64,000 nt of DNA from an uncultured delta proteobacterium (GTDB lineage Bacteria > Desulfobacterota > Binatia > UBA9968), in the NCBI GenBank assembly GCA_963760795.1, contig CAVXEP010000019.1:1-64000 (forward strand). The letters run 5' to 3'. Of this stretch, positions 1 through 64,000 are shown in pieces. Under the pieces are notes generated by a model, which had not been told where the DNA came from, did no database searches, and was given only the letters and a program-made list of their open reading frames with translations. The translations under genes were made by a program, and so were the position numbers. Each line of letters starts with the position of its first letter. Positions within the stretch are counted from its first letter, which is position 1.

Positions 1-302
1 TGAAGAATCTCCAGGGATTGCGGTGTTGCAAATGCTACCAGGCCGTCGAGCGCTTGTTGCCACGCTTCTTCTTCCGCGTCGTGGAGCACTTCGCTGAGAA
101 AAGGCAGGACCGCCTCTTCATGACGTTCCCAGGCTGCTTTGACCAGGAAGGCGCGAATGCCGGAACTTTGTTCATCTCTGAAAGTCTCGATCAATGCCGG
201 CAGGATGTCGCCAGGCAACTCAATCAGAGTGAAAAACGCCGACTCTTCGTCTCCCGCCCGAAACGTCTCGACGATAGCTTCGATTTCGCGCGCCAACGAC
301 AT
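1..302 (-). CDS. HEAT-repeat-like helical protein, partial (runs off window)
   Basis: Not in ORF track; read manually from ATG at 302: MSLAREIEAIVETFRAGDEESAFFTLIELPGDILPALIETFRDEQSSGIRAFLVKAAWERHEEAVLPFLSEVLHDAEEEAWQQALDGL; abuts stop of the 303-935 gene. Confidence 0.6.
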   Translation of the reverse strand, partial: MSLAREIEAIVETFRAGDEESAFFTLIELPGDILPALIETFRDEQSSGIRAFLVKAAWERHEEAVLPFLSEVLHDAEEEAWQQALDGLVAFATPQSLEIL

Positions 303-935
303 CTAACTTTTCCAGATCTCTATAAGTTCCTTCGACTCCACAACGTCGGCGAAGCGCTCGATTCTTTTCAGCGCGGCATTGTGGCCTTCCTCGGTGTAGG
401 TGCCGACGCAATCGCGTATGATGACCATTGAAAAACCGCGGTTGTGGCCGTCGCGCACGGTCATCTCGACGCCGCCGTCGGTGGTGCAGCCGATCATGAC
501 CACGGTGCTGGCGCCGCGGTTGTGCATGATGGTTTCGAATTCGTTGCCGATGAACATGCTCGGCCGTCGCTTGTCAATGACGATGTCTTCGGGCGCCGGT
601 TTGAAGGGTTTCATGATCTCCCAGTTGGTGCTGCCCTTCACACGTCGCGGCTTGAGCTTGCTCGGATGATCGACCTTCTCGTTGATCATCGCTCGGCGAA
701 TCCAGGTGACCGCCTCTTCGCTCCAGAGAAACGGCGTCTGGCGCGTGTAAACGGTCTTGACGCCGGCCTTGGCTGCGGTGGCGATGAGCGGCGGCGCAGT
801 GCGAATTAGCGCTTCTTTGTTGAATGCACCCCCTGCCTGATCGTTCTGCATGTCCCAGACTAGCAGTACGCTGCGTTTGGGATCGACAATCTCTTTTAGC
901 TCAGTGGGGATCTGCCGGCCTGCGAATTCGAGCAT
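303..935 (-). CDS. isochorismatase-family cysteine hydrolase
   Basis: LLVWDMQND, IDKRRPSMF, GCTTDGGVEMTVRDG motifs; the usual catalytic Cys position reads Gly (TDGGV). Confidence 0.85.
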   Translation of the reverse strand: MLEFAGRQIPTELKEIVDPKRSVLLVWDMQNDQAGGAFNKEALIRTAPPLIATAAKAGVKTVYTRQTPFLWSEEAVTWIRRAMINEKVDHPSKLKPRRVKGSTNWEIMKPFKPAPEDIVIDKRRPSMFIGNEFETIMHNRGASTVVMIGCTTDGGVEMTVRDGHNRGFSMVIIRDCVGTYTEEGHNAALKRIERFADVVESKELIEIWKS

Positions 936-955
936 AGCGCCTCCTCGTTATGGAA

Positions 956-1955
956 CTACCGAACCAATTCTTTACGCGCTTTTTCGAGAAAACTGAAATC
1001 GACGACCTGCGCGGCGGAGATCGGTTGCGCCACGTTGGAAGTCTCGCGGGTCAAATCGATGAAGTACTGCACCGCTTGGGAGCTGATCACCGCGTCTTTG
1101 GCCAGGCCGCGCTTGAGATAGCCGAGCATTTCGGCGGCGAGCTTTTGATCGCTGACACGCCATTGTTTCATCATGACGTCGCGCGCCTGCTCACGATTAG
1201 CTTCGTCGCTGACGAACTGCAAACCGCGCAAGGTCGCGCGCACCATGCGATAAACTTCATCCGGCTGCTGTTGGATGCGCGCCACCGAAGTGCCGAAGCC
1301 ATTTTGCGGAAAACTCACGACGTCGCCCAAAAAGATCAGCTCGTTGTAGCCTTTGTTCACGGCGATAATATTTTCCGGCACCGAGAGTAATGCGGCGTCG
1401 ACGACGCCCTGTTCCAATACCGCCAGCCGCCCGGCGCCCGATCCCCCCATCGGTAATACCTGCACGTCTTTACCGGGTTCAAGGGCGAAATGTTTCAAGG
1501 CTGGTACAGGCTTGATACGCCAGGATCGTCGCCGAACCGCCGGGCGAGCTGCCGGCGACTTTTTTTCCTTTCAGATCGCGTGGCTCTCTGATCTCCTTGC
1601 GGCTGACGAAAGATTGCAGCGGTTTGGCGATGGTGAAGATCAAAATCTTTGCCGGGTAGTTGCGCGTCGCGGCAAGCGCCAGGCCGGTGAGTCCGGCGCT
1701 GTACTCGATCTCGCCTTTGAAGAAGGCGTTGTTCGCCGCGGCGAGCGACATCAGGATGATTTCCAGATCGATGCCTTCGTCTCGGTAAAAACCTTTCTGA
1801 TGCGCCGCGTAGATTGGCAGAAAGCCCACGCTGGTGGCGGCGATGCCGAGGCGGAGCTTTTTGAGTGCCGGCTGCGCCGGTGCCGGCGAGCAAAGCCAGC
1901 TGTCGATGGCAAGCACGCCGATGCAGCAGAGCATTGGCAGGTAACGTCGAGACAT
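956..1955 (-). CDS. NMT1/SsuA-type ABC substrate-binding protein, frameshifted near 1500
   Basis: ORFs 1479-2012 and 956-1498 join into one SBP (signal peptide, KGFYRDEGIDLE, DLKGKKVA); 10-bp insertion at junction. Confidence 0.85.
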
Positions 1956-1998
1956 GAGAATGCCTCCGCGAAGTTTATCGAGCCTTGGCGCAATGCGT

Positions 1999-2988
1999 CT
2001 ATGGGTTTGCAATTTTCGCTTCCATCTCTTTTCGCACTTCTTCCGCCCAGCGCAGGTCGAAAAAATTTTCCGCGGCGAGCGGCTTATCGAGCTTGAGCGG
2101 GATCCGCAGTTCGTTTTCGAGGATGCTCTTCACTCCTTCGGCGGAAGGCACGCCGGGGATGCCGGGCGGAAAGGCGCGGGTGTAGCTGCGGATCGCCTCG
2201 GTCAACATCGGCTTGGTGATGTTTCTAATTCTCAAGCGGCGTAGCGCGATGTCGGCAGCGTCTTCGGGCCGCTCTCGGATGAACAGTAAAGAGCGGGTCA
2301 TCGCCCGGAGCCATCTTTTGACCTGCGCCGGGTTTTCGGCGAGCTTCTGATTGGTCGCGACGTAGCCCTGAAAGGGTAGGGTGAAAATATCGCCCATGAA
2401 GACAAGTTTGCGCAGCCCTTCACGTTCGGCGGCGACGGTGCCGGCGGGATCGAGCACGACGGCGGCAACGTTACCGCTTTTGAGGCCGAGGATTTTGTCG
2501 CCGATGCTCGTGCCTAATGAGATTCTAGTGATCTCCTTGGCCGACACGCCGGCACGTTCGGCATACAGCGTGATGAAGCGGTCTTCGCTGTCGCCGATCA
2601 GGGCGACGCCGATTTTCTTGCCCTTGAGGTCGGATCCCTGGCTGATGCTTGGATGAACGACTAAATACCATGTCGGTTTTTCGGTTTGATAGAAGATCGC
2701 CTTGAGCGGCGCACCGCGCACGGCGCCGCGCAGGCCGCTGCCGCCGGCGCCGCTGAAATCGACGTCGCCGCTGACCAATGCCGCGATGCCGGCCGGGCCG
2801 CCAATGGCGATGGTTTCGTTGTCCAAGCCTTCGTCGCGGAAGAATTTACGCTCCTCGGCGCTGTACACGCTCAGATAATTGAGATTCGCGCCGGGGATGG
2901 CGGTGCGAATCTTTTCGGCGCGCGCGCTGGCGGCGAGCGAAGCGACGCAGAACAGTACGAGCAAGAAACTAACACGGCTGCCAATCAT
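1999..2988 (-). CDS. NMT1/SsuA-type ABC substrate-binding protein
   Basis: Signal peptide, KFFRDEGLD, ALVSGDVD, DLKGKKIGV. Confidence 0.9.
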   Translation of the reverse strand: MIGSRVSFLLVLFCVASLAASARAEKIRTAIPGANLNYLSVYSAEERKFFRDEGLDNETIAIGGPAGIAALVSGDVDFSGAGGSGLRGAVRGAPLKAIFYQTEKPTWYLVVHPSISQGSDLKGKKIGVALIGDSEDRFITLYAERAGVSAKEITRISLGTSIGDKILGLKSGNVAAVVLDPAGTVAAEREGLRKLVFMGDIFTLPFQGYVATNQKLAENPAQVKRWLRAMTRSLLFIRERPEDAADIALRRLRIRNITKPMLTEAIRSYTRAFPPGIPGVPSAEGVKSILENELRIPLKLDKPLAAENFFDLRWAEEVRKEMEAKIANP

Positions 2989-3010
2989 GGAACCTCCAAT
3001 AAAGAAGAAT

Positions 3011-3116
3011 GGCCGCAAAGAACGCAAAGGGCGCAAAGAAAGAATCGGGAGTCGTGGGGGCGGGTTTGAATCGCGCCCCTGCGATACATCGTGCTCTTGG
3101 TATCCTTCGTGGTGAA
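3011..3116. repeat. composite intergenic repeat (CGCAAAG 9-mer units, GGGGCGGG..CGCCCC REP-like palindrome, CACGAAG-type arm)
   Basis: ggccgcaaagaacgcaaagggcgcaaag; gggggcgggtttgaatcgcgcccc; tcgtgctcttggtatccttcgtggtgaa. Confidence 0.7.
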
Positions 3117-3177
3117 TACTCTTTCACACTACACCTGGAGGACCCTTACTTTAGAGGCGAGCACGGATCGTCAGCCA

Positions 3178-4359
3178 TCATCGTGCGCTCGCGTGATGCC
3201 CCTGCTGGTAGTGCAAGCGCAACAGATCCTTGCCGTAGTCGTTGCCGTTGGGTGTGCGCACGATGACATGGATATGATCTTTGTACGGTTTGGTGCGTTC
3301 GCGAAAGGCGATGCCGCGTTGGTGGTCGAACTCGACGATGATCACCGGACTCTGGACGCGATAGTAAAAGACGCCGTCGTCAGAGCCGCCGCCCATCCAG
3401 CAAAAGTAGGTGTCGTTCAAATGGCGCTTGACTTCGTCCATCTTGACCTGGGCATGGCCGTCGCGCATGCGACCGACGTGATATTCCACCAAGCCGAGCA
3501 GTAACTCATGTTGCGCGCTGGACAGCTCGCCGGAGCGGATGCCTTGGTAATCGAGCACGAGGTTGTCGCGAAACGCGGTGGTAAAGTCTTCGCCGGAAGT
3601 CTCGGGCGCGATCACCGTTTTCACGCGTTGCGCTTCTGAAAGCGCGCGGAACAATGCCAGGCCGCGGTCTTCGTCGCCCTTGAATGCGCGCACGCCGGCG
3701 TATTTGCCGCTGACGGCATGCACCGGTTCCGCGCCCAAGAACGTCGGCGTCACGACGATCTGATCGCCGAGGATAAAATAATTGATGATCAAATGATGGC
3801 CGTCCCACTGCCAGCCCCATGGCTCGGTGGCCGACGGCGCGCCCATGATGCTGAGCCAGTAAAGGTCCTCTCCATATTCACTGAGCCTACCGGTCATCTC
3901 TTGCACGGTTTCATTCAAGTGCATGAGATCGAGCGTTTCCTCGAAGCCCCGTTGACTTAAACTTTCGCGCAGGAGCGCAAAGGCGCAGTCACGCTGGCCG
4001 TCGGTCATCTCGAATAGCGCCGTGCCGTGGCGCATCAGCGTCGGATGAATATTGCTCCACTTGCGCCACTGATCGGTTTCCACGGGAAAGATAGTCTTGG
4101 CGCTCTGCTCGGCGCTTAACGATCCGAGAAATTCCTCTGCCGCTGCGCGAATCGACTGCGTCGAAACGCCGGTTTGCTCGATGCCGAACAAGCCGGGAAT
4201 AACGCGGCCGTCGGTGGTAATGCCTTTGAACGGCTCGGCCGCGGCCGCCAATGATTTTTCCAAGTAGTTCGGCCCACCGCCTTGCTTGTGCAGTGGCCGC
4301 TGCGGTCCGCGTTGATGGCAGGTTTCGTGCATGCCGCGAGTGCGGGGATCGCTGGACAT
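3178..4359 (-). CDS. DUF3500 family protein
   Basis: PWGWQWDGHHL, TPTFLGAEP, YYRVQSP, EFDHQ, HIHVIVRTPNGNDYG motifs. Confidence 0.85.
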   Translation of the reverse strand: MSSDPRTRGMHETCHQRGPQRPLHKQGGGPNYLEKSLAAAAEPFKGITTDGRVIPGLFGIEQTGVSTQSIRAAAEEFLGSLSAEQSAKTIFPVETDQWRKWSNIHPTLMRHGTALFEMTDGQRDCAFALLRESLSQRGFEETLDLMHLNETVQEMTGRLSEYGEDLYWLSIMGAPSATEPWGWQWDGHHLIINYFILGDQIVVTPTFLGAEPVHAVSGKYAGVRAFKGDEDRGLALFRALSEAQRVKTVIAPETSGEDFTTAFRDNLVLDYQGIRSGELSSAQHELLLGLVEYHVGRMRDGHAQVKMDEVKRHLNDTYFCWMGGGSDDGVFYYRVQSPVIIVEFDHQRGIAFRERTKPYKDHIHVIVRTPNGNDYGKDLLRLHYQQGHHASAR

Positions 4360-4549
4360 AGAATGTTCCTCCGACGGGACAGCTTTAGTGTGATTGACTG
4401 CGCGATGTCAAGGTGAATTGAAGCGCTGCGGCCTGAAAAGTAAGGAGTCAAAAGTTAGGAGTAAGGAGAAAAGAGCTCTGACGACGAACCTGTATCTCCC
4501 AAAATAACGACTCGGAATCCAGTGTCGGGAATGCAGACCGTTGCGCCGA

Positions 4550-5125
4550 TCATCGCGTTCCTTTCGCTGAAACCGCTTCGGATAAGAGCGCCTGGATAAT
4601 TGCTTTGGCCGGTGCACTTTCCCAATCTCGTGGTCCGACGGTGCGCGCCACGGCTCGTCCGTCGCGACCGATTAGAAAAGTGGCAGGTAGACCGATGACG
4701 CCGTAGGCGGTATTGATCTCTCCCGTTGGGTCGAGCATCAGCGGGAAGGTTAAGCGCAGTTCTTTGGCGTATCGATGGATGGCTGGAGTGCCCTCGCGCG
4801 CGTTAATGCCTATAACGCTGAGCCCACGCGCCGCGAACTCACGATGCAGTCGCTCGAACATCGGCATCTCTGGACGACACTCGTTACACCAGCTCGCCCA
4901 GAAATTGACGAGAACAACCTTGCCGCGCAGAGAATCCAAGGAAACTGTTCGGCTATCAAGCGTGGTGCCCTTGAACTCCGGTGGCTTGGTGCCGGGCCGA
5001 TAGCCGGACAGTTTCAGTCCATCCAATAGCTCCGCGACATCGGCCCGACTTAGCTCTGGAGCCCCAACGATCGCCACAATCGCGATGAGGATTCCGGCGA
5101 TGCTCTTTTTTGCTCGGTTAGCCAT
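4550..5125 (-). CDS. TlpA/ResA family thiol-disulfide oxidoreductase
   Basis: LRGKVVLVNFWASWCNECRPEMP, YGVIGLPATFLI; N-terminal hydrophobic anchor. Confidence 0.92.
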   Translation of the reverse strand: MANRAKKSIAGILIAIVAIVGAPELSRADVAELLDGLKLSGYRPGTKPPEFKGTTLDSRTVSLDSLRGKVVLVNFWASWCNECRPEMPMFERLHREFAARGLSVIGINAREGTPAIHRYAKELRLTFPLMLDPTGEINTAYGVIGLPATFLIGRDGRAVARTVGPRDWESAPAKAIIQALLSEAVSAKGTR

Positions 5126-5215
5126 TTTTTTCGCCGCTTCGTCGGCATGGCTGGGGTCACCGAGGACACACGCGGTCAGCAACGAACTGACGAGCGCCCT
5201 CGGTGGCTCACCCAG

Positions 5216-5773
5216 TCATTTCTTGGCGACGATTTCCTGAATATCCTTCAGCAGCGTGGCGCTATACACGACATCCGTCGTCGGGTTCGCGAGAACCCAC
5301 TTCTTGCGGATCACACCCTGGGGGTCGATGAGAAAGAACGTCCTGATCGAGGTCATCCATTTGTCATTGAGCACCCCGAAGCTGCGGATCATCTTCCGCT
5401 CCGGAAAATCGCTGAGCAACGGGTACGGCAACTTCAGCGAGTCGGCAAAGGTCTGCTGCGCAAACGTGTTGTCGGCGCTAACGCCGAGGATCTGGACACC
5501 GAGGGCTTCGAAGCGCTTGTAGTCGTTCTTCCTGGCCGACAGGTTCGCGGCACAGGTTGGAACAAAAGCCGCGCCGTAGAACTCAAGGAAGACCCACTTC
5601 TTGCCTCTGAAGTCATTGAGGGAAACGTCTAGCCCCGTGGTGGCCGGCAGCGTGAAGTCGGGCGCCTTGTCGCCTACTTCGAGGGCCCGGGCACCGCTGG
5701 CCCAGCCCAGCCCGATAGCTAGGAGCACTGCGCCGACAAGCAGAACCTTTCCTCGATGTATTCGTTTATTCAT
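5216..5773 (-). CDS. exported AhpC/TSA peroxiredoxin-like redoxin
   Basis: [34 protein letters not shown]; signal peptide. Confidence 0.88.
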
Positions 5774-5853
5774 CCTTTCAACTCCTTAAAGTGAGACAAG
5801 TCGATGATTTTGACCGCTGCGCAACCGCAACATCTTCACGATCCCCGGACCTT

Positions 5854-6837
5854 TCACCGGATGATTCGGTTCGCCTTGTACAACGCCTCCGGGGCGATCT
5901 TGATCGCCGATGCCTTGGCAACCTTTAGATTGACGACAAATTCGATATGTTGATTTACTTCAACTGGAATCTCAGCCGGTTTCTCCCCTTTCATAATTTT
6001 GTCCACTAGGCGCGCGGCCATGCGGCCGGATTCATGGAGATCTGAACCGTAGCTCGCGAGACCGCCGTTCTCCGCCCACCAACTGGTAAAAAACATTGTT
6101 GGGATCTTGCGTTGAGACGTGGCCTCCACGGCAAAACCAAGAATGTTGAAAGAAAGCGAGCGCGGCACCACGATGCCATGCACGTCACTGCCCCGAACAG
6201 TGGCAAAGGCCGCCTGCGCTTCTTCCTGGCTGTGTACCGGTTTCTCGATTAGAGCGATATTTAACTGCCGGGCAGTGTCGCGGAAATTCTTGGCCTGGGC
6301 CGCGGAGAAAGTCTCAGACGCATTATAGGCGAACATTACCCGCTTGAGTCCGGGGATCATATCTTTAAGAACCGCCAAACGCTTGGTGTCCAACTCGAGG
6401 TCGATATCCGTAATTCCGGTGATGTTGCCGCCTGGATGGGCAAGACTTTGGATCAACCCCAGTCCTATGGGATCAGCCGCGCCGTAAAAGACAATCGGGA
6501 TCTTTTTCGTTACCGCCTGGGCGGCCTTGGTCGCTGCGGGGTTTACGGTGAATAAAACGTCCACGCCCTGCTGTACGAGCTGCCGCGCCGCTGCCGGAAG
6601 AGCGGCTATATCGCCTTGGGTGAATCGGACGCCGAGCACAAAATCTTTATTCTCCCGGTAGCCAAGCTTTTCCAGACCGTCGCGCAGACCGGCCACGCCC
6701 GGCGTCGGTCCCCAAGAATCGGTAAGCACGCCAATTTTAATGGGTGTTTTACGCTCTGCCGCGCGTGAGTCAGCGGCCAAGAGCCCGCAGCTGAACGCGA
6801 GTATGACAAATATAAAGTGACGCCCCAGCACTTTCAT
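5854..6837 (-). CDS. ABC substrate-binding protein (ABC_sub_bind type)
   Basis: DPIGLGLIQSLAHPGGNITG, GGLASYG, KGEKPAEIPVE, VNLKVAK. Confidence 0.9.
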   Translation of the reverse strand: MKVLGRHFIFVILAFSCGLLAADSRAAERKTPIKIGVLTDSWGPTPGVAGLRDGLEKLGYRENKDFVLGVRFTQGDIAALPAAARQLVQQGVDVLFTVNPAATKAAQAVTKKIPIVFYGAADPIGLGLIQSLAHPGGNITGITDIDLELDTKRLAVLKDMIPGLKRVMFAYNASETFSAAQAKNFRDTARQLNIALIEKPVHSQEEAQAAFATVRGSDVHGIVVPRSLSFNILGFAVEATSQRKIPTMFFTSWWAENGGLASYGSDLHESGRMAARLVDKIMKGEKPAEIPVEVNQHIEFVVNLKVAKASAIKIAPEALYKANRIIR

Positions 6838-6929
6838 CACCCTCGCCAGTTCCAATGCAATTTTCCCGTCGAGGCGGAGTAGACCTTAATTCGCCGGCGG
6901 AAGCAATTCGAGGCTTCGAGCGTAGCGCG

Positions 6930-7118
6930 CTAATATTGTGCCAAAGCACCCGGCTCCGGGCAGTAGGGCAGGCAGTCGGCGCAGCCGGTGCATTCGCTCG
7001 CGATCACTTCGTACATGTGATGGATATCTTGCATCTTGGGATGGACGGCGCGTTCGGGGCAGACTTCGCGGCACAGGCCGCAGGCGATGCAGAGGGATTC
7101 GACGATTTTGACTTTCAT
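6930..7118 (-). CDS. 2[4Fe-4S] ferredoxin
   Basis: CIACGLCREVCP and CTGCADCLPYCP; alternative start at 7139 overlaps upstream stop. Confidence 0.9.
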   Translation of the reverse strand: MKVKIVESLCIACGLCREVCPERAVHPKMQDIHHMYEVIASECTGCADCLPYCPEPGALAQY

Positions 7119-7131
7119 GTTTGCGCTCAGT

Positions 7132-7872
7132 TCACGCATTGCCGCCCAGGGCGCGGCTCGGTTCCGGCGCCCAGGGGCGCAGGAGAAAGTCGAATACTTC
7201 TTCGATGGGCTTCTGATCCTCGGGCGTTAACGCGTAGGCGTCGATCTGATATTTGCCTTCCATGAAGTGCATTAGTTCTTCCGCCGATTGGCTGTGCAGT
7301 TGATGGCGGATCAGGTCGTCGTCGATGACGCTCAAGGTCGCGGCGATGCCGAGGCAGGCCATGGACTCGTTGTAATAATGCTGGCCGGCACGGGCGAGGG
7401 GGTGGATATGCGGGAACATGGCGGTCATGCCGAAATAGGAAAGCTTCGGCTGAGTATTCGCCCGCGCGTCGTCCATCAATTCTTCTTCGCGTTTGATGAA
7501 GCCGCCGCGCAGCAGCACATCGGCGTGGAGCTGGCCATGCTTGACCTCGTCCCAGATTTGCCGGGCGCGCATGCGCTGCAGGTCGATATACTTCGGTTGC
7601 TGGTCGATGCTGACCGAAAGAATTTGCGTCGACATTTGCTTCAACGACATGAACGGCCCTTCGGCGGCGTAGCCGCCGCGCGCCCGCGCCGCTTTGTATT
7701 CGTCGCTGCCCGATTGCAAATCATTCTCGGCGGCCTTGATCGCTTGCAGCACCAGCTTGTCCCACAGCGGCAGGCAACGCTCGGTCTGGCGCAGGCGAAA
7801 GTCGACGCCGGGGCCGGTGAAGCCGGTGGGATACACCCATTTCTCTAAGAAGTCATTCAGAATGGCATGCAT
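7132..7872 (-). CDS. ferritin-like carboxylate di-iron protein
   Basis: E(AAEG)...DEVKH...E(NESM)...EELMH ligand pattern of four-helix di-iron proteins. Confidence 0.75.
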   Translation of the reverse strand: MHAILNDFLEKWVYPTGFTGPGVDFRLRQTERCLPLWDKLVLQAIKAAENDLQSGSDEYKAARARGGYAAEGPFMSLKQMSTQILSVSIDQQPKYIDLQRMRARQIWDEVKHGQLHADVLLRGGFIKREEELMDDARANTQPKLSYFGMTAMFPHIHPLARAGQHYYNESMACLGIAATLSVIDDDLIRHQLHSQSAEELMHFMEGKYQIDAYALTPEDQKPIEEVFDFLLRPWAPEPSRALGGNA

Positions 7873-7891
7873 TTTAAGCTCCGTTGCAAAG

Positions 7892-7970
7892 GTTTCATTA
7901 GTTCCAGAGGTTCCAGTCGTTCAAAACGTTCAAGCCGTTCAAATCGTTCGTTCAAGGTTCAATCGTTCAA
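7892..7970. repeat. GTTC(A/C)A ~9-nt-period tandem repeat
   Basis: gttccagag gttccagtc gttcaaaac gttcaagcc gttcaaatc ... Confidence 0.85.
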
Positions 7971-8260
7971 GGCAGGCGCGGCCAGCGTTTATTTTCGGTC
8001 CAAACTTCCGGCGGCGGTGGCACCATCGAACGGCCGGTGGCGCTCTCGACGATGGAGCCTGCGGCGGGACAGTACATCAAGCATACCGTGCAACCGGGGT
8101 AGGTGCAGCGCTCGTCGATTTCCAAAAAATGCTGCGATGTCGGCGACACGACCACAGCGTTGATCTCGATCTCGCGGCAGGCGACGTAGCACATGCGGCA
8201 TTCGGTGCATTTACCATGATCAATCTTGAGTTTTGCTGTCGCCATCTTGTTTTCAATCAC
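7967..8260 (-). CDS. 2[4Fe-4S] ferredoxin-like protein
   Basis: CTECRMCYVAC and CTYPGCTVCLMYCP; Pro-rich C-terminal tail. Confidence 0.85.
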   Translation of the reverse strand: MIENKMATAKLKIDHGKCTECRMCYVACREIEINAVVVSPTSQHFLEIDERCTYPGCTVCLMYCPAAGSIVESATGRSMVPPPPEVWTENKRWPRLP

Positions 8261-8278
8261 ACCCCTGGAAAAACGTTT

Positions 8279-8383
8279 GTTCCAAGTGTTCCAAAAAGTT
8301 CCAGAGGTTCCAGCTGTTCAATGCGTTTCGTTCAAGGTCGGAGTCCGGAAAACGTTGAACTTTTGAACCTTGAACCCTTGAAC
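8279..8383. repeat. GTTC(A/C)A tandem repeat with inverted TTGAAC arm
   Basis: gttccaagt gttccaaaaa gttccagag gttccagct gttcaatgc ... ttgaac ttttgaac cttgaac ccttgaac. Confidence 0.85.
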
Positions 8384-8395
8384 GGCTGTTATCTT

Positions 8396-9145
8396 TTAAT
8401 CTATATCCGCCTGCACGGTCACTTCGCCGGCTTTCTCTTCTGCCATACCGAGGACGAAGCGGGCGGTTTCTTCAAGGAAGAACAGATAGTCGCGCTTGGT
8501 TTCCGTACATAAGCGTTTGGCCAATTCGCTGTCGACCGCTTTGTGAACGTACTGCTCGACCTGATGGCGGCCCATCAGCACATGGCTGCGGGTCTCGGCC
8601 AGTTGGCTGTGAAATACCGCGCGCATGGATTGATCCGGTAACGACTCGGCGAATCTCTCGGTCCAGGCGAGCTCGATGACCTTCGGGCCGAGATTGAGCG
8701 CGGCGATGCGGATGTTGTGCGGATAGTTGGCCAGCGCGCGCAGGCAAAAAATATAGGCGCCAGTGCGGGTGGCGGTGCCGAACTGGCCGTAGGGATGGGC
8801 GAACAGAGCGCGCTGGGTCGGCACGAAACGGCGGCGCAGAATCTCGTCGCAGTATTGCATTTCCTGCGACGACTCGTCGTAGGTCTGCTTGCCGAAGAGA
8901 TAAGCGACAGCCGGCGGATACTCGTTTAAATTTATTCCTTGCGCCCAACCGCCGTAGACATAGTAGAGCATGCGTTTGAGCGTCCACAGCCGGGCGAGCA
9001 GGCGGAAGCAGTGGTCGTTGGTGAACTTTCCCGCGCGCGCCGCGTCGACCACGGCGTCCATCGGCGTGATGGCGGCGTCCTGCTCGCTTTGTTTGAGCAG
9101 TTGCGCGGCAAGGGCGGCGCCGGGTTTGTCGGATCGGATCGTCAT
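8396..9145 (-). CDS. ferritin-like protein with degenerate di-iron ligands
   Basis: KQTYDESSQ aligns by eye to RQIWDEVKH, and HSQLAETRSHVLMG to HSQSAEELMHFMEG of 7132-7872; similar length. Confidence 0.6.
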   Translation of the reverse strand: MTIRSDKPGAALAAQLLKQSEQDAAITPMDAVVDAARAGKFTNDHCFRLLARLWTLKRMLYYVYGGWAQGINLNEYPPAVAYLFGKQTYDESSQEMQYCDEILRRRFVPTQRALFAHPYGQFGTATRTGAYIFCLRALANYPHNIRIAALNLGPKVIELAWTERFAESLPDQSMRAVFHSQLAETRSHVLMGRHQVEQYVHKAVDSELAKRLCTETKRDYLFFLEETARFVLGMAEEKAGEVTVQADID

Positions 9146-9252
9146 GGCTGATTTTGTAATGTTAAGCTCAACTCAATGCGGCTTCAGCGACGTCGATCCG
9201 GTTTCTTGCCTCATGAAGAGTCTTTGACAAAATTCGCAGTGGTCCCAATGCT

Positions 9253-9332
9253 GTCATCCCGAGCCGAGCGAGGAATCTCGCCTTGTCTGGCGCTTACAAA
9301 GACGAGATTCCACGGTTTTGCCTCGGAATGAC
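9253..9332. repeat. GTCAT-type REP-like palindromic doublet
   Basis: gtcatcccgagccgagcgaggaatctcg ... cgagattccacggttttgcctcggaatgac. Confidence 0.75.
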
Positions 9333-9405
9333 TGCTGCGACACAGGCTGTCGAGAGGAAAGGAGTCGGAATCGGATTTCGCTGTACTCGTGAATTGCCCC
9401 ATCCT

Positions 9406-10521
9406 TCAGCTCGCCGCCAATAATCTCTCGTGACCCTTCTTCGAGATCGGCGCCAATTGATCGGTGATCAGCGCCCAACTCTCGCCGTTGTCTTCGCTGC
9501 AATAAACCTCGCCGCCAGTCGTCCCGCCGAAGATCGCGCAGTCGCCGTTGGCTTCTTCCAGACAGAGCGCGCCGAACTCATGCTTCAAGCTTGCCGGCAG
9601 TCCGCCGGCCAGGCGCTGCCAGTTCTTGCCGCCGTCCTTGCTGCGATAAATTTTTCCTTCAGCGCGGGCATCCGCGCCGGCTTTACGCCAGGTTGTCGGA
9701 TTATGCTCAGCGGCGGCGACAAACATGGTGTCGGGATTTTTCGGATTCCACACGAAACCGTCGGGATAGACATCTTTCGCCCAATCGTCCGCCGTCCAGC
9801 GTTCCCAGCTGCCGCCGCCGGTGTGGGTGACGTAAAGTCCGGCGCCGCCGGTGACGTAGATTCTTTCGGGATCGCGCGGATCGATCAAACAACGGTGCAC
9901 GTCGTAGAAGTGTTCCACCGGGCGGTTCTTGTCTTTGTACAGGCCCACGGTGTTGAGCTCGCGCCAGCTCTTGCCGAGGTCGGTGCTTTTGAGAAACGCG
10001 CCTTGCTCGACGCAGGCGTAGAGTGTGTGCGCATCGCGGGGATCGAAGGTAATGAATTTCGTATGGGCGATATGCGGCGGCGCCGGGAAGGACCATTGGG
10101 CAGTGGTCGGCACTTCGCGCAGCGAGGGAATATCGCTCCAATGCATGCCCAAGTCTTCGCTGACGAACAAATGCGCCGGTTGCGTGCCGGCGTAGACGCG
10201 GACTTTGCCGTCGACGACGTGGGCGGCCAGGCTGTAGACGTCGTGAATCGTCATGCCGTTATCGCGGCGCTCCCAGGTTTTGCCGCCGTCGGCGCTGGCG
10301 TGAATCGAGCCGAAGAACGCGCCGGCGAACATGGTGCCGGTGGTCTGCTCGAAGATGATCGCGCTGATATGCTGACCGCGCAGGGCGCGCTGGACTTCGC
10401 GCCAGCCATCGTTGCCGCGCTCGAATAGCGCAAGCCCATCCTGGGTGGCGACCCAAAGCTGCTTGGAGCGCTCGCCCGCCGAATAAACATTGGTCCCGCC
10501 GTGAGAGAGTCCGATTGCCAT
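9406..10521 (-). CDS. Asp-box (BNR) beta-propeller protein, no signal peptide
   Basis: Repeated SxDGGxxW motifs (SADGGKTW, SEDLGMHW, STDLGKSW, SKDGGKNW, SEDNGESW). Confidence 0.85.
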   Translation of the reverse strand: MAIGLSHGGTNVYSAGERSKQLWVATQDGLALFERGNDGWREVQRALRGQHISAIIFEQTTGTMFAGAFFGSIHASADGGKTWERRDNGMTIHDVYSLAAHVVDGKVRVYAGTQPAHLFVSEDLGMHWSDIPSLREVPTTAQWSFPAPPHIAHTKFITFDPRDAHTLYACVEQGAFLKSTDLGKSWRELNTVGLYKDKNRPVEHFYDVHRCLIDPRDPERIYVTGGAGLYVTHTGGGSWERWTADDWAKDVYPDGFVWNPKNPDTMFVAAAEHNPTTWRKAGADARAEGKIYRSKDGGKNWQRLAGGLPASLKHEFGALCLEEANGDCAIFGGTTGGEVYCSEDNGESWALITDQLAPISKKGHERLLAAS

Positions 10522-10687
10522 AGGTCACCTCCGCTATGCTTGACTTTGATTTGCCAACCTTGCGATAGGCGCACTCTAGCAACCGAGGTTCTTCGCCGTC
10601 AATGGTTCGCCGTGAGATTAAGTTTAGCGCCATTGACGGCGCGGCGCCGCTTCGGTTAGTTTCCGGCCATGGGCTTTGAGGGTTCCG

Positions 10688-11696
10688 ATGAAAATCGCTA
10701 GACCGTATTGGCTGCTGCTGGCGCTGGTTGGGCTGAGTTTGCATGCCATTGAGAGCCAAGCGCAGCTTAGCAAAACCACGACTTCCTACGTGTCCGATTC
10801 GGCCGGTGTCTTGCCGCTCTGGCTCGCCAAGGAGGCCGGTATCTTCGCGCGCAACGGCTTGGACGTGCAGGCGGTGCGAGTGCACGCCGCCGTCGGAGTC
10901 ATGGCGCTGATGTCCGGCGAGCTGCAATTCGTGCTGATATCAGGACCGGTCGCGGTCGAAAGCGCCCTGCGCGGCTCCAATATGGTCTACGTCGCCGGCG
11001 GCATGTCGACGCTGGACTTTGTCCTGGTTACCCGGCCGGAAATCAAAACCGCCGAACAACTCAAAGGCGGCACCGTCGGCTTGTCGGCGATCCGCGGCGC
11101 CAATCCGACCGCCACCCGATTCGCGCTGCAAAAGCTTGGCCTGGCGCCAAAGGAGGTATCGCTCCAGGTGATCGGCGGCACCAGCGAGCGAATCGCCAGC
11201 CTGCGGCTTGGGAAAAATCCACGGGACTTTGTTTAGTCCGCCGCAAAGCATCACGGCGCAGCGCGAGGGCTTCAATGCTCTGGCGGATGTCGCCGAACTC
11301 GGCTTGCCGTTCGTGCATATCGGCGTGGCGACCACCCGCGCCGTCATCCGGGACAGACCGGAGCTCGTGCGCCGCTACGTCAAATCCCATGTCGAGGCGA
11401 TCGCGCTGATGAAGACCGATCGCGACTTGGCGATCAAGGTGCTGGCGAAATATCTTGGGCAAATAAAAGAGCGCGATGTCCTGGCGCAATCCTATGACAC
11501 CGCCGCGCCGGATAACCGGATCTCGCGCAAACAATATCCGTCCGTCGCCGGTCTGCAAATGGCCCTCGATTTATTGGCCGACGATAATCCCAAAGCGAAG
11601 GTTGCTAAACCGGACGACTTCATCGACAACCGTTTTATCAAAGAGCTCGACGACAGCGGCTATATCGACAGTCTGTATAAGCCCAAGCCGCGCTGA
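10688..11696 (+). CDS. NMT1/SsuA-type ABC substrate-binding protein, frameshifted near 11215
   Basis: ORFs 10676-11236 and 11208-11696 join at a GGGAAAAA run; C-terminal FIKELDDSGYIDSLYK. Confidence 0.85.
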
Positions 11697-11786
11697 GAGA
11701 ACTAAAAATATCGCGATGACGTGCTGCGGCATTTAACTTGACTCAAACGGTTGGTCTATCTAGGCTCCGCGGCGGGAGGGGAACAA

Positions 11787-12743
11787 ATGCTTAAGCGCCG
11801 ATCTTGGCTTTGCCTAACACTGCTATTGCTCGTTGGCAGCATCCGGCCTGCTGCCGTCGATGGCCGAATGGTCGTCGGCGTGTCGACGGTGAACGTCGCC
11901 TTCTTGCCAATCTATCTGACCCAAGACAAAGGCTTCTTCAAAGACGAGGGCTTGGACGTTCTCGTCGTCATGTTCAACGCCGGCGCGACTAATCTTCAGG
12001 CGATGATCGGCGGCGACGTGCAGGTCATGGCCGGCGGCTTGCCGGAGACGGTGCTTGCCAGGGCCGGCGGTTTGGATATCAAAAATTTTTGGGCGATCTC
12101 CAATCTTATGCCGTTTCAGATCTACGGCAGCCCGAGCATGAAATCGCTGAAGGACGGCAAGGGGAAAAAGTTTGCCATCAGCCGCTTCGGCTCGTTGTCG
12201 GAATTTCTCACCCGCTCGGCGCTGCGCCGGGCCGGAGTCGATCCCAAAGACGTTACCATGTTGCAGATCGGCGCCACGCCGGCGCGCTTTACCACGCTGG
12301 CGAGCGGCATCGTCGATGCGACGATTCTATGGTTTCCCGTCACCGAGCGCGCCAAAGCGGCTGGCTTGAATAAGCTCTTCGATCTGAAAGATCTCTATCC
12401 CAACTGGACCAACGTCGGCTTTGTCGCCCGCGAAAGCTGGCTCGCCAAAGAAAAAGAGCAAGCGACGAAATTTTTGCGCGCTTACCAGCGTGGCGTGAAG
12501 CACACCCGCGAGAATCGCGACGATGGCATTCGCGCCTTGAGAAAATATGTTGGGCTAGACGCCGCCGAAGCCGCCGCCGGATACGACGAGTACCGCGATT
12601 CCTTTCCAATGGACGGGCGCATCCTCGACGCCGGCATTACCGCCACGGTCGAGCAGGAGATCGAGACCGGCAGGCTGAAGGGAAAAATCTCGCTGAGCGA
12701 GATGATCGACGGCAGCTTCATCAATTTGTTCGGGAAAAAGTAG
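11787..12743 (+). CDS. NMT1/SsuA-type ABC substrate-binding protein
   Basis: Signal peptide, KGFFKDEGLDV, GKKFAISRFGS. Confidence 0.9.
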   Translation: MLKRRSWLCLTLLLLVGSIRPAAVDGRMVVGVSTVNVAFLPIYLTQDKGFFKDEGLDVLVVMFNAGATNLQAMIGGDVQVMAGGLPETVLARAGGLDIKNFWAISNLMPFQIYGSPSMKSLKDGKGKKFAISRFGSLSEFLTRSALRRAGVDPKDVTMLQIGATPARFTTLASGIVDATILWFPVTERAKAAGLNKLFDLKDLYPNWTNVGFVARESWLAKEKEQATKFLRAYQRGVKHTRENRDDGIRALRKYVGLDAAEAAAGYDEYRDSFPMDGRILDAGITATVEQEIETGRLKGKISLSEMIDGSFINLFGKK

Positions 12744-12776
12744 CGTATCGCTGGTTGATTCAGGGGAAAGCAGAAC

Positions 12777-13739
12777 ATGTTCATCGTCTCGATTAGAATT
12801 TTCGCCGCCGTGTTGACGTTTTGGCTCTGTGCCGGCGGGAGCGCTCAGGCTAAGCCGATCACGCTGGCGTACAATACCAATTCTCTCAACGTGATGTTGC
12901 CGCTCCTAGTTGCTCAGGAGTTAGGATTTTTTACCGCTGAAGGTTTTGAAGTCACCCCGGTTTACGTGCGTAGCGGACCGACGGCGATGGCGGCGATGGT
13001 GAGCGGGTCGGCGGATTATTCCATCGTCGGCTCGACCACGGTGGTGCAAGCGATCGCCAAAGGCATTCCAGCCGTAGTGATCGGTAATTATGTCCGCCAC
13101 GTTAACTGGATGCTCATGGGCGGCACCGGTGTGACTAATCTCAATGCGATCAAGGGCCAGGTGGTCGGCGTAACTTCGGCCGGCGGCATGACGGAGTTCT
13201 TGACGGTTGAGGCGCTGGCACGCCGCGGCCTCAAGCGCGATCGCGATTATCGGATTCACTACGCGGGCAATAGCCCGGCGCGGGTGTTGGCGTTAGAGAC
13301 GAAAATTATCCAAGCCGCAGCTTTTTCGCCGGGAGAACGGGTGGCGCTCGAACCGAAGGGTTACACATTGCTCATGGATATGGTCCAGGTCATTCCGGAA
13401 TTTCCCTTGAGCATTCTCGCCAGCAGCCGGCGCAAGTTGGACAGCAGTCCGGTTGAAGTGGAAGCGTTCCTGCGCGGGTTGCATCGGGCGATGGAGGTGA
13501 TTCGCACGGACAAGGATCGCGCCGCCGCTGCGGCCTTCAAAAAGACCGCGCGCGGCGATCTCGCCAGGGAGCGCAAAGCGTTGGACTATCTGGTCAACGA
13601 TTATTCCATCGTCATCAGCAAAGAAAATATCCAAGCGCTGATCTACGCCGCCGGTGTCGAGGCCGAAGCGCGCAAAATTGGCGGCGCCGAGAAGTTTTTC
13701 GCGGCGGAGCCCCAAGCCAAAGCGGTCGGGCGGCGCTGA
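12777..13739 (+). CDS. NMT1/SsuA-type ABC substrate-binding protein
   Basis: Signal peptide, LGFFTAEGFEV, AMVSGSAD. Confidence 0.88.
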   Translation: MFIVSIRIFAAVLTFWLCAGGSAQAKPITLAYNTNSLNVMLPLLVAQELGFFTAEGFEVTPVYVRSGPTAMAAMVSGSADYSIVGSTTVVQAIAKGIPAVVIGNYVRHVNWMLMGGTGVTNLNAIKGQVVGVTSAGGMTEFLTVEALARRGLKRDRDYRIHYAGNSPARVLALETKIIQAAAFSPGERVALEPKGYTLLMDMVQVIPEFPLSILASSRRKLDSSPVEVEAFLRGLHRAMEVIRTDKDRAAAAAFKKTARGDLARERKALDYLVNDYSIVISKENIQALIYAAGVEAEARKIGGAEKFFAAEPQAKAVGRR

Positions 13740-14041
13740 GCGCTGTGATGCCTTTGGCAGAACTCCCACCACGAAGATCCCAGTGCGGCAACACCGCAAC
13801 CAAGATCCCGAAGATCCCGCACAAAGCACGCACAGGGCGCAAACGTGACGGGCCGATGCCCGTCATTCCGAGCGAACGCGAGGGATCTAAGAAAGATTTC
13901 TCCCAGCCTGATTGCCGATCCGACCGCCTGACACTGTCAATCGCCCTTGATGGAAATAATTGGCCAATTCGGTTGGCCGGCAGCAGAGCGTTGGACTGTC
14001 GCGAGAATTTACGATATTGCACTGCGGGAGCGTTTAACACC

Positions 14042-15071
14042 ATGGGTTATTTTCGCAACTCGTTTATAGTCACGTTCGTCGGCCTCGGTCTCGGTGCCTA
14101 TCTCGGCTGGCAGGCCGAGCATACTCATAGTCGGTGCTTTATCGACGTTGTTCATTGTCAGCGTGCTGGCGATTTTAGAAATCTCGCTGTCCTTCGACAA
14201 CGCGGTCGTCAATGCCACGGTACTCAAGGAAATGAGCCCGCTGTGGCGCCGTCGCTTCCTTACCTGGGGTATCGCCATCGCGGTTTTCGGCATGCGGATC
14301 GTTTTCCCGCTGGTTATCGTCGCGATCATCGCGCGTATCGACCCCTGGTCGGCGCTGGTCATGGCGGCCACCGACGCGGATGAATATTCCCGTGTGTTGA
14401 CCAGCGCGCATGTCTCGGTGGCGGCCTTTGGCGGGGCGTTTCTCACCATGGTCGGGCTCAAGCATTTTTTCAACCAGGAGAAAGATATCCATTGGATCGC
14501 CTTAATCGAACGTCCGCTGACCCGTCTTGGCCGTATCGAGGCGGTGGAACTAGGGTTGGTGTTATTGTTGCTATATACGGTGTCGCGCTGGCTGACCGGC
14601 GGCGAGCAGATTGAGTTTTTGATTTCTGGGATCTTTGGTCTGGTGACTTATATCGCCGTCGATGGAATTTCAGCAGTCCTCGACATGACGTCGGCCGCCA
14701 CCGGCCAAGTCGCGCGCTCGGGTGCTGCGTCGTTCCTCTATCTCGAAGTGCTCGATGCCAGTTTTAGTTTTGACGGCGTGATCGGCGCCTTTGCGCTTTC
14801 CAACAACCTGTTCATCATCGCCATCGGTCTCGGTATCGGCGCCATGTTCGTTCGAAGTCTGACCATCATGTTGGTCGAACAAGAAACCCTCGCCTCGTAC
14901 CGCTACCTCGAACATGGCGCGTTCTACGCGATCATCGCCCTGGGCGTGATCATGTTCCTCAATGCCGTAACCCACATCCCCGAAGTGGTCACCGGCCTGA
15001 TCGGCTGTGGCTTGATCGTCTGGGCGTTTTGCGATTCGATCCGTTATAATCGCCGGCAGCGTGATGCGTGA
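14042..15071 (+). CDS. DUF475 (TerC-related) membrane protein, frameshifted near 14110
   Basis: LEISLSFDNAVVNA, LEVLDASFSFDGVIGAFA, YLEHGAFYAI; N-terminus MGYFRNSF in another frame. Confidence 0.88.
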
Positions 15072-15161
15072 CTTTAATCTATTCACTACAGTTGCCCGCC
15101 GCTGAGTTAGCGCGAACATTGGACAGGAAACCAGTGCTATTTTAATCACGAAGGTGTGGCC

Positions 15162-15954
15162 ATGATCGATCTTTCGCGTTTTTCATTAACCGGCCGGACG
15201 GCGATGATTACGGGTGGCAGCGGCGGCATTGGCCGGGCCTGCGCGGTGGCATTCGCCAAGGCGGGGGCGAACATCGTCATCGCGTCGTTGCCGCAGGAGT
15301 CGATTCCGCCGGTGATCCAGGAAGTCGAAGCGCTTGGGGTAAAGGGGCTTGGTTTGGCGATAGATGTCTCCGATGAGGCCCAGGTGAAGTCACTGGTCGA
15401 GCAAACTTTAGCGCAGCTTGGCCGCATCGATGTTCTCGTCAATGTCGCCGGCGGTTCTTACAGCCGCAATCCCGATATGCCGGCGTTCAATCGCGCGCCA
15501 TTGTTGGAATTGGCGCCGGAAGATTTTATGACCGCCTACGCGGTTAATACCAAGACCGCCTTTTTATGCGCCAAGGCGGTGGCACCGGCGATGAAAGCTG
15601 GCGGCAAGGGCAGCATTATCAATATCGGTTCGATTTCCGGCCGCGGCACCAAGAAAGAACGAGCCGACATGGCGGCCTACGGCACGGCCAAGGCGGCGGT
15701 GATGAATTTGTCCATTCACATGGCGCAGCATTGGGGGCCGGAGATCCGCGTCAATGCCATTGCTCCGGGCATCATCGACACGCCAAGACCGGCAGGAAGC
15801 ACGCGCCAGGACGATTGGACGCCAGGCGCTCAAAAAAATCGCCCTCGGCCGCGCCGGCACTGCCGACGAAGTCGCCAGCGTGGCGCTGTTTTTAGCCTCG
15901 GACGCGGCGAGCTTCGTCAGTGGTGCGATTATCGATGTCAACGGTGGGGAGTGA
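15162..15954 (+). CDS. short-chain dehydrogenase/reductase, frameshifted near 15830
   Basis: TGGSGGIG, YGTAK, IRVNAIAPG; C-terminus LGRAGTADEVA...VNGG in second frame. Confidence 0.9.
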
Positions 15955-15980
15955 TCGGTTTTTGCTTTCGTCGGGTTTTT

Positions 15981-16057
15981 GTCATTTCGACCGCAGGGAG
16001 AAATCTATTTCTGCGATAACTGCCCGGAGAAGATTCCTCACGTCCGTTCGGAATGAC
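15981..16057. repeat. GTCAT-type REP-like palindromic doublet between convergent genes
   Basis: gtcatttcgaccgcagggagaaatct ... agattcctcacgtccgttcggaatgac. Confidence 0.75.
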
Positions 16058-16099
16058 AGAAGGGACAGATCTCAGTTCGTCTAAGGCACCGGCGTCGAG

Positions 16100-17206
16100 C
16101 TAGTCCAGCCAATCCTTGTCCTTCAATTTTCTCGGCAAGTAGGTCTTCGTCAAGTACTGAAAATCTTTATTCGCCAGGGCATCGAGCTCGAATTTGAGGC
16201 CGCTGGTCAGCATGCCTTTGATTTCTTCCTGCCATTCTTTTTTCTGAAACCATTTGTATTTCATCAGTTCTTTGGCGCGGTTGATGTCTTTGTCGTTCAA
16301 CTTGATGCCGACGTTGCGTGGCAGGCCGTAGCGCTCCGGGTCGGCGCTGGAGAAGCCGATGAACTTCGCCTTGGGTATCGCCATGCGTTCGCTTTCGAAG
16401 GCCAGGTTGATCGAGCCCTGCTTGATGACCGAGTAGATATAATAGCCCCAGGGATCATTGTCGACGAGAACATAGACCGGCAGCTTGTAGTCTTCGTGCA
16501 GCCGGCGCGCCAGCCGGCGCACGCCGCGCGGCGGTTGGCCGTTGCCGGTGAGCAGGATGCAATTGTACCGGCGCCAAAATTTATCTTCCGACAGCCGGTT
16601 CCATTGGGTGCCTTTTTCGACCAGCAGGACGAAGTCCGCCGTGCACTTGCTGATCTGAATATATTCCGGTTCGACGATGGACGGCACCGAGTAGCCGCCT
16701 TTACCCAACTTGGTGCAATCGACCCGGTCGCCGTCATCGACGATGGTCAACGGCCCGACGACGGTGCCGGAATTCTCGGCGCGGACATGCAGTTCTTCGC
16801 GCAGCGCTTCGAGGGTGACTTCGAGATCTTCGATCAACGGGTCGGATTCGTTCTGGCCGTCGAAGGTGTTTTCGTTGGAGTCCTTGATCGTGTGCTTGGT
16901 GCGGTAATAAATTTCCCGCAGTGAAGTGGTCAGGTTGGCACGCTGTAACTCGGCCAGAGCATCGGCGACGAGCACCGTCTGCATGAATTTTTTGGCCATG
17001 CCGACATTGAAAAACGTGCGCGCCTGCTTGCGCCGGCCCATCTCGATGATGCCGCGCTTCGCGTTGAAGTTGACGTTGGCCAGGCTGCGCACCGGAATCG
17101 CCAGCGATGGGTCCTGGCTGCGCTGCGCCGCGCTGATCACGACATCGGCGACGCCGATCAGTTTTTTTTCGACTACGCCGTTATTTTTTAGTTTTTTTGC
17201 CGCCAT
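16100..17206 (-). CDS. top6A: DNA topoisomerase VI subunit A (Spo11-like)
   Basis: SLREIYY catalytic Tyr region, LLVEK, GNGQP, VDNDPWG Toprim DxD, FELDAL. Confidence 0.93.
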   Translation of the reverse strand: MAAKKLKNNGVVEKKLIGVADVVISAAQRSQDPSLAIPVRSLANVNFNAKRGIIEMGRRKQARTFFNVGMAKKFMQTVLVADALAELQRANLTTSLREIYYRTKHTIKDSNENTFDGQNESDPLIEDLEVTLEALREELHVRAENSGTVVGPLTIVDDGDRVDCTKLGKGGYSVPSIVEPEYIQISKCTADFVLLVEKGTQWNRLSEDKFWRRYNCILLTGNGQPPRGVRRLARRLHEDYKLPVYVLVDNDPWGYYIYSVIKQGSINLAFESERMAIPKAKFIGFSSADPERYGLPRNVGIKLNDKDINRAKELMKYKWFQKKEWQEEIKGMLTSGLKFELDALANKDFQYLTKTYLPRKLKDKDWLD

Positions 17207-19229
17207 TTTTCTTTCCTGTCTTTTTGCCGGGTTTTTCCAGAGGCAGAGTCAGTTGCTTGGTGTCTTTGGATTTCGCGCCGCGTTGTTGCCGCGGTTTGGT
17301 GGCGCGCGGCTGGGTCGTTTTGGCAGATGGCGATTTGCCCTTCGCCATGGAGGGCAGCGCCGGTTCTGCATCGTCGGCAGTGCTGTTCTGGGTTAACTCA
17401 GCGTCAATCGGCGCCGCGCTTGGCAGATTCGGGTGCGTCGCCCTCGGCGCCTTCCTCGGTGACGATAATCGAATGCGGCAAGCCTTCCGGCCCGCCGCCA
17501 TCATGGCCGAGGATCTCGTCGATCTTTTGTCCGCCGGTGCGCTTGGTGGCGATCTTCTGCAACTGTTCTTTGAGTTTTTCTTTGGCGAGCTTGCCGCCTT
17601 TCAGCCGGGCGCAGGCGTCGACCACTTCCTCGATGTAGAGCTCGAAGACGTTGCGCCGGCGGAATTCATCCTTGGCCCGTTCCCGGCGTCGCAAAAAAAC
17701 TCCCAGCCGCCGGCCGCACTCTTGCAAGGCGAGTTTGATTTCTTTTCTGATCTCGTCGTAGTCGGCGATGGCTTCTTTGGACTCGCTGGTGAAGGGCACC
17801 CAGACCGACGCCATGTGCACGAAGATCACCATCGGTCCGGCGGGCAGCGCGCCGCGCGACTGCGCCACGCCGTAGTTACGCCAACTGGTGTCGAGGACCG
17901 ATTTGAACGTCGCGCAGGCGGACTGCTGGTAGAGCAGCGGCACGCGGTTGGCGTAGCGGATCACCGAGGCTAACTCGTTGTCGTCGTCTCGGTCTTCGCC
18001 TTCGGCGAGCGGGATGTTTTGCTCTTTCACTTTTGCTGCTTGTTCCGGCGCTTTGCCGTAGGCCAGTCCGGCTTCAATCACAAACGGATTGCCGCGATAG
18101 ACCGCCGGCGGCCGGGTCACGGCGGTGTAAAATTCGCCTTTGATCTGTTTGTACAATCCATGGAGTATCGCCCGCTCGCCGATGGGTGAGATACAGTTGC
18201 TCGGCGGCGCCATGATCTTGGTCGACTGGATCGCCTTGTAAAACGTTTCGGCGGCGGCGCCGTGCAGGTCGCGCGGCTTAGCGTTTGGCGAAAGCTTGGC
18301 GGTCTTGCAAATGTCCTGCGCCAGACTCGACGACACCCGGCTAAACTCGCTGGCGAGAAATCCCACTAGAGTATTGGCTCTTGGTGTCATGGAGCATCTT
18401 CAGCATCATGCCGAATTCAATTCCATAGGGATGCGGCTTGATCTCGCGCGGCTGCGGCGGCAGCTCGTCAATGGTCCGCGGATATTGTTTAATCTCGCCT
18501 TCCGGCGTGTGGTAGACGAGTTTGACATGGGGATTGGCGATGGCCGTTTGTTCCAGGTATTCGTCCACCGAGGCGCGGCCCTTTTGATAGCGCCCTTCGA
18601 TTTCCAGACTGACCTGGGTGCCGCGGTGGTTTTCCCAGTCGATCTTTTTGTTCTCGAAAATTCGCGGCTCGTTTTTCTTGGTATCGATCTGCACTTCGAA
18701 ATAGTGCGCCGGCGCCTTGGCGCTGGTGCGCGAAATGATCTGCACCGGCTTGCCGGTGGTGAGCTGGGCGTACATGCCGGCGGCGGAGATGCCGATGCCT
18801 TGCTGGCCGCGGCTCATGCGCAGGCGATGAAACTTCGAGCCGTAGAGCAGCTTGGCAAAGATCGGCGGGATCTGCTGGCGCACGATGCCCGGACCATAGT
18901 CGATGACGGTGACGCGGAAGCGCGTCGCCTGGCTCGGCGCCGGCGTGACGCCATTGTTGGGCTACCACTTCGAGTTTGACGATGACTTCCGGCAAAATGC
19001 CCGCCTCTTCGCAGGCATCCAGCGCGTTGTCGACCGCTTCTTTGATACAGGTGAGCAGCGACTTGCGCGGACTGTCGAAACCCAACAGGTGGCGATTCTT
19101 GGTAAAGAACTCCGATACGGAAATGTCTCTCTGGCGCGCGCCCATCTCGGCGGCGGTGACGACTTTTCTCGGTTCGGCCGGCGCCACCGGTGTGGCTGCC
19201 GCTTCGGCCTTTGGCATGGGTTTAGACAT
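17181..19229 (-). CDS. top6B: DNA topoisomerase VI subunit B, split by frameshifts near 18960, 18380 and probably 17430
   Basis: ISVSEFFTKNRHLLGFD, KEAVDNALDACEE, SRGQQGIGIS GHKL motifs, RYANRVPLLY, VPFTSESKEAIA; end 17404 as read, or 17181 if a third frameshift restores a Lys-rich tail. Confidence 0.9.
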
Positions 19230-19384
19230 CGTTAGTTCGCTTCTCCATGGATGATTTCGGCGCTGGAGCTCAGTGATTTATCGGCAGCGTTGGGCGCCGC
19301 CCTAAACTCGTGTGACGCGATAATTGAATTGAATGCAAGAGTGAATCAAACGCTCACGCTACGGAAGGTTGATGTTCGCCAGCG

Positions 19385-19393
19385 ATTATAGCA
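19385..19393 (-). promoter_or_regulatory. extended -10 promoter element upstream of top6B
   Basis: Minus strand reads TGCTATAAT about 155 nt upstream of the start codon. Confidence 0.5.
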
Positions 19394-19526
19394 GAGCGGC
19401 AAAACTTGTGAATGGCTCGACGGAATATTTTTCCACAAATCAGGGCGAGATCCCGGTTAGGATTGATATCAGCTAATGGATGCCGACATCCGTGCTCAGG
19501 ACATGTTTCAGGAAAAGAGCCGATCC

Positions 19527-19603
19527 GTCATTCCGGCGCAGGCCGGAATCCATCTTCGTGTTCAGCGGAACAAACCTGGATTCCCGTTTTCACGGGAATG
19601 ACG
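19527..19603. repeat. GTCATTCCGGCGCAGGCCGGAATCCA REP-like doublet
   Basis: Left arm identical to that at 62204; right arm tggattcccgttttcacgggaatgac. Confidence 0.85.
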
Positions 19604-19667
19604 AATAAGAATCAATGGACTTCGAGTCGACGCAATCGGAATCCTTCGGCTTCGAGCCAAGGGATAT

Positions 19668-20477
19668 TCAGTTAAAGAACGCGAACGCGCGCACTTCGAT
19701 GCTTTGCCGCGCCGGCGCGCCGGCCGGGCTGTTGGGGTCGACGAAGGATGTGTGCGGCGTGAAGCGGGCGCGGCCGTCGGTGTTGGAATCGTAGACTTTG
19801 AACACGAGCGCCTCGTCGCGGCGCATTTCGGGAAAATAATACCAACGATGATTGGCGTTGTACTTCAATCGATAAGTCTGCCCGACGCGGTGCGGGTAGC
19901 GGCGCTCGGCGACGACCAGATCTGCCATCGCGACGCTCTTGGCGTCGGCCAGCGCGAGGGGATTGGACTGAATCGGTTGATTGATCGCGCGCCAAACTTG
20001 GATGATGGCGAAGCGGCGGGTCAGTAAGTCCTCGGCTTCGTCCGGCAGGAACTCACGCACACGATTGGGTCCCGACCATTCCGTATAGTCATTATGCGCC
20101 GACATGACCGGTTCGCGGATCAGTTTCGCCTCGCGCTCGGCTTCGTCGCCGGAGCGCAGCGTGTGATCGAAGATCGCCACCCGAGATGCGCCTGATTCCC
20201 GTTTGATCAACTGCTCGACTTCCGGGTAGTAGACCGACTCCAGTTGCGCCGTGTCGAAGAAGTCGCCGACCTTGGTTTTGTGCTCGACCAGGACAAAGCC
20301 GTTTTGCTCCAGTGAAATCTCGCCGGCACGCAAACGGCCATTGCGCACCGACATCGGCATCAAGTCGTGGGTGCCGGTCTTGCGCCGCCGTATGTTATTC
20401 GGACCGAAGGTTTCGTTGACGAGTTTTTCACCCGTGTCCACGGTATAGGGGATGCCGGCGGTCAGTTCTTGGATCAT
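19668..20477 (-). CDS. CmcJ/NvfI-family oxidoreductase-like protein
   Basis: FDHTLR, AHNDYT, IIQVWR, PLALAD, WYYFPEM, TPHTSF, RQSIEVR. Confidence 0.85.
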   Translation of the reverse strand: MIQELTAGIPYTVDTGEKLVNETFGPNNIRRRKTGTHDLMPMSVRNGRLRAGEISLEQNGFVLVEHKTKVGDFFDTAQLESVYYPEVEQLIKRESGASRVAIFDHTLRSGDEAEREAKLIREPVMSAHNDYTEWSGPNRVREFLPDEAEDLLTRRFAIIQVWRAINQPIQSNPLALADAKSVAMADLVVAERRYPHRVGQTYRLKYNANHRWYYFPEMRRDEALVFKVYDSNTDGRARFTPHTSFVDPNSPAGAPARQSIEVRAFAFFN

Positions 20478-20518
20478 GACTGAAGCTCCTTCCTGGCTTA
20501 ACTCACCATAGCACAAAC

Positions 20519-21520
20519 CTATTGTTTTAACCGCCCTTCGTTTTTCAACTCCTGCTGCGCCTGTTTGAGAATCCGATCGTTGACGACCCGGTCGAGGGTG
20601 AATTTTTTGTCGACCAAGCCGGTGCGGTGGTCGTCGTCGAGCATGGTTTGAATGCCGTCCCAGGCCACCGACATATCGGCGGCGTAACCGGGGCTAAACA
20701 GATCGTAAGAACGCTGGACGATTTCCGGGTCGCCCTGCAAGCCGGCTGCGAAGCCGATCTTGATCGCTTCCTGTTTGTTGAACTTGGCGAATTGCATGCC
20801 GAGAATCAGCGCCTTTAAGAACCGCTTGGTCGTATCCGGGCTTTTCTCCAGCATCTCGCCGCGGCTGACGTAGACGCTCTGGGGCACGCGCAGGGCCTCA
20901 TTGAAATTCGCGATCATGGCGAAGCCCTTGTCGAGCAGTTTGACGGTGTCTTCGGCGGAAAAGGGCGCGGCGGCGATCAGTCCTTTTTCCAACGCGCTGG
21001 CGCGCACCACGGTTTGACCGATTGAGCGCAAGGTGACGTCTTTATCGGGTTCGAGGTTGTTGCGTTTGAGATAGAGCCTAACGGTGAAATCGGAAAAGGA
21101 CCCAGCGCCAGTGATGCCGACAATCTTGCCGCGCAGGTCTTCGATCCGTTTGATGTCTTTGTTGCCGATGAGCGTGTAGTTGGTGTAGTTCGACGTCGAA
21201 GCGATGATGTTCATGTCAAGGCCGCGTGCTTTACTGCGGATCGCCGCCTGGGCGCCGCCGATGGTGGCGAAGTCGATGTTTCCCGACACCAGTGCCATGA
21301 CTGCCGTTGGGCCGCCACTGACGAAGATTTGCTCTACGGTGAGACCCTGATCGCGGAAGTAGCCGCGGTGATTGGCGACGCGGAAAGGCAGCTGGGCATT
21401 CCACGCCAAGCTGACGAAGACGACACGGAGGTTTTTCTTTTCCTGGCCCCACGCGAGCTGGGCGGATAGGAGCGACAGGACCAATAGAACGGGTAGCATT
21501 CTGCAACAGCGAGAGTACAT
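20519..21520 (-). CDS. NMT1/SsuA-type ABC substrate-binding protein
   Basis: Signal peptide, RGYFRDQGL, DLRGKIVGI. Confidence 0.9.
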   Translation of the reverse strand: MYSRCCRMLPVLLVLSLLSAQLAWGQEKKNLRVVFVSLAWNAQLPFRVANHRGYFRDQGLTVEQIFVSGGPTAVMALVSGNIDFATIGGAQAAIRSKARGLDMNIIASTSNYTNYTLIGNKDIKRIEDLRGKIVGITGAGSFSDFTVRLYLKRNNLEPDKDVTLRSIGQTVVRASALEKGLIAAAPFSAEDTVKLLDKGFAMIANFNEALRVPQSVYVSRGEMLEKSPDTTKRFLKALILGMQFAKFNKQEAIKIGFAAGLQGDPEIVQRSYDLFSPGYAADMSVAWDGIQTMLDDDHRTGLVDKKFTLDRVVNDRILKQAQQELKNEGRLKQ

Positions 21521-21534
21521 CGTTGAGCCCTGTG

Positions 21535-22503
21535 CTAGCGTTTGCGTTCCAACTCTTCTTTGACTTCCGCGGCGAGCTTCAGCGACAGGAACTTTTCCGG
21601 CGCGACATCTTCTTTGATTTTGAGCGGCGCTTTGACGTCGAACTCGATGACGTTCTTGATCCCTTGCGCCGATGGCACGCCGGGAATGCCGTCGGGCAAG
21701 GCGCGCACGAAGCGGCGGATGCCTTCGATGACGATGGGCCGGCTCGGGCTGCCCATGGGAATTTTCTTCATAGCGATGTCGGCGGCCTCTTCCGGCCGCT
21801 CGCGGATGAACATGAGCGCGCGCATCATGGCGCGCAGCCAGCGTTTGATATCGCCGGGCCGCTTGGCGATCTTCTCATCGCTGGCCATGAAGCCTTGAAA
21901 CGGGTAGGGAAACAGGTCACCTAAAAATGTCAGCGTGCGCAAGCCTTCTTTTTCAGCGATCAACGCTTCGTCGCCGTTGACTGTGGCGGCCTGGATCGCG
22001 CCCGACTTCAGTCCCAAAATGGTCGTGGTGGTCGAGCGCGACGGCATGGCGACGCGGATCAGATCGCGCGGCCCAACGCCGTTGCGTTCGGCGTAGGCCG
22101 TAATCAAAGCGTCCTGGGTGTCGCCGACGGTGCCGACCGCGACGCGCTTACCTTTGAGATCGGCACCCTTGGCGATCTCCGGCGCGGCGATCAAGTACCA
22201 GGTCACTTTCTCGGTCTGGAACATCACCGCTTTGATCGGCGCGCCGCGCAGCGCCGCGCGCATGCCGGTGCCGCCGGCACCGCTATAGTCGACCTCGCCG
22301 CTGACCAAGGCGGCGATGGCGCTGCTGCCGGGAATGACGATGGTTTCGTTTTCCAAATTCTCATCGCGAAAGTAGCCTTTGACCTCGGCCACCGGCACGC
22401 TCAGATAGTTCAACGTGGCGCGCGGAATGACCGTACGCACACGCTCGGCATTAATATTAGTCGGTGCGAGAAGCGCAAAGGCGAAGACGATGGCTAGTTT
22501 CAT
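21535..22503 (-). CDS. NMT1/SsuA-type ABC substrate-binding protein
   Basis: Close paralogue of 1999-2988 (LNYLSV, QTEK, GIPGVPSA). Confidence 0.9.
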   Translation of the reverse strand: MKLAIVFAFALLAPTNINAERVRTVIPRATLNYLSVPVAEVKGYFRDENLENETIVIPGSSAIAALVSGEVDYSGAGGTGMRAALRGAPIKAVMFQTEKVTWYLIAAPEIAKGADLKGKRVAVGTVGDTQDALITAYAERNGVGPRDLIRVAMPSRSTTTTILGLKSGAIQAATVNGDEALIAEKEGLRTLTFLGDLFPYPFQGFMASDEKIAKRPGDIKRWLRAMMRALMFIRERPEEAADIAMKKIPMGSPSRPIVIEGIRRFVRALPDGIPGVPSAQGIKNVIEFDVKAPLKIKEDVAPEKFLSLKLAAEVKEELERKR

Positions 22504-22513
22504 GGTATTGCCC

Positions 22514-23482
22514 TCAGCGCGCGTTTTCGCGCCGGACCTCTTCGAGGACGCGGAAGTCGACGATCTTGTTCAACGCGATGTCACCGATGCTTTTGTCGGA
22601 GTTCTGGATCAATTTGATATGGACCTTCAGGCCGGCGTCGGACGAGGCGCCGTCGCGGCTGGCGGCCTTCATGATCGATTGATAGGAGTCGCGCGCCGTC
22701 GCCGCATCGAGCTTCCATTCGCGCTCGACGATCTTGATCGACTCTTCAGGGTTGTCCCGGGAGAACAGCAGGCCGCGGTAAAAGGCGCGCAGCAGCCGCT
22801 TCACTTGATCGCGATTGTCCGCCAGCCGGCGCTCGGTGGTGGTAAAGCCGTTACTGGGAAACTCCATGGCGTCGCCAAGAAACAGCAACTCGCGAAAGCC
22901 TTTTTGCTTGAGCATGGAGTTGTCCGGCGGATTGGCGATGTTGGCGTCCACCGAGCCGGCGATGAGCGCGGCGTTGCGCGTGTTGCCCAGGCCGATCATG
23001 ATCAAGACGACATCTTTCTGCGGATCGAGGCCGTTGGCTTGGAGCGCGACTCGGGCGGCTAGGTCAGTGGTGCCGCCGAAACGGCTGACGGCGACTAATT
23101 TGCCGCGCAGCTCGCTGACCGATTTGATCGTCGGTTTGGACATGACGAAATAATTCGGCAGCCGGGCGCTGAAAAAGATCGACTTCAATGGCGCGCCTTT
23201 GGCCGCCAAGCGCAGCGCCGAGTCGGCGACACCGTGGTATTCCACTTCGCCGCTAAGCAGCGCGTTGTGAGCGATGTTAGGCAGCAGCGCCGGCAGTTCG
23301 AGTTCGATATTTTCGTCTTTGAGAAAACCGCGGTGCAGGGCGATGAACATGGGCAGATAACCCATGGAGCGCGACGGCAGCGCGAGACGGACTTTTTCCG
23401 CCGAGGCAAAGTTTGTTGTCGCCACGAAGCTTAGCACAAGGGTAAGGATTACGTTCAAGCCGTAGAGAAATTTGCGAGTCAT
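22514..23482 (-). CDS. NMT1/SsuA-type ABC substrate-binding protein
   Basis: Signal peptide, RGFLKDENIE, ELRGKLVAVSRFGG. Confidence 0.9.
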   Translation of the reverse strand: MTRKFLYGLNVILTLVLSFVATTNFASAEKVRLALPSRSMGYLPMFIALHRGFLKDENIELELPALLPNIAHNALLSGEVEYHGVADSALRLAAKGAPLKSIFFSARLPNYFVMSKPTIKSVSELRGKLVAVSRFGGTTDLAARVALQANGLDPQKDVVLIMIGLGNTRNAALIAGSVDANIANPPDNSMLKQKGFRELLFLGDAMEFPSNGFTTTERRLADNRDQVKRLLRAFYRGLLFSRDNPEESIKIVEREWKLDAATARDSYQSIMKAASRDGASSDAGLKVHIKLIQNSDKSIGDIALNKIVDFRVLEEVRRENAR

Positions 23483-23633
23483 GAGCTGCGGCCGTGTCCG
23501 GCGTCGAATTTGCGCTAGTATAACCAGAACTTGGTATGAAGCAACTCAGCTGACCGTGCGATTTGCCGTGGAATTCCGCCGCCGCCGAGATTAGAATACG
23601 ACGATCACCCGAGATCTGAGTGGAGGACTGAAT

Positions 23634-24620
23634 ATGACATTGGGGCGTGTGTTGGTCGAGGAGTTTCAACCGGAAGTTTTGCAATGGTTGCGCGAGCGGG
23701 TTGACCTGGTGGTGGTCAATCCTTGGGTCGAGCCGCAGCGCTGGGATATCGAAGCGGCGCGCGTCGACGCGGTGATCAGCCGCAAGGGCCAAATCACCCG
23801 CGAGCATATGGAAAAGGGCGGCGGGCGTTTGAAAATTATCGCCCGCACCGGCGTTGGTGTCGATCCGTCGCGGGTCGACTTGGAGGCGGCCAAGGAACTC
23901 AAAGTCTGGGTGACCAACCAGCCGGGCAGCAACGCCGTCTCGGTCGCCGAGTTGGTGTTTGGCCAGATGATCGCGTTGGTGCGCCATACTCATGCGGCCG
24001 ACCGCGCGGTCAAAGACAATCGCTGGAGCGATTATCTAAAATTCATCGGCACCGAGCTCGCAGGCAAATCCCTCGGCATCGTCGGCATGGGCAACATCGG
24101 CGCGCGCATGGCGATCCGGGCGCGCGCCTTCGAGATGGAGTTTCTCGTCTACGACCCATATATCCCTGAGTCCCATGTGACCGCGCTGGGCGGCAAGTGG
24201 GTTGGGCTTATCGAGCTTCTCTCAGACGGGGATTTCGTCACGATCCACTGCCCGCTCAACCGCGAGACCCGCGACATGATCGGCGCCAAGGAATTGGCGC
24301 TGATGAAACCCTCGGCATTTCTCATCAATATGGCGCGCGGCGGCATCGTCGACGAAGCCGCGCTGTGGCAGACCTTGCAGCAGGGCAAGATTGCCGGTGC
24401 GGCATTGGACGTGATCGCCAGCGAACCGCCGGCCAAGGACCATCCGCTGTTCAAGCTCGACAATGTTCTGTGGACGCCGCATTTGGGCGCGGTGACGCTG
24501 GAAGCTTCCGAGCGCGGCGAGTGGGGTGCGGCGCAAGAAGTCATTCGCGTGCTCGAAAGCAAACGGCCGAAGAATCCGGTGGTGGACGCGGATGAAGCGA
24601 GATTGCCGCTGCCGGCGTAA
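23634..24620 (+). CDS. D-isomer-specific 2-hydroxyacid dehydrogenase (SerA-like, no ACT domain)
   Basis: GIVGMGNIG, HCPL, LINMARG, TPHLG. Confidence 0.92.
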   Translation: MTLGRVLVEEFQPEVLQWLRERVDLVVVNPWVEPQRWDIEAARVDAVISRKGQITREHMEKGGGRLKIIARTGVGVDPSRVDLEAAKELKVWVTNQPGSNAVSVAELVFGQMIALVRHTHAADRAVKDNRWSDYLKFIGTELAGKSLGIVGMGNIGARMAIRARAFEMEFLVYDPYIPESHVTALGGKWVGLIELLSDGDFVTIHCPLNRETRDMIGAKELALMKPSAFLINMARGGIVDEAALWQTLQQGKIAGAALDVIASEPPAKDHPLFKLDNVLWTPHLGAVTLEASERGEWGAAQEVIRVLESKRPKNPVVDADEARLPLPA

Positions 24621-24667
24621 ACAAAACCGTAGACGCCTCGACGCCTCGCCTACCCCTTACGTTTGTC

Positions 24668-25738
24668 TTACCTCTTCAGAGCTTTTTCCAGTCGCGCTTT
24701 GATCGCCGGCGGCATGGCGAGGAAGTCGCGGACGATTTTATCAATCGACTCGGCGAAGATCGGCGTGATTTCCAACTTGCCTTTTTCCGCTTCAGCCAAG
24801 AACGATTTGTCGGTGAGAGTCTTAGCAAAGGCCGCTTCCAAAGCCGCGGCGCGGTCGGCGGGCACGCCCAGCGGCAACATATACACTTTGCCGAACTGAT
24901 TGGGCGCGCTGGTGCCGTAGCGTAATAACAGTCGCTGGTTTTCGTTTTTGGTTAGTTCAGGGATAGTCGGAATATTATTTGCCGGCAGATCGGGCAAGGG
25001 TTGATCGGCGAGTTGGGCGATGACCGACCATTCGCCGCTTTTGAATTTATCCAGTGAACTCGGTTTGACCGTGCTCCAGGGATTGAAAAAACCACCGATC
25101 TCGCCCGAGTCGATGGCCAAGCGGATATCGGCGCTGCCTTTGTAACCTGAGACGACTTTCACATTGGCGTCCAACGTCTCGCGCAACAGGATCGGCGCAT
25201 GTTCCAGGGTCGAGTTGGGGATAGCACCCAGGGTCAGATGTTTGGCAGTGTTTCCAACCAGGTCGCTGAATTTAGCTATGCCCGATTGGCGCGTGACGAT
25301 CATGACATAGGTTTCGTTCACCGGCACGGCTAGATAACGGAACTTGGCCATATCGAAATGAACGCCTGGATTGGCGAAGAGCTGTTCCATAATCACCGCG
25401 CCGTTGAGCATGCCGATCTCGCTGCCGTCCCTGGCGCCGCTATTGAATATATAATTGCCGGCGATGATGCTGCCGGCGCCGGGCATGTTGGCCACGGCGA
25501 TGGTGGGGTTGCCGGGGATAAAGCGGCCGAGGTGGCGCGCGATCAATCGTGAATATACGTCGGCGCCGCCGCCGGGTGGGAAGCCGACGACGATGCGGAC
25601 GACTTTGCCGCGGTAGAAGTTAGCCACCGTATGCTCGTCGAATTTTTGCGGCTTCACTTGAGCCGCGACGAGGGATTCTACATGGGCTGAACAATTTAAC
25701 AGGAACAGCGCGGCGGTAAGCAACAAGAACCTACGCAT
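24668..25738 (-). CDS. Bug/TctC tripartite tricarboxylate transporter binding protein
   Basis: FYRGKVVRIVVGFPPGGGAD, NMPGAGS, GYKGSADIRLA. Confidence 0.88.
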   Translation of the reverse strand: MRRFLLLTAALFLLNCSAHVESLVAAQVKPQKFDEHTVANFYRGKVVRIVVGFPPGGGADVYSRLIARHLGRFIPGNPTIAVANMPGAGSIIAGNYIFNSGARDGSEIGMLNGAVIMEQLFANPGVHFDMAKFRYLAVPVNETYVMIVTRQSGIAKFSDLVGNTAKHLTLGAIPNSTLEHAPILLRETLDANVKVVSGYKGSADIRLAIDSGEIGGFFNPWSTVKPSSLDKFKSGEWSVIAQLADQPLPDLPANNIPTIPELTKNENQRLLLRYGTSAPNQFGKVYMLPLGVPADRAAALEAAFAKTLTDKSFLAEAEKGKLEITPIFAESIDKIVRDFLAMPPAIKARLEKALKR

Positions 25739-25804
25739 GAGGGGCAGCTGCAACGATTTGCGGTCGAACGAGTGACGCGGATCGAACTGACGAACACGAC
25801 GACG

Positions 25805-26515
25805 CTAGCGTAGTTTGGCCGTGCCGACGTGGACTCTACCATCGCTCTGAAACTTAACGACGTTGACAGTGCCGGTGTATTCGGGCGAGCCGGAGTAGTG
25901 TGCGTGAACGTCGCCGTTGCCGACCGCAATGGACTGATTCCAATGGCCGAGGGCGACATAGTCGGCGCCGGTGGCGAGCAGCTCCTCGCGATGGATCAGC
26001 CAGGAGCCGATCAGGCGGTTAGGATCGCGCGCTTCATCGACATAGTGGCCATGGGCGGCGGCAAGCTGCCAGCGCGTGCTGCGCGGCTGGGGATTAGCCA
26101 GCGGCGACATGTCGGTATAGTCGACATGGGCGTGGCCCCAGATCTCCAAATCGAACTCGGGGAACATGACAGACTTGCCGCAGTTCAAGCCGAGAATATT
26201 GACATTGGCGACGTCGGCCAGGCCACCGCGCCGATAGACTGAATCTGGCGTCAGCGGGTCGTGGTTGCCAGGTAAAATCACCACGCGCTTGCCGTAATCG
26301 CGCAGGATTCCCGCCGCGCGCTCTAGCAAGTCGACAGGTTGGCGGTGATTGTCGAAAGAGTCGCCGGCGAGCAGGACGATGTCGGCATCGACCTCGTTGG
26401 CCGCGGCCAAAACTTGCGGCAAGACCGCTAAACGGTCTTTTTCACTGAAGCTGTCGTCGGTGCCGAGGTGCAGATCCGAGCTATGAACAATAGTCACTTC
26501 TGGGTGCGTTGCCAT
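25805..26515 (-). CDS. Mre11/SbcD-like metallophosphoesterase (nuclease domain only)
   Basis: SDLHLG, AGDSFD, PGNHD, AAHGH, DYVALGHW, YSGSPE. Confidence 0.85.
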   Translation of the reverse strand: MATHPEVTIVHSSDLHLGTDDSFSEKDRLAVLPQVLAAANEVDADIVLLAGDSFDNHRQPVDLLERAAGILRDYGKRVVILPGNHDPLTPDSVYRRGGLADVANVNILGLNCGKSVMFPEFDLEIWGHAHVDYTDMSPLANPQPRSTRWQLAAAHGHYVDEARDPNRLIGSWLIHREELLATGADYVALGHWNQSIAVGNGDVHAHYSGSPEYTGTVNVVKFQSDGRVHVGTAKLR

Positions 26516-26591
26516 TTTTAGCCGTCCGGTTGCCGAGAATTTACGAAACCGTAACAAAAGCGCCGGGAAAAGAAAAGCCAGCGGTAGAAAT

Positions 26592-26620
26592 GCAACGGGC
26601 CGCTGAGCGCGGCCCGTTGC
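26592..26620 (-). terminator. 12-bp hairpin downstream of 26654-26953
   Basis: gcaacgggccgc-tgagc-gcggcccgttgc; short U tract on minus strand. Confidence 0.65.
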
Positions 26621-26653
26621 TGGGTTGATTTGGAGGGTAATTCCGAGAAATGC

Positions 26654-26953
26654 TTACTTGGTCTTGGTGGCGTCGACCTTCGTCTTGTCCACAGCTTTGG
26701 CCGTGCTCTTCGACTCGATACTAGTGGCAATCATCTTGTATTTGATCATAACGCGATCGCCTTTTTTGATTTCACCGGTCGCTTTGGTATCTTTGTCGCG
26801 GGCGATTTCCCAATCCTCGGTGCCTTTTTTAACGATGATATGGTCGTCTTTCACCTCCACAACCGGGCCGGTGACTTGGTAATCCTTGGCCAATGCGAGC
26901 GAGGCGCTCGCAACAAACGCGGCGACGACGAATAAACCGAGCAATTTCTTCAT
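26654..26953 (-). CDS. small secreted protein, possibly OB-fold
   Basis: Signal peptide, YQVTGPVVEV...WEIARD...IKKGDRV; strong GGAGG SD. Confidence 0.85.
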   Translation of the reverse strand: MKKLLGLFVVAAFVASASLALAKDYQVTGPVVEVKDDHIIVKKGTEDWEIARDKDTKATGEIKKGDRVMIKYKMIATSIESKSTAKAVDKTKVDATKTK

Positions 26954-27191
26954 CTATCAATCCTCCTTGGATTTGTTTTGCGGTAAATTCTTTTACGCGC
27001 TCATGCGGCCCCTCCAACACGCATGAACTACTCAACCAATAGTATAGACGAAGATACCTGATGGTGATTCAAAGTTACAGTGCAATCCGTACGGACTCTC
27101 ACGAATAGTTCCACTTGGTCGCGGCCGAAGCGCCGAATGACGCCAGTCTGAGGCAGCTGATCGTATTTCGCGCGGGCGGAGGGTTGTAGGC

Positions 27192-27230
27192 AAAAAAAAG
27201 AGCAAGGCGGAGAGGGCCACCTTGCTCTTT
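27192..27230 (-). terminator. intrinsic terminator with CCCUCU loop
   Basis: Minus strand aaagagcaagg-tgg-ccctct-ccg-ccttgctc followed by U8. Confidence 0.88.
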
Positions 27231-27249
27231 AATCAATCTAGTAGAAAGA

Positions 27250-27501
27250 TTACTTGCTGGCTTTCTTCTCGTCGCTCTTGGCGTCGCCTTTGGTGTCGCC
27301 GGCTTTTGCCTTGGAATCACCCTTAGTGTCGCCCTTGGCGTCGCTCTTGGCGTCGCTCTTGGCATCACCCTTGGTCTCGCCGGCTTTTGCCTTGGCATCG
27401 GCCTTGGCTGGGTCAGTCTTTTTCTCTTCCTTGGTCTCGGCCGCCAAGGCCGCCGAAGCTAAAAACATCGATGTAACAAATACGCTCAAAAATCTTTTCA
27501 C
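27250..27501 (-). CDS. small secreted low-complexity Lys/Asp/Ala-rich protein
   Basis: GTG start with AAGGGGG SD; signal peptide then K(G/S)D(A/T/S) tetrapeptide repeats. Confidence 0.8.
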   Translation of the reverse strand: MKRFLSVFVTSMFLASAALAAETKEEKKTDPAKADAKAKAGETKGDAKSDAKSDAKGDTKGDSKAKAGDTKGDAKSDEKKASK

Positions 27502-27720
27502 TAATGATTCCCCCTTAAAAAATTTGTTGTTCCTACTTGAACAAAGCGTTGAGGTCGAGCCCTCCACTCGACCTAAACGCATTCGTTCTGGTGACTTGGA
27601 CGAGTGCTACCGGCTTTCCATTCACACGGGATGAGTCTATATATGAAACGGCTTGAAATAGCGCAACTTAAATGACACCCGCCTATGAGCCTAAGTCCTT
27701 GAAATTTAGGAGGTATTTCC

Positions 27721-29178
<1,458 letters not shown>

Positions 29179-29185
29179 GATAGAT

Positions 29186-29286
29186 TGGCCGCAAAGAACG
29201 CAAAAAACACAAAAAGGATTTCTGACTCGCGGGCAGGTTGCAAAGCAGCCCTCTTACTTTTGCGTTCTCGGCGTACTTTGCGGCCA
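29186..29286. repeat. palindromic 9-mer tandem element between convergent genes
   Basis: TGGCCGCAAAG aacgcaaaa ... tgcgttctcggcgta CTTTGCGGCCA terminal inverted repeats. Confidence 0.85.
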
Positions 29287-29294
29287 TTCCCCTC

Positions 29295-30467
29295 TTATGG
29301 TCTTTCCACCGGCAACGGTTCGTAGATCATGTCGCCGCGGATGGCGTAGACGGGTGTGATGGTTTGATGGGCGGGGATCATGCCTTTTTGCGAGTCGAGC
29401 GCTTGCCACTCTCGGTCTTCGATCTTTAAGACAGAAATTTCCGCCTGATCGCCGACGCGCAGGGTGCCTAGCTGCCCCGTTCGGCCTAGGAGCTTGGCGG
29501 CGTTGGCCGTCGCCATTTCGACCACCTGATTCAGGGTAAATCCCAGCGCCATGAGTTTCGCCATGGTCGTCGGCAGATCGTAAACCGGGCCCGCGCGGTT
29601 GCCGCGGTGGCCGTCGGTGGACACGCCGTCGGGGTGAAGCCCCTGATCGAGTACTTTGCGGGCAACGTCGAAGTTCAAATTATGCAGGCCATGGCCCACG
29701 TCCATGAGCACGCCGGTTGCCTTGGCGTCGCGCACCTGGGGCCACAGTTTGCCATTGGCGTCGAGCAGGCCGCCGGGATGCACCGTGAACATATGGGTGA
29801 TGATGTCGCCGGGCACGAGATACTTGAGCACGTCGCCGATCGCCACCGGCTCGGTACCCTTGGTCCAGCTTTCGCCGACATGAATTAGCAAGGGTATCTT
29901 AAGCGTATCGCCGAGCTTGCGGGCGCGCTCCAGGGGCTTTAGCCCCTGCGCGCCAAGCGCGCCGCCGGTGGCCATGATCTTGATGCCGACGATCATGTCG
30001 CGATTGGCTTCGACCGCCTGCTCGATCTTTGCTTCGTCGATCAGGCGCGGATCGGCGAGGATGCTGTAGCCGGGGCCGCTGACGCCGCCGAGGGTCGACA
30101 GATTGATATAGTTCAGCACCCGCGTCTTGGCGTTGTCGGTGACGTAATTACGAAAAACATTGAGCAACGTATGCCCGGCGCTGCCGGCGTCGACTACCGT
30201 CGTGACCCCCGATCCGACACCGAAGATATCCGGATCGACGCCAAAGGCGCCGAGCCCTTTCATCAAGTGTAAATGAACGTCGATCAAGCCCGGCGTGACG
30301 ATGCAGTCTTTGGCGTCGATGACGGATACACCGTTAGCGTCGAGATTCGCGCCGATCGCTTCGATCTTGCCGTCGATGACGCGAATGTCCAACGCGCCAT
30401 TTTTGCCGCTCGCCGGATCGATGAGTCGGCCGCCTTTTATCAGATAGTTGGCTAGCTGTTGATTCAT
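29295..30467 (-). CDS. amidohydrolase/deacetylase family metallohydrolase (dihydroorotase-like)
   Basis: PGLIDVHLH, GVTTVVDAGSAG, DVGHG, STD. Confidence 0.88.
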   Translation of the reverse strand: MNQQLANYLIKGGRLIDPASGKNGALDIRVIDGKIEAIGANLDANGVSVIDAKDCIVTPGLIDVHLHLMKGLGAFGVDPDIFGVGSGVTTVVDAGSAGHTLLNVFRNYVTDNAKTRVLNYINLSTLGGVSGPGYSILADPRLIDEAKIEQAVEANRDMIVGIKIMATGGALGAQGLKPLERARKLGDTLKIPLLIHVGESWTKGTEPVAIGDVLKYLVPGDIITHMFTVHPGGLLDANGKLWPQVRDAKATGVLMDVGHGLHNLNFDVARKVLDQGLHPDGVSTDGHRGNRAGPVYDLPTTMAKLMALGFTLNQVVEMATANAAKLLGRTGQLGTLRVGDQAEISVLKIEDREWQALDSQKGMIPAHQTITPVYAIRGDMIYEPLPVERP

Positions 30468-30550
30468 GACAACGTCCCTTCTCGATTACGCTGAACGGAT
30501 CGAGTTCACTGCGAGGTGAACACGAGCCACGAACCCGATCACGGCTATGC

Positions 30551-31726
<1,176 letters not shown>

Positions 31727-31834
31727 TGATAATGACTCCGAGACTTTTGTAGTTGAACTCTTGGATTCTAGCACAGAGCCTTGATCATACGGAACGCAAG
31801 CGAGGTTGGGACTGCGAGCCCTTATTCTTCGGCG

Positions 31835-33487
31835 CTACCGTATTTTCGCCGGTCCCCATAATGCCCGTCCAGGTTTTGCGCCGGTGTGCTCGCCGTCCTT
31901 GAGGACCTGCACGCCATTCACCAATACATGCTTCATACCGACCGAATACTGATGCGGGTTTTCATAGGTCGCCCGATCCGTGATAGTTGTCGGATCGAAG
32001 ACCACGACGTCAGCAAACATTCCCTCTTTGAGAAAGCCGCGATGATCGAGGCCGAGATTGGCTGCGGGCAGACCTGTTAGGCGCCGGATCGCTTCTTGAA
32101 GCGAAATTACTTTTTCCTCGCGCACATACTTGCCAAGGAGCCTGGCGAAGTTGCCGTATGATCGAGGGTGAGTTTCGGATTTTAAGAAAACCCCTTCGGG
32201 TGCGAGGGACGGTCCATCGGAACCGAAAGACACCCAGGGTTGGCGTAGAATCGTTTTGACGTTTTCCTCATTCATCAAAAAAAACACAGCCGTAATCCGG
32301 GAGCGATCCTCCCGGACCAGATTCAAGACCGTTTCGACCTCGTCCTCTCCACGCATGGCTGCAACTTCTGACAATGTTTTGCCGGTCAGTGGCCGCAACT
32401 TCTCCGACCTAAAGCTGATAAGAATTGTCCGGGGAATAGGACCCTGCGCGCGCATTTCCTTAATAATCCGACTACGGGTGACGGGATCTTGAAGCCTTTT
32501 GTAGAGCGCCGGGTTGCCGCCGCTATGCGCCCATGCAGGTATGCGCGAGCTCAATCCGGTCGCACTGGCAGTGTACATGTACATGTTGGCTGTGATCTTT
32601 AGCCCTTCTTGACGGGCATTCTCGATCCGAGCGATCACTCCGTCGATTCTGTCCCAGTTCCTTTCACCTGCCGTTTTCAAGTGGTAAATCTCGGCCGGCA
32701 ATCCGGCCTCGCGGCTGATCCGGATCAATTCCTCCACTGCCTGCAGCACTCGTTGCGCTTCACTTCGAAGGTGCGAGATGTATTTTCCTTGGTACTTCGC
32801 CGCGACTTTACATAGCTCGATCAGTTCCTCGGTTCGGGCATAGGTCCCAGGCGCGTAGATGAGAGCAGAGCCGATGCCAAGCGCGCCGTCCTCCATTTCG
32901 CGGCGCACAAGCGCCCGCATTTGTTCCAACTGCTCGGGCGTGGGTTGTGTATCTTCCTGCCCAAGCACGTGGTCGCGGATCGTTGCAGCGCCGATGAAAG
33001 AGGCTACGTTCGGAGAGATCCCGCGCTTTTCGAGGTAAGTGAGATATTCGGCGAGCGTTGTCCAAGAAATATCGTACTTGAAATCCCTTTGAGCGGCGAT
33101 AGCCCGGCGTTTCATCGCTTCATTGAGCGGGCCCATAGAGGTTCCCTCGCCGAAGATTTCGGTGGTCACGCCCTGACGGATATCGCCCTGTGAGCGGCCG
33201 TCGACAATCAACGAGACCACCGACCAAGAAAGCATGTTGATGAATCCCGGCGCGACGGCGAACCCTCGCGCATCGATGACATTCAGCGCGTCATCTCGTT
33301 CGAGCTTGCCAAGGGCGACGATACGGTCGCCTTTGATGCCCACGTCGGCTTGGATTGGAGCCGCGCCAGTGCCGTCGTAAACGGTGCCGTCTTTGATGAG
33401 AACGTCAAACTTATCCTGTTTCGCCTGGGACCATAGCAGTGCGGGAACGATCAGCGAAAACACTAGCAGGGTAGCGACTCTTTTCAT
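31835..33487 (-). CDS. exported N-acyl-D-amino-acid deacylase (D-aminoacylase family)
   Basis: VYDGTG, APGFINMLSW, QGVTTE, HPRSYGNFAR, ADVVVFDP, GEHTGAKPG. Confidence 0.88.
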   Translation of the reverse strand: MKRVATLLVFSLIVPALLWSQAKQDKFDVLIKDGTVYDGTGAAPIQADVGIKGDRIVALGKLERDDALNVIDARGFAVAPGFINMLSWSVVSLIVDGRSQGDIRQGVTTEIFGEGTSMGPLNEAMKRRAIAAQRDFKYDISWTTLAEYLTYLEKRGISPNVASFIGAATIRDHVLGQEDTQPTPEQLEQMRALVRREMEDGALGIGSALIYAPGTYARTEELIELCKVAAKYQGKYISHLRSEAQRVLQAVEELIRISREAGLPAEIYHLKTAGERNWDRIDGVIARIENARQEGLKITANMYMYTASATGLSSRIPAWAHSGGNPALYKRLQDPVTRSRIIKEMRAQGPIPRTILISFRSEKLRPLTGKTLSEVAAMRGEDEVETVLNLVREDRSRITAVFFLMNEENVKTILRQPWVSFGSDGPSLAPEGVFLKSETHPRSYGNFARLLGKYVREEKVISLQEAIRRLTGLPAANLGLDHRGFLKEGMFADVVVFDPTTITDRATYENPHQYSVGMKHVLVNGVQVLKDGEHTGAKPGRALWGPAKIR

Positions 33488-33514
33488 AAAAGAACTTTGA
33501 TCAACATCCGTGCA

Positions 33515-33803
33515 TCATACTCCCTCGTAATGTTCGACCGTGGGAAACGGCTCGTAGAAATGGTGCAGAAAGTGTTTCCATTCCTGATACTCGGCTGAGT
33601 TGCGAAAGCCTTCGGTGTGATCTTCGAGCCGTCGCCAGTGAACCAGTAGCAGGTTCTTGTTGTTAATTTCAATGCAGCGATGGAGTTCGTGAGAAATATA
33701 ACCCGGCATACCAGAGATGATGCTTCTTACTTGGGCGAACGCTTGTTCAAACTGCACCGATTTCCCCCGGCCGAACATTTAGAATGGCAGCTTCTAAGAT
33801 CCT
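33515..33803 (-). pseudogene. antibiotic biosynthesis monooxygenase (ABM) family gene with damaged 5' end
   Basis: HWRRLEDHTEGFRNS...HHFYEPFPTVEHY; N-terminal ILEAAILNVRPG is in another frame (G5 run) and the start position reads AGG. Confidence 0.65.
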
Positions 33804-33821
33804 TGACGGTCGCCTCGCTTG

Positions 33822-34337
33822 CTAGTGCTGATCGCTGATTGATTTGTCAGGAAACCACGCCATCGCAATATCGTCGATGAAGTTGCCGTCAGGCAGCTGT
33901 ATTCGTTTCTTGAACCGGCCTTCTTCGACAAACCCAAGCTTGGTATACAGATGAATCGCGCGCGCATTGCTAGCGCGAACTAGCAATTCAATCTTTTGCA
34001 CCTTGGGTGTCAGCCGCGCCCAGACCATCAAGTCATGCATCAGCATTTCGCCGATGCCCTGCCCAAGAAAACCTGGATGGACGACGACCGTCAGTCGAAA
34101 TACATGAGCGATCGCTTCGAGTGGCAGCGGTTCCAAGAGCGCATGGCCAACAACTTGATCATCCTTCTCCGCGACAATATAACGGCCGGCGGTGTCGAGT
34201 TCAGCGATCTTTTGGTCAAAAGCAGCGAGATTCAATTCGTGCGGGCGCGACACCAGCAGGCCTGGAGTCGCCGCGGTTTGCTGCTCCGCGGCGACAAGGC
34301 TCCTGGCATCGTTGCTTGTAGCGTTCCGTATCCTCAT
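33822..34337 (-). CDS. GNAT acetyltransferase
   Basis: VHPGFLGQGIG, NARAIHLYTKLGF. Confidence 0.9.
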   Translation of the reverse strand: MRIRNATSNDARSLVAAEQQTAATPGLLVSRPHELNLAAFDQKIAELDTAGRYIVAEKDDQVVGHALLEPLPLEAIAHVFRLTVVVHPGFLGQGIGEMLMHDLMVWARLTPKVQKIELLVRASNARAIHLYTKLGFVEEGRFKKRIQLPDGNFIDDIAMAWFPDKSISDQH

Positions 34338-34365
34338 GAGTCAAACCCGATCCTATGTTTGGTAA

Positions 34366-35088
34366 CTATTTTGCCCGCGCTTTACACACGAAGTACAACC
34401 GTTCCGACCGATCCGATGGCCGCGCGCCTTCGGGGTCGAACACTTTGATTTCGGTGAAATAGGCTCGCAAGGAAGTCAAAATACGCTGCATCGGAAACGC
34501 GGTCTCTTCGATGGTCTCGGCGATCAGTTTATAGTCATCGCGTCTGCGATGCTCAAAGATTTTCACGTCCCATGCGAATACTCCTCCGCGCCCGCCGTTC
34601 ACTTTGATGAGCACTAGATCCCGGCCGAACTGTTTAACCCATGGCGCACCATCGACGAGGCGTTGCAGCTTGCCCGTGGTATTCACATCACAAACAAAAA
34701 CTCCGCCGGCATTGAGATGTCGGGCAACGCAACGAAAGGTTTTCTTCCAGTCGGAAAATCGCTGCAGGTGATTGATCGAGTCGAAGGCACAGACGATGGC
34801 GTCGAACCGGCGGTCGAAGTGAAAGCTCGTCATGTCCTGCCGGAAAAGGCGGATATGCGGCAGCCTCGCGCGCGCGATCGCGAGCATGGGCCGAGAGCGA
34901 TCGAGGCCGGTGACATCGTAGGATTCGGACAGGCGGCCCAATATGCCGCCGGTGCCGCAAGCGATTTCCAACAGCGTCTGCGCGCGCGGATGGTGATGCT
35001 CGATGAGATCGTGAATGAAGTTCGCCGCATCCGCTCGATCGCCCATGACCTGGTCGTAGAACCTTGAGAATCTGTCGTAGGGTGTCAT
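34366..35088 (-). CDS. class I SAM-dependent methyltransferase
   Basis: LLEIACGTG, GLDRS, QDM, HLNAGGVF. Confidence 0.9.
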   Translation of the reverse strand: MTPYDRFSRFYDQVMGDRADAANFIHDLIEHHHPRAQTLLEIACGTGGILGRLSESYDVTGLDRSRPMLAIARARLPHIRLFRQDMTSFHFDRRFDAIVCAFDSINHLQRFSDWKKTFRCVARHLNAGGVFVCDVNTTGKLQRLVDGAPWVKQFGRDLVLIKVNGGRGGVFAWDVKIFEHRRRDDYKLIAETIEETAFPMQRILTSLRAYFTEIKVFDPEGARPSDRSERLYFVCKARAK

Positions 35089-35240
35089 CAGTTACCGTCT
35101 TACTTTGAGCACAGCGTGTTCGCGTCAAGATGGAATCTTTTCCACGATCCGAAAGGTTTTTCGTCGATGGTGAATTCAAGCGCGGCGCGGCAAAAATAGT
35201 TGAGGCTGGCGCACTGCCGGACTCAGATGGTGCGCGACCG

Positions 35241-36128
35241 TTACTTGCGCTGTGCGAGAATCTTCAGGGCAGCTTTTTTGACTTTCATGTCCCGGTCATC
35301 CAGCAGAGCTTCTATCTCCCTTGGAAATCCTTGCATCGCGGCCTGCGCTGCATCCTCGGCTAATCTTTTAATCGCCAAGCCGCGAATCCTCGGGTCCGTA
35401 TCCTTAAGAAGCTTTCGGTAGACTTCGATGTGGTCTCGCGTCTCGGCTAACAGGCCGAAACAAGCGAGCGCATCGAAGCGCATGGCGGGTTCATCATGTT
35501 CCAAGCATTTCAGATAGACCTTGATGACGTCCTGCCGTTTCGCAGCGAAGCGCCAGAGGTTGAGCAGGATGGCGTGCTTTTGTTCCGAACCACCGTGCTC
35601 CAGCCGTTCTAGCAGAAGCGGCAGGATGCGATCGTCCCTGAGATTGCACAGCGCATTCACCGCCGTTTGCCGAACTTGCTCGTCGCTGTCATAGAGCCGC
35701 TCGATCAGGGGAATCCCCGCCTCAACGTTTCCCTTCCATCCCAACGCGAAGGTTGCGTGGAGTCTCAGATCGCGATCCGCGCTTGCGATGTCGTTGAGGA
35801 GCTTGTCGATCAGCGATCGAGCATCTTTCAACAACGGACCCATGACGCTTATCTGGATCGCGGCGTGCTGGCGAATTTCTTCGTCTTCCGCGCTGTCGGT
35901 CATGATTTCATACAACGGCCCAATGCATTGTTCATTGGCAAAGGTGCCGAGCACGAATAGTATTTCTCTTTTAAGCTCCCGGTCGGCGTGCTTGAGGGCT
36001 CTTAAGAGCAAAGGAATCGCCTGATCGCGCTCGTCAACGAACAGGTCGACGGATGCAACATAATTCTGAGCTTTCTCAAGAATCCGTTGTTTCGACTCGA
36101 ATTCGATTACGCGGGTGGTTTTTTTCAT
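35241..36128 (-). CDS. HEAT-repeat protein
   Basis: Repeated LxDxDxxVRxxAxxAL helical units. Confidence 0.85.
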   Translation of the reverse strand: MKKTTRVIEFESKQRILEKAQNYVASVDLFVDERDQAIPLLLRALKHADRELKREILFVLGTFANEQCIGPLYEIMTDSAEDEEIRQHAAIQISVMGPLLKDARSLIDKLLNDIASADRDLRLHATFALGWKGNVEAGIPLIERLYDSDEQVRQTAVNALCNLRDDRILPLLLERLEHGGSEQKHAILLNLWRFAAKRQDVIKVYLKCLEHDEPAMRFDALACFGLLAETRDHIEVYRKLLKDTDPRIRGLAIKRLAEDAAQAAMQGFPREIEALLDDRDMKVKKAALKILAQRK

Positions 36129-36158
36129 AAAATCGGGATCGCGAGGATGTAAGATTTT

Positions 36159-36681
36159 TCACGCATCGTGAATTCCCGTTCCAAGCTTTGGAACGACATG
36201 CCGCCCAACAATTATCAGATCGCGCTCCACGCCGTCCAGCTCGGCGACGCGCGGCAAAACGCCCCAGCGGTGAAAGCCGAATTTCTCGAATAGCCGCAGG
36301 CTCGCGTCGTTGTGGGCGAAGATGAAACCGAGGAGAGTTTTCAACCCCAAGTCGCGGCGCCTGCACGACCGCTTGAGAGAGCAGCGCGTTGCCGATTCCT
36401 TTGCGCTGCCAGTTCGGAGCGATGTAAACGCTCAACTCAGCGGTCGCATGATAGGCAGGGCGGCCATAGAACGATTGAAAGCTGAGCCAGCCGGCGATGA
36501 TATCGTTTTGCACCGCGACCCAAAGCGGCCGCGCGTTCGGATTGTGTTCATGGAACCAGTCACGCCGGCTTGCGACGGTTACCGGTTGGGTATCGGCCGT
36601 GGCCGCCCGTCCTGGAATGGACGCATTGTAAATTGCGACAATGGCCGGAAGATCAGCTACTATGGCATCTCGAATCGTCAT
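36159..36681 (-). CDS. phosphinothricin-acetyltransferase-like GNAT, frameshifted near 36345
   Basis: FYGRPAYHATAELSVY, RKGIG then FIFAHNDASLRLFEKFGF in second frame. Confidence 0.85.
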
Positions 36682-36692
36682 GCTACTTGGCT

Positions 36693-37392
36693 TTACAATC
36701 TCAGCTCGATGCCGAAAATACCCAACACTTCAGACAACGTCGAAATACTTTTGCCTTGCCACTCACGCGCTTCTCGGCGGATTTCCCTGTGCGATTCCGC
36801 TGTCTTGATCAGCACCGGCTGCATGCCGACTTGCGCGGCGGCGGTTAGCTCGTAGTTTTCACCATCGGCGACATACAGGCATTCTGTCAGGTCCAACGCC
36901 AAGGCGTTCGCAGGCGAGATGATAGATTTCCCGAGCCGGTTTCTTGATCCGTTCGCGGCTGGAGAAGACTGTCGAATCGAAAAGTTCAGCGAATTCGGTT
37001 TCCGGCCAGACGATGGGGATTTCGATGGAGCAATTGCTGAGCAAGCCGATTTTGAAACCGTTGATTTTTAGTTGTGCGAGGGTTGTGACGGCGTCAGGTC
37101 GTGGCGTCAGCGCCCGTCGGGTAAGTTGCAGGCGGGTTTCAACCGCCCGAGCCATTTGCTCGTCTGTCACCGACGCGCCGATGATATCGCAGACATACTC
37201 GATGCTCGCCTCGACGGTTTGAAACTCGCCCAGACTCCGCCGGTCGGTCAGTTGTCGCCAGTGCTGCATGAAGGGATCGTAGGGTAGACCGAGCGCCGCG
37301 GGGAACTCTGCATGGTTCGAACCGGCGGACGCCGCGGCGAAGTCGTCGACGATGGTCCCGAATAGGTCGAAGATGACCGCTTGAAACTTCAT
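36693..37392 (-). CDS. HAD-superfamily hydrolase, frameshifted near 36895
   Basis: IFDLFGT, LLSN, KKP, CLYVADG. Confidence 0.87.
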
Positions 37393-37944
37393 TTAACGAA
37401 CCTTTGCGTACACAAAACAGTCTCTTGGCTCGGCTGAGACGTTCGGATGAACGATATATCGCCTAAGAATACCTTCGCGCTGCATGCCGACTTTTTCCAG
37501 CACCCGTGCCGATGCCTTGTTCTCCACATCGCATACCGCCCAAACACGATAAATGGTTGCGAGCCGGATCGCCCAATCGACAATTGCCGTCGCCGCTTCC
37601 GTGACATATCCACGGCCCCAGAAGGCGCGTCCGAGGACATAACCGATGTCGGCTGCGTGTTCACGCGCACGGCAGCCGATCATTCCGATGGCGCGATCGT
37701 CCCCAGGTAGCGTGAGTACCCATGAATACTCTTCACCGGAATCCCATCTGGAGAGCCGCGACTGCAAGAATGGGGCAACCTCGTTTTGATCGTTGTAGGG
37801 GAGCCAGGTCACATACCGCGTCACCTCTGGATCGCTGGCATAGTTGGCGAATATGTCTCCCGCATCGGACATGCGGGGTCGCCGAAGTATCAGACGTTCT
37901 GTCTCGAATACTCCGGGCGGAGCAATTGAACGAGTTTGTTCCAT
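37393..37944 (-). CDS. RimJ/RimL-type GNAT acetyltransferase
   Basis: ETERLILR, WGRGYVTEA, NKASARVLEKVGM. Confidence 0.9.
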   Translation of the reverse strand: MEQTRSIAPPGVFETERLILRRPRMSDAGDIFANYASDPEVTRYVTWLPYNDQNEVAPFLQSRLSRWDSGEEYSWVLTLPGDDRAIGMIGCRAREHAADIGYVLGRAFWGRGYVTEAATAIVDWAIRLATIYRVWAVCDVENKASARVLEKVGMQREGILRRYIVHPNVSAEPRDCFVYAKVR

Positions 37945-38034
37945 GAGCAATTTTCCAATGACTATTACCGCCCTACACGTTCAAGCGGCAAGTCGAACTC
38001 GCGGTGGGTCGTGAAGTCGGCCTCTGCTCCACCC

Positions 38035-39228
38035 TCAAAAAACATCCATGGTCGGAAATTTAGCTTCGCCATTTATACAGTCCCACAGATACACGGCAAG
38101 GCCGACGTCGCCTGTCCAGAGCGAGTAGCGGCGGTGTCCGTACTCCCTGGCGTGCCGCTCGCTCTGCTCGATGGCGTGCATCGCGAATGCACGCGCGCGC
38201 TCCAGCCACTTTGCGTCGCCGGTCCTGCGATAGAGTTTTAGAAAGGCGTAGCCATTGCCGGCGGTGCCGTGACACAGGTTCGGGCCTTTTGTCAGTGGCC
38301 CCGCTCTCCATATGAGTTCGCCACCTTTTACCAATAATCGATCGAATACCTCGTCCGCACCGGACGGGAGGTCGGCAAGACAGGTGATCATGCCGGGCGC
38401 GCCGTGACAATGTTGAACGAGATTACCCGTACCGCCCAAGCCCGCAGGCCAATTGGCGTAGACAGCGTCGGCCTTCGCGCTACGTTCAAGAGTTTCCTTA
38501 GCCCGTGACTCGACGAGTGACAGGGTTTGTGAGTCGAGATATTTGCGACCCTTGAGGATTGCGAAAACATTTGCCGCAAAACCATGCACAGCGCCAAGGT
38601 AAATACTCGACCGTCCATACAGGTCCTGAGTCCAGACGTAGCAGTTGTGCTCCTCGTTCTTTTCCAGTTCGCTTATGAGCTGTCCAACATTTCGCAGGTA
38701 GACTTCCTTCCAGCGCTCATCGCCAGTTGACTCGAGCATAAAAAGCGCAGCCAACATGGTTCCAGGCGCGCCCCACATGAGTTCCCGCGCCGGGTTCGTC
38801 ATGTTTGCCTCGACGGCTTGAAAGATTTGGTCAGCCAGAGCATCGCTCGGAGAGAGGCGCCATTGCACCAGTAATATTCCGACATCACCCATAAGGTACG
38901 AATTTGTCTGCGGGCCACGGAGCTTCATATCGGCGCGATTTTTCGCAGCCAGATCGACGAGCGAGTTCGCATAGTCGAGCTTCATCGCCGTCGCGCCAAC
39001 GACGTTTAGATAATCCAGCGCCCATATGACTCCCGCCGCGCCGAAATAGAGCATCCGAAAAGGCTCGGTCGGTGTGTCAGTGAATTTGTCGAGAGGATGA
39101 ATCGGCCAAAGTTTTTGCGGATCGAAGCGCCCATGAGTATCTCGGACGATCCGATCGATGGCTTCAAGCGCCAATTCCTGGTTCCATTCTGCCTCGATGA
39201 GCGGTTCGTGTCTTGCTTCTTCGTACAT
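38035..39228 (-). CDS. LanC-like (lanthionine synthetase C-like) protein
   Basis: LYFGAAG, ELMWGAPG, GAVHG, QHCHGAPG, NLCHGTAGNG, SLWTGDVG repeats and Zn-ligand motifs. Confidence 0.9.
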   Translation of the reverse strand: MYEEARHEPLIEAEWNQELALEAIDRIVRDTHGRFDPQKLWPIHPLDKFTDTPTEPFRMLYFGAAGVIWALDYLNVVGATAMKLDYANSLVDLAAKNRADMKLRGPQTNSYLMGDVGILLVQWRLSPSDALADQIFQAVEANMTNPARELMWGAPGTMLAALFMLESTGDERWKEVYLRNVGQLISELEKNEEHNCYVWTQDLYGRSSIYLGAVHGFAANVFAILKGRKYLDSQTLSLVESRAKETLERSAKADAVYANWPAGLGGTGNLVQHCHGAPGMITCLADLPSGADEVFDRLLVKGGELIWRAGPLTKGPNLCHGTAGNGYAFLKLYRRTGDAKWLERARAFAMHAIEQSERHAREYGHRRYSLWTGDVGLAVYLWDCINGEAKFPTMDVF

Positions 39229-39332
39229 GAGAATGCCTCGATATCAGCGTGCGGTGTCGTGCAAAAGGCCGTCCTGCTCGGTCTTGTTGGGATCGAGGAC
39301 GGTTAGTCTCATGAAGCGCTCAGTCTACCCAG

Positions 39333-40193
39333 TTAGCTTGTGGTGCCAACGGCAATCCTAGACAGGCAAAAGGTGTCGCCATGGAACCAGCAGCCATCAC
39401 TCGCCTTATGCTTGTCTCGGCGCAGTGACTGGACCGACTTCTCGTCGTCTCGCTTGAATGCTGCCGTCAATTTCTTATTCAAGGCTGCGTCACGAGCGCC
39501 GGCGCAAGGAAAAATGCCGACGCGAGAGACGAACGAGGCAGCGAACCCTGCGGGTTCACGCGTGATCTTGACTATTGCTCCTTCAGTGCCACCTTCCTCG
39601 CCGGTAACCGTTAGCGGAAGTATGAGTCGTCCGTCAGGCCGCAACGAGTCCAGCCAGATTGAGCGCGGATGCGTAGCCCCGGCATTAACCAGTATCGCAT
39701 CGCAGGGTCCAGGGTCTTCTTCGCCGCCGTCGCCCTCGATGATTTTGACCTGCGTCAGATAGCGCAGATTACTCTGTGCCCGTCGAGCGAGTTCGGAGTC
39801 GATCTCCATCGCAGTAACCTGTCCGGTCGGACCGACAATGTCGGCCATGACCGCGCTGTAGTAACCAGGGCCGCAACCGATGTGGACTACATGATCTGCT
39901 GCCTTTAGTTTCAATTGATCTATTAAAAAAGCAAGAAAGCTGGGGTGTCCGTTGTTAAGATGCTGCTCCGCATCAATGACGACCAGCAGATTATGATACA
40001 GGTGTTTCGGATCAGCATCCGTGGTGGTCCAAACGGACTCTAGTCCGGGACTGAATACCTGCCAGGGTCCTGGGCCGAGGAAATGTTCGCGGGGAACTTT
40101 GGCGAATGCCCGCACCAGCGCTGCCGATTGGAGATTGGACACCGCACGCAGCTCTTCGGCGTAGTAGTGACGTATTTCGTCTAGGTCACCCAT
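39333..40193 (-). CDS. protein-L-isoaspartate O-methyltransferase (PIMT)-family protein
   Basis: AFAKVPREHFL, VVHIGCGPGYYSA, DAILVNAG, LRPDGRLILP. Confidence 0.85.
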   Translation of the reverse strand: MGDLDEIRHYYAEELRAVSNLQSAALVRAFAKVPREHFLGPGPWQVFSPGLESVWTTTDADPKHLYHNLLVVIDAEQHLNNGHPSFLAFLIDQLKLKAADHVVHIGCGPGYYSAVMADIVGPTGQVTAMEIDSELARRAQSNLRYLTQVKIIEGDGGEEDPGPCDAILVNAGATHPRSIWLDSLRPDGRLILPLTVTGEEGGTEGAIVKITREPAGFAASFVSRVGIFPCAGARDAALNKKLTAAFKRDDEKSVQSLRRDKHKASDGCWFHGDTFCLSRIAVGTTS

Positions 40194-40231
40194 TGCCCAC
40201 CCTTTCCTTTGGCTAAGAGTTTGGTCTTTCG

Positions 40232-40291
40232 TTACTCAAATATCCAATCCTGCACATCGCACACCGGTCGGTAGCCGATCTTCTGGTAGAT
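40232..40291 (-). pseudogene. C-terminal remnant of a GNAT gene
   Basis: Reads IYQKIGYRPVCDVQDWIFE-stop, resembling the final GNAT motif, with no intact upstream frame. Confidence 0.6.
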
Positions 40292-40459
40292 GATTGCGAT
40301 TATTTGCGCACAGATTAACACGGTCGGCATTGTGCTCTCGCCATTCCCGTGCAGAACGGAACTCCATGACCTCAGCCCCTTCCGGATTCAGGTTCGCGCC
40401 GGCGATTGCCAGCTTGCCCGGAATGACGGACAAATAGGATAACGAATGGCGTGCGCGGT

Positions 40460-42386
40460 TTACAGATTCTCGATCTCGACCGGTTCCACCGGCTCCGCCA
40501 ACTCGAAGCCAAACACTTTCGAGTAGAAATAGAGCTCGGCTTCCAACACGCGTCTGATGTTTTCCGCTTTGCGGAAGCCGTGCTGCTCGCCTTCGAAGGT
40601 CAGATAGGCCACCGGGAGTTTCTTGGCGCGCACGGCTTCGACCATTTTCTCGGCTTGATTGGGCGGGACGACTTTGTCTTCCAGGCCTTGGAAGATGATC
40701 ATGGAACAATTTAACTTTTCGGTGAAGTGGATCGGCGAGCGGGCGACGTAGAGATCGCGCCGTTCGGGGTAGGGGCCGATCAGTCGATCGAGGTAGCGCG
40801 ACTCGAATTTATGGGTGTCTTTGGCCAGCGCTTCCAAGTCGCAGATGCCGTAGTGGCTGGCACCGGCTTTGAAAACGTCGCGGAAGGTGAGGGCGCACAG
40901 TGTCGTGTAACCGCCGGCGCTGCCGCCACGAATCGCCAGGCGGTTACCATCGACTTCGCCGCGCTCTGCCAGATAGCGCGCGCCGTTGGCGCAGTCGTCG
41001 ACATCGACGATACCCCATTTGCCGTTCAATCTTTCACGATAGGCGCGGCCGTAACCGGAGCTGCCGCCGTAATTGACATCGAGCACGGCGACGCCGCGGC
41101 TGGTCCAGTATTGGATCGAATATTTTAGCGAGCCTGAGCTCGACGAGGTCGGTCCGCCGTGGCTCATGACCAACAGCGGCGGCTTTTCATTCGCCGGCGG
41201 GGTGTAGTCGCGGTTCTTCGGCGGGTAGAAATAACCATGCGCCGTCAGGCCCTGTTCGGTTGGGAATTCGACGGCGCGCGCTGCGGAGAGATAGCCGGCG
41301 TCGACGCCTGTCTGGCGTGATCTGCGCAGCACTTCGAGTTTATCGGCCGACAGATCCAAGGCGACGACGGCGCTCGTCTCCATCGCCGACGCGCCGATGA
41401 AAACCACGCGGTCGGCGGCGACGCGAACTTGGGAAATCGCCGAATAGGGAAGTTCGATGGCGCGCAGGGTTTTCGTCTCCGGTGTCGAGCGCGGCGAGAT
41501 AGTCAATGCCGTCCCTGGTGTAGCTACAGACAATTTGTCGTTCGGATGCGAAGCCATAGAGCGAGCCGCCGAATGCCCATTGCGGCTGGCCGAACTCCGC
41601 TGCCATGGGGCACAGCGCTTCAACTTGGTTGTCGCGCCAGCGGTAAAGATTCCACCAGCCGGTGCGGTCAGAAATAAAATGCAGCACGCCTTCTGGGGAC
41701 CACTGGGGCTGGTAAATGGATTCGTTAGCGCCACCGGCAAGGAGGTGGCGCTCGCCCACCGATCCGTCACCGTTTAGCTGGGCGAGCCAAAGTTCAGTGC
41801 CATCCCACGGCATGTTGGGATGATTCCAACTGAGCCAGGCCAGCTGTGAACCGTCTGGACTCAAACGCGGCGACGAATAGAAGTCATTCCCTGATAGCAC
41901 GACGGCGCCGCCGTCGTCGCTGTCGAGATCGAGGGCGACGACAGTATTGACCGCTTCGCCCGAGCCCGTGTGGTCCTCGCGGACGGTGTAAAAAAGATTT
42001 CTCCGCCGATCGAATTGTCCGTCGGCGAAACGTCGCGCTGCGCTGGAAGTTAGCGGTCGCGGTTGCGCGTCAACGGGCTGGAGGTAAAGCCGTTGATCGG
42101 TGAAATTCGAGAAGACAATAGTTCGATCGGCGACCGCATAATCGCCGCCGCCATACTCGTGTACGCGGGTGCGGGCGTTGAATCCCGCTGGCGTGACATC
42201 GGTGATTTCTCCGTTTGCCGCGCGCCGCACGATAACTTTGCGCCCGCCTTCTTGCGCGCGCCGCTCGATCCAATAGATGTCCTGGCCGTCGATGCGGATT
42301 TGTTCGAGGCCGATTTCACCGCCGCCAATCAAATCGGCTGTGATTGGCGACTTCCACGAGCCGTAAGGGGAGATGATTGGACTCAT
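40460..42386 (-). CDS. S9 family serine peptidase, frameshifted near 41475
   Basis: [28 protein letters not shown] nucleophile, [15 protein letters not shown]. Confidence 0.92.
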
Positions 42387-42422
42387 AAAATGGTTCGTTT
42401 CATTTATTCTAGCAATTTTGTA

Positions 42423-44213
42423 CTACTTTTGTGTTTCCGCTTGTTGGTGTTTTGCCAGCCACGAGTTCATTTTAGTCTCCAACCGGTCCAACGGCATTGC
42501 GCCGTCTCTGAGCAATTCGTCATGGAAGTCGCGGATGTCGAATTTGTCGCCAAGAGTTTGCTGCGCCTTGGCGCGGAGCTCGGAGATCTTGAGCTGGCCG
42601 ATCTTGTAAGCGAGGGCTTGGCCCGGCCAGACGATATAGCGATCGATTTCAGCGGCCACTTCCAGTTCTTGCTTCACGGTGTTTTCCACCATGAAATCGA
42701 TGGCTTTCTGCCGGTCCCAACGCAGATGGTGCATGCCCGTGTCGACCACTAACCGGCTGGCACGCCAGATTTCGTACATGAGCTGGCCAAACTTCGAGTA
42801 GGGATCGTCGTACAAGCCCATCTCATCGCCAAGCGATTCGGCGTAGAGTCCCCATCCTTCGATGAACGCGGTGTAGCCGCCGTAACGGCGAAAGTTGGGG
42901 ATGCCTTGCTGCTCCATGGCTAGAGCGATCTGCAGGTGATGTCCGGGCACGCCCTCGTGCAGCGATAGCGCCATCATTTCGTACTTCGGTCTGATCTCCG
43001 GTTTGAAAGTATTGATGCTGAATATGCCGGCACGGGAGCCGTCGGCGGCCGGACCGCGGTAGAGCCCGACCGGGCTATCGGGTGCGATGTTTGCCGGCAC
43101 CGGCTCGATGCCGTATGGCATGCGCGGCAGGACGCGAAAAACTTTTACCAGTAACGGATCGATGCGCCGGCTCAAGGCGCGGTATGCTTCGAGTAACTCG
43201 TTTTCACTTGTGAAATAAAATTTTGCATCGTTGCGCAGAAACTTGGCAAACTCGGCGAACGAACCCTTGAACCCTAATTTGTCGATGATCGCCTGCATCT
43301 CCCGGCGGATGCGTTTGACCTCTTCTAAACCGATTTCGTGAATCCTCTGGGGCGCGAGATCGGTGCTGGTGTTGGTGCGCGCGGCGTGGGCGTACATCGC
43401 CGCGCCGCTGGGGAACTGCCAGATGCCGACTCGATCCGGCGCTGCTGGCAGATAGTCGTTGACGATGAAGAATTTGAGCTTGCGATAAGCTGGAACCACG
43501 GCAGTGGCGATGGCATCCTCGGCAGCCTGGGTGAGCCTCGCTCGGTCCGCTGGGGTTATCGACGACGAGAATTTCGTGAAGGGTGTGTAGAGCGGGCTCG
43601 CTTTCGGATCCCTAACGATATGATGATCGATCTGCGCTGGCACTCGCTGCAAGACGATCTGCGGATGAATGATACCTTCCTTGAGCCCCAGACGTAAAAG
43701 GGCGATGGTCTGGTCGACAAGTGTGGGCAGCGCTCTTAGTCTGGCGATCCAGTCGTCATAGTCCTTCAGGGTTTGGAAACGCAGAACGTTGACGAGCTGA
43801 TTGACCGTGTGCACGCCGCCCAACTGATTGAGCGGCAGCAGATACCAGCGATATTGAAACTCTTGGACGTCGTCTTCGTAATCCTTTTTGAACAGGTCGT
43901 AGTTCAGTTGATCTACCGGCGTGAGTGCGTCGCGATCGATCTTCGTCAGTTTGGCCAGCGTCGTGATATCGTGATCATGCCGTTTGAATATCGCGTCTAG
44001 GCCGATATCGCTCCAGCGGTCGTTCCAACGCCGGTCGCCCAAGCCGGATGCCCAGGTCGGATGTTGCTCCATCCGGTAGTCCCAGTCCTCGGCGAAGAGC
44101 GCGTGCAGGGCCTTGGCCGGGTCGTTCGCGGGCGGCACTTGCGCCAAAGCGCTCGACTGAAGCAACAACAGCAACAGCACTGCGCGTAAGGTATATCCGA
44201 TTCCCCGCAACAT
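42423..44213 (-). CDS. exported DUF885 family protein (putative zinc peptidase)
   Basis: HEGVPGHHLQ, EGWGLYAE, RLVVDTGMH, PGQALAYKIG. Confidence 0.9.
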   Translation of the reverse strand: MLRGIGYTLRAVLLLLLLQSSALAQVPPANDPAKALHALFAEDWDYRMEQHPTWASGLGDRRWNDRWSDIGLDAIFKRHDHDITTLAKLTKIDRDALTPVDQLNYDLFKKDYEDDVQEFQYRWYLLPLNQLGGVHTVNQLVNVLRFQTLKDYDDWIARLRALPTLVDQTIALLRLGLKEGIIHPQIVLQRVPAQIDHHIVRDPKASPLYTPFTKFSSSITPADRARLTQAAEDAIATAVVPAYRKLKFFIVNDYLPAAPDRVGIWQFPSGAAMYAHAARTNTSTDLAPQRIHEIGLEEVKRIRREMQAIIDKLGFKGSFAEFAKFLRNDAKFYFTSENELLEAYRALSRRIDPLLVKVFRVLPRMPYGIEPVPANIAPDSPVGLYRGPAADGSRAGIFSINTFKPEIRPKYEMMALSLHEGVPGHHLQIALAMEQQGIPNFRRYGGYTAFIEGWGLYAESLGDEMGLYDDPYSKFGQLMYEIWRASRLVVDTGMHHLRWDRQKAIDFMVENTVKQELEVAAEIDRYIVWPGQALAYKIGQLKISELRAKAQQTLGDKFDIRDFHDELLRDGAMPLDRLETKMNSWLAKHQQAETQK

Positions 44214-44248
44214 TAGGTGCGACTCACTCGACTGGGTTTTTTCAGAAG

Positions 44249-45379
44249 CTAACCAATTCTTAGTAGCCTCCGCGCGTTGCCATGCAGCATCGCTTCGCGT
44301 TCGGCGCTGGTGCATTCCATCTTCTGTATTTTCTCCGCGGCCCACCAGTCGCCGAGATCGAAGGGATAGTCGGTGCCGACCATGATGTGATCGGCGCCGA
44401 CCATGCGCTTTAAGTATTCAACGGTCTCGACGCGATAGACGAGGTTGTCGAAGTAGAGATTTTTCAGATATTTGCTCGGTGGCAACTTCGCTGGGATCGC
44501 GGATGAGCCGGAACCGCCGGTCTTGCCCTGGTCCAAACGGCCCAGGTGATACGGGATATAGCCGCCGCCGTGGAGTAAGCCGAGTTTCAGATTGGGAAAG
44601 CGGTCGAAGACGCCGCTGTACATCATGTAGGCGACCGACAACGTCGTGTCCGCCGGATTGCCGCAGATGTTACGCAGGCTGTAAGGGTCCATTTTGTCGG
44701 CGCCGGCGACCCATTCCGGATGCATGATCATGAGCACGTCGAGCTCTTCGGCTTTTTTCCAGAAAGGATCGAAGCTCTTGTCGTCGAAATACTTGCCGAC
44801 GACGTTGGAGGCGATGGTGACGCCGGACATCTTGAGATTGACGATGGCGTGCTCCAACACTTTGGCCGCGCGCGGCGGATCCTGCAACGGCACGGTGGCG
44901 ATGCCGGCAAAGCGGTCGGGGTGCTTCTTGACCAAATTCATGATCGCTTCGTTGTAGATATTCGACCAGCTCTCGCCGGGCGCGCCGTCGAGCTCGTAGC
45001 CGACCGACGCGGTGTGCACCTCGACCATGGCGATGCCGACATTGCCTTGGGTCATGGCGTTGAGACGATTGGGCACTTCAGCCATCCGTGGATCGGGGGC
45101 AAACGCCCGGCCTTTGGGGAATTGAATGCGATAGGGATTATCTTTGGCTTGCTTGGGCGGAAAATGCTCGATGCCGCCTAAAGCTTTGCCATGTTTCTTG
45201 ATCTCGTCGATGAGTTCCGGCGCGAAGTAATGGTGGTGGATGTCGATGGCGTGGCTCGCGCTAGGACTGGTCGTTGCTGTCGTGGCGCAACCCGCGAGCA
45301 GGCCCGATGATACGACTGCGCTCTTGCCGGCCAGCGTGAGAAAGTCACGTCGAGTCATGTTGTGCCGGTGATCGGACAT
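44249..45379 (-). CDS. amidohydrolase_2 (ACMSD-like) with Tat signal and lipobox
   Basis: TRRDFL, LLAGC, DIHHHY, MHP, HGGG, GTDYPF. Confidence 0.87.
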   Translation of the reverse strand: MSDHRHNMTRRDFLTLAGKSAVVSSGLLAGCATTATTSPSASHAIDIHHHYFAPELIDEIKKHGKALGGIEHFPPKQAKDNPYRIQFPKGRAFAPDPRMAEVPNRLNAMTQGNVGIAMVEVHTASVGYELDGAPGESWSNIYNEAIMNLVKKHPDRFAGIATVPLQDPPRAAKVLEHAIVNLKMSGVTIASNVVGKYFDDKSFDPFWKKAEELDVLMIMHPEWVAGADKMDPYSLRNICGNPADTTLSVAYMMYSGVFDRFPNLKLGLLHGGGYIPYHLGRLDQGKTGGSGSSAIPAKLPPSKYLKNLYFDNLVYRVETVEYLKRMVGADHIMVGTDYPFDLGDWWAAEKIQKMECTSAEREAMLHGNARRLLRIG

Positions 45380-45384
45380 TTTGG

Positions 45385-46195
45385 CTACTCCTGCTTAATG
45401 AAATCGCGAATCGCTTTGTGCGCCGCTGCCGGGTTGGTTGCTAGGTAATGATGTCCTTCACCAGGAAGCACGACTAGCTTGGCGTTGGGGATCGCCTTCG
45501 CCAACTGGTGCGCCGCCGCCCAATGCGTTTTATCGGTAGCGCCGTGATTCTCGTCGTCGCCGACAAAGACCAGTGTCGGTGTTGTGATTTCCTTCAAGCG
45601 GTCGGTGTGGTCATGGGTCTGGCGCGCCAGGACGAAGTGGAGGTAATTTTCCAGCGGCGCGATGCCGGACATTCTCACTTGGAGAAACTTTTCGATCAGC
45701 TCGGGATTCTTGGCGACGAACTCTTTGGTCCAGCCGGTTTCGATGGTGTGGTCGCGGATGTATTTTTCAAATCCATCGCGCACCATGTCGCGGCACATTG
45801 CCAATGGGATGCCGTGGGCGCCGGGGTGGGCAGAGCCGCTGGAGGCGAGGATCAGTTTCTTGACCTAGATACGGATAGTCGAGGGTAAGCAGCTGCGCGA
45901 CCACGCCGCCCATGGAGTGGCCGCAGACGACGGCTTTCTCAACTTTCAAGTGGTTGAGAATTGCCGCGGCATCATCGGTGAACATTTTGATTGTGTAGTT
46001 TTGGATATTCTTGCTCGACTTGCCGGTGCCGCGGTAGTCGAACAGGATAACTTTGTGATCGCGGGAAAACTCCCGCACCTGGTGAAACTTCCAGGCTTGA
46101 TGATCGAGACCGGTGACGCTGCAAAAAAGCCACGCCGGGCCGTCGCCGTGGGTTTCGTAATAGATCTCGCTACCGTCGCGATTGAGAAATGGCAT
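45385..46195 (-). CDS. alpha/beta hydrolase, frameshifted near 45870
   Basis: DYRGTGKS, GHSMGG, PTLVFVG, GEGH. Confidence 0.88.
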
Positions 46196-46354
46196 GAGGG
46201 TCTCCCTTGTCGCTGAATTCGCTCGCGACTATAGCGCTATTGCTTTGCGGCGAGCAACTGGAAACGCACAGAGACAGAGCGGGGAACTGACCGCGGTGGT
46301 CTGAGATTATCGAACTAGTGTCGTGGCCGGGGAATCTTGATAGGGGACTGAGAT

Positions 46355-47005
46355 CTATTCGCCGACGCTGACAACGCGGTAGCCGGCGGCGGCCATGGCG
46401 GGAATGAAGCCTTTGGGCAATCTGCCGGCGAAACGGAAAATCGACATGTCGCGGCGGCGCAGGCGGTTTTCATGGAACGACATCAGACTTAGGATTTCCA
46501 CCCCGTTAAGGCGGCAGAAGTCGAGCACCGTCGGTACCGGGCTATCCTCGAAATCCGACTCGATAAAGATGCGTGTGCCACCGCTCTTGGCGGCGGTCAT
46601 GCCGATGAATGCTTCGAAAAGGTCGGATTGGGTGATGATGCCGACGATCTGGTTGTCTTGTAGCACGGGGAGGCAGCCGATTCGGTTGCTGCGCAGCAAT
46701 CGAGCGGCTTCTTCGATTGGGCAATCCGGTAAGACTGTAATAACCTTCTTGGTCATCACGCTGGACACCGGTTTCGGGACGGAGTCTTCAGTGACTTCCA
46801 CGGAGAAGGGATTCAGATCGTTGGGAAAACCGCGGGCGATATCGAATTTGGCGACCACGCCGACCATCCGCCTACCGGTCCGTGTCGGCTCGCAAACCGG
46901 AAAGTGACGAACCTTGCGGCGGCTCATTTCCAGGGCAACCGCGGAAATAGTCTCCTCCGGAGCCACAGTGTCCGGATTGGGCGTCATCCATTTCTCGACG
47001 AACAT
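46355..47005 (-). CDS. CBS-pair protein (AcuB-like)
   Basis: MFVEKWMTPNP, VRHFPV, IGCLPV, VGIITQSD plus C-terminal extension. Confidence 0.85.
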   Translation of the reverse strand: MFVEKWMTPNPDTVAPEETISAVALEMSRRKVRHFPVCEPTRTGRRMVGVVAKFDIARGFPNDLNPFSVEVTEDSVPKPVSSVMTKKVITVLPDCPIEEAARLLRSNRIGCLPVLQDNQIVGIITQSDLFEAFIGMTAAKSGGTRIFIESDFEDSPVPTVLDFCRLNGVEILSLMSFHENRLRRRDMSIFRFAGRLPKGFIPAMAAAGYRVVSVGE

Positions 47006-47153
47006 GGTTAGGTTTCAGTGGTCAGGGAGAAATCAGCTAATATGAATTAATTCGGCAAATTGCCCGGTATCTTTAGCGGCTTATTTGCAGCGCGGCGGCG
47101 GGCTGGTGTAAGAGGGACAGGGACAGAGATAAAGAAGGGACAGGGGAGGCGAG

Positions 47154-48053
47154 ATGGCGATTAGAATAGGAACTTCGGAGCTCGGCGGGACATTTTATAC
47201 CCAAGGGCAGGCGATCGCGGAGCTTTTTAACCGCGGCCGTGGGGCGGGTGATCAGTGCGTCGTCGAGACCAGCGACGCGAGTATTCACAATGCCAATCAG
47301 CTCGACGCTGGCACTCTCGAGTTTGGCTTCATGGCGTCCAACTGGATCGGCCGCGCCAAAGATGCCACGGCGCCGTTTAGGAAAAATATCGCCATCCGCA
47401 TGGTGGCGCCGGCCAATGCCGGGCCCATGTGTTTTGTCCGCCTCGCCAACGCGCCGATAGCTTCTGTCGCCGATTTCGCCGGCAAACGGGTGGCCATCGG
47501 CACCAAAGGCAGCGGCATGGAACAGCATGTTCACACGATCTTCAAAGTGCTGGGAATTTCATTCGACAGTTTCACGCCGGTGCACATGGGTTTCGCCGAG
47601 GGCGCCGCCGCGCTTATTGCCGGCCAGATCGACGTGCAGTTTCATCCGCCGATTCCCAACGCAGTGCTTACCGATTTGAGCCAGCGCGCCGATATACGGG
47701 TGATCCCCTACGCGGCCGCGCAGCGCGACAAGCTGTTTGCCGCGGTGCCGTTCTACCGTCCGGTCACAGTGGAGAAAAACGCCTTTCGCGGCGTGGTCGA
47801 AGATGTCATTCAGGTGGGTGTCGTCAACGTCATCGTCAGCCATGAAAGCGTCGCTGAGAGCGCAGTCTACGCCATGGCGAAAACCATCGCCGATAATTTA
47901 GACAAGCTGCCGCAAATGAATCCGCTATTCAAAGGGCTAAAAGATCTCTTTGAGCCGCTGCGCACCAAAGGCGCCGCCGCCTTCGAGTTCGGCGGCGTGC
48001 CGCTGCATCCTGGCGCGGTCCGAGCTTACAAAGATGCGGGCTGGATAAGATAG
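47154..48053 (+). CDS. TAXI-family TRAP solute receptor (no signal peptide)
   Basis: IGTSELGGTFY, GKRVAIGTKGSG, VPLHPGAVRAY. Confidence 0.88.
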   Translation: MAIRIGTSELGGTFYTQGQAIAELFNRGRGAGDQCVVETSDASIHNANQLDAGTLEFGFMASNWIGRAKDATAPFRKNIAIRMVAPANAGPMCFVRLANAPIASVADFAGKRVAIGTKGSGMEQHVHTIFKVLGISFDSFTPVHMGFAEGAAALIAGQIDVQFHPPIPNAVLTDLSQRADIRVIPYAAAQRDKLFAAVPFYRPVTVEKNAFRGVVEDVIQVGVVNVIVSHESVAESAVYAMAKTIADNLDKLPQMNPLFKGLKDLFEPLRTKGAAAFEFGGVPLHPGAVRAYKDAGWIR

Positions 48054-48273
48054 GAGTATTGGCCGCCAAGAACGCAAAAAAGTCCTGCAAGGTGCGGTGC
48101 ATGAAATGAACCGCATCGTTGGTGCAAGATTCGACATCGCGACGATCCGGAGTGTCGAGTGCGGGAGAGATTTCTCGCTGCGCTCGACATGACAGCTGCC
48201 GTTGCCGTCATCCTGGACGAAGCCAGGAACTTTCCCAAGCGAAACCGCCACGCCACCGGCGGCTTGAATTTCT

Positions 48274-49255
48274 TTACGGAGTCCAGCCGCTCTGGGTGAC
48301 TTCGGTCTGCGCCCGACGCATGTAGGAAAAATCAAAAATTTCTTCTGGTGGAATCTCGCGCGTCACGCCGGTCAAACGTTTGCTGCGGTCGATGACGATG
48401 CGCTGCAGGCGTTCGGGGACCGTGCCATCGCGGGCGATGGTTTTCATATGTTCATCGTAGACGCGCGCGGTCATCTCGCGATCCTTCTGCCGGGTAAATT
48501 CCATAATCGCCGCGATGCCTTCCTGGCGGTTGGCGAGGTAGATGCGCTGGCCCTTAACCGTCGCGCGCATGAAACGGCGAATCATGTCGCCCTGGCGTGC
48601 CAGGCGATCGTCGGTGGCGACGATCGACGCTTGGATGTCCTCTAAATGTTCGGCGGTGCGCAGCAGAGTCGTGTAGCCCGCGTCCTGCGCCATGAAGCTG
48701 GCCGGCGGACTGAGCGGCGTGGCGTCGATGGTGCCCGCGCGCAGCGCGGTAAACCGGGTGCTGGTGGCGCCCACCGGCACAAAAGTCACGTCTTTTTCCA
48801 GCTGCAGTCCGAATTTGGGCAGCAACTCCTTCATCCAGCCATATTCCAAGCTGCCGACGGTCGAGCCACCCATACGTTTACCGCGCAGTTCAGCAACGCT
48901 CTTGATGCTCGGCTGCGCCGCCAGGATGCCCGGCGGTTTGTCGTTGAACACCATTAAGATTTTCAACTTGGCGCCTTGCACCGCGGCAGTCGGATTGCTC
49001 GCCGAGCCGAGCTCGACGCTGTTGCCGATCAGCGCGCGCGTGCTCGTGAGCCCCGCCATGAGAATGATTTCGACGGTCAGGCCTTCTTCGGCGTAGTAAC
49101 CGCGCTTCTGCGCAATAGGCATCGAAATATAGGACGCGGAAAAATTTGAGATCGCGACCCGGACCTTTTCCTGGGCGGCGAGCCGGTTGGCCGAGAATTG
49201 GTATTGCGAATAGCAGAGCCAATGAAAAAATCATTTTTCGCCGTATCATAGTCAT
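48274..49255 (-). CDS. NMT1/SsuA-type ABC substrate-binding protein, frameshifted near 49180
   Basis: RGYYAEEGLTVE, ELRGKRMG; signal peptide in adjacent frame. Confidence 0.85.
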
Positions 49256-49281
49256 ATCCTCGTCATGATGGTTCGCCAGCG

Positions 49282-49921
49282 TTAAAGCTTGGGAATTTTC
49301 AACGTCTTGCTGATCATCGTACAACCGTTGGCGAAAAACAGCAGGGCGAACGGATGCAAGTCGAGGCCGGCGATGGCGATTGTCCCGAAGAGCCAATGCT
49401 CACCGGTGCGTCCAAAGTAAAAGCACAGGGCCAAAATGGCGACCAGCAACAGGCTCGATGGGATCGGCGTGCCTTCGAAGTATTTCACTTTACCGCTGTC
49501 GTCGCTCAATTGACTCGCGGTGACGTTATAGCGCGCCAACCGGCTGATGCCGCAGGCGACGAAGAAAATCAGAATAATAATATCGAGGCCGCCGCGCAGG
49601 CCCAAGCCGATAGCCCAGCGCTGCCGGCGCGACGCCGAAGCTGACGATGTCGGCGAGAGAGTCCAACTCCTGGCCGAAGGGCGAGTGCTCGCCGCGCCGG
49701 CGCGCCACTTTGCCATCGGCGATGTCGAGCAATAGGGCGACGAGCACTAGGGCGAGCGACAGGTAGACGCGCCAGTCTTCCGCGGTGACCAAGTAGCTCA
49801 TCATCGCCAAGACAGCGGCCATGCCGGCGCCGCCGTTGGCCAGGGTGATCAGATCGGCGGCGCGATAATCGCGCAGCATGGAAAAGTGGACGCGCTTTTT
49901 CTCAGGTTTCCGGCGAGCCAT
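49282..49921 (-). CDS. pssA: CDP-diacylglycerol--serine O-phosphatidyltransferase, frameshifted near 49625
   Basis: ADLITLAN, DIADGKVAR, GQELDSLADIVSFGVAPA, SRLARYN, YFEGTPIP. Confidence 0.85.
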
Positions 49922-50066
49922 TGGTGTTCTTGATCCGTGCCGATGCGGCACGCTAGCATAGCCGCCGCAGAAGAGTCCAATGAGCTGGCCATGAATTGCA
50001 TTGACAGGCCGCGGCGGCGCTGCTTAGATGCGCCCAGCGTCATTCGCAGCCAAATGGGGAAAGAAT

Positions 50067-50134
50067 TTTCACCACGAAGATCACGAAGTTCGGAGATTGG
50101 GTCATTGGAACCTTTCGTCATCTTGGTGGTGAAA
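50067..50134. repeat. palindromic CACGAAG 9-mer element
   Basis: tttcaccacgaagatcacgaag ... tttcgtcatcttggtggtgaaa. Confidence 0.8.
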
Positions 50135-50177
50135 CCGTCTTCACAGCAAACTCGGAAGAAGCTTACTTGGAGGGAAT

Positions 50178-50828
50178 ATGACACCGACTCAAGGCCGGCC
50201 CGCCGATCGTTGGCCGATCACGACGAACAATGTCGCGCTCATCCTCGTCGACATGCAAAATATCTGGGTGCACCCGCGCGGTGCGCGCTACCTGCCGTCG
50301 TCCGAAGATATCGTGCCGAAGATTCAACAACTGCTGCGCTTCTGCCACGCCAGCAAAGTGCCGGTGATCTATCTGCACACCACCAAGCGGCGCGACCTCG
50401 CCGATGTCGGTATCTTCGCCGACATCAAGCCGCAAACCCATGACGCCGACGACGAATGGAGCAACTTCGAAGGCACGCCGGGAGCGGAAATTTACGAGCC
50501 GGTGAAGCCGACGGTGGACGATATCTTGGTCAAGAAGTTTCGCTATAGCGGCTTTTACGGCACCCAGTTGGAAAATCTCCTGCGTGCCATGGGGCGCGAC
50601 ACGATTGCCATCACCGGTGTGGCGACCAACGTCTGCTGCGACAGCACGGCGCGGGACGGCGCCATGCGCGATTTCAAAGTGTTGTTTCTGTCGGACTGTA
50701 ACGCTTCCTTCTCGCAAGCCGAGCAGGAGGCGACGCTCAGTAACTTCGACAAGCACTTCGGCGTGGTGATGGATTCGCAGACGCTGCTGGGGAAGTTGAG
50801 CGGGGAAAAGGTTGGAGTAATGGAGTAA
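50178..50828 (+). CDS. isochorismatase-family cysteine hydrolase (RutB-like)
   Basis: LVDMQN, KFRYSGF, GVATNVCCDSTARD. Confidence 0.9.
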   Translation: MTPTQGRPADRWPITTNNVALILVDMQNIWVHPRGARYLPSSEDIVPKIQQLLRFCHASKVPVIYLHTTKRRDLADVGIFADIKPQTHDADDEWSNFEGTPGAEIYEPVKPTVDDILVKKFRYSGFYGTQLENLLRAMGRDTIAITGVATNVCCDSTARDGAMRDFKVLFLSDCNASFSQAEQEATLSNFDKHFGVVMDSQTLLGKLSGEKVGVME

Positions 50829-50878
50829 TGGAGTGTTGGAATGCTGGGTTCCGGACGATCCAGCACTCCATTATTCCA
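50813..50878. repeat. TGGAGTAA 8-mer tandem element with inverted arm
   Basis: tggagtaa tggagtaa tggagtgt tggaatgc tgg ... ccagcactccattattcca; supplies the stop codon of the upstream gene. Confidence 0.8.
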
Positions 50879-50908
50879 GTTTATGCAATTGTGATCCGGA
50901 GGTTGATT

Positions 50909-51967
50909 GTGAAACGGATTCTATCGATCGTTTTCGCTATAACCACTGGCTTGCTCATGGCGCGCTACGGGTATTCAGGGCAAGCCGGTTTCGACGAGAA
51001 ATCGGTGGCGAATTTTTACCGCGGCAAGACCGTTACTATCGTCGTCGGTCATTCGCCGGGAGGCGGATTCGACCGTTACGCCCGGGCGATCGCGCGCCAT
51101 CTCGGCAAATATATCCCCGGCAATCCGGCGATCCTGGTGAACAACATGGTCGGCGCCGGAACCATGGTGTCGGCCAATTACACTTACAATCAAGCGCCGC
51201 GGGACGGCACTGTGGTCAACAGTTTCGACGGCGGCATTTGGCCTTCGCAGCTCTACGGCGCCTCGGCGGCGCAATTCGATCTGACCAAGTTCAACTACAT
51301 CGGCGCGCCGGATATTTTCAAATACATCATGGTGGTAACCAAGAAGTCGGGCATTACCAGGATGGAAGACTTTATGTCGGGAGCCAAAGAGGTGGTGGTC
51401 GGCGCCGTGCCCAATACCAGCATTCAGCACTCGGCGACCTTTCTCAAGGAAGTGCTGGGCGCCAAATTGAAGTTGGTGACGGGCTTCAAAGGCACCGCGG
51501 AGATCCGCCTGGCGATGCAGTCGGGGGAAGTGAACAGCGTGATCACCGGCTGGGAGACTTTGAGCGTGTCCAACTTCAAAGACTTCGAGAGCGGCGAGTG
51601 GTTGATTCTATCCCAGTGGGTCGACGAGCCGCTGACCGATTTGCCGCAGAAAAACGTGCCGTCGATCTATCAATACGCGCGCAACGACGAGGAGCGCCAG
51701 TTGCTCAAGTTGGGATTGGTCAAGCCCAATAGCTACGCCCGTCCCTACGCGATGCCGCCGGGCGTGCCGCTCGACCGCGTGCGCGCCGTGGAAGCGGCAT
51801 TTTTGAAAAGTTTAAAAGATCCGGAGTTTGTCACCGAAGCCGAGAAAACCCGCATGACCGTGAGCCCGATCGCCGGCAGCGATCTGCAAAAGATGTTCGC
51901 CGAAGGATTGTCCATGTCCGCCGCGCTCAAAGCCAAGCTCAAGCCGATCCTCTTGCCCAAGAGTTAA
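50909..51967 (+). CDS. Bug/TctC tripartite tricarboxylate transporter binding protein
   Basis: FYRGKTVTIVVGHSPGGGFD, NMVGAG, GFKGTAEIRLA; paralogue of 24668-25738. Confidence 0.88.
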   Translation: MKRILSIVFAITTGLLMARYGYSGQAGFDEKSVANFYRGKTVTIVVGHSPGGGFDRYARAIARHLGKYIPGNPAILVNNMVGAGTMVSANYTYNQAPRDGTVVNSFDGGIWPSQLYGASAAQFDLTKFNYIGAPDIFKYIMVVTKKSGITRMEDFMSGAKEVVVGAVPNTSIQHSATFLKEVLGAKLKLVTGFKGTAEIRLAMQSGEVNSVITGWETLSVSNFKDFESGEWLILSQWVDEPLTDLPQKNVPSIYQYARNDEERQLLKLGLVKPNSYARPYAMPPGVPLDRVRAVEAAFLKSLKDPEFVTEAEKTRMTVSPIAGSDLQKMFAEGLSMSAALKAKLKPILLPKS

Positions 51968-52000
51968 TGAGGATAGAATAAAGAAACGGAGAAGCGGGAT

Positions 52001-52195
52001 TTGGCCGCACCCTTCGACGGTGCTCAGGGCGATCGGGACGAAAAGTTCGCAAAAAAGATATCGGAATATCTCCCGCCACGGCGCAAAGGCGCCAAGGCTT
52101 GCGTCACGGTGCAGAAATGAAAGAGGGCAACCACTGGGGGTTGCCCCGACAATTCCGATTTCCTTTTTTGCGAACTTTGCGTTCTTTGCGGCCAA
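52001..52195. repeat. nested composite palindromic element between convergent genes
   Basis: TTGGCCGCA...TGCGGCCAA ends enclosing cttcgacggtgctcaggg, GCGCAAAG units and gggcaaccactgggggttgccc hairpin. Confidence 0.8.
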
Positions 52196-52206
52196 TCCCT
52201 CCGGTC

Positions 52207-53838
52207 CTATTCCTGCGGGAATAACTGGTAGAACTTCTGCGCCGCTTCGGCGCTGCCGCAGATATACACGGAATCGTTGGTTTTAAATCTAAACTCAGCG
52301 CCAAATTCCACCAGCAACTCTTCGCCGCGCTCCACCGCGACCACGGTGCAGCCGGTTTTTTCCCGCAGGTCGTGTTGTTTCGGATGGAAATTCTCCAGGC
52401 GCCGGGTCGAAACTTTGACGACTCGCAGCTCGGGGTCCACCGCGATAGATTCCTTGCCGAGCAGCCGCAAGGCGAGCAGTTGTCCGGACACCTGGCTGAT
52501 CGACAGGGCGAAGTCGGCGCCGGCGGCATAAATTCTTTCGACGTTCTCGGCGCTGTTGACGCGGGCGATGACCGGCACGTCGGGCGCCAAGTCTTTGATG
52601 ATAACCGTACTGAAAAGTGTTGGGGCGTCGGCGCTCAGCGCGAGAATCACCGCTTGGACATTGTCCAGGCCCGCTTGTTTGAGAATCTGCGTGTCGAGCA
52701 CGTTGCCGACGAGATTGACGCCGGGGCCGGGCCGGCTATCGATGATGAAAGTCTCCTCGCCGCAGTCGGTGAGCAGCTCGGCGACTTTGCGGCCGACTTC
52801 GCCGCCGCCGGCGATCAGAAACGGCCCGTGGCGGCGCAGCTGGCGCGCGCCGGCGCACAGGTTCATGAAATTGCGGATGCTGTCGTCATTGCCGACCAAG
52901 ACGAGGATGCCGCCGGCTTCGAGGCGCATGTTCGGCGTCGGCGGTGCGATCAGTTTGCCGCCGACCCATTGGCCGATCACGGTAACGCCGGCGTGCTGGC
53001 CGAGTTCGGCCTCGGCCAGCGTCTTGCCGGCGAGGGGGCTATCGCGGGTGATGCGCGCTTCGGCAACTTGCAGCTTGTGGCCGAGGTGTTGAATGCCCGC
53101 CACCGTCGGGCTGACCTTCTGGCTGGCGCGCGCCGCTAACGCCGCGCCGAGCACATGGCGCGGCGTATAGGCGCTGCTGGCGCCGGCAAGGATGATCGGT
53201 TGGCGATGGAATGGGTCTTCGACCAGGGCGAGGATCTCGCCGTTGAAGCCAAGTTGCCGCGCCGCCAAGATCGTCGCGGCGTTGCGGTCGTCGCTGCTAT
53301 TCACAATCAGCGCGCGGGCCGCGCCGAGATTGGCTTTCCCGAGCACGCCTTCGTCGAGATTGCCGTAAATGACTTGATGTCCTTGTTCGAGCAAATGGCG
53401 CGCATCGTCTTCGTCTTCGTCGATGATCACAGTGGGAATATTGGTTTGCTTCAGCTCGGTAATCAGCGTGGCCACCGCCGGACCGTAGTCGAAGATCACC
53501 ACGTGATTCTTGGCGTTGGCCGATTCCTTCGGCAGCTTGGTTTCGAACCGTTCTTCGAGGAACGGAATCAGATAAATTGGAAAAACCAGGAAGAGCAGCA
53601 TCACCCCGATGAACTGGGCAATGACGACGTAGATGACCATCAACGGATGCTGCCAGGAAATATCGCCGCCATAACCGGTGGTCGATGCCGTGCCGGCGGC
53701 CCATTGCAGCGCCTGCCAGAACCCTCTCGGCTTGTTCTCGAGAAAATACATGCCGAGCATGTAGAGCAGCGACATGACCAGCAGCAGTAAAATGAGCGAG
53801 CCGAGCAGGATGATAAAACGATTATAGGAGCGTGGCAT
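52207..53838 (-). CDS. two-TM potassium channel with tandem RCK (TrkA) domains
   Basis: TTGYG filter, two TrkA_N/TrkA_C pairs (IAGGGEVG). Confidence 0.88.
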   Translation of the reverse strand: MPRSYNRFIILLGSLILLLLVMSLLYMLGMYFLENKPRGFWQALQWAAGTASTTGYGGDISWQHPLMVIYVVIAQFIGVMLLFLVFPIYLIPFLEERFETKLPKESANAKNHVVIFDYGPAVATLITELKQTNIPTVIIDEDEDDARHLLEQGHQVIYGNLDEGVLGKANLGAARALIVNSSDDRNAATILAARQLGFNGEILALVEDPFHRQPIILAGASSAYTPRHVLGAALAARASQKVSPTVAGIQHLGHKLQVAEARITRDSPLAGKTLAEAELGQHAGVTVIGQWVGGKLIAPPTPNMRLEAGGILVLVGNDDSIRNFMNLCAGARQLRRHGPFLIAGGGEVGRKVAELLTDCGEETFIIDSRPGPGVNLVGNVLDTQILKQAGLDNVQAVILALSADAPTLFSTVIIKDLAPDVPVIARVNSAENVERIYAAGADFALSISQVSGQLLALRLLGKESIAVDPELRVVKVSTRRLENFHPKQHDLREKTGCTVVAVERGEELLVEFGAEFRFKTNDSVYICGSAEAAQKFYQLFPQE

Positions 53839-54036
53839 TACCGCCGGCTCCCAGCGTCGCGCGGTGGAACGGTTAGTTGCTGGTGATTGTAAAGGCTGGT
53901 GCGATCGATTCAGTGTTGCAGTTCTCTATGGCCATGCGTAAACCGTAGCCTTGCTTAGCATGGCACCGCGGGAATCTTCAACAAACTTTCGCACAAACCG
54001 CCGGTTTTGACGCTACGGCGATGGAAGTTAAGACTG

Positions 54037-54717
54037 CTACTTGAAGGTCTTGACCGACCAGCTGCCGGACTGATTGGCGCCGGTCCATAAGCCATTGATC
54101 GCTTCCTTGGCGGCCATCTCGAACATGTCGGAAAAGCGCAGCGTGCGCGAACCCGGCAGCTCAGCGGACCAACTGCCATTGAAATCGCCGCCACGGCCTT
54201 CGAGCGCGGCGCGCCAAGTGCCGTTCCAGCCGGTGCGATGCATCTGCGCCGACCAGTTGCCGCGCAGCGCGGTTGCGCCGCCGGCATCGCGCAATGTCCA
54301 AAAGCCGCGTGCTGCGCCACCCGTCGAACTCGGATCGACGGTATAACTGCCGCCGAAAGCTTTGCCGTCTTCGGTGACCGCGCCCCAATTGGACGACGCC
54401 GATTCTTTCTCCTTGAAAGAGTCCTTGACTTGACTGCTGACCATGACGTCCAGCGCGCGCACCCAACCGATCTGGCCTTGCTTGGTGCGCACCATGTACC
54501 AGATTTCCTGGCCAACGCTTTCCGCCATCGGCGTCAGCGCCTCGCCTTTTTGCAATCGCAGGATTGGCTCGGTCTCCAGATCCTGCTGCGCATAAAGCGG
54601 TGTGCCCGATTCTCGCGCCGTGAGCGCGGCGGGGGATTCGGCGCCGGGAAGGTTGTTTGAGGATGTTAGGAAGAGAAGAAAGCCAAGTAAGGCAACGTAG
54701 GTTGACGAAACGAACAT
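54037..54717 (-). CDS. secreted protein with SH3-like domain and Trp/Gly-rich beta domain
   Basis: Signal peptide, WYMVRTKQGQIGWV, repeated GxW segments. Confidence 0.7.
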   Translation of the reverse strand: MFVSSTYVALLGFLLFLTSSNNLPGAESPAALTARESGTPLYAQQDLETEPILRLQKGEALTPMAESVGQEIWYMVRTKQGQIGWVRALDVMVSSQVKDSFKEKESASSNWGAVTEDGKAFGGSYTVDPSSTGGAARGFWTLRDAGGATALRGNWSAQMHRTGWNGTWRAALEGRGGDFNGSWSAELPGSRTLRFSDMFEMAAKEAINGLWTGANQSGSWSVKTFK

Positions 54718-55149
54718 TCATAGACAAATTCTCCGTGGATACCGACCGACGTTCAGCGGACGTACCGTCCGCTGAAGACATTCTACATGATTATCTGTTT
54801 AGCCGTCACTCCCAGGATTTATCCGATGAGTCTTACGATTAATCCTGGGGTATCTGCCCGCCACAACTCGTGAGCAAAATCCTCAACCTAGGGGGTCGTT
54901 GCTCACTATTTGGGGTTTAAGTTTTAAATCTGAATCCGAGTTCTACCAACTCATCTGCCCCGATTCTCAAGGCGTGTTTCTTACAGCAATGTCTTCTAAG
55001 TTCCTTCAATTTAAAAGAACAAGAATCCCGATAGTGACCTGACTTGTTCTCCGGGTTCACTCTCGTATATCGTATATAGGTCAAGTTAGGATGTCGCCAC
55101 ACACTATGGTTTGAATAGAATTCTCGTGAGTGAGTCTAGGAGAAGCAGT

Positions 55150-57117
55150 ATGAAGTTACCGCTGGAGCAAGAAGTTATGCGGGCCAAGTGTGTTCATCCA
55201 TACGGAGAGTTTATCGAGTTTCCCGCAGAGGATGTCGAGACGTCGATTCCTGAACGGTTTGAGAAGATTGTACGGATGTACCCCGATCGATTGGCAGTGA
55301 AGGTGGGTGAGCGCGCACTAACCTACTTTGAGTTGAACAAAGTGGCAAACCAAATCGCTCGTTCGATTCTGGCGAGGCGAGGGCAAGGCAGCGAACCGAT
55401 AGCGCTCCTCTTTGAGCATGGGATCGAAGTCGTTGCTGCGATTCTAGGAGTGCTGAAGGCCGGCAAATTTTATGTTGCTATGGATATTGACAGTCCCAGA
55501 GAACGGGTCACGCGCGTTATAAAAGATTCGGGGATTCACCTGATCGTTACAAACAGCCAAGATCGAACTCTAAGGCAATCCATCAACGGCGGAATCGCCG
55601 GGTTGCTAACGACCGACGAATTCGATGTCTCCACGAGGGATTCGGAAAACTTGGGCATCGCAATCGCATCGAGTGATGTCTCGGGGATTGTCTACACTTC
55701 AGGTACAACAGGTGAACCCAAGGGTGCTATTGAGACCCATGGATACCGGCTCCATGTTTCACGGGGTCACACCAATTTGGTTCATATTTGTCCGGAAGAT
55801 AGATTGAGCCTTGTACATTCCATTAGCTTTGGATCTGGCCTAATACAAGTATTTCGTTCGTTACTCAATGGAGCATCTCTCTTTCCTTTCGATCTGAAAT
55901 CGCGCGGTATTGATCAGTTTACAAAATGGGTGAATCAGGAAAAGATCTCGATAGCTCATTTACCGACAAGCGCTATTCGCCGTCTCGCCGACTCGCCTGA
56001 ATCGAAAGCGCGGCTTAAAAGTCTCCGAGTGATCCATCTATCCGGGTCGCCCATAACAGAGTATGACTTCGACGTGTATAAAGAATATTTTCCTGCAAGT
56101 GCGTTCCTTGCGATTACGATGGGTGCCACCGGCGGTGGCACGATCTGTTCGTGTATACTGGATAATACTTTTATTTTTCCGACGGAAGGAACGCCACTCG
56201 GTTTTCCCGTAGAAGGGATCGAAGTTTTCATAATCGACGAACACGGGAAAGGGGTAGGGCTAAATCAAGACGGAGAGATTGCAGCAAGAAACCGTTTTCT
56301 CGGAGCCGGCTATTGGGGACAGCCAGAACTTTCCAAAGCCCACTTTGTATCCAACCGTAGTGGTAACGAGGAACCGATTTATCTGACCGGAGACCTGGGC
56401 CGTAGAAGGCCCGATGGCTTACTAATATATCTCGGACGTAAGGATCTGATGGTAAAGATTCGCGGTTTCCGAGTTGAGTTGGGCGAAATCGAAAGCACGT
56501 TGCTCAAACATCCGGAGGTGAGAGCAGCGGGAGTCAGAGCTTGGGATCAAGAATCGGGAGAGAAATATTTAGCGGCGTACGTAGTTCCTAGAACACATAC
56601 AAGACCGACGGTGGATGAGTTGCGCGAGTTCTTGAAGCAGACTCTTCCTGACTACATGATTCCGTCAGCGTTCGTCTTCGTGGACGATCTTCCTTTGACA
56701 AACGGCAAGCTGGACCGAACGGCTTTGCCGAAACCAGGTAACGAACGACCTGAGATGAAGACGCAGTATGCAATCGCTCGCGGCGAAGTCGAGCAGACCT
56801 TGGTAGGCATCTGGGAACAAGTGCTTGACGTTCGTCCAATCGGAATTCATGACAACTTTTTCGACCTAGGCGGTCATTCACTTGCAGCCACCCGAGTTGT
56901 CTCTTCGGTCATCAGCCGATTTCAGTTAGAGATACCGCTTCAATCTTTGTTTCAATCCCCCACGGTGGCGGAGATGGCTGTCATCATCACGCAGAACCAA
57001 ACGAGGCGGGCAGGCGACGCCGAGCTAGCGGGGATGTTTCGCGAGGTGGAGGCGATGACGGAGGAAGAAGCGCAGCGGTATGTGGACGAAATTAATTTGA
57101 CAGTCTCGAAGAAGTAG
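55150..57117 (+). CDS. stand-alone NRPS-like adenylation-thiolation didomain
   Basis: LTYFELN, YTSGTTGEPKG, TGDLG, GRKDLMVKIRGFRVELGEIE, LPDYMIP, NGKLDR, FFDLGGHSL. Confidence 0.92.
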   Translation: MKLPLEQEVMRAKCVHPYGEFIEFPAEDVETSIPERFEKIVRMYPDRLAVKVGERALTYFELNKVANQIARSILARRGQGSEPIALLFEHGIEVVAAILGVLKAGKFYVAMDIDSPRERVTRVIKDSGIHLIVTNSQDRTLRQSINGGIAGLLTTDEFDVSTRDSENLGIAIASSDVSGIVYTSGTTGEPKGAIETHGYRLHVSRGHTNLVHICPEDRLSLVHSISFGSGLIQVFRSLLNGASLFPFDLKSRGIDQFTKWVNQEKISIAHLPTSAIRRLADSPESKARLKSLRVIHLSGSPITEYDFDVYKEYFPASAFLAITMGATGGGTICSCILDNTFIFPTEGTPLGFPVEGIEVFIIDEHGKGVGLNQDGEIAARNRFLGAGYWGQPELSKAHFVSNRSGNEEPIYLTGDLGRRRPDGLLIYLGRKDLMVKIRGFRVELGEIESTLLKHPEVRAAGVRAWDQESGEKYLAAYVVPRTHTRPTVDELREFLKQTLPDYMIPSAFVFVDDLPLTNGKLDRTALPKPGNERPEMKTQYAIARGEVEQTLVGIWEQVLDVRPIGIHDNFFDLGGHSLAATRVVSSVISRFQLEIPLQSLFQSPTVAEMAVIITQNQTRRAGDAELAGMFREVEAMTEEEAQRYVDEINLTVSKK

Positions 57118-57849
57118 CTTGCGGTCTTTAGCCATTTGTCCGTGTACGATCTTCCTAGAAAATCGATTTAAAGTATCGCCGCAGTTAAAGTCGGACCGGT
57201 ATCGGTGATCGGGCGATGTCCTCCATCCGCAGGCCAGTATTGAACTGATTGTACAGGGTGTATCCTTAATGCGAGTGTAAGGTGTCGCGACAATAGCAAT
57301 GAGAGTCGGGCGTATTCAGGATAAAAGCCGTTGGACTAAGGTGTTGGGTGAAGCAGCGACGGTTGGCTATGGGGATTGGAACCCTGGCAGGGAATCAAAC
57401 CAACATCGCCGTGGTGGTGATCATATGATGAACGGGGGCGCATTCGGTAGTCGGGTCGGCGTCATGTATTGTCCAGAGGTGTCATGCAAGACCCGGCCCT
57501 CGTCGGCTCCAAAGAGACGCTCTAGGAGGTAATCGATGCGTCCTCAGTTCATTCGGTCACGACGCCTTCCCGTAGGTGGCGGTCGGTGGTAGGTGGTGAG
57601 TTTGTATTGCCACGACGGGTGACTGCGAGACCGGCCCCGAGTCAAGAAATTCGATTGACGTGGACAAGGCCACCAGCAGTGTCGGGCAGTGATCGAAAAT
57701 GAGACGCCATGCCCGGCCTCTAGTCCACCGCGAAAACAGTTTTAGTACTCTTCTCCTTGTGGCATACCCACTGCGGGTCCACGGAACAGCCGTGGATATC
57801 AGCCGGCTCTTCAACGTCCTAGCCGCCAAAGTCAGACGGGAGCTATGAG

Positions 57850-58599
57850 ATGAAAACCTACGTTCAGTGGGCCATCGGTTCCCTGTACCTTACGCTCGCT
57901 GCCTTTTGTAGCGCTGCCGGGTTCACGCCTGTTCCGTTCAACTGCAGCATGGCGCAAGGTTCTCTAGTTACGAATCTAGACCAACGAATAGAAGTCTCGG
58001 CTACAGGGTTTTCGGTCCTCCCTCCGCGAGGCGAAAATTGGTGCGTCAAATCCCTGGCCTCGTAAGGGCTCAGTTTCTTGAAAGCCCCGGTGACCGTGGC
58101 AGTTTTCGGACAGCCGTCATCGCCAGATGAGCTTTTCCCAGTGGCACTACAAGCGATTCGATTCACGGGCCTCGCAGTGGGCCTTCCAGACTTTGGTTTC
58201 AATATCGAATCACCGGAGCAAGTGAAATTCGCAGTTGACGAAATGATAAGCATGCATGTCTTCTCTCAATTTGTCGGAGGGATTAGTTCTGCCGAGCGTC
58301 GTTACCAGCTGTTAGAGTCACATTCGCAGGTAGACGGGTCCTTTGGTGCAAGCTGCGTCCGGTTTGACGCGAAAGTGGAAGCGCGAGGCATGCACCAAGC
58401 CCCCTCCGGCTTTGTCATGATACTAAACTTCTCCAACAATTTAATATGTGCCTACCCACAACCCGCGTCTTCTAAGCGCGGTTTGCTATGGATCAGCTTT
58501 GTGGAGACTTACCAAGAGGGCGCGCAGTCAGCTGCCGATACGGTGAGGCGGGAAGTCGAGCCATTTTTGCGGAGTCTGCAATTTATCACCTCTCGTTAA
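57850..58599 (+). pseudogene. secreted/lipoprotein hypothetical gene interrupted by in-frame TAA at 58063-58065
   Basis: ORFs 57850-58065 and 58078-58599 are in the same frame; signal-peptide-like N-terminus. Confidence 0.6.
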
Positions 58600-58644
58600 C
58601 ACTGCGGGAAGCAATCGCCATCAGTAACTCAAGATGAAAGCTTT

Positions 58645-58674
58645 GTAGGTCGGGTTAGCGCAGCGTAACCCGAC
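58645..58674 (+). repeat. GTAG-type REP palindrome
   Basis: gtag-gtcgggtta-gcgcagcg-taacccgac. Confidence 0.8.
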
Positions 58675-58721
58675 CCCTCCAAATTGTCGGAATTTCTTTC
58701 CCATGGCGGAATTTCACTCTC

Positions 58722-58829
58722 CTACCTCGTCGACGGCAGCGCGACCACGAAACGTGTCTGGCTGAACCCCGGGGGGATGCTCAGTGTGAACTGGATCGAT
58801 AACGCGAGCAGAAACAGTCGCGCGTTCAT
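58722..58829 (-). pseudogene. truncated 5' remnant of an exported protein gene, probably an SBP
   Basis: GGAG SD then MNARLFLLALSIQFTLSIPPGFSQTRFVVALPSTR-stop. Confidence 0.5.
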
Positions 58830-58862
58830 GGCATTCTCCGTACGGCGTCTGGCGATGCGGCT

Positions 58863-59909
58863 TTATCTTTTACTGACCGCCACGGGTTTCTTCGGCACAT
58901 TCTTTTCCACCCAGGCTAATATCCAGTCGGCGACTTGGAGATTGTTTAGATCCATCATCATCATGTGGGTGTTGCCGCGTATCCCTTGTTCATAGGTGCC
59001 CAGGAACGTCGATTTGCCGCTGGCGGTGTTGATGGCGGCGACGGTTTTGCGGCAGTGTTCTTCACCGTTCCACTCGTGATCGCCGGCGACCACAAGCATC
59101 GGCACTTTGGCGATGATTTTGATTTGTTCCGGATCCAGATCGCAGCCGGTTCGGCCTTCGACGTTGACAAAGCCTTTGACCAAGTCGGGGCGCGCGACGG
59201 CGGTCAGCGCGCCGTAGACGCCGGACTGGGAGTGGACCATCAAGATCGACGGGCCGATTTTTTCCATTAGCACGATGAGCGCGTCAACGGTCTTGCGCGG
59301 CGGCTGCGGCAGTGTCGCTTCGGTGTTGGGCACGAGCTGGGCCATGTATTGGTCTAGATAGTCCTTGGGAAACTTCGAATCGGGCCACCATTCATCGGCC
59401 TTGGGGCCGAAGCGAAAGATCGACCAGGCGCGCTCGTAGGTGAACTGCACGATGCCGCCTTTGGGTATCAGCTTGGCGTCGCCTTTGGTTTCGGCGTTGT
59501 TGATCGGCGCGGTGTTCCAGCCGGAGCGGGCGCGGCCGACCTGATCGACGATGTAAACGGAATAACCCTTGCGCAGGAAATGCTGCTTCCAGCCGTCGCG
59601 GCCGTCGGGCGTGGTGTCGTAGGTTTTGCCGGTGTGGCCCGAGCCATGCACCATGATCACCGGCCAAGCGCCGGTTTTTGGTTTCTGCGGGATGGCGTAT
59701 TCGACGTACATTTGGTTGACGACGATGCGCCCGCCGGGATTGTCGCCGCCGGGGTTGTCGGTCTGGAACACTTCGCCGTTGACGAAGAAGCTGCCGGCTT
59801 CTGTGAGCACCGGCGGCGGCGCCGCAGCGACGTTGGACGAGGCGAACAAGACCGACGCAACCGACTTCGCACGAGAATGTTTCTTGCGCGTAGCTAGTTT
59901 TTTTTTCAT
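58863..59909 (-). CDS. alpha/beta-fold esterase-like protein
   Basis: QMYVEY, MVHG, TTPDGRDGW, DQVGRARS, HSQSG nucleophile, GNTHMMM. Confidence 0.85.
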   Translation of the reverse strand: MKKKLATRKKHSRAKSVASVLFASSNVAAAPPPVLTEAGSFFVNGEVFQTDNPGGDNPGGRIVVNQMYVEYAIPQKPKTGAWPVIMVHGSGHTGKTYDTTPDGRDGWKQHFLRKGYSVYIVDQVGRARSGWNTAPINNAETKGDAKLIPKGGIVQFTYERAWSIFRFGPKADEWWPDSKFPKDYLDQYMAQLVPNTEATLPQPPRKTVDALIVLMEKIGPSILMVHSQSGVYGALTAVARPDLVKGFVNVEGRTGCDLDPEQIKIIAKVPMLVVAGDHEWNGEEHCRKTVAAINTASGKSTFLGTYEQGIRGNTHMMMMDLNNLQVADWILAWVEKNVPKKPVAVSKR

Positions 59910-60013
59910 GACTGGTTCTCCGCTAACGAAAGCCTGGCAAAGCCATAGCGCATCGCCCAGCGGTGAACAAGGCGATTGTCAACGCAAGAATTGGCAAGAT
60001 CGGTTTCGGCAGG

Positions 60014-60262
60014 TTGGCCGCACGCTTCGACGGTGCTCAGGGCGATCGGGACGCATAGGACCCAAAGAAAGAACAGAGAAATGTCGGGGCGGGTTCGAAA
60101 CCCGCCCTCAACCGATGCACCGGTGTGGGTTATAAGGGAAGATTTGCGCGGACCAGGCAAATCTTCAATGATCGTATTACGAAGCGCACGAAGTTATCTG
60201 GGCAAGGCGTGCCTTGCCCTTCTGATCGAACCCTTCGCGTCCGTCGCGATCTTCGCGTTGCG
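60014..60262. repeat. composite repeat cluster
   Basis: 60014-60053 matches 52001-52040 at 39/40 nt; gggcgggttcgaaacccgccc hairpin; acgaagcgcacgaag...cttcgcg arms around gggcaaggcgtgccttgccc. Confidence 0.8.
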
Positions 60263-60267
60263 GTCGT

Positions 60268-60513
60268 TTACGCGTGAGCGTGGGCGTCGACTCGCCGGTG
60301 CGCCACAGCGTGTTCTTTTTCTTCCAACGCGAGCATGGCGAAGTTGGCGGCGATCAGTGCGCCGATGCACAGGCCGGCAGCCAAGCCGAATATCACTGAG
60401 ACAAGTATCTCCGGAAAGCTGCCTGCGGCCAGAGCGTCCGAAGCGGCGATCCAGGTGATCGGCAATGCGAACAGCCCGCCGACGATGATGCCCTGAATAA
60501 GATGCCGGTTCAT
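60268..60513 (-). CDS. small two-TM membrane protein
   Basis: GGAGG SD, two hydrophobic helices, His-rich C-terminus. Confidence 0.75.
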   Translation of the reverse strand: MNRHLIQGIIVGGLFALPITWIAASDALAAGSFPEILVSVIFGLAAGLCIGALIAANFAMLALEEKEHAVAHRRVDAHAHA

Positions 60514-60552
60514 AGATAACCTCCGATTAAAAGTTTCTTGCATCGGCTATTC

Positions 60553-60568
60553 TGCAACAGCGATGCCA
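60553..60568 (-). promoter_or_regulatory. sigma-54 (-24/-12) promoter
   Basis: Minus strand TGGCAT-CGCTG-TTGCA, 40 nt upstream of ATG at 60513, with AT-rich upstream region. Confidence 0.75.
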
Positions 60569-60764
60569 AACTCCTCGGCGGTGAAACTAACGAAATTAAA
60601 CAAGATTGTGGCGGGTCGTTCTCATTAGAAAGAACTGCAACGTGGCTATTTCTAAATTTTAAGAATGGGTGATATTTTGAGAAAACCGCCGGGATGAAGT
60701 CGGCCGGTTACCATAATCGTCCGTCTAACATAAATGATTAACCCGGTAGCAATCAGCGCCGTTC

Positions 60765-61241
60765 ATGAATAACCCGGAATCAATCGTCGGCGTGGAAGAA
60801 TTGCGGCTAGCCAGCCTGCGGAAGATCCTCCTAGGGATTTTGGCGTTTGGGATGATCGGCACTGTGACGGAACTGATCTTGCTCAAGCATCGCGAGGATA
60901 TTTATCAGTGGATACCGTTGGTGCTGCTTGGGGTTGGTTTACCCGTGCTGGCTTGGCAAGGTGTGCGCGGTGGCGTGCTCTGTCTTCGGCTGCTTCGCTG
61001 GTTGATGTGCGGCTTTGTTGCCGCCGGCATTGCCGGTGTCTATTTTCACTTTCAAGGCAGCGCCGAGTTTAAACTGGAATCGCAACCTAATCTGGCTGGT
61101 ATGGCGCTTTTTTGGGCGGCGATCGGCGCCAAGGCGCCGCCGCTGCTGGCGCCGGGCTCGATGGTGCAGTTGGGTCTCTTGGGTCTGGCGTATACTTATA
61201 AACATCCGGCACTCAAACGTTCGCAGCGCAAAGGAGAATAA
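60765..61241 (+). CDS. four-TM membrane protein of unknown function
   Basis: ELILLKHREDIYQWIP, GVYFH, PPLLAPG; stop lies 1 nt before next ATG. Confidence 0.8.
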   Translation: MNNPESIVGVEELRLASLRKILLGILAFGMIGTVTELILLKHREDIYQWIPLVLLGVGLPVLAWQGVRGGVLCLRLLRWLMCGFVAAGIAGVYFHFQGSAEFKLESQPNLAGMALFWAAIGAKAPPLLAPGSMVQLGLLGLAYTYKHPALKRSQRKGE

Positions 61242-61242
61242 G

Positions 61243-61887
61243 ATGTTGCAGTCGAAAAAGTTTTTCTTCGGGTTGGTTAGTTTTCTTGCGCTCGCTGTCG
61301 GCGCGATGGATTTTAGCCACGGTCAAGTTGGCCAATCGCAACTGGTCAATCCCGACCTGGCCAGCGAGAAAGAATTGCTCGCCCTGCCGCATATGAACGC
61401 TGCGGTCGTCAAGAGCATTCTCGAACAGCGGCCGTTTCTTAAAATGGCCGATCTCCACGCGCTGCTGTCGAAAACATTGAGCAATGCGCAATTGGCCGAT
61501 CTGTACGGCAAGATGTTTGTCCAGATCAATGTGAACACCGCGAGCGACGAAGAAATACTGTTGATCCCCGGCGCCGGCAGCCGCATGACGCGCGAGTTGC
61601 GCGATAAGCGTCCCTACAAAACCCTGGCGCAGTTCCGTAACGAGATCGGCAAAAGTGCCGATCCGAAAGAGGTGGCGCGTTTGGAACAGTATGTTTTCGT
61701 GCCGATCAATCTTAACAGCGCCAGCGATGACGACATTCTGTCGGTTCCCGGCGCCGGTAAGCGCATGGTGCGAGAGTTCAAAGAATACCGCCCCTGGACT
61801 ACCTTCGAACAGTTCCGCAAAGAGATCGGCAAGTACGTCGACAAGAAAGAAGTGGCGCGGCTGGAAAAGTACGTCACGCTCAATTGA
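61243..61887 (+). CDS. exported protein with three helix-hairpin-helix (ComEA/PsbU-like) repeats
   Basis: Signal peptide; NPDLASEKELLALP, NVNTASDEEILLIPGAG, NLNSASDDDILSVPGAG. Confidence 0.85.
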   Translation: MLQSKKFFFGLVSFLALAVGAMDFSHGQVGQSQLVNPDLASEKELLALPHMNAAVVKSILEQRPFLKMADLHALLSKTLSNAQLADLYGKMFVQINVNTASDEEILLIPGAGSRMTRELRDKRPYKTLAQFRNEIGKSADPKEVARLEQYVFVPINLNSASDDDILSVPGAGKRMVREFKEYRPWTTFEQFRKEIGKYVDKKEVARLEKYVTLN

Positions 61888-61913
61888 CATTTTCTACTAC
61901 TACAAACGAAGAT

Positions 61914-62286
61914 GGATGCCGGTTTTCACCGGCGTGACGGCGGGAGGCGTAGTGAGAGCGATGGTAGCGATGAGTGAAATTTCGGCGTGCAACGAATAAG
62001 CATGTTTGCACCACAGAGGTCACAGAGAACACAGAGGGGTTAGAAATAAATTTTCTCTGTGGTCGCGGTGTGCTCTGTGGCGAATTATCTTCGGTGTTTT
62101 CAGACGAGATCCCTCACATCCGTTCGGGATGACAGCCACGACAGCAGCCCGTTGTCAAATCGAGCGAAGCGAGAAATTTTTGCGGTTCCGCGCGTACCCA
62201 TCCGTCATTCCGGCGCAGGCCGGAATCCAGGTTTAGCGAGCGAAACGAAGCCGAAGATGGATGCCGGTTTTCACCGGCATGACGGA
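61914..62286. repeat. cluster of GTCAT REP-like palindromes and a CACAGAG 9-mer palindromic element
   Basis: ggatgccggttttcaccggc twice; caccacagaggtcacagagaacacagag...ctctgtgg; tccgtcattccggcgcaggccggaatcca...atgacgga. Confidence 0.85.
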
Positions 62287-62470
62287 CAGTGAACGCGGGA
62301 CGAGTGTCACCGCTGGCGCATTAGCCAAGGCGACACGCGCGGCCTTGGGTTAATTCTCCTACTCATTCGGTTACCTCTCGAAGCTCGACCGCTGCTATTC
62401 TATGTCAAGATTTGCCGGCTGATACGCCGGCGCATCGTCAGTTCAATGGCGACGGACGTGGAGGTGGGTC

Positions 62471-62701
62471 ATGTGGTTGTTCGGCTTGATCATCGGCGCA
62501 ATCATTGGCGCGATCGGCGGTGTGGGCGGCGTCGTGCTGGGGGCGATGGCCGGTGCGGGCGCCGGTTGGGCGCTGTCGCAAAAGTTGCGCGGGCCAGGAA
62601 TCGAGCGGGTGGAGACGCTCGAGTCGGCCGTACGGCTGCTCCAGCAGCGGGTTAGTTTTCTCGAGAGCGAACAGCGCACCACGGCGCGGCAAATCCAGTA
62701 A
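62471..62701 (+). CDS. small Gly-rich membrane protein with coiled-coil (resembles a DUF2339 N-terminus)
   Basis: GGAGG SD; GxxxG-rich hydrophobic segment then RVETLESAVRLLQQRV. Confidence 0.6.
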   Translation: MWLFGLIIGAIIGAIGGVGGVVLGAMAGAGAGWALSQKLRGPGIERVETLESAVRLLQQRVSFLESEQRTTARQIQ

Positions 62702-62846
62702 CAAGTTTGCATGGCGCGTTGGACGCTCCCCGCGTGCGTGATACTGTCGAGCTTTGGCTTTAGGACTTCGAGACCCCTCGTCGCTTTCGGCCGATTCGCA
62801 ATCGTTCCAATAGACAGCTTGACCTGACCGAATAGCAGTTTCGCCG

Positions 62847-64000
62847 ATGATGGATGAACCGGATTCAACACTTGCCAATGAAAAACTCGCTTGGCCGATT
62901 GCACTTTTAGTTCAGCTGCGCGCCTTCGAAGCGCTCCGCCATCGCGATTACCGTTTGCTCTGGTACGGTCAGGTTTTTGGTTCCATGGGCACCTGGATGG
63001 ACCAGGTGACGCGCGGCTGGCTGATTTACGAGCTGACCGACTCGGCGCTGCAGCTCGGCTTGGTGCGCGGTATCCAGGCGATTCCATTTTTATTATTGTC
63101 GCCCATCGCCGGTAGCGCTGCGGACCGTTATCCGCGCAAATTTCAAGTGGTGGGCGCGCAGTTCGCCAGCGGTTTCCTCTATGCGGTGACGGCGGCGCTG
63201 GTGCTTGGCGGTTTGATTCGCCCTTGGCATGTCTATGTGACGGCGTTTTTGATGGCCTGCGTGCAGGTGTTCTTACAACCCTCGCGCTCGGCGATGATCT
63301 CCGATTTCGTCCCACAAAAAACGTTAACCAGCGCGATCGGTTTGAATGCCATGGTGTTCAATACGGCGCGCAGTACCGGACCAGCGCTTGCGGGATTATT
63401 GATTTCTCATTTCAGCACCGGGATTTCCTATGCGGTGCAAGCGCTGTTTATGATTCTCGCTACAGTTTGGACCACGCAGTTAAGCAAGGTGGCGCCGGGC
63501 GCACCGAGCAGCCATGGCGGTCATCAGGAGTCCTTCGGCGAGAGCATCATCGAAGGCTGGAAATTCAGCTGGCGCACTCCGGAAGTACGCACCGGCATTC
63601 TGATCGTGATTGTCGCCGCTTTGTTCATGATTCCATTCAGCACCCTGTTGCCGGTCTTTGCCCGCGATTTGCTTCAGGTTGGAGCGCGCGGGCAGGGCTT
63701 GCTGCTCACGGCCATGGGGATCGGCGCTTTATGCAGCTCGATCTTGATCGCTTCGGTGGGCGACCGATTGCCGCGCGGCCTATTGATGCTTGGAGGTGTC
63801 GCGCTTTACGGCGTGCTGGTGGTGATCTTTTCTCTGTGCCATTGGTTTCCGTTATCGATGGGGTTGATGGCAATCATCGGTTTATGCCATGTCAGTTCCC
63901 ATGCATTGGTGCAGACCGTCATTCAAACCTATTCGCCGCCGGAGTTTCGCGGCCGGGCCATCGCGATTTTCCACATGACCCAGGTATTGTTGCTGGTCGG
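62847..64000 (+). CDS. MFS transporter (MFS_3/DUF894-like), partial
   Basis: Not in ORF track (no stop in window); RAFEALRHRDYRLLWYGQVFGSMGTWMDQVTRGWLIYELTDS, AGSAADRYPRK. Confidence 0.9.
   Translation, partial: MMDEPDSTLANEKLAWPIALLVQLRAFEALRHRDYRLLWYGQVFGSMGTWMDQVTRGWLIYELTDSALQLGLVRGIQAIPFLLLSPIAGSAADRYPRKFQVVGAQFASGFLYAVTAALVLGGLIRPWHVYVTAFLMACVQVFLQPSRSAMISDFVPQKTLTSAIGLNAMVFNTARSTGPALAGLLISHFSTGISYAVQALFMILATVWTTQLSKVAPGAPSSHGGHQESFGESIIEGWKFSWRTPEVRTGILIVIVAALFMIPFSTLLPVFARDLLQVGARGQGLLLTAMGIGALCSSILIASVGDRLPRGLLMLGGVALYGVLVVIFSLCHWFPLSMGLMAIIGLCHVSSHALVQTVIQTYSPPEFRGRAIAIFHMTQVLLLV

Follow-up and report, generated by a model that had tools for sequence, protein, structure and literature searches.

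The window, the whole stretch of 64,000 nucleotides analysed here, carries four co-oriented genes that encode two related proteins, A and B, each followed by a small ferredoxin. The preliminary description of this DNA had placed them in the order B, ferredoxin, A, ferredoxin, and the order is real, with all four genes on the minus strand and at the coordinates it gave. The genes of this cassette and two of their neighbours are, in the direction of the coding strand:

9406..10521, minus strand: BNR/Ycf48-like beta-propeller, an upstream neighbour kept in Binatia-type loci only; context, not core
8396..9145, minus strand: B, 249 aa, ligand-degenerate subunit resembling the heme-oxygenase-like di-metal oxidases/oxygenases (HDOs), with K57, K155 and T185 at the positions of the Glu ligands of A; Q94 is mostly His in orthologues
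7967..8260, minus strand: fdxB, 2[4Fe-4S] ferredoxin whose Pro-rich C-terminal tail is conserved; likely true start ATG 8245
7132..7872, minus strand: A, 246 aa, HDO-like, with invariant E71, E109xxH112, E169 and Q195xxxE199xxH202; putative catalytic di-metal subunit
6930..7139 (ORF), minus strand: fdxA, 2[4Fe-4S] ferredoxin; likely start 7118
3178..4359, minus strand: DUF3500 protein, encoded directly after fdxA in many Binatia-type loci; context, not core

Orthologues of fdxA begin with MKVKIV, which puts the gene at 6930-7118, in agreement with the preliminary description, and its likely start 13 nt past the stop of A. Neither A nor B has a match at E<=1 in Pfam or NCBIfam, PF14518 included, and PDB sequences, searched with each protein singly and with the profiles A1, A3 and A4, returned chance-level rows only (E 0.14-0.97). 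No named family or characterised operon matches, in line with the earlier statement that the known operons it considered do not fit. Rfam gave no match at E<=1 over positions 6800-11800, and a scan for promoters and terminators did not rise above shuffled sequences (3 vs 2.1 and 7 vs 6.5). RNA libraries from two studies contain contigs that match B, the junction between A and fdxA, and the BNR gene, which speaks for presence in RNA libraries only.

The assignment of a 2[4Fe-4S] ferredoxin to each of A and B is upheld, both small proteins passing the Pfam Fer4_21 model (36.1 and 50.1 bits, cut-off 35), being highly conserved and showing the two Cys motifs and eight ligands of the clostridial type. 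All eight Cys of FdxB are kept in 46/46 copies, the second motif reading Cx4Cx2Cx3CP, and seven Cys of FdxA are kept in 45/45, the eighth (C53) being Asp in 7/45. One database protein (P0050) is an in-frame fusion of A and FdxA. Also as described earlier, a flavin reductase is absent from the surroundings: none adjoins the cassette, nor does PaaB, PaaD or PaaE, and no flavin-reductase family was matched among the scanned window ORFs (1-20,516).

Conservation of the four-gene order had been named as a check on the proposal, and the order proves to be conserved far beyond chance. It recurs on genome contigs, with the same strand, in 43 of 46 loci, the remaining three (L019, L036, L039) breaking off at a contig end inside the cassette; an alternative order was seen in none of the 46, and contig ends excepted, A never occurs without B or B without A. 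The loci lie in MAGs labelled Binatia, Rokubacteria/Methylomirabilota, Dehalococcoidia and Gammaproteobacteria, and compact versions have spacers of 0-30 nt. At close range the cassette is accessory and dispensable, since half of the sister species are without it: 12/24 carry it, two further ones show deletion or IS scars, and in sister species without the cassette the DUF3500 and BNR genes lie side by side. A sample of 300 genomes of the phylum around the source genome yielded no further match, a sign of patchiness rather than absence because it held only one other genome of the same family. Soil, groundwater and marine metagenomes contain 317 sequence clusters of A and 707 of B; invisible to Pfam and NCBIfam yet present in hundreds of clusters, the pair therefore appears to be an enzyme that is common among uncultured bacteria but has gone unannotated.

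That A and B are paralogues, as had been proposed, is confirmed by a bridging clade of six relatives. Compared directly, the two proteins give a weak signal (BLASTP E 2e-5 over 120 residues; hhalign 45%, E 2e-4), whereas the bridging clade reaches 99.6% in hhalign to both A (E 5.6e-24) and B (E 4.1e-24). The clade is rare: P0298 has two clusters, L066 was the one metagenome locus obtained, and a 301-genome sample of the phylum of G305, whose contig is labelled Dehalococcoidia, returned only the G305 cassette itself and three weak matches. In the tree, A clusters with single-subunit relatives (support 99/97) and B branched off earlier, and the A and B trees are broadly congruent. The preliminary description had inferred an ancient duplication of a ferritin-like subunit together with its ferredoxin, which stands in part. 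A single-subunit relative in L066 has an adjoining ferredoxin with 43-46% identity to FdxA and 29-33% to FdxB, and this greater nearness to FdxA fits an old module duplication; A and B are, however, not simple sisters, and the ferritin fold is not supported, for reasons given below. A 291-aa ORF in L066, tried as a further relative, is unrelated to either protein.

The fold of A and B was addressed through AlphaFold models (pLDDT 83 and 84), whose best matches have the seven-helix heme-oxygenase-like fold. VIA matched the model of A best to TenA (1rtw; Z 13.2, rmsd 3.4, 193 aligned), CADD (12.6), HrmI (12.3) and UndA (12.1), the top rows with BesC included spanning Z 13.2-11.0 over 193-207 aligned residues, and that of B to TenA (Z 15.7, rmsd 3.2, 189 aligned), CADD (15.0) and BesC (14.4), the first 24 rows all being heme-oxygenase-like (Z 15.7-11.8), though at Z values of 12-16 a match between helical bundles can come from their arrangement and nothing more. 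Foldseek agrees weakly (E 6e-3 and 4e-3). Profiles point the same way: the bridging clade aligns with PF14518-type paralogues of the same genome at 97.4% (E 1.3e-11, 217 columns), while the direct comparisons are not significant (A 1%, B 6.8%), and four PF05138 members (PaaA/PaaC) of the source genome give 0.8% with the bridging clade, 0.3% with A and 0.7% with B. Models and profiles together indicate that A and B are divergent relatives of the HDOs (PF14518) rather than ferritin-like proteins.

The preliminary description had instead given both the ferritin fold and set them beside the di-iron pairs PaaA/PaaC and monooxygenase alpha/beta, a reading in which the cassette would encode a multicomponent ferritin-fold oxygenase. 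The ligands of A do follow the classic order E, ExxH, E, ExxH on four successive helices, the structure list for A includes Dps (Z about 10) and PaaA (Z 10.7 over 173 aligned residues) and that for B an ADO-type chain (Z 11.6), and there is a weak RNR-R2 motif match (E 0.14). An Atlas lead towards DUF455 clusters did not hold, PF04305 occurring in 0/41 relatives, but the count is uninformative as it is also 0/14 in control genomes. Against this, every ferritin-like chain ranks below the heme-oxygenase-like ones, whose matches also extend over more residues (190-205 vs 140-175), the bridging clade sides with the PF14518-type HDOs by the wide margin just given, and the last-helix motif of A fits the HxxxDxxH of HDOs column for column. 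With structure searches and profiles both going against it, the ferritin reading is unsupported and very improbable.

The motifs of A are E71, D108-E109-x-x-H112, E169 and E198-E199-x-x-H202, so that the full E..DExxH..E..EExxH set noted earlier is present, and the seven assigned ligand positions (E71, E109, H112, E169, Q195, E199 and H202) are invariant in 45/45 copies. HDOs draw their ligands from core helices as 3His/3carboxylate or 3His/4carboxylate sets, according to a 2026 review (PMC13108848), and A departs from both in having two His, four Glu and Gln195 at the third-His position. This Gln replaces the first His of HxxxDxxH in 45/45 copies, and the ExxH and Glu positions align as well. 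The ligand degeneracy of B was likewise described correctly: K155 and T185, found in 43/43 copies, mark the loss of two carboxylates, and the first-helix Glu is indeed replaced, by K57. The change from His to Gln in its DESSQ motif (D90-E91-S-S-Q94) is present in this copy, as reported, but is not a family trait; with His in 31/43 orthologues, Q94 is a lineage quirk. B keeps D90, E95, H117, E158, E184 and H188, and 39 columns that do not vary over 24 diverse sequences speak for strong purifying selection on it.

Complex modelling predicts that A and B form the heteromer suggested earlier, with an ipSAE of 0.82 (runs 0.86, 0.82 and 0.82) against 0.01 for the best control. The mark that the pair passes is reached by 116/157 solved complexes and 2/215 mismatched pairs, a calibration that holds only roughly here as the complex was run on alignments built for this analysis. 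The runs share at least 92% of contacts, with a partner pLDDT of at least 87, and the pass may reflect likeness to solved HDO dimers. The predicted interface is more conserved than the rest of each protein (A 0.871 vs 0.785; B 0.835 vs 0.699), and residues invariant in B make up 13/34 of its interface as against 20/215 elsewhere, in a permutation test that ignores residue contiguity and closeness to the active-site helices.

The reading we favour, at a probability of roughly 0.55, is that the cassette encodes a ferredoxin-wired, two-subunit, multicomponent redox metalloenzyme of the HDO superfamily with a catalytic A, a non-catalytic B and two private ferredoxins. We infer metal binding, use of O2 and a path for electrons as follows. 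A would bind two metals (Fe/Fe or Mn/Fe) through E109, H112, E169, E199 and H202 together with the extra E71, Gln195 sitting where canonical HDOs have their third His. B, an old paralogue unable to build an A-type site because Lys155 and Thr185 replace two carboxylates, would be a structural or substrate-gating partner that pairs with A through its own most conserved segment, KRMxYYVYGGW...NEYPP. The two 2[4Fe-4S] ferredoxins would feed electrons to the site in A, and the reduced di-metal cluster could activate O2 over repeated turnovers, from which a monooxygenase- or desaturase-type reaction would follow. Against this reading weigh the missing direct match of either protein to PF14518, the departure of A from the canonical HDO ligand set, the weak Foldseek E-values and the dispensability of the cassette.

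As to the substrate, the gene contexts vary between lineages, and our guess, made with low confidence, rests on weak, partly non-independent neighbourhoods for that reason: an acid that is aromatic or derived from an amino acid and may be bound as a thioester to CoA or a carrier protein. In L029-L032 the cassette is joined by genes for an A-T-TE synthetase and an MIO lyase in a six-gene operon, which looks like small-molecule metabolism; a CoA-transferase gene accompanies the L029/L030 type. CoA-transferases and NMT1-type binding proteins are abundant in cassette-bearing genomes. A membrane ORF of ~210 aa after fdxA in L042-L045 is lineage-specific, and a 237-aa 'ORF' in L035 looks spurious.

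Other functions can be conceived for the same genes. An A-B complex that acts as a ferredoxin-driven scavenger, reducing O2, H2O2 or NO as a functional analogue of rubrerythrin or the flavodiiron proteins, would suit a self-contained module that brings its electron carriers along and is accompanied by no partner enzyme constantly from phylum to phylum. Redox-stress genes also lie near some loci, among them OsmC and rhodanese in L040 and thioredoxin-like and Usp genes in L032 and L028; two peroxiredoxins are encoded in the window, and a metal ABC importer stands directly upstream in L042, L044 and L046. We nevertheless consider a scavenger unlikely, since the stress genes are not kept between loci whereas DUF3500 directly follows fdxA in most Binatia-type loci, a scavenger has no obvious need for a degenerate partner that is conserved and in which many polar and aromatic residues never vary, and one lineage holds the cassette in the tight synthetase-lyase operon. 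It is similarly improbable that A and B are two separate enzymes acting in sequence, B being mononuclear or metal-free like TenA/PqqC. The provision of one ferredoxin per protein, the purifying selection on B with its retained Asp, Glu and His residues, and the existence of mononuclear-iron HDO variants, mentioned in the review (PMC13108848), all agree with such a division of labour; the high-confidence predicted heterodimer, in which each protein makes contact through its most conserved segments, and the constant company of A and B across the 46 loci, contig ends aside, argue against it.

We give little credence to the remaining reading, in which both are metal-free proteins of the TenA/PqqC branch, encoded beside ferredoxins that have nothing to do with them. 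Both models do find their best structural matches in TenA chains, and TenA and PqqC are, to our knowledge, not di-metal enzymes. A differs from them, however, in its invariant set of Glu and His motifs at the metal-binding positions of HDOs, and the ferredoxins are kept with the cassette in every locus, translationally coupled and in one case fused to A.

Most of the HDOs known to date act alone, in natural-product pathways, and little is known of how they are re-reduced in the cell. The pairing of a catalytic di-iron subunit with a ligand-less paralogue and Fe-S electron carriers is familiar instead from PaaA/PaaC of phenylacetyl-CoA epoxidase and from the alpha and beta subunits of multicomponent monooxygenases. 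The cassette follows the same logic, but those systems are built on a ferritin-like fold, and the bridging clade reaches only 0.8% against PaaA/PaaC. No description of a ferredoxin-wired, two-subunit HDO-type oxygenase was found in the literature searched.

With the HDOs themselves (UndA, CADD, SznF, BesC, HrmI, AetD and PolF; PF14518, Haem_oxygenas_2), A and B share the predicted fold; the ExxH, Glu and last-helix xxxE/DxxH ligand positions align, and the extra E71 of A recalls the 3His/4carboxylate set of the SznF type described in the review (PMC13108848). Unlike them, the cassette has Gln for His in A, a predicted heterodimer with a degenerate paralogue and two dedicated 2[4Fe-4S] ferredoxins. 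The review states that a protein effector is required by none of the HDOs studied to date, and the words 'ferredoxin' and 'heterodimer' are absent from it (PMC13108848). The closest case is MboA/MboB of mangotoxin biosynthesis, an HDO acetylenase with a dedicated, co-encoded redox partner for multiple turnovers, which its authors regard as possibly the first characterised HDO-redox partner pair (PMC13185094); MboB is the only dedicated HDO redox partner that we found in print. MboB, however, is described there as a reductase that works with NAD(P)H, flavin and a [2Fe-2S] cluster, a type of partner absent from the cassette with its two small 2[4Fe-4S] ferredoxins, and the account of MboA/MboB includes no second HDO-like subunit (PMC13185094).

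A bolder form of the favoured reading, which we hold only tentatively and think doubtful as a whole, would make this the first HDO of the multicomponent kind, equivalent on a heme-oxygenase fold to the multicomponent monooxygenases of bacteria. Its parts would be an A-B heterodimer, obligate and bearing a new type of di-metal site (2His/4Glu/Gln), a dead B subunit that gates substrate or O2 or relays radicals through the invariant Tyr/Trp-rich YYVYGGW interface, and ferredoxins serving as a built-in electron wire, the whole moving between phyla as a unit and plugging into different pathways. If the favoured reading is true, the cassette would give the HDOs a naturally heterodimeric member in which an active subunit is joined by a dead one, a physiological Fe-S electron donor encoded beside each subunit and a ligand set where Gln stands in for His, and the six-gene operon form in L029-L032 would offer a direct route to the substrate of the putative enzyme.

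Four minus-strand genes make up the cassette, encoding two paralogous proteins of about 250 amino acids, A and B, each followed by a ferredoxin; they stand in the window as the preliminary description placed them, with the motifs it read in A and B, and are flanked as follows.

9406-10521, minus strand, BNR/Ycf48-like propeller
8396-9145, minus strand, B, 249 aa
7967-8260, minus strand, fdxB, 2[4Fe-4S] ferredoxin (Fer4_21 above cut-off)
7132-7872, minus strand, A, 246 aa
6930-7139 (probable start 7118), minus strand, fdxA, 2[4Fe-4S] ferredoxin (Fer4_21 above cut-off)
5854-6855, minus strand, ABC substrate-binding protein
5216-5773 and 4550-5182, minus strand, two peroxiredoxins
3178-4359, minus strand, DUF3500 protein

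No Pfam or NCBIfam family was found for A or B, a PDB sequence search with both gave no match, and no riboswitch was found at the cassette region. The spacers between B and fdxB and between fdxB and A (8261-8395 and 7873-7966, minus strand) consist throughout of T[TG]GAAC arrays with a period of 8-9 nt and have the exact 16-mer CTGGAACCTCTGGAAC in common. Such arrays recur in the corresponding spacers of many Binatia-type loci (about 5 per 100 nt vs a background of 0.2), the window's own genome holds 190 of at least three units, and a piece at 7908-7948 is common to metatranscriptome contigs with unrelated flanks; the arrays are a lineage-wide intergenic repeat. RNA-library contigs from two studies match B (e.g. 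8898-9139, 1 mismatch), the A/fdxA junction (7095-7245) and the BNR gene, which records presence in RNA libraries and is not proof of transcription. Elsewhere in the window, two adjacent minus-strand genes (16100-17206 and 17404-18390) encode, respectively, the A (Spo11/Toprim) and B (transducer) subunits of topoisomerase VI, a type IIB enzyme familiar mainly from archaea and plants and unusual in a bacterial genome.

Homologues at E<=1e-3 fall into 317 clusters at 90% identity for A and 707 for B, the source-named matches all being called 'hypothetical protein' except P0050, named 'ferredoxin', and the few organism labels given being mostly Candidatus Binatia or Deltaproteobacteria. When each species was scanned through a single genome, 43 of the 46 loci returned had the four genes in common order and strand, the cassette being interrupted by a contig edge in the other three (L019, L036, L039), and no alternative order was seen among the 46; the arrangement is conserved. 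One of these loci, L012 of genome G303, and G309, one of the 24 sister genomes considered below, are flagged as unpublished and were used in counts only; P0165, which contributes a row to alignments A2 and A3, may share a contig with L012. Judged by the titles of the sequence records themselves, the loci belong to Binatia or 'delta proteobacterium', Rokubacteria/Methylomirabilota, Dormiibacterota, Verrucomicrobiia, Chloroflexota/Dehalococcoidia and Gammaproteobacteria; outside Binatia the cassette is compact, its genes lying 0-30 nt apart.

The window's genome has a single copy each of A and B. Among 24 further species of the genus, 12 have A; it was found in none of the 16 genomes taken from two other families within the order, nor in any of 300 other genomes sampled evenly from the phylum. 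The BNR and DUF3500 genes are a conserved pair in the genus even without the cassette, directly adjoining in the cassette-free sisters G308 (C4), G315 (C504) and G323 (C13) with gaps of 253, 128 and 383 nt; three further BNR paralogues (43-51% identity) lie elsewhere in the window's genome. Scars remain in two other sisters: a deletion in G307 has left fdxA and the last 41 codons of A (L082, C353, 2529-2849), and in G322 B, fdxB and A have given way to an IS110-family transposase (Pfam Transposase_20, DEDD_Tnp_IS110), with fdxA remaining (L083, C36, 2403-4151). Given this adjacency and these scars, the cassette is ancestral at the site in the genus, dispensable and repeatedly lost.

A and B had been proposed to share a ferritin fold, a reading that the structural comparisons do not bear out. 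The AlphaFold models (pLDDT 83 for A, 84 for B) gave nothing below 1e-3 in Foldseek, the best rows being UndA, TenA and MiaE for A and PolF, PqqC, TenA and CADD for B. In VIA, a structure search independent of Foldseek, the A model matched TenA 1rtw (Z 13.2, rmsd 3.4, 193 aligned), CADD (12.6), HrmI (12.3), UndA (12.1) and BesC (11.0), with ferritin-like chains scoring lower over shorter stretches (PaaA 10.7 with 173 aligned; Dps about 10 with 140-155). The B model matched TenA (15.7), CADD (15.0), BesC (14.4), HrmI (13.2), AetD (13.0) and UndA (12.8), all of its first 24 rows having the heme-oxygenase-like fold and the best ferritin-like chain reaching 11.6. For helical bundles, Z values of this size do not settle the matter by themselves, and a link through sequence was therefore sought. 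Direct comparison with an alignment of heme-oxygenase-like di-metal oxidases/oxygenases (HDOs, Pfam PF14518, Haem_oxygenas_2) was non-significant (A 1%, B 6.8%). A profile of A run against 1.84 billion representatives returned 107 matches, mostly fragments, among them six distant full-length relatives (P0298, P0307, P0309, P0335, P0340, P0347). In hhalign this bridging set matched A (99.6%, E 5.6e-24, 206 columns), B (99.6%, E 4.1e-24, 223 columns) and PF14518-type paralogues of the window's genome (97.4%, E 1.3e-11, 217 columns), vs 0.8% for a control of four PaaA/PaaC (PF05138) proteins of the same genome. By these scores A and B share ancestry with one another and with the HDO superfamily, and not with the PaaA/PaaC ferritin-like family. 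HDO paralogues are strongly expanded in this genome, where 16 match at E<=1e-8 and an iterated profile finds about 30 (e.g. C32:184467-185177, C32:245427-246290, C22:228700-229386), and number 3-23 in each of 40 relatives.

The putative metal ligands set both proteins apart from ordinary members of that superfamily. The motifs of A are E71, D108-E109-x-x-H112, E169 and E198-E199-x-x-H202; aligned to HDOs, E109xxH112 falls on the Glu...His helix, E169 on the HDO Glu and Q195xxxE199xxH202 on the HxxxDxxH motif. In contrast to a canonical HDO, A has by this alignment a Gln (Gln195) at the third-His position and, on the preceding helix, a further Glu (E71). The full ligand set claimed for A is upheld, E71, E109, H112, E169, Q195, E199 and H202 being invariant in 45/45 sequences, as are H157, H190, D108 and E198 (H155 in 43/45). 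B, with D90-E91-S-S-Q94 in the window, had been called ligand-degenerate on account of a His-to-Gln exchange and an apparently replaced first-helix Glu. The His-to-Gln exchange is restricted to close relatives of the window (position 94: 31 His, 12 Gln of 43). Position 57 (K57 in the window) is Lys in 36, Glu in 5 and Asn in 2 of 43, position 91 is D/E, and K155 (43/43), Q181 (41/43), T185 (43/43) and H188 (43/43) are nearly or wholly fixed. The degeneracy itself stands, two carboxylate ligands having been lost in every B copy (K155 and T185). Even so, conservation in B is strong: 39 columns do not vary across 24 diverse sequences. As the canonical HDO ligand set was found in neither protein, A and B are filed as divergent relatives of the superfamily rather than as ordinary HDOs.

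A maximum-likelihood tree built on 41 rows (12 A, 12 B, 7 bridging, 10 HDO paralogues) recovers A and B as separate monophyletic groups (100/100 for both) and splits them, together with the bridging clade, from the HDO paralogues (100/100). A clusters with the bridging proteins P0298, P0353 and P0307 (99/97), which places the branching of B earlier. On L066, the sole bridging contig obtained, a 74-aa 2[4Fe-4S] ferredoxin directly precedes P0309; it is nearer to fdxA, at 43-46% identity (E about 4e-16), than to fdxB, at 29-33%, while the two cassette ferredoxins share 36% identity (E 1e-6). The ferredoxins fit the old duplication of a [protein + ferredoxin] module proposed earlier. In P0050 (319 aa) A and fdxA are fused in frame, and P0056 has a garbled C-terminus that may be a frameshift. 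In 7/45 fdxA sequences (e.g. L040, L044) the second Cys of the second motif is Asp (CTGD), a replacement seen in ferredoxins whose cluster is Asp-ligated or of the 3Fe type.

Complex modelling predicted the heteromer envisaged for A and B, scoring 0.82 (runs 0.86, 0.82, 0.82) vs 0.01 for the best control, with at least 92% of contacts common to the runs and partner pLDDT of at least 87. This mark is reached by 116/157 solved complexes vs 2/215 mismatched pairs, a calibration that holds only roughly for a prediction run on custom alignments, and the score could echo solved HDO dimers. The predicted interface (A 72-139, B 58-122) takes in the most conserved stretches of both proteins; conservation there exceeds that of the rest in A (0.871 vs 0.785, p ~0.008) and B (0.835 vs 0.699, p ~0.0003) by a permutation test that treats contiguous positions as independent.

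Only the four cassette genes are constant across loci. In Binatia-type loci the BNR propeller (at least 64% identity) lies upstream in 25/28, the other three being cut by the contig start, and DUF3500 is often downstream. In L029-L032 (L029 5632-13214; L030 3582-9963) the cassette sits within a tight co-oriented block, begun by a family III CoA-transferase in 3/4, and is followed by a 900-950-aa adenylation-thiolation-thioesterase (NRPS-like) protein and an MIO aromatic amino-acid lyase or mutase, whose best NCBIfam match, BagA/FevW tyrosine ammonia-lyase, is below cut-off. Dehalococcoidia loci have Rieske/VanA-like oxygenases, MarR and MFS genes and, in L042, L044 and L046, a co-oriented ZnuA/ABC-3 metal ABC importer immediately upstream of B; a lineage-specific membrane protein of about 210 aa follows fdxA in L042-L045; and L066 has SnoaL, CoA-transferase III and enoyl-CoA hydratase neighbours. 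These contexts, which are few, partly interrelated and made up of gene families abundant in these genomes, point, as a long shot, to aromatic or amino-acid-derived acids and their thioesters as substrates.

A 2026 review defines HDOs by a fold of seven helices with a 3His/3carboxylate or 3His/4carboxylate site, and the words 'ferredoxin', 'reductant' and 'heterodimer' do not occur in it (PMC13108848). Another 2026 paper presents MboA/MboB, MboB being a flavin/[2Fe-2S] reductase, as possibly the first case of an HDO with a dedicated redox partner (PMC13185094). No description of a heteromeric HDO, or of one with a 2[4Fe-4S] ferredoxin partner, was found in openly accessible full-text literature, judged mainly on titles and the beginnings of abstracts. 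The earlier interpretation keeps its architecture and loses its fold, which is predicted to be heme-oxygenase-like and not ferritin, and the cassette most likely encodes, with a probability of about 55%, a ferredoxin-wired two-subunit oxygenase or oxidase of the HDO type.
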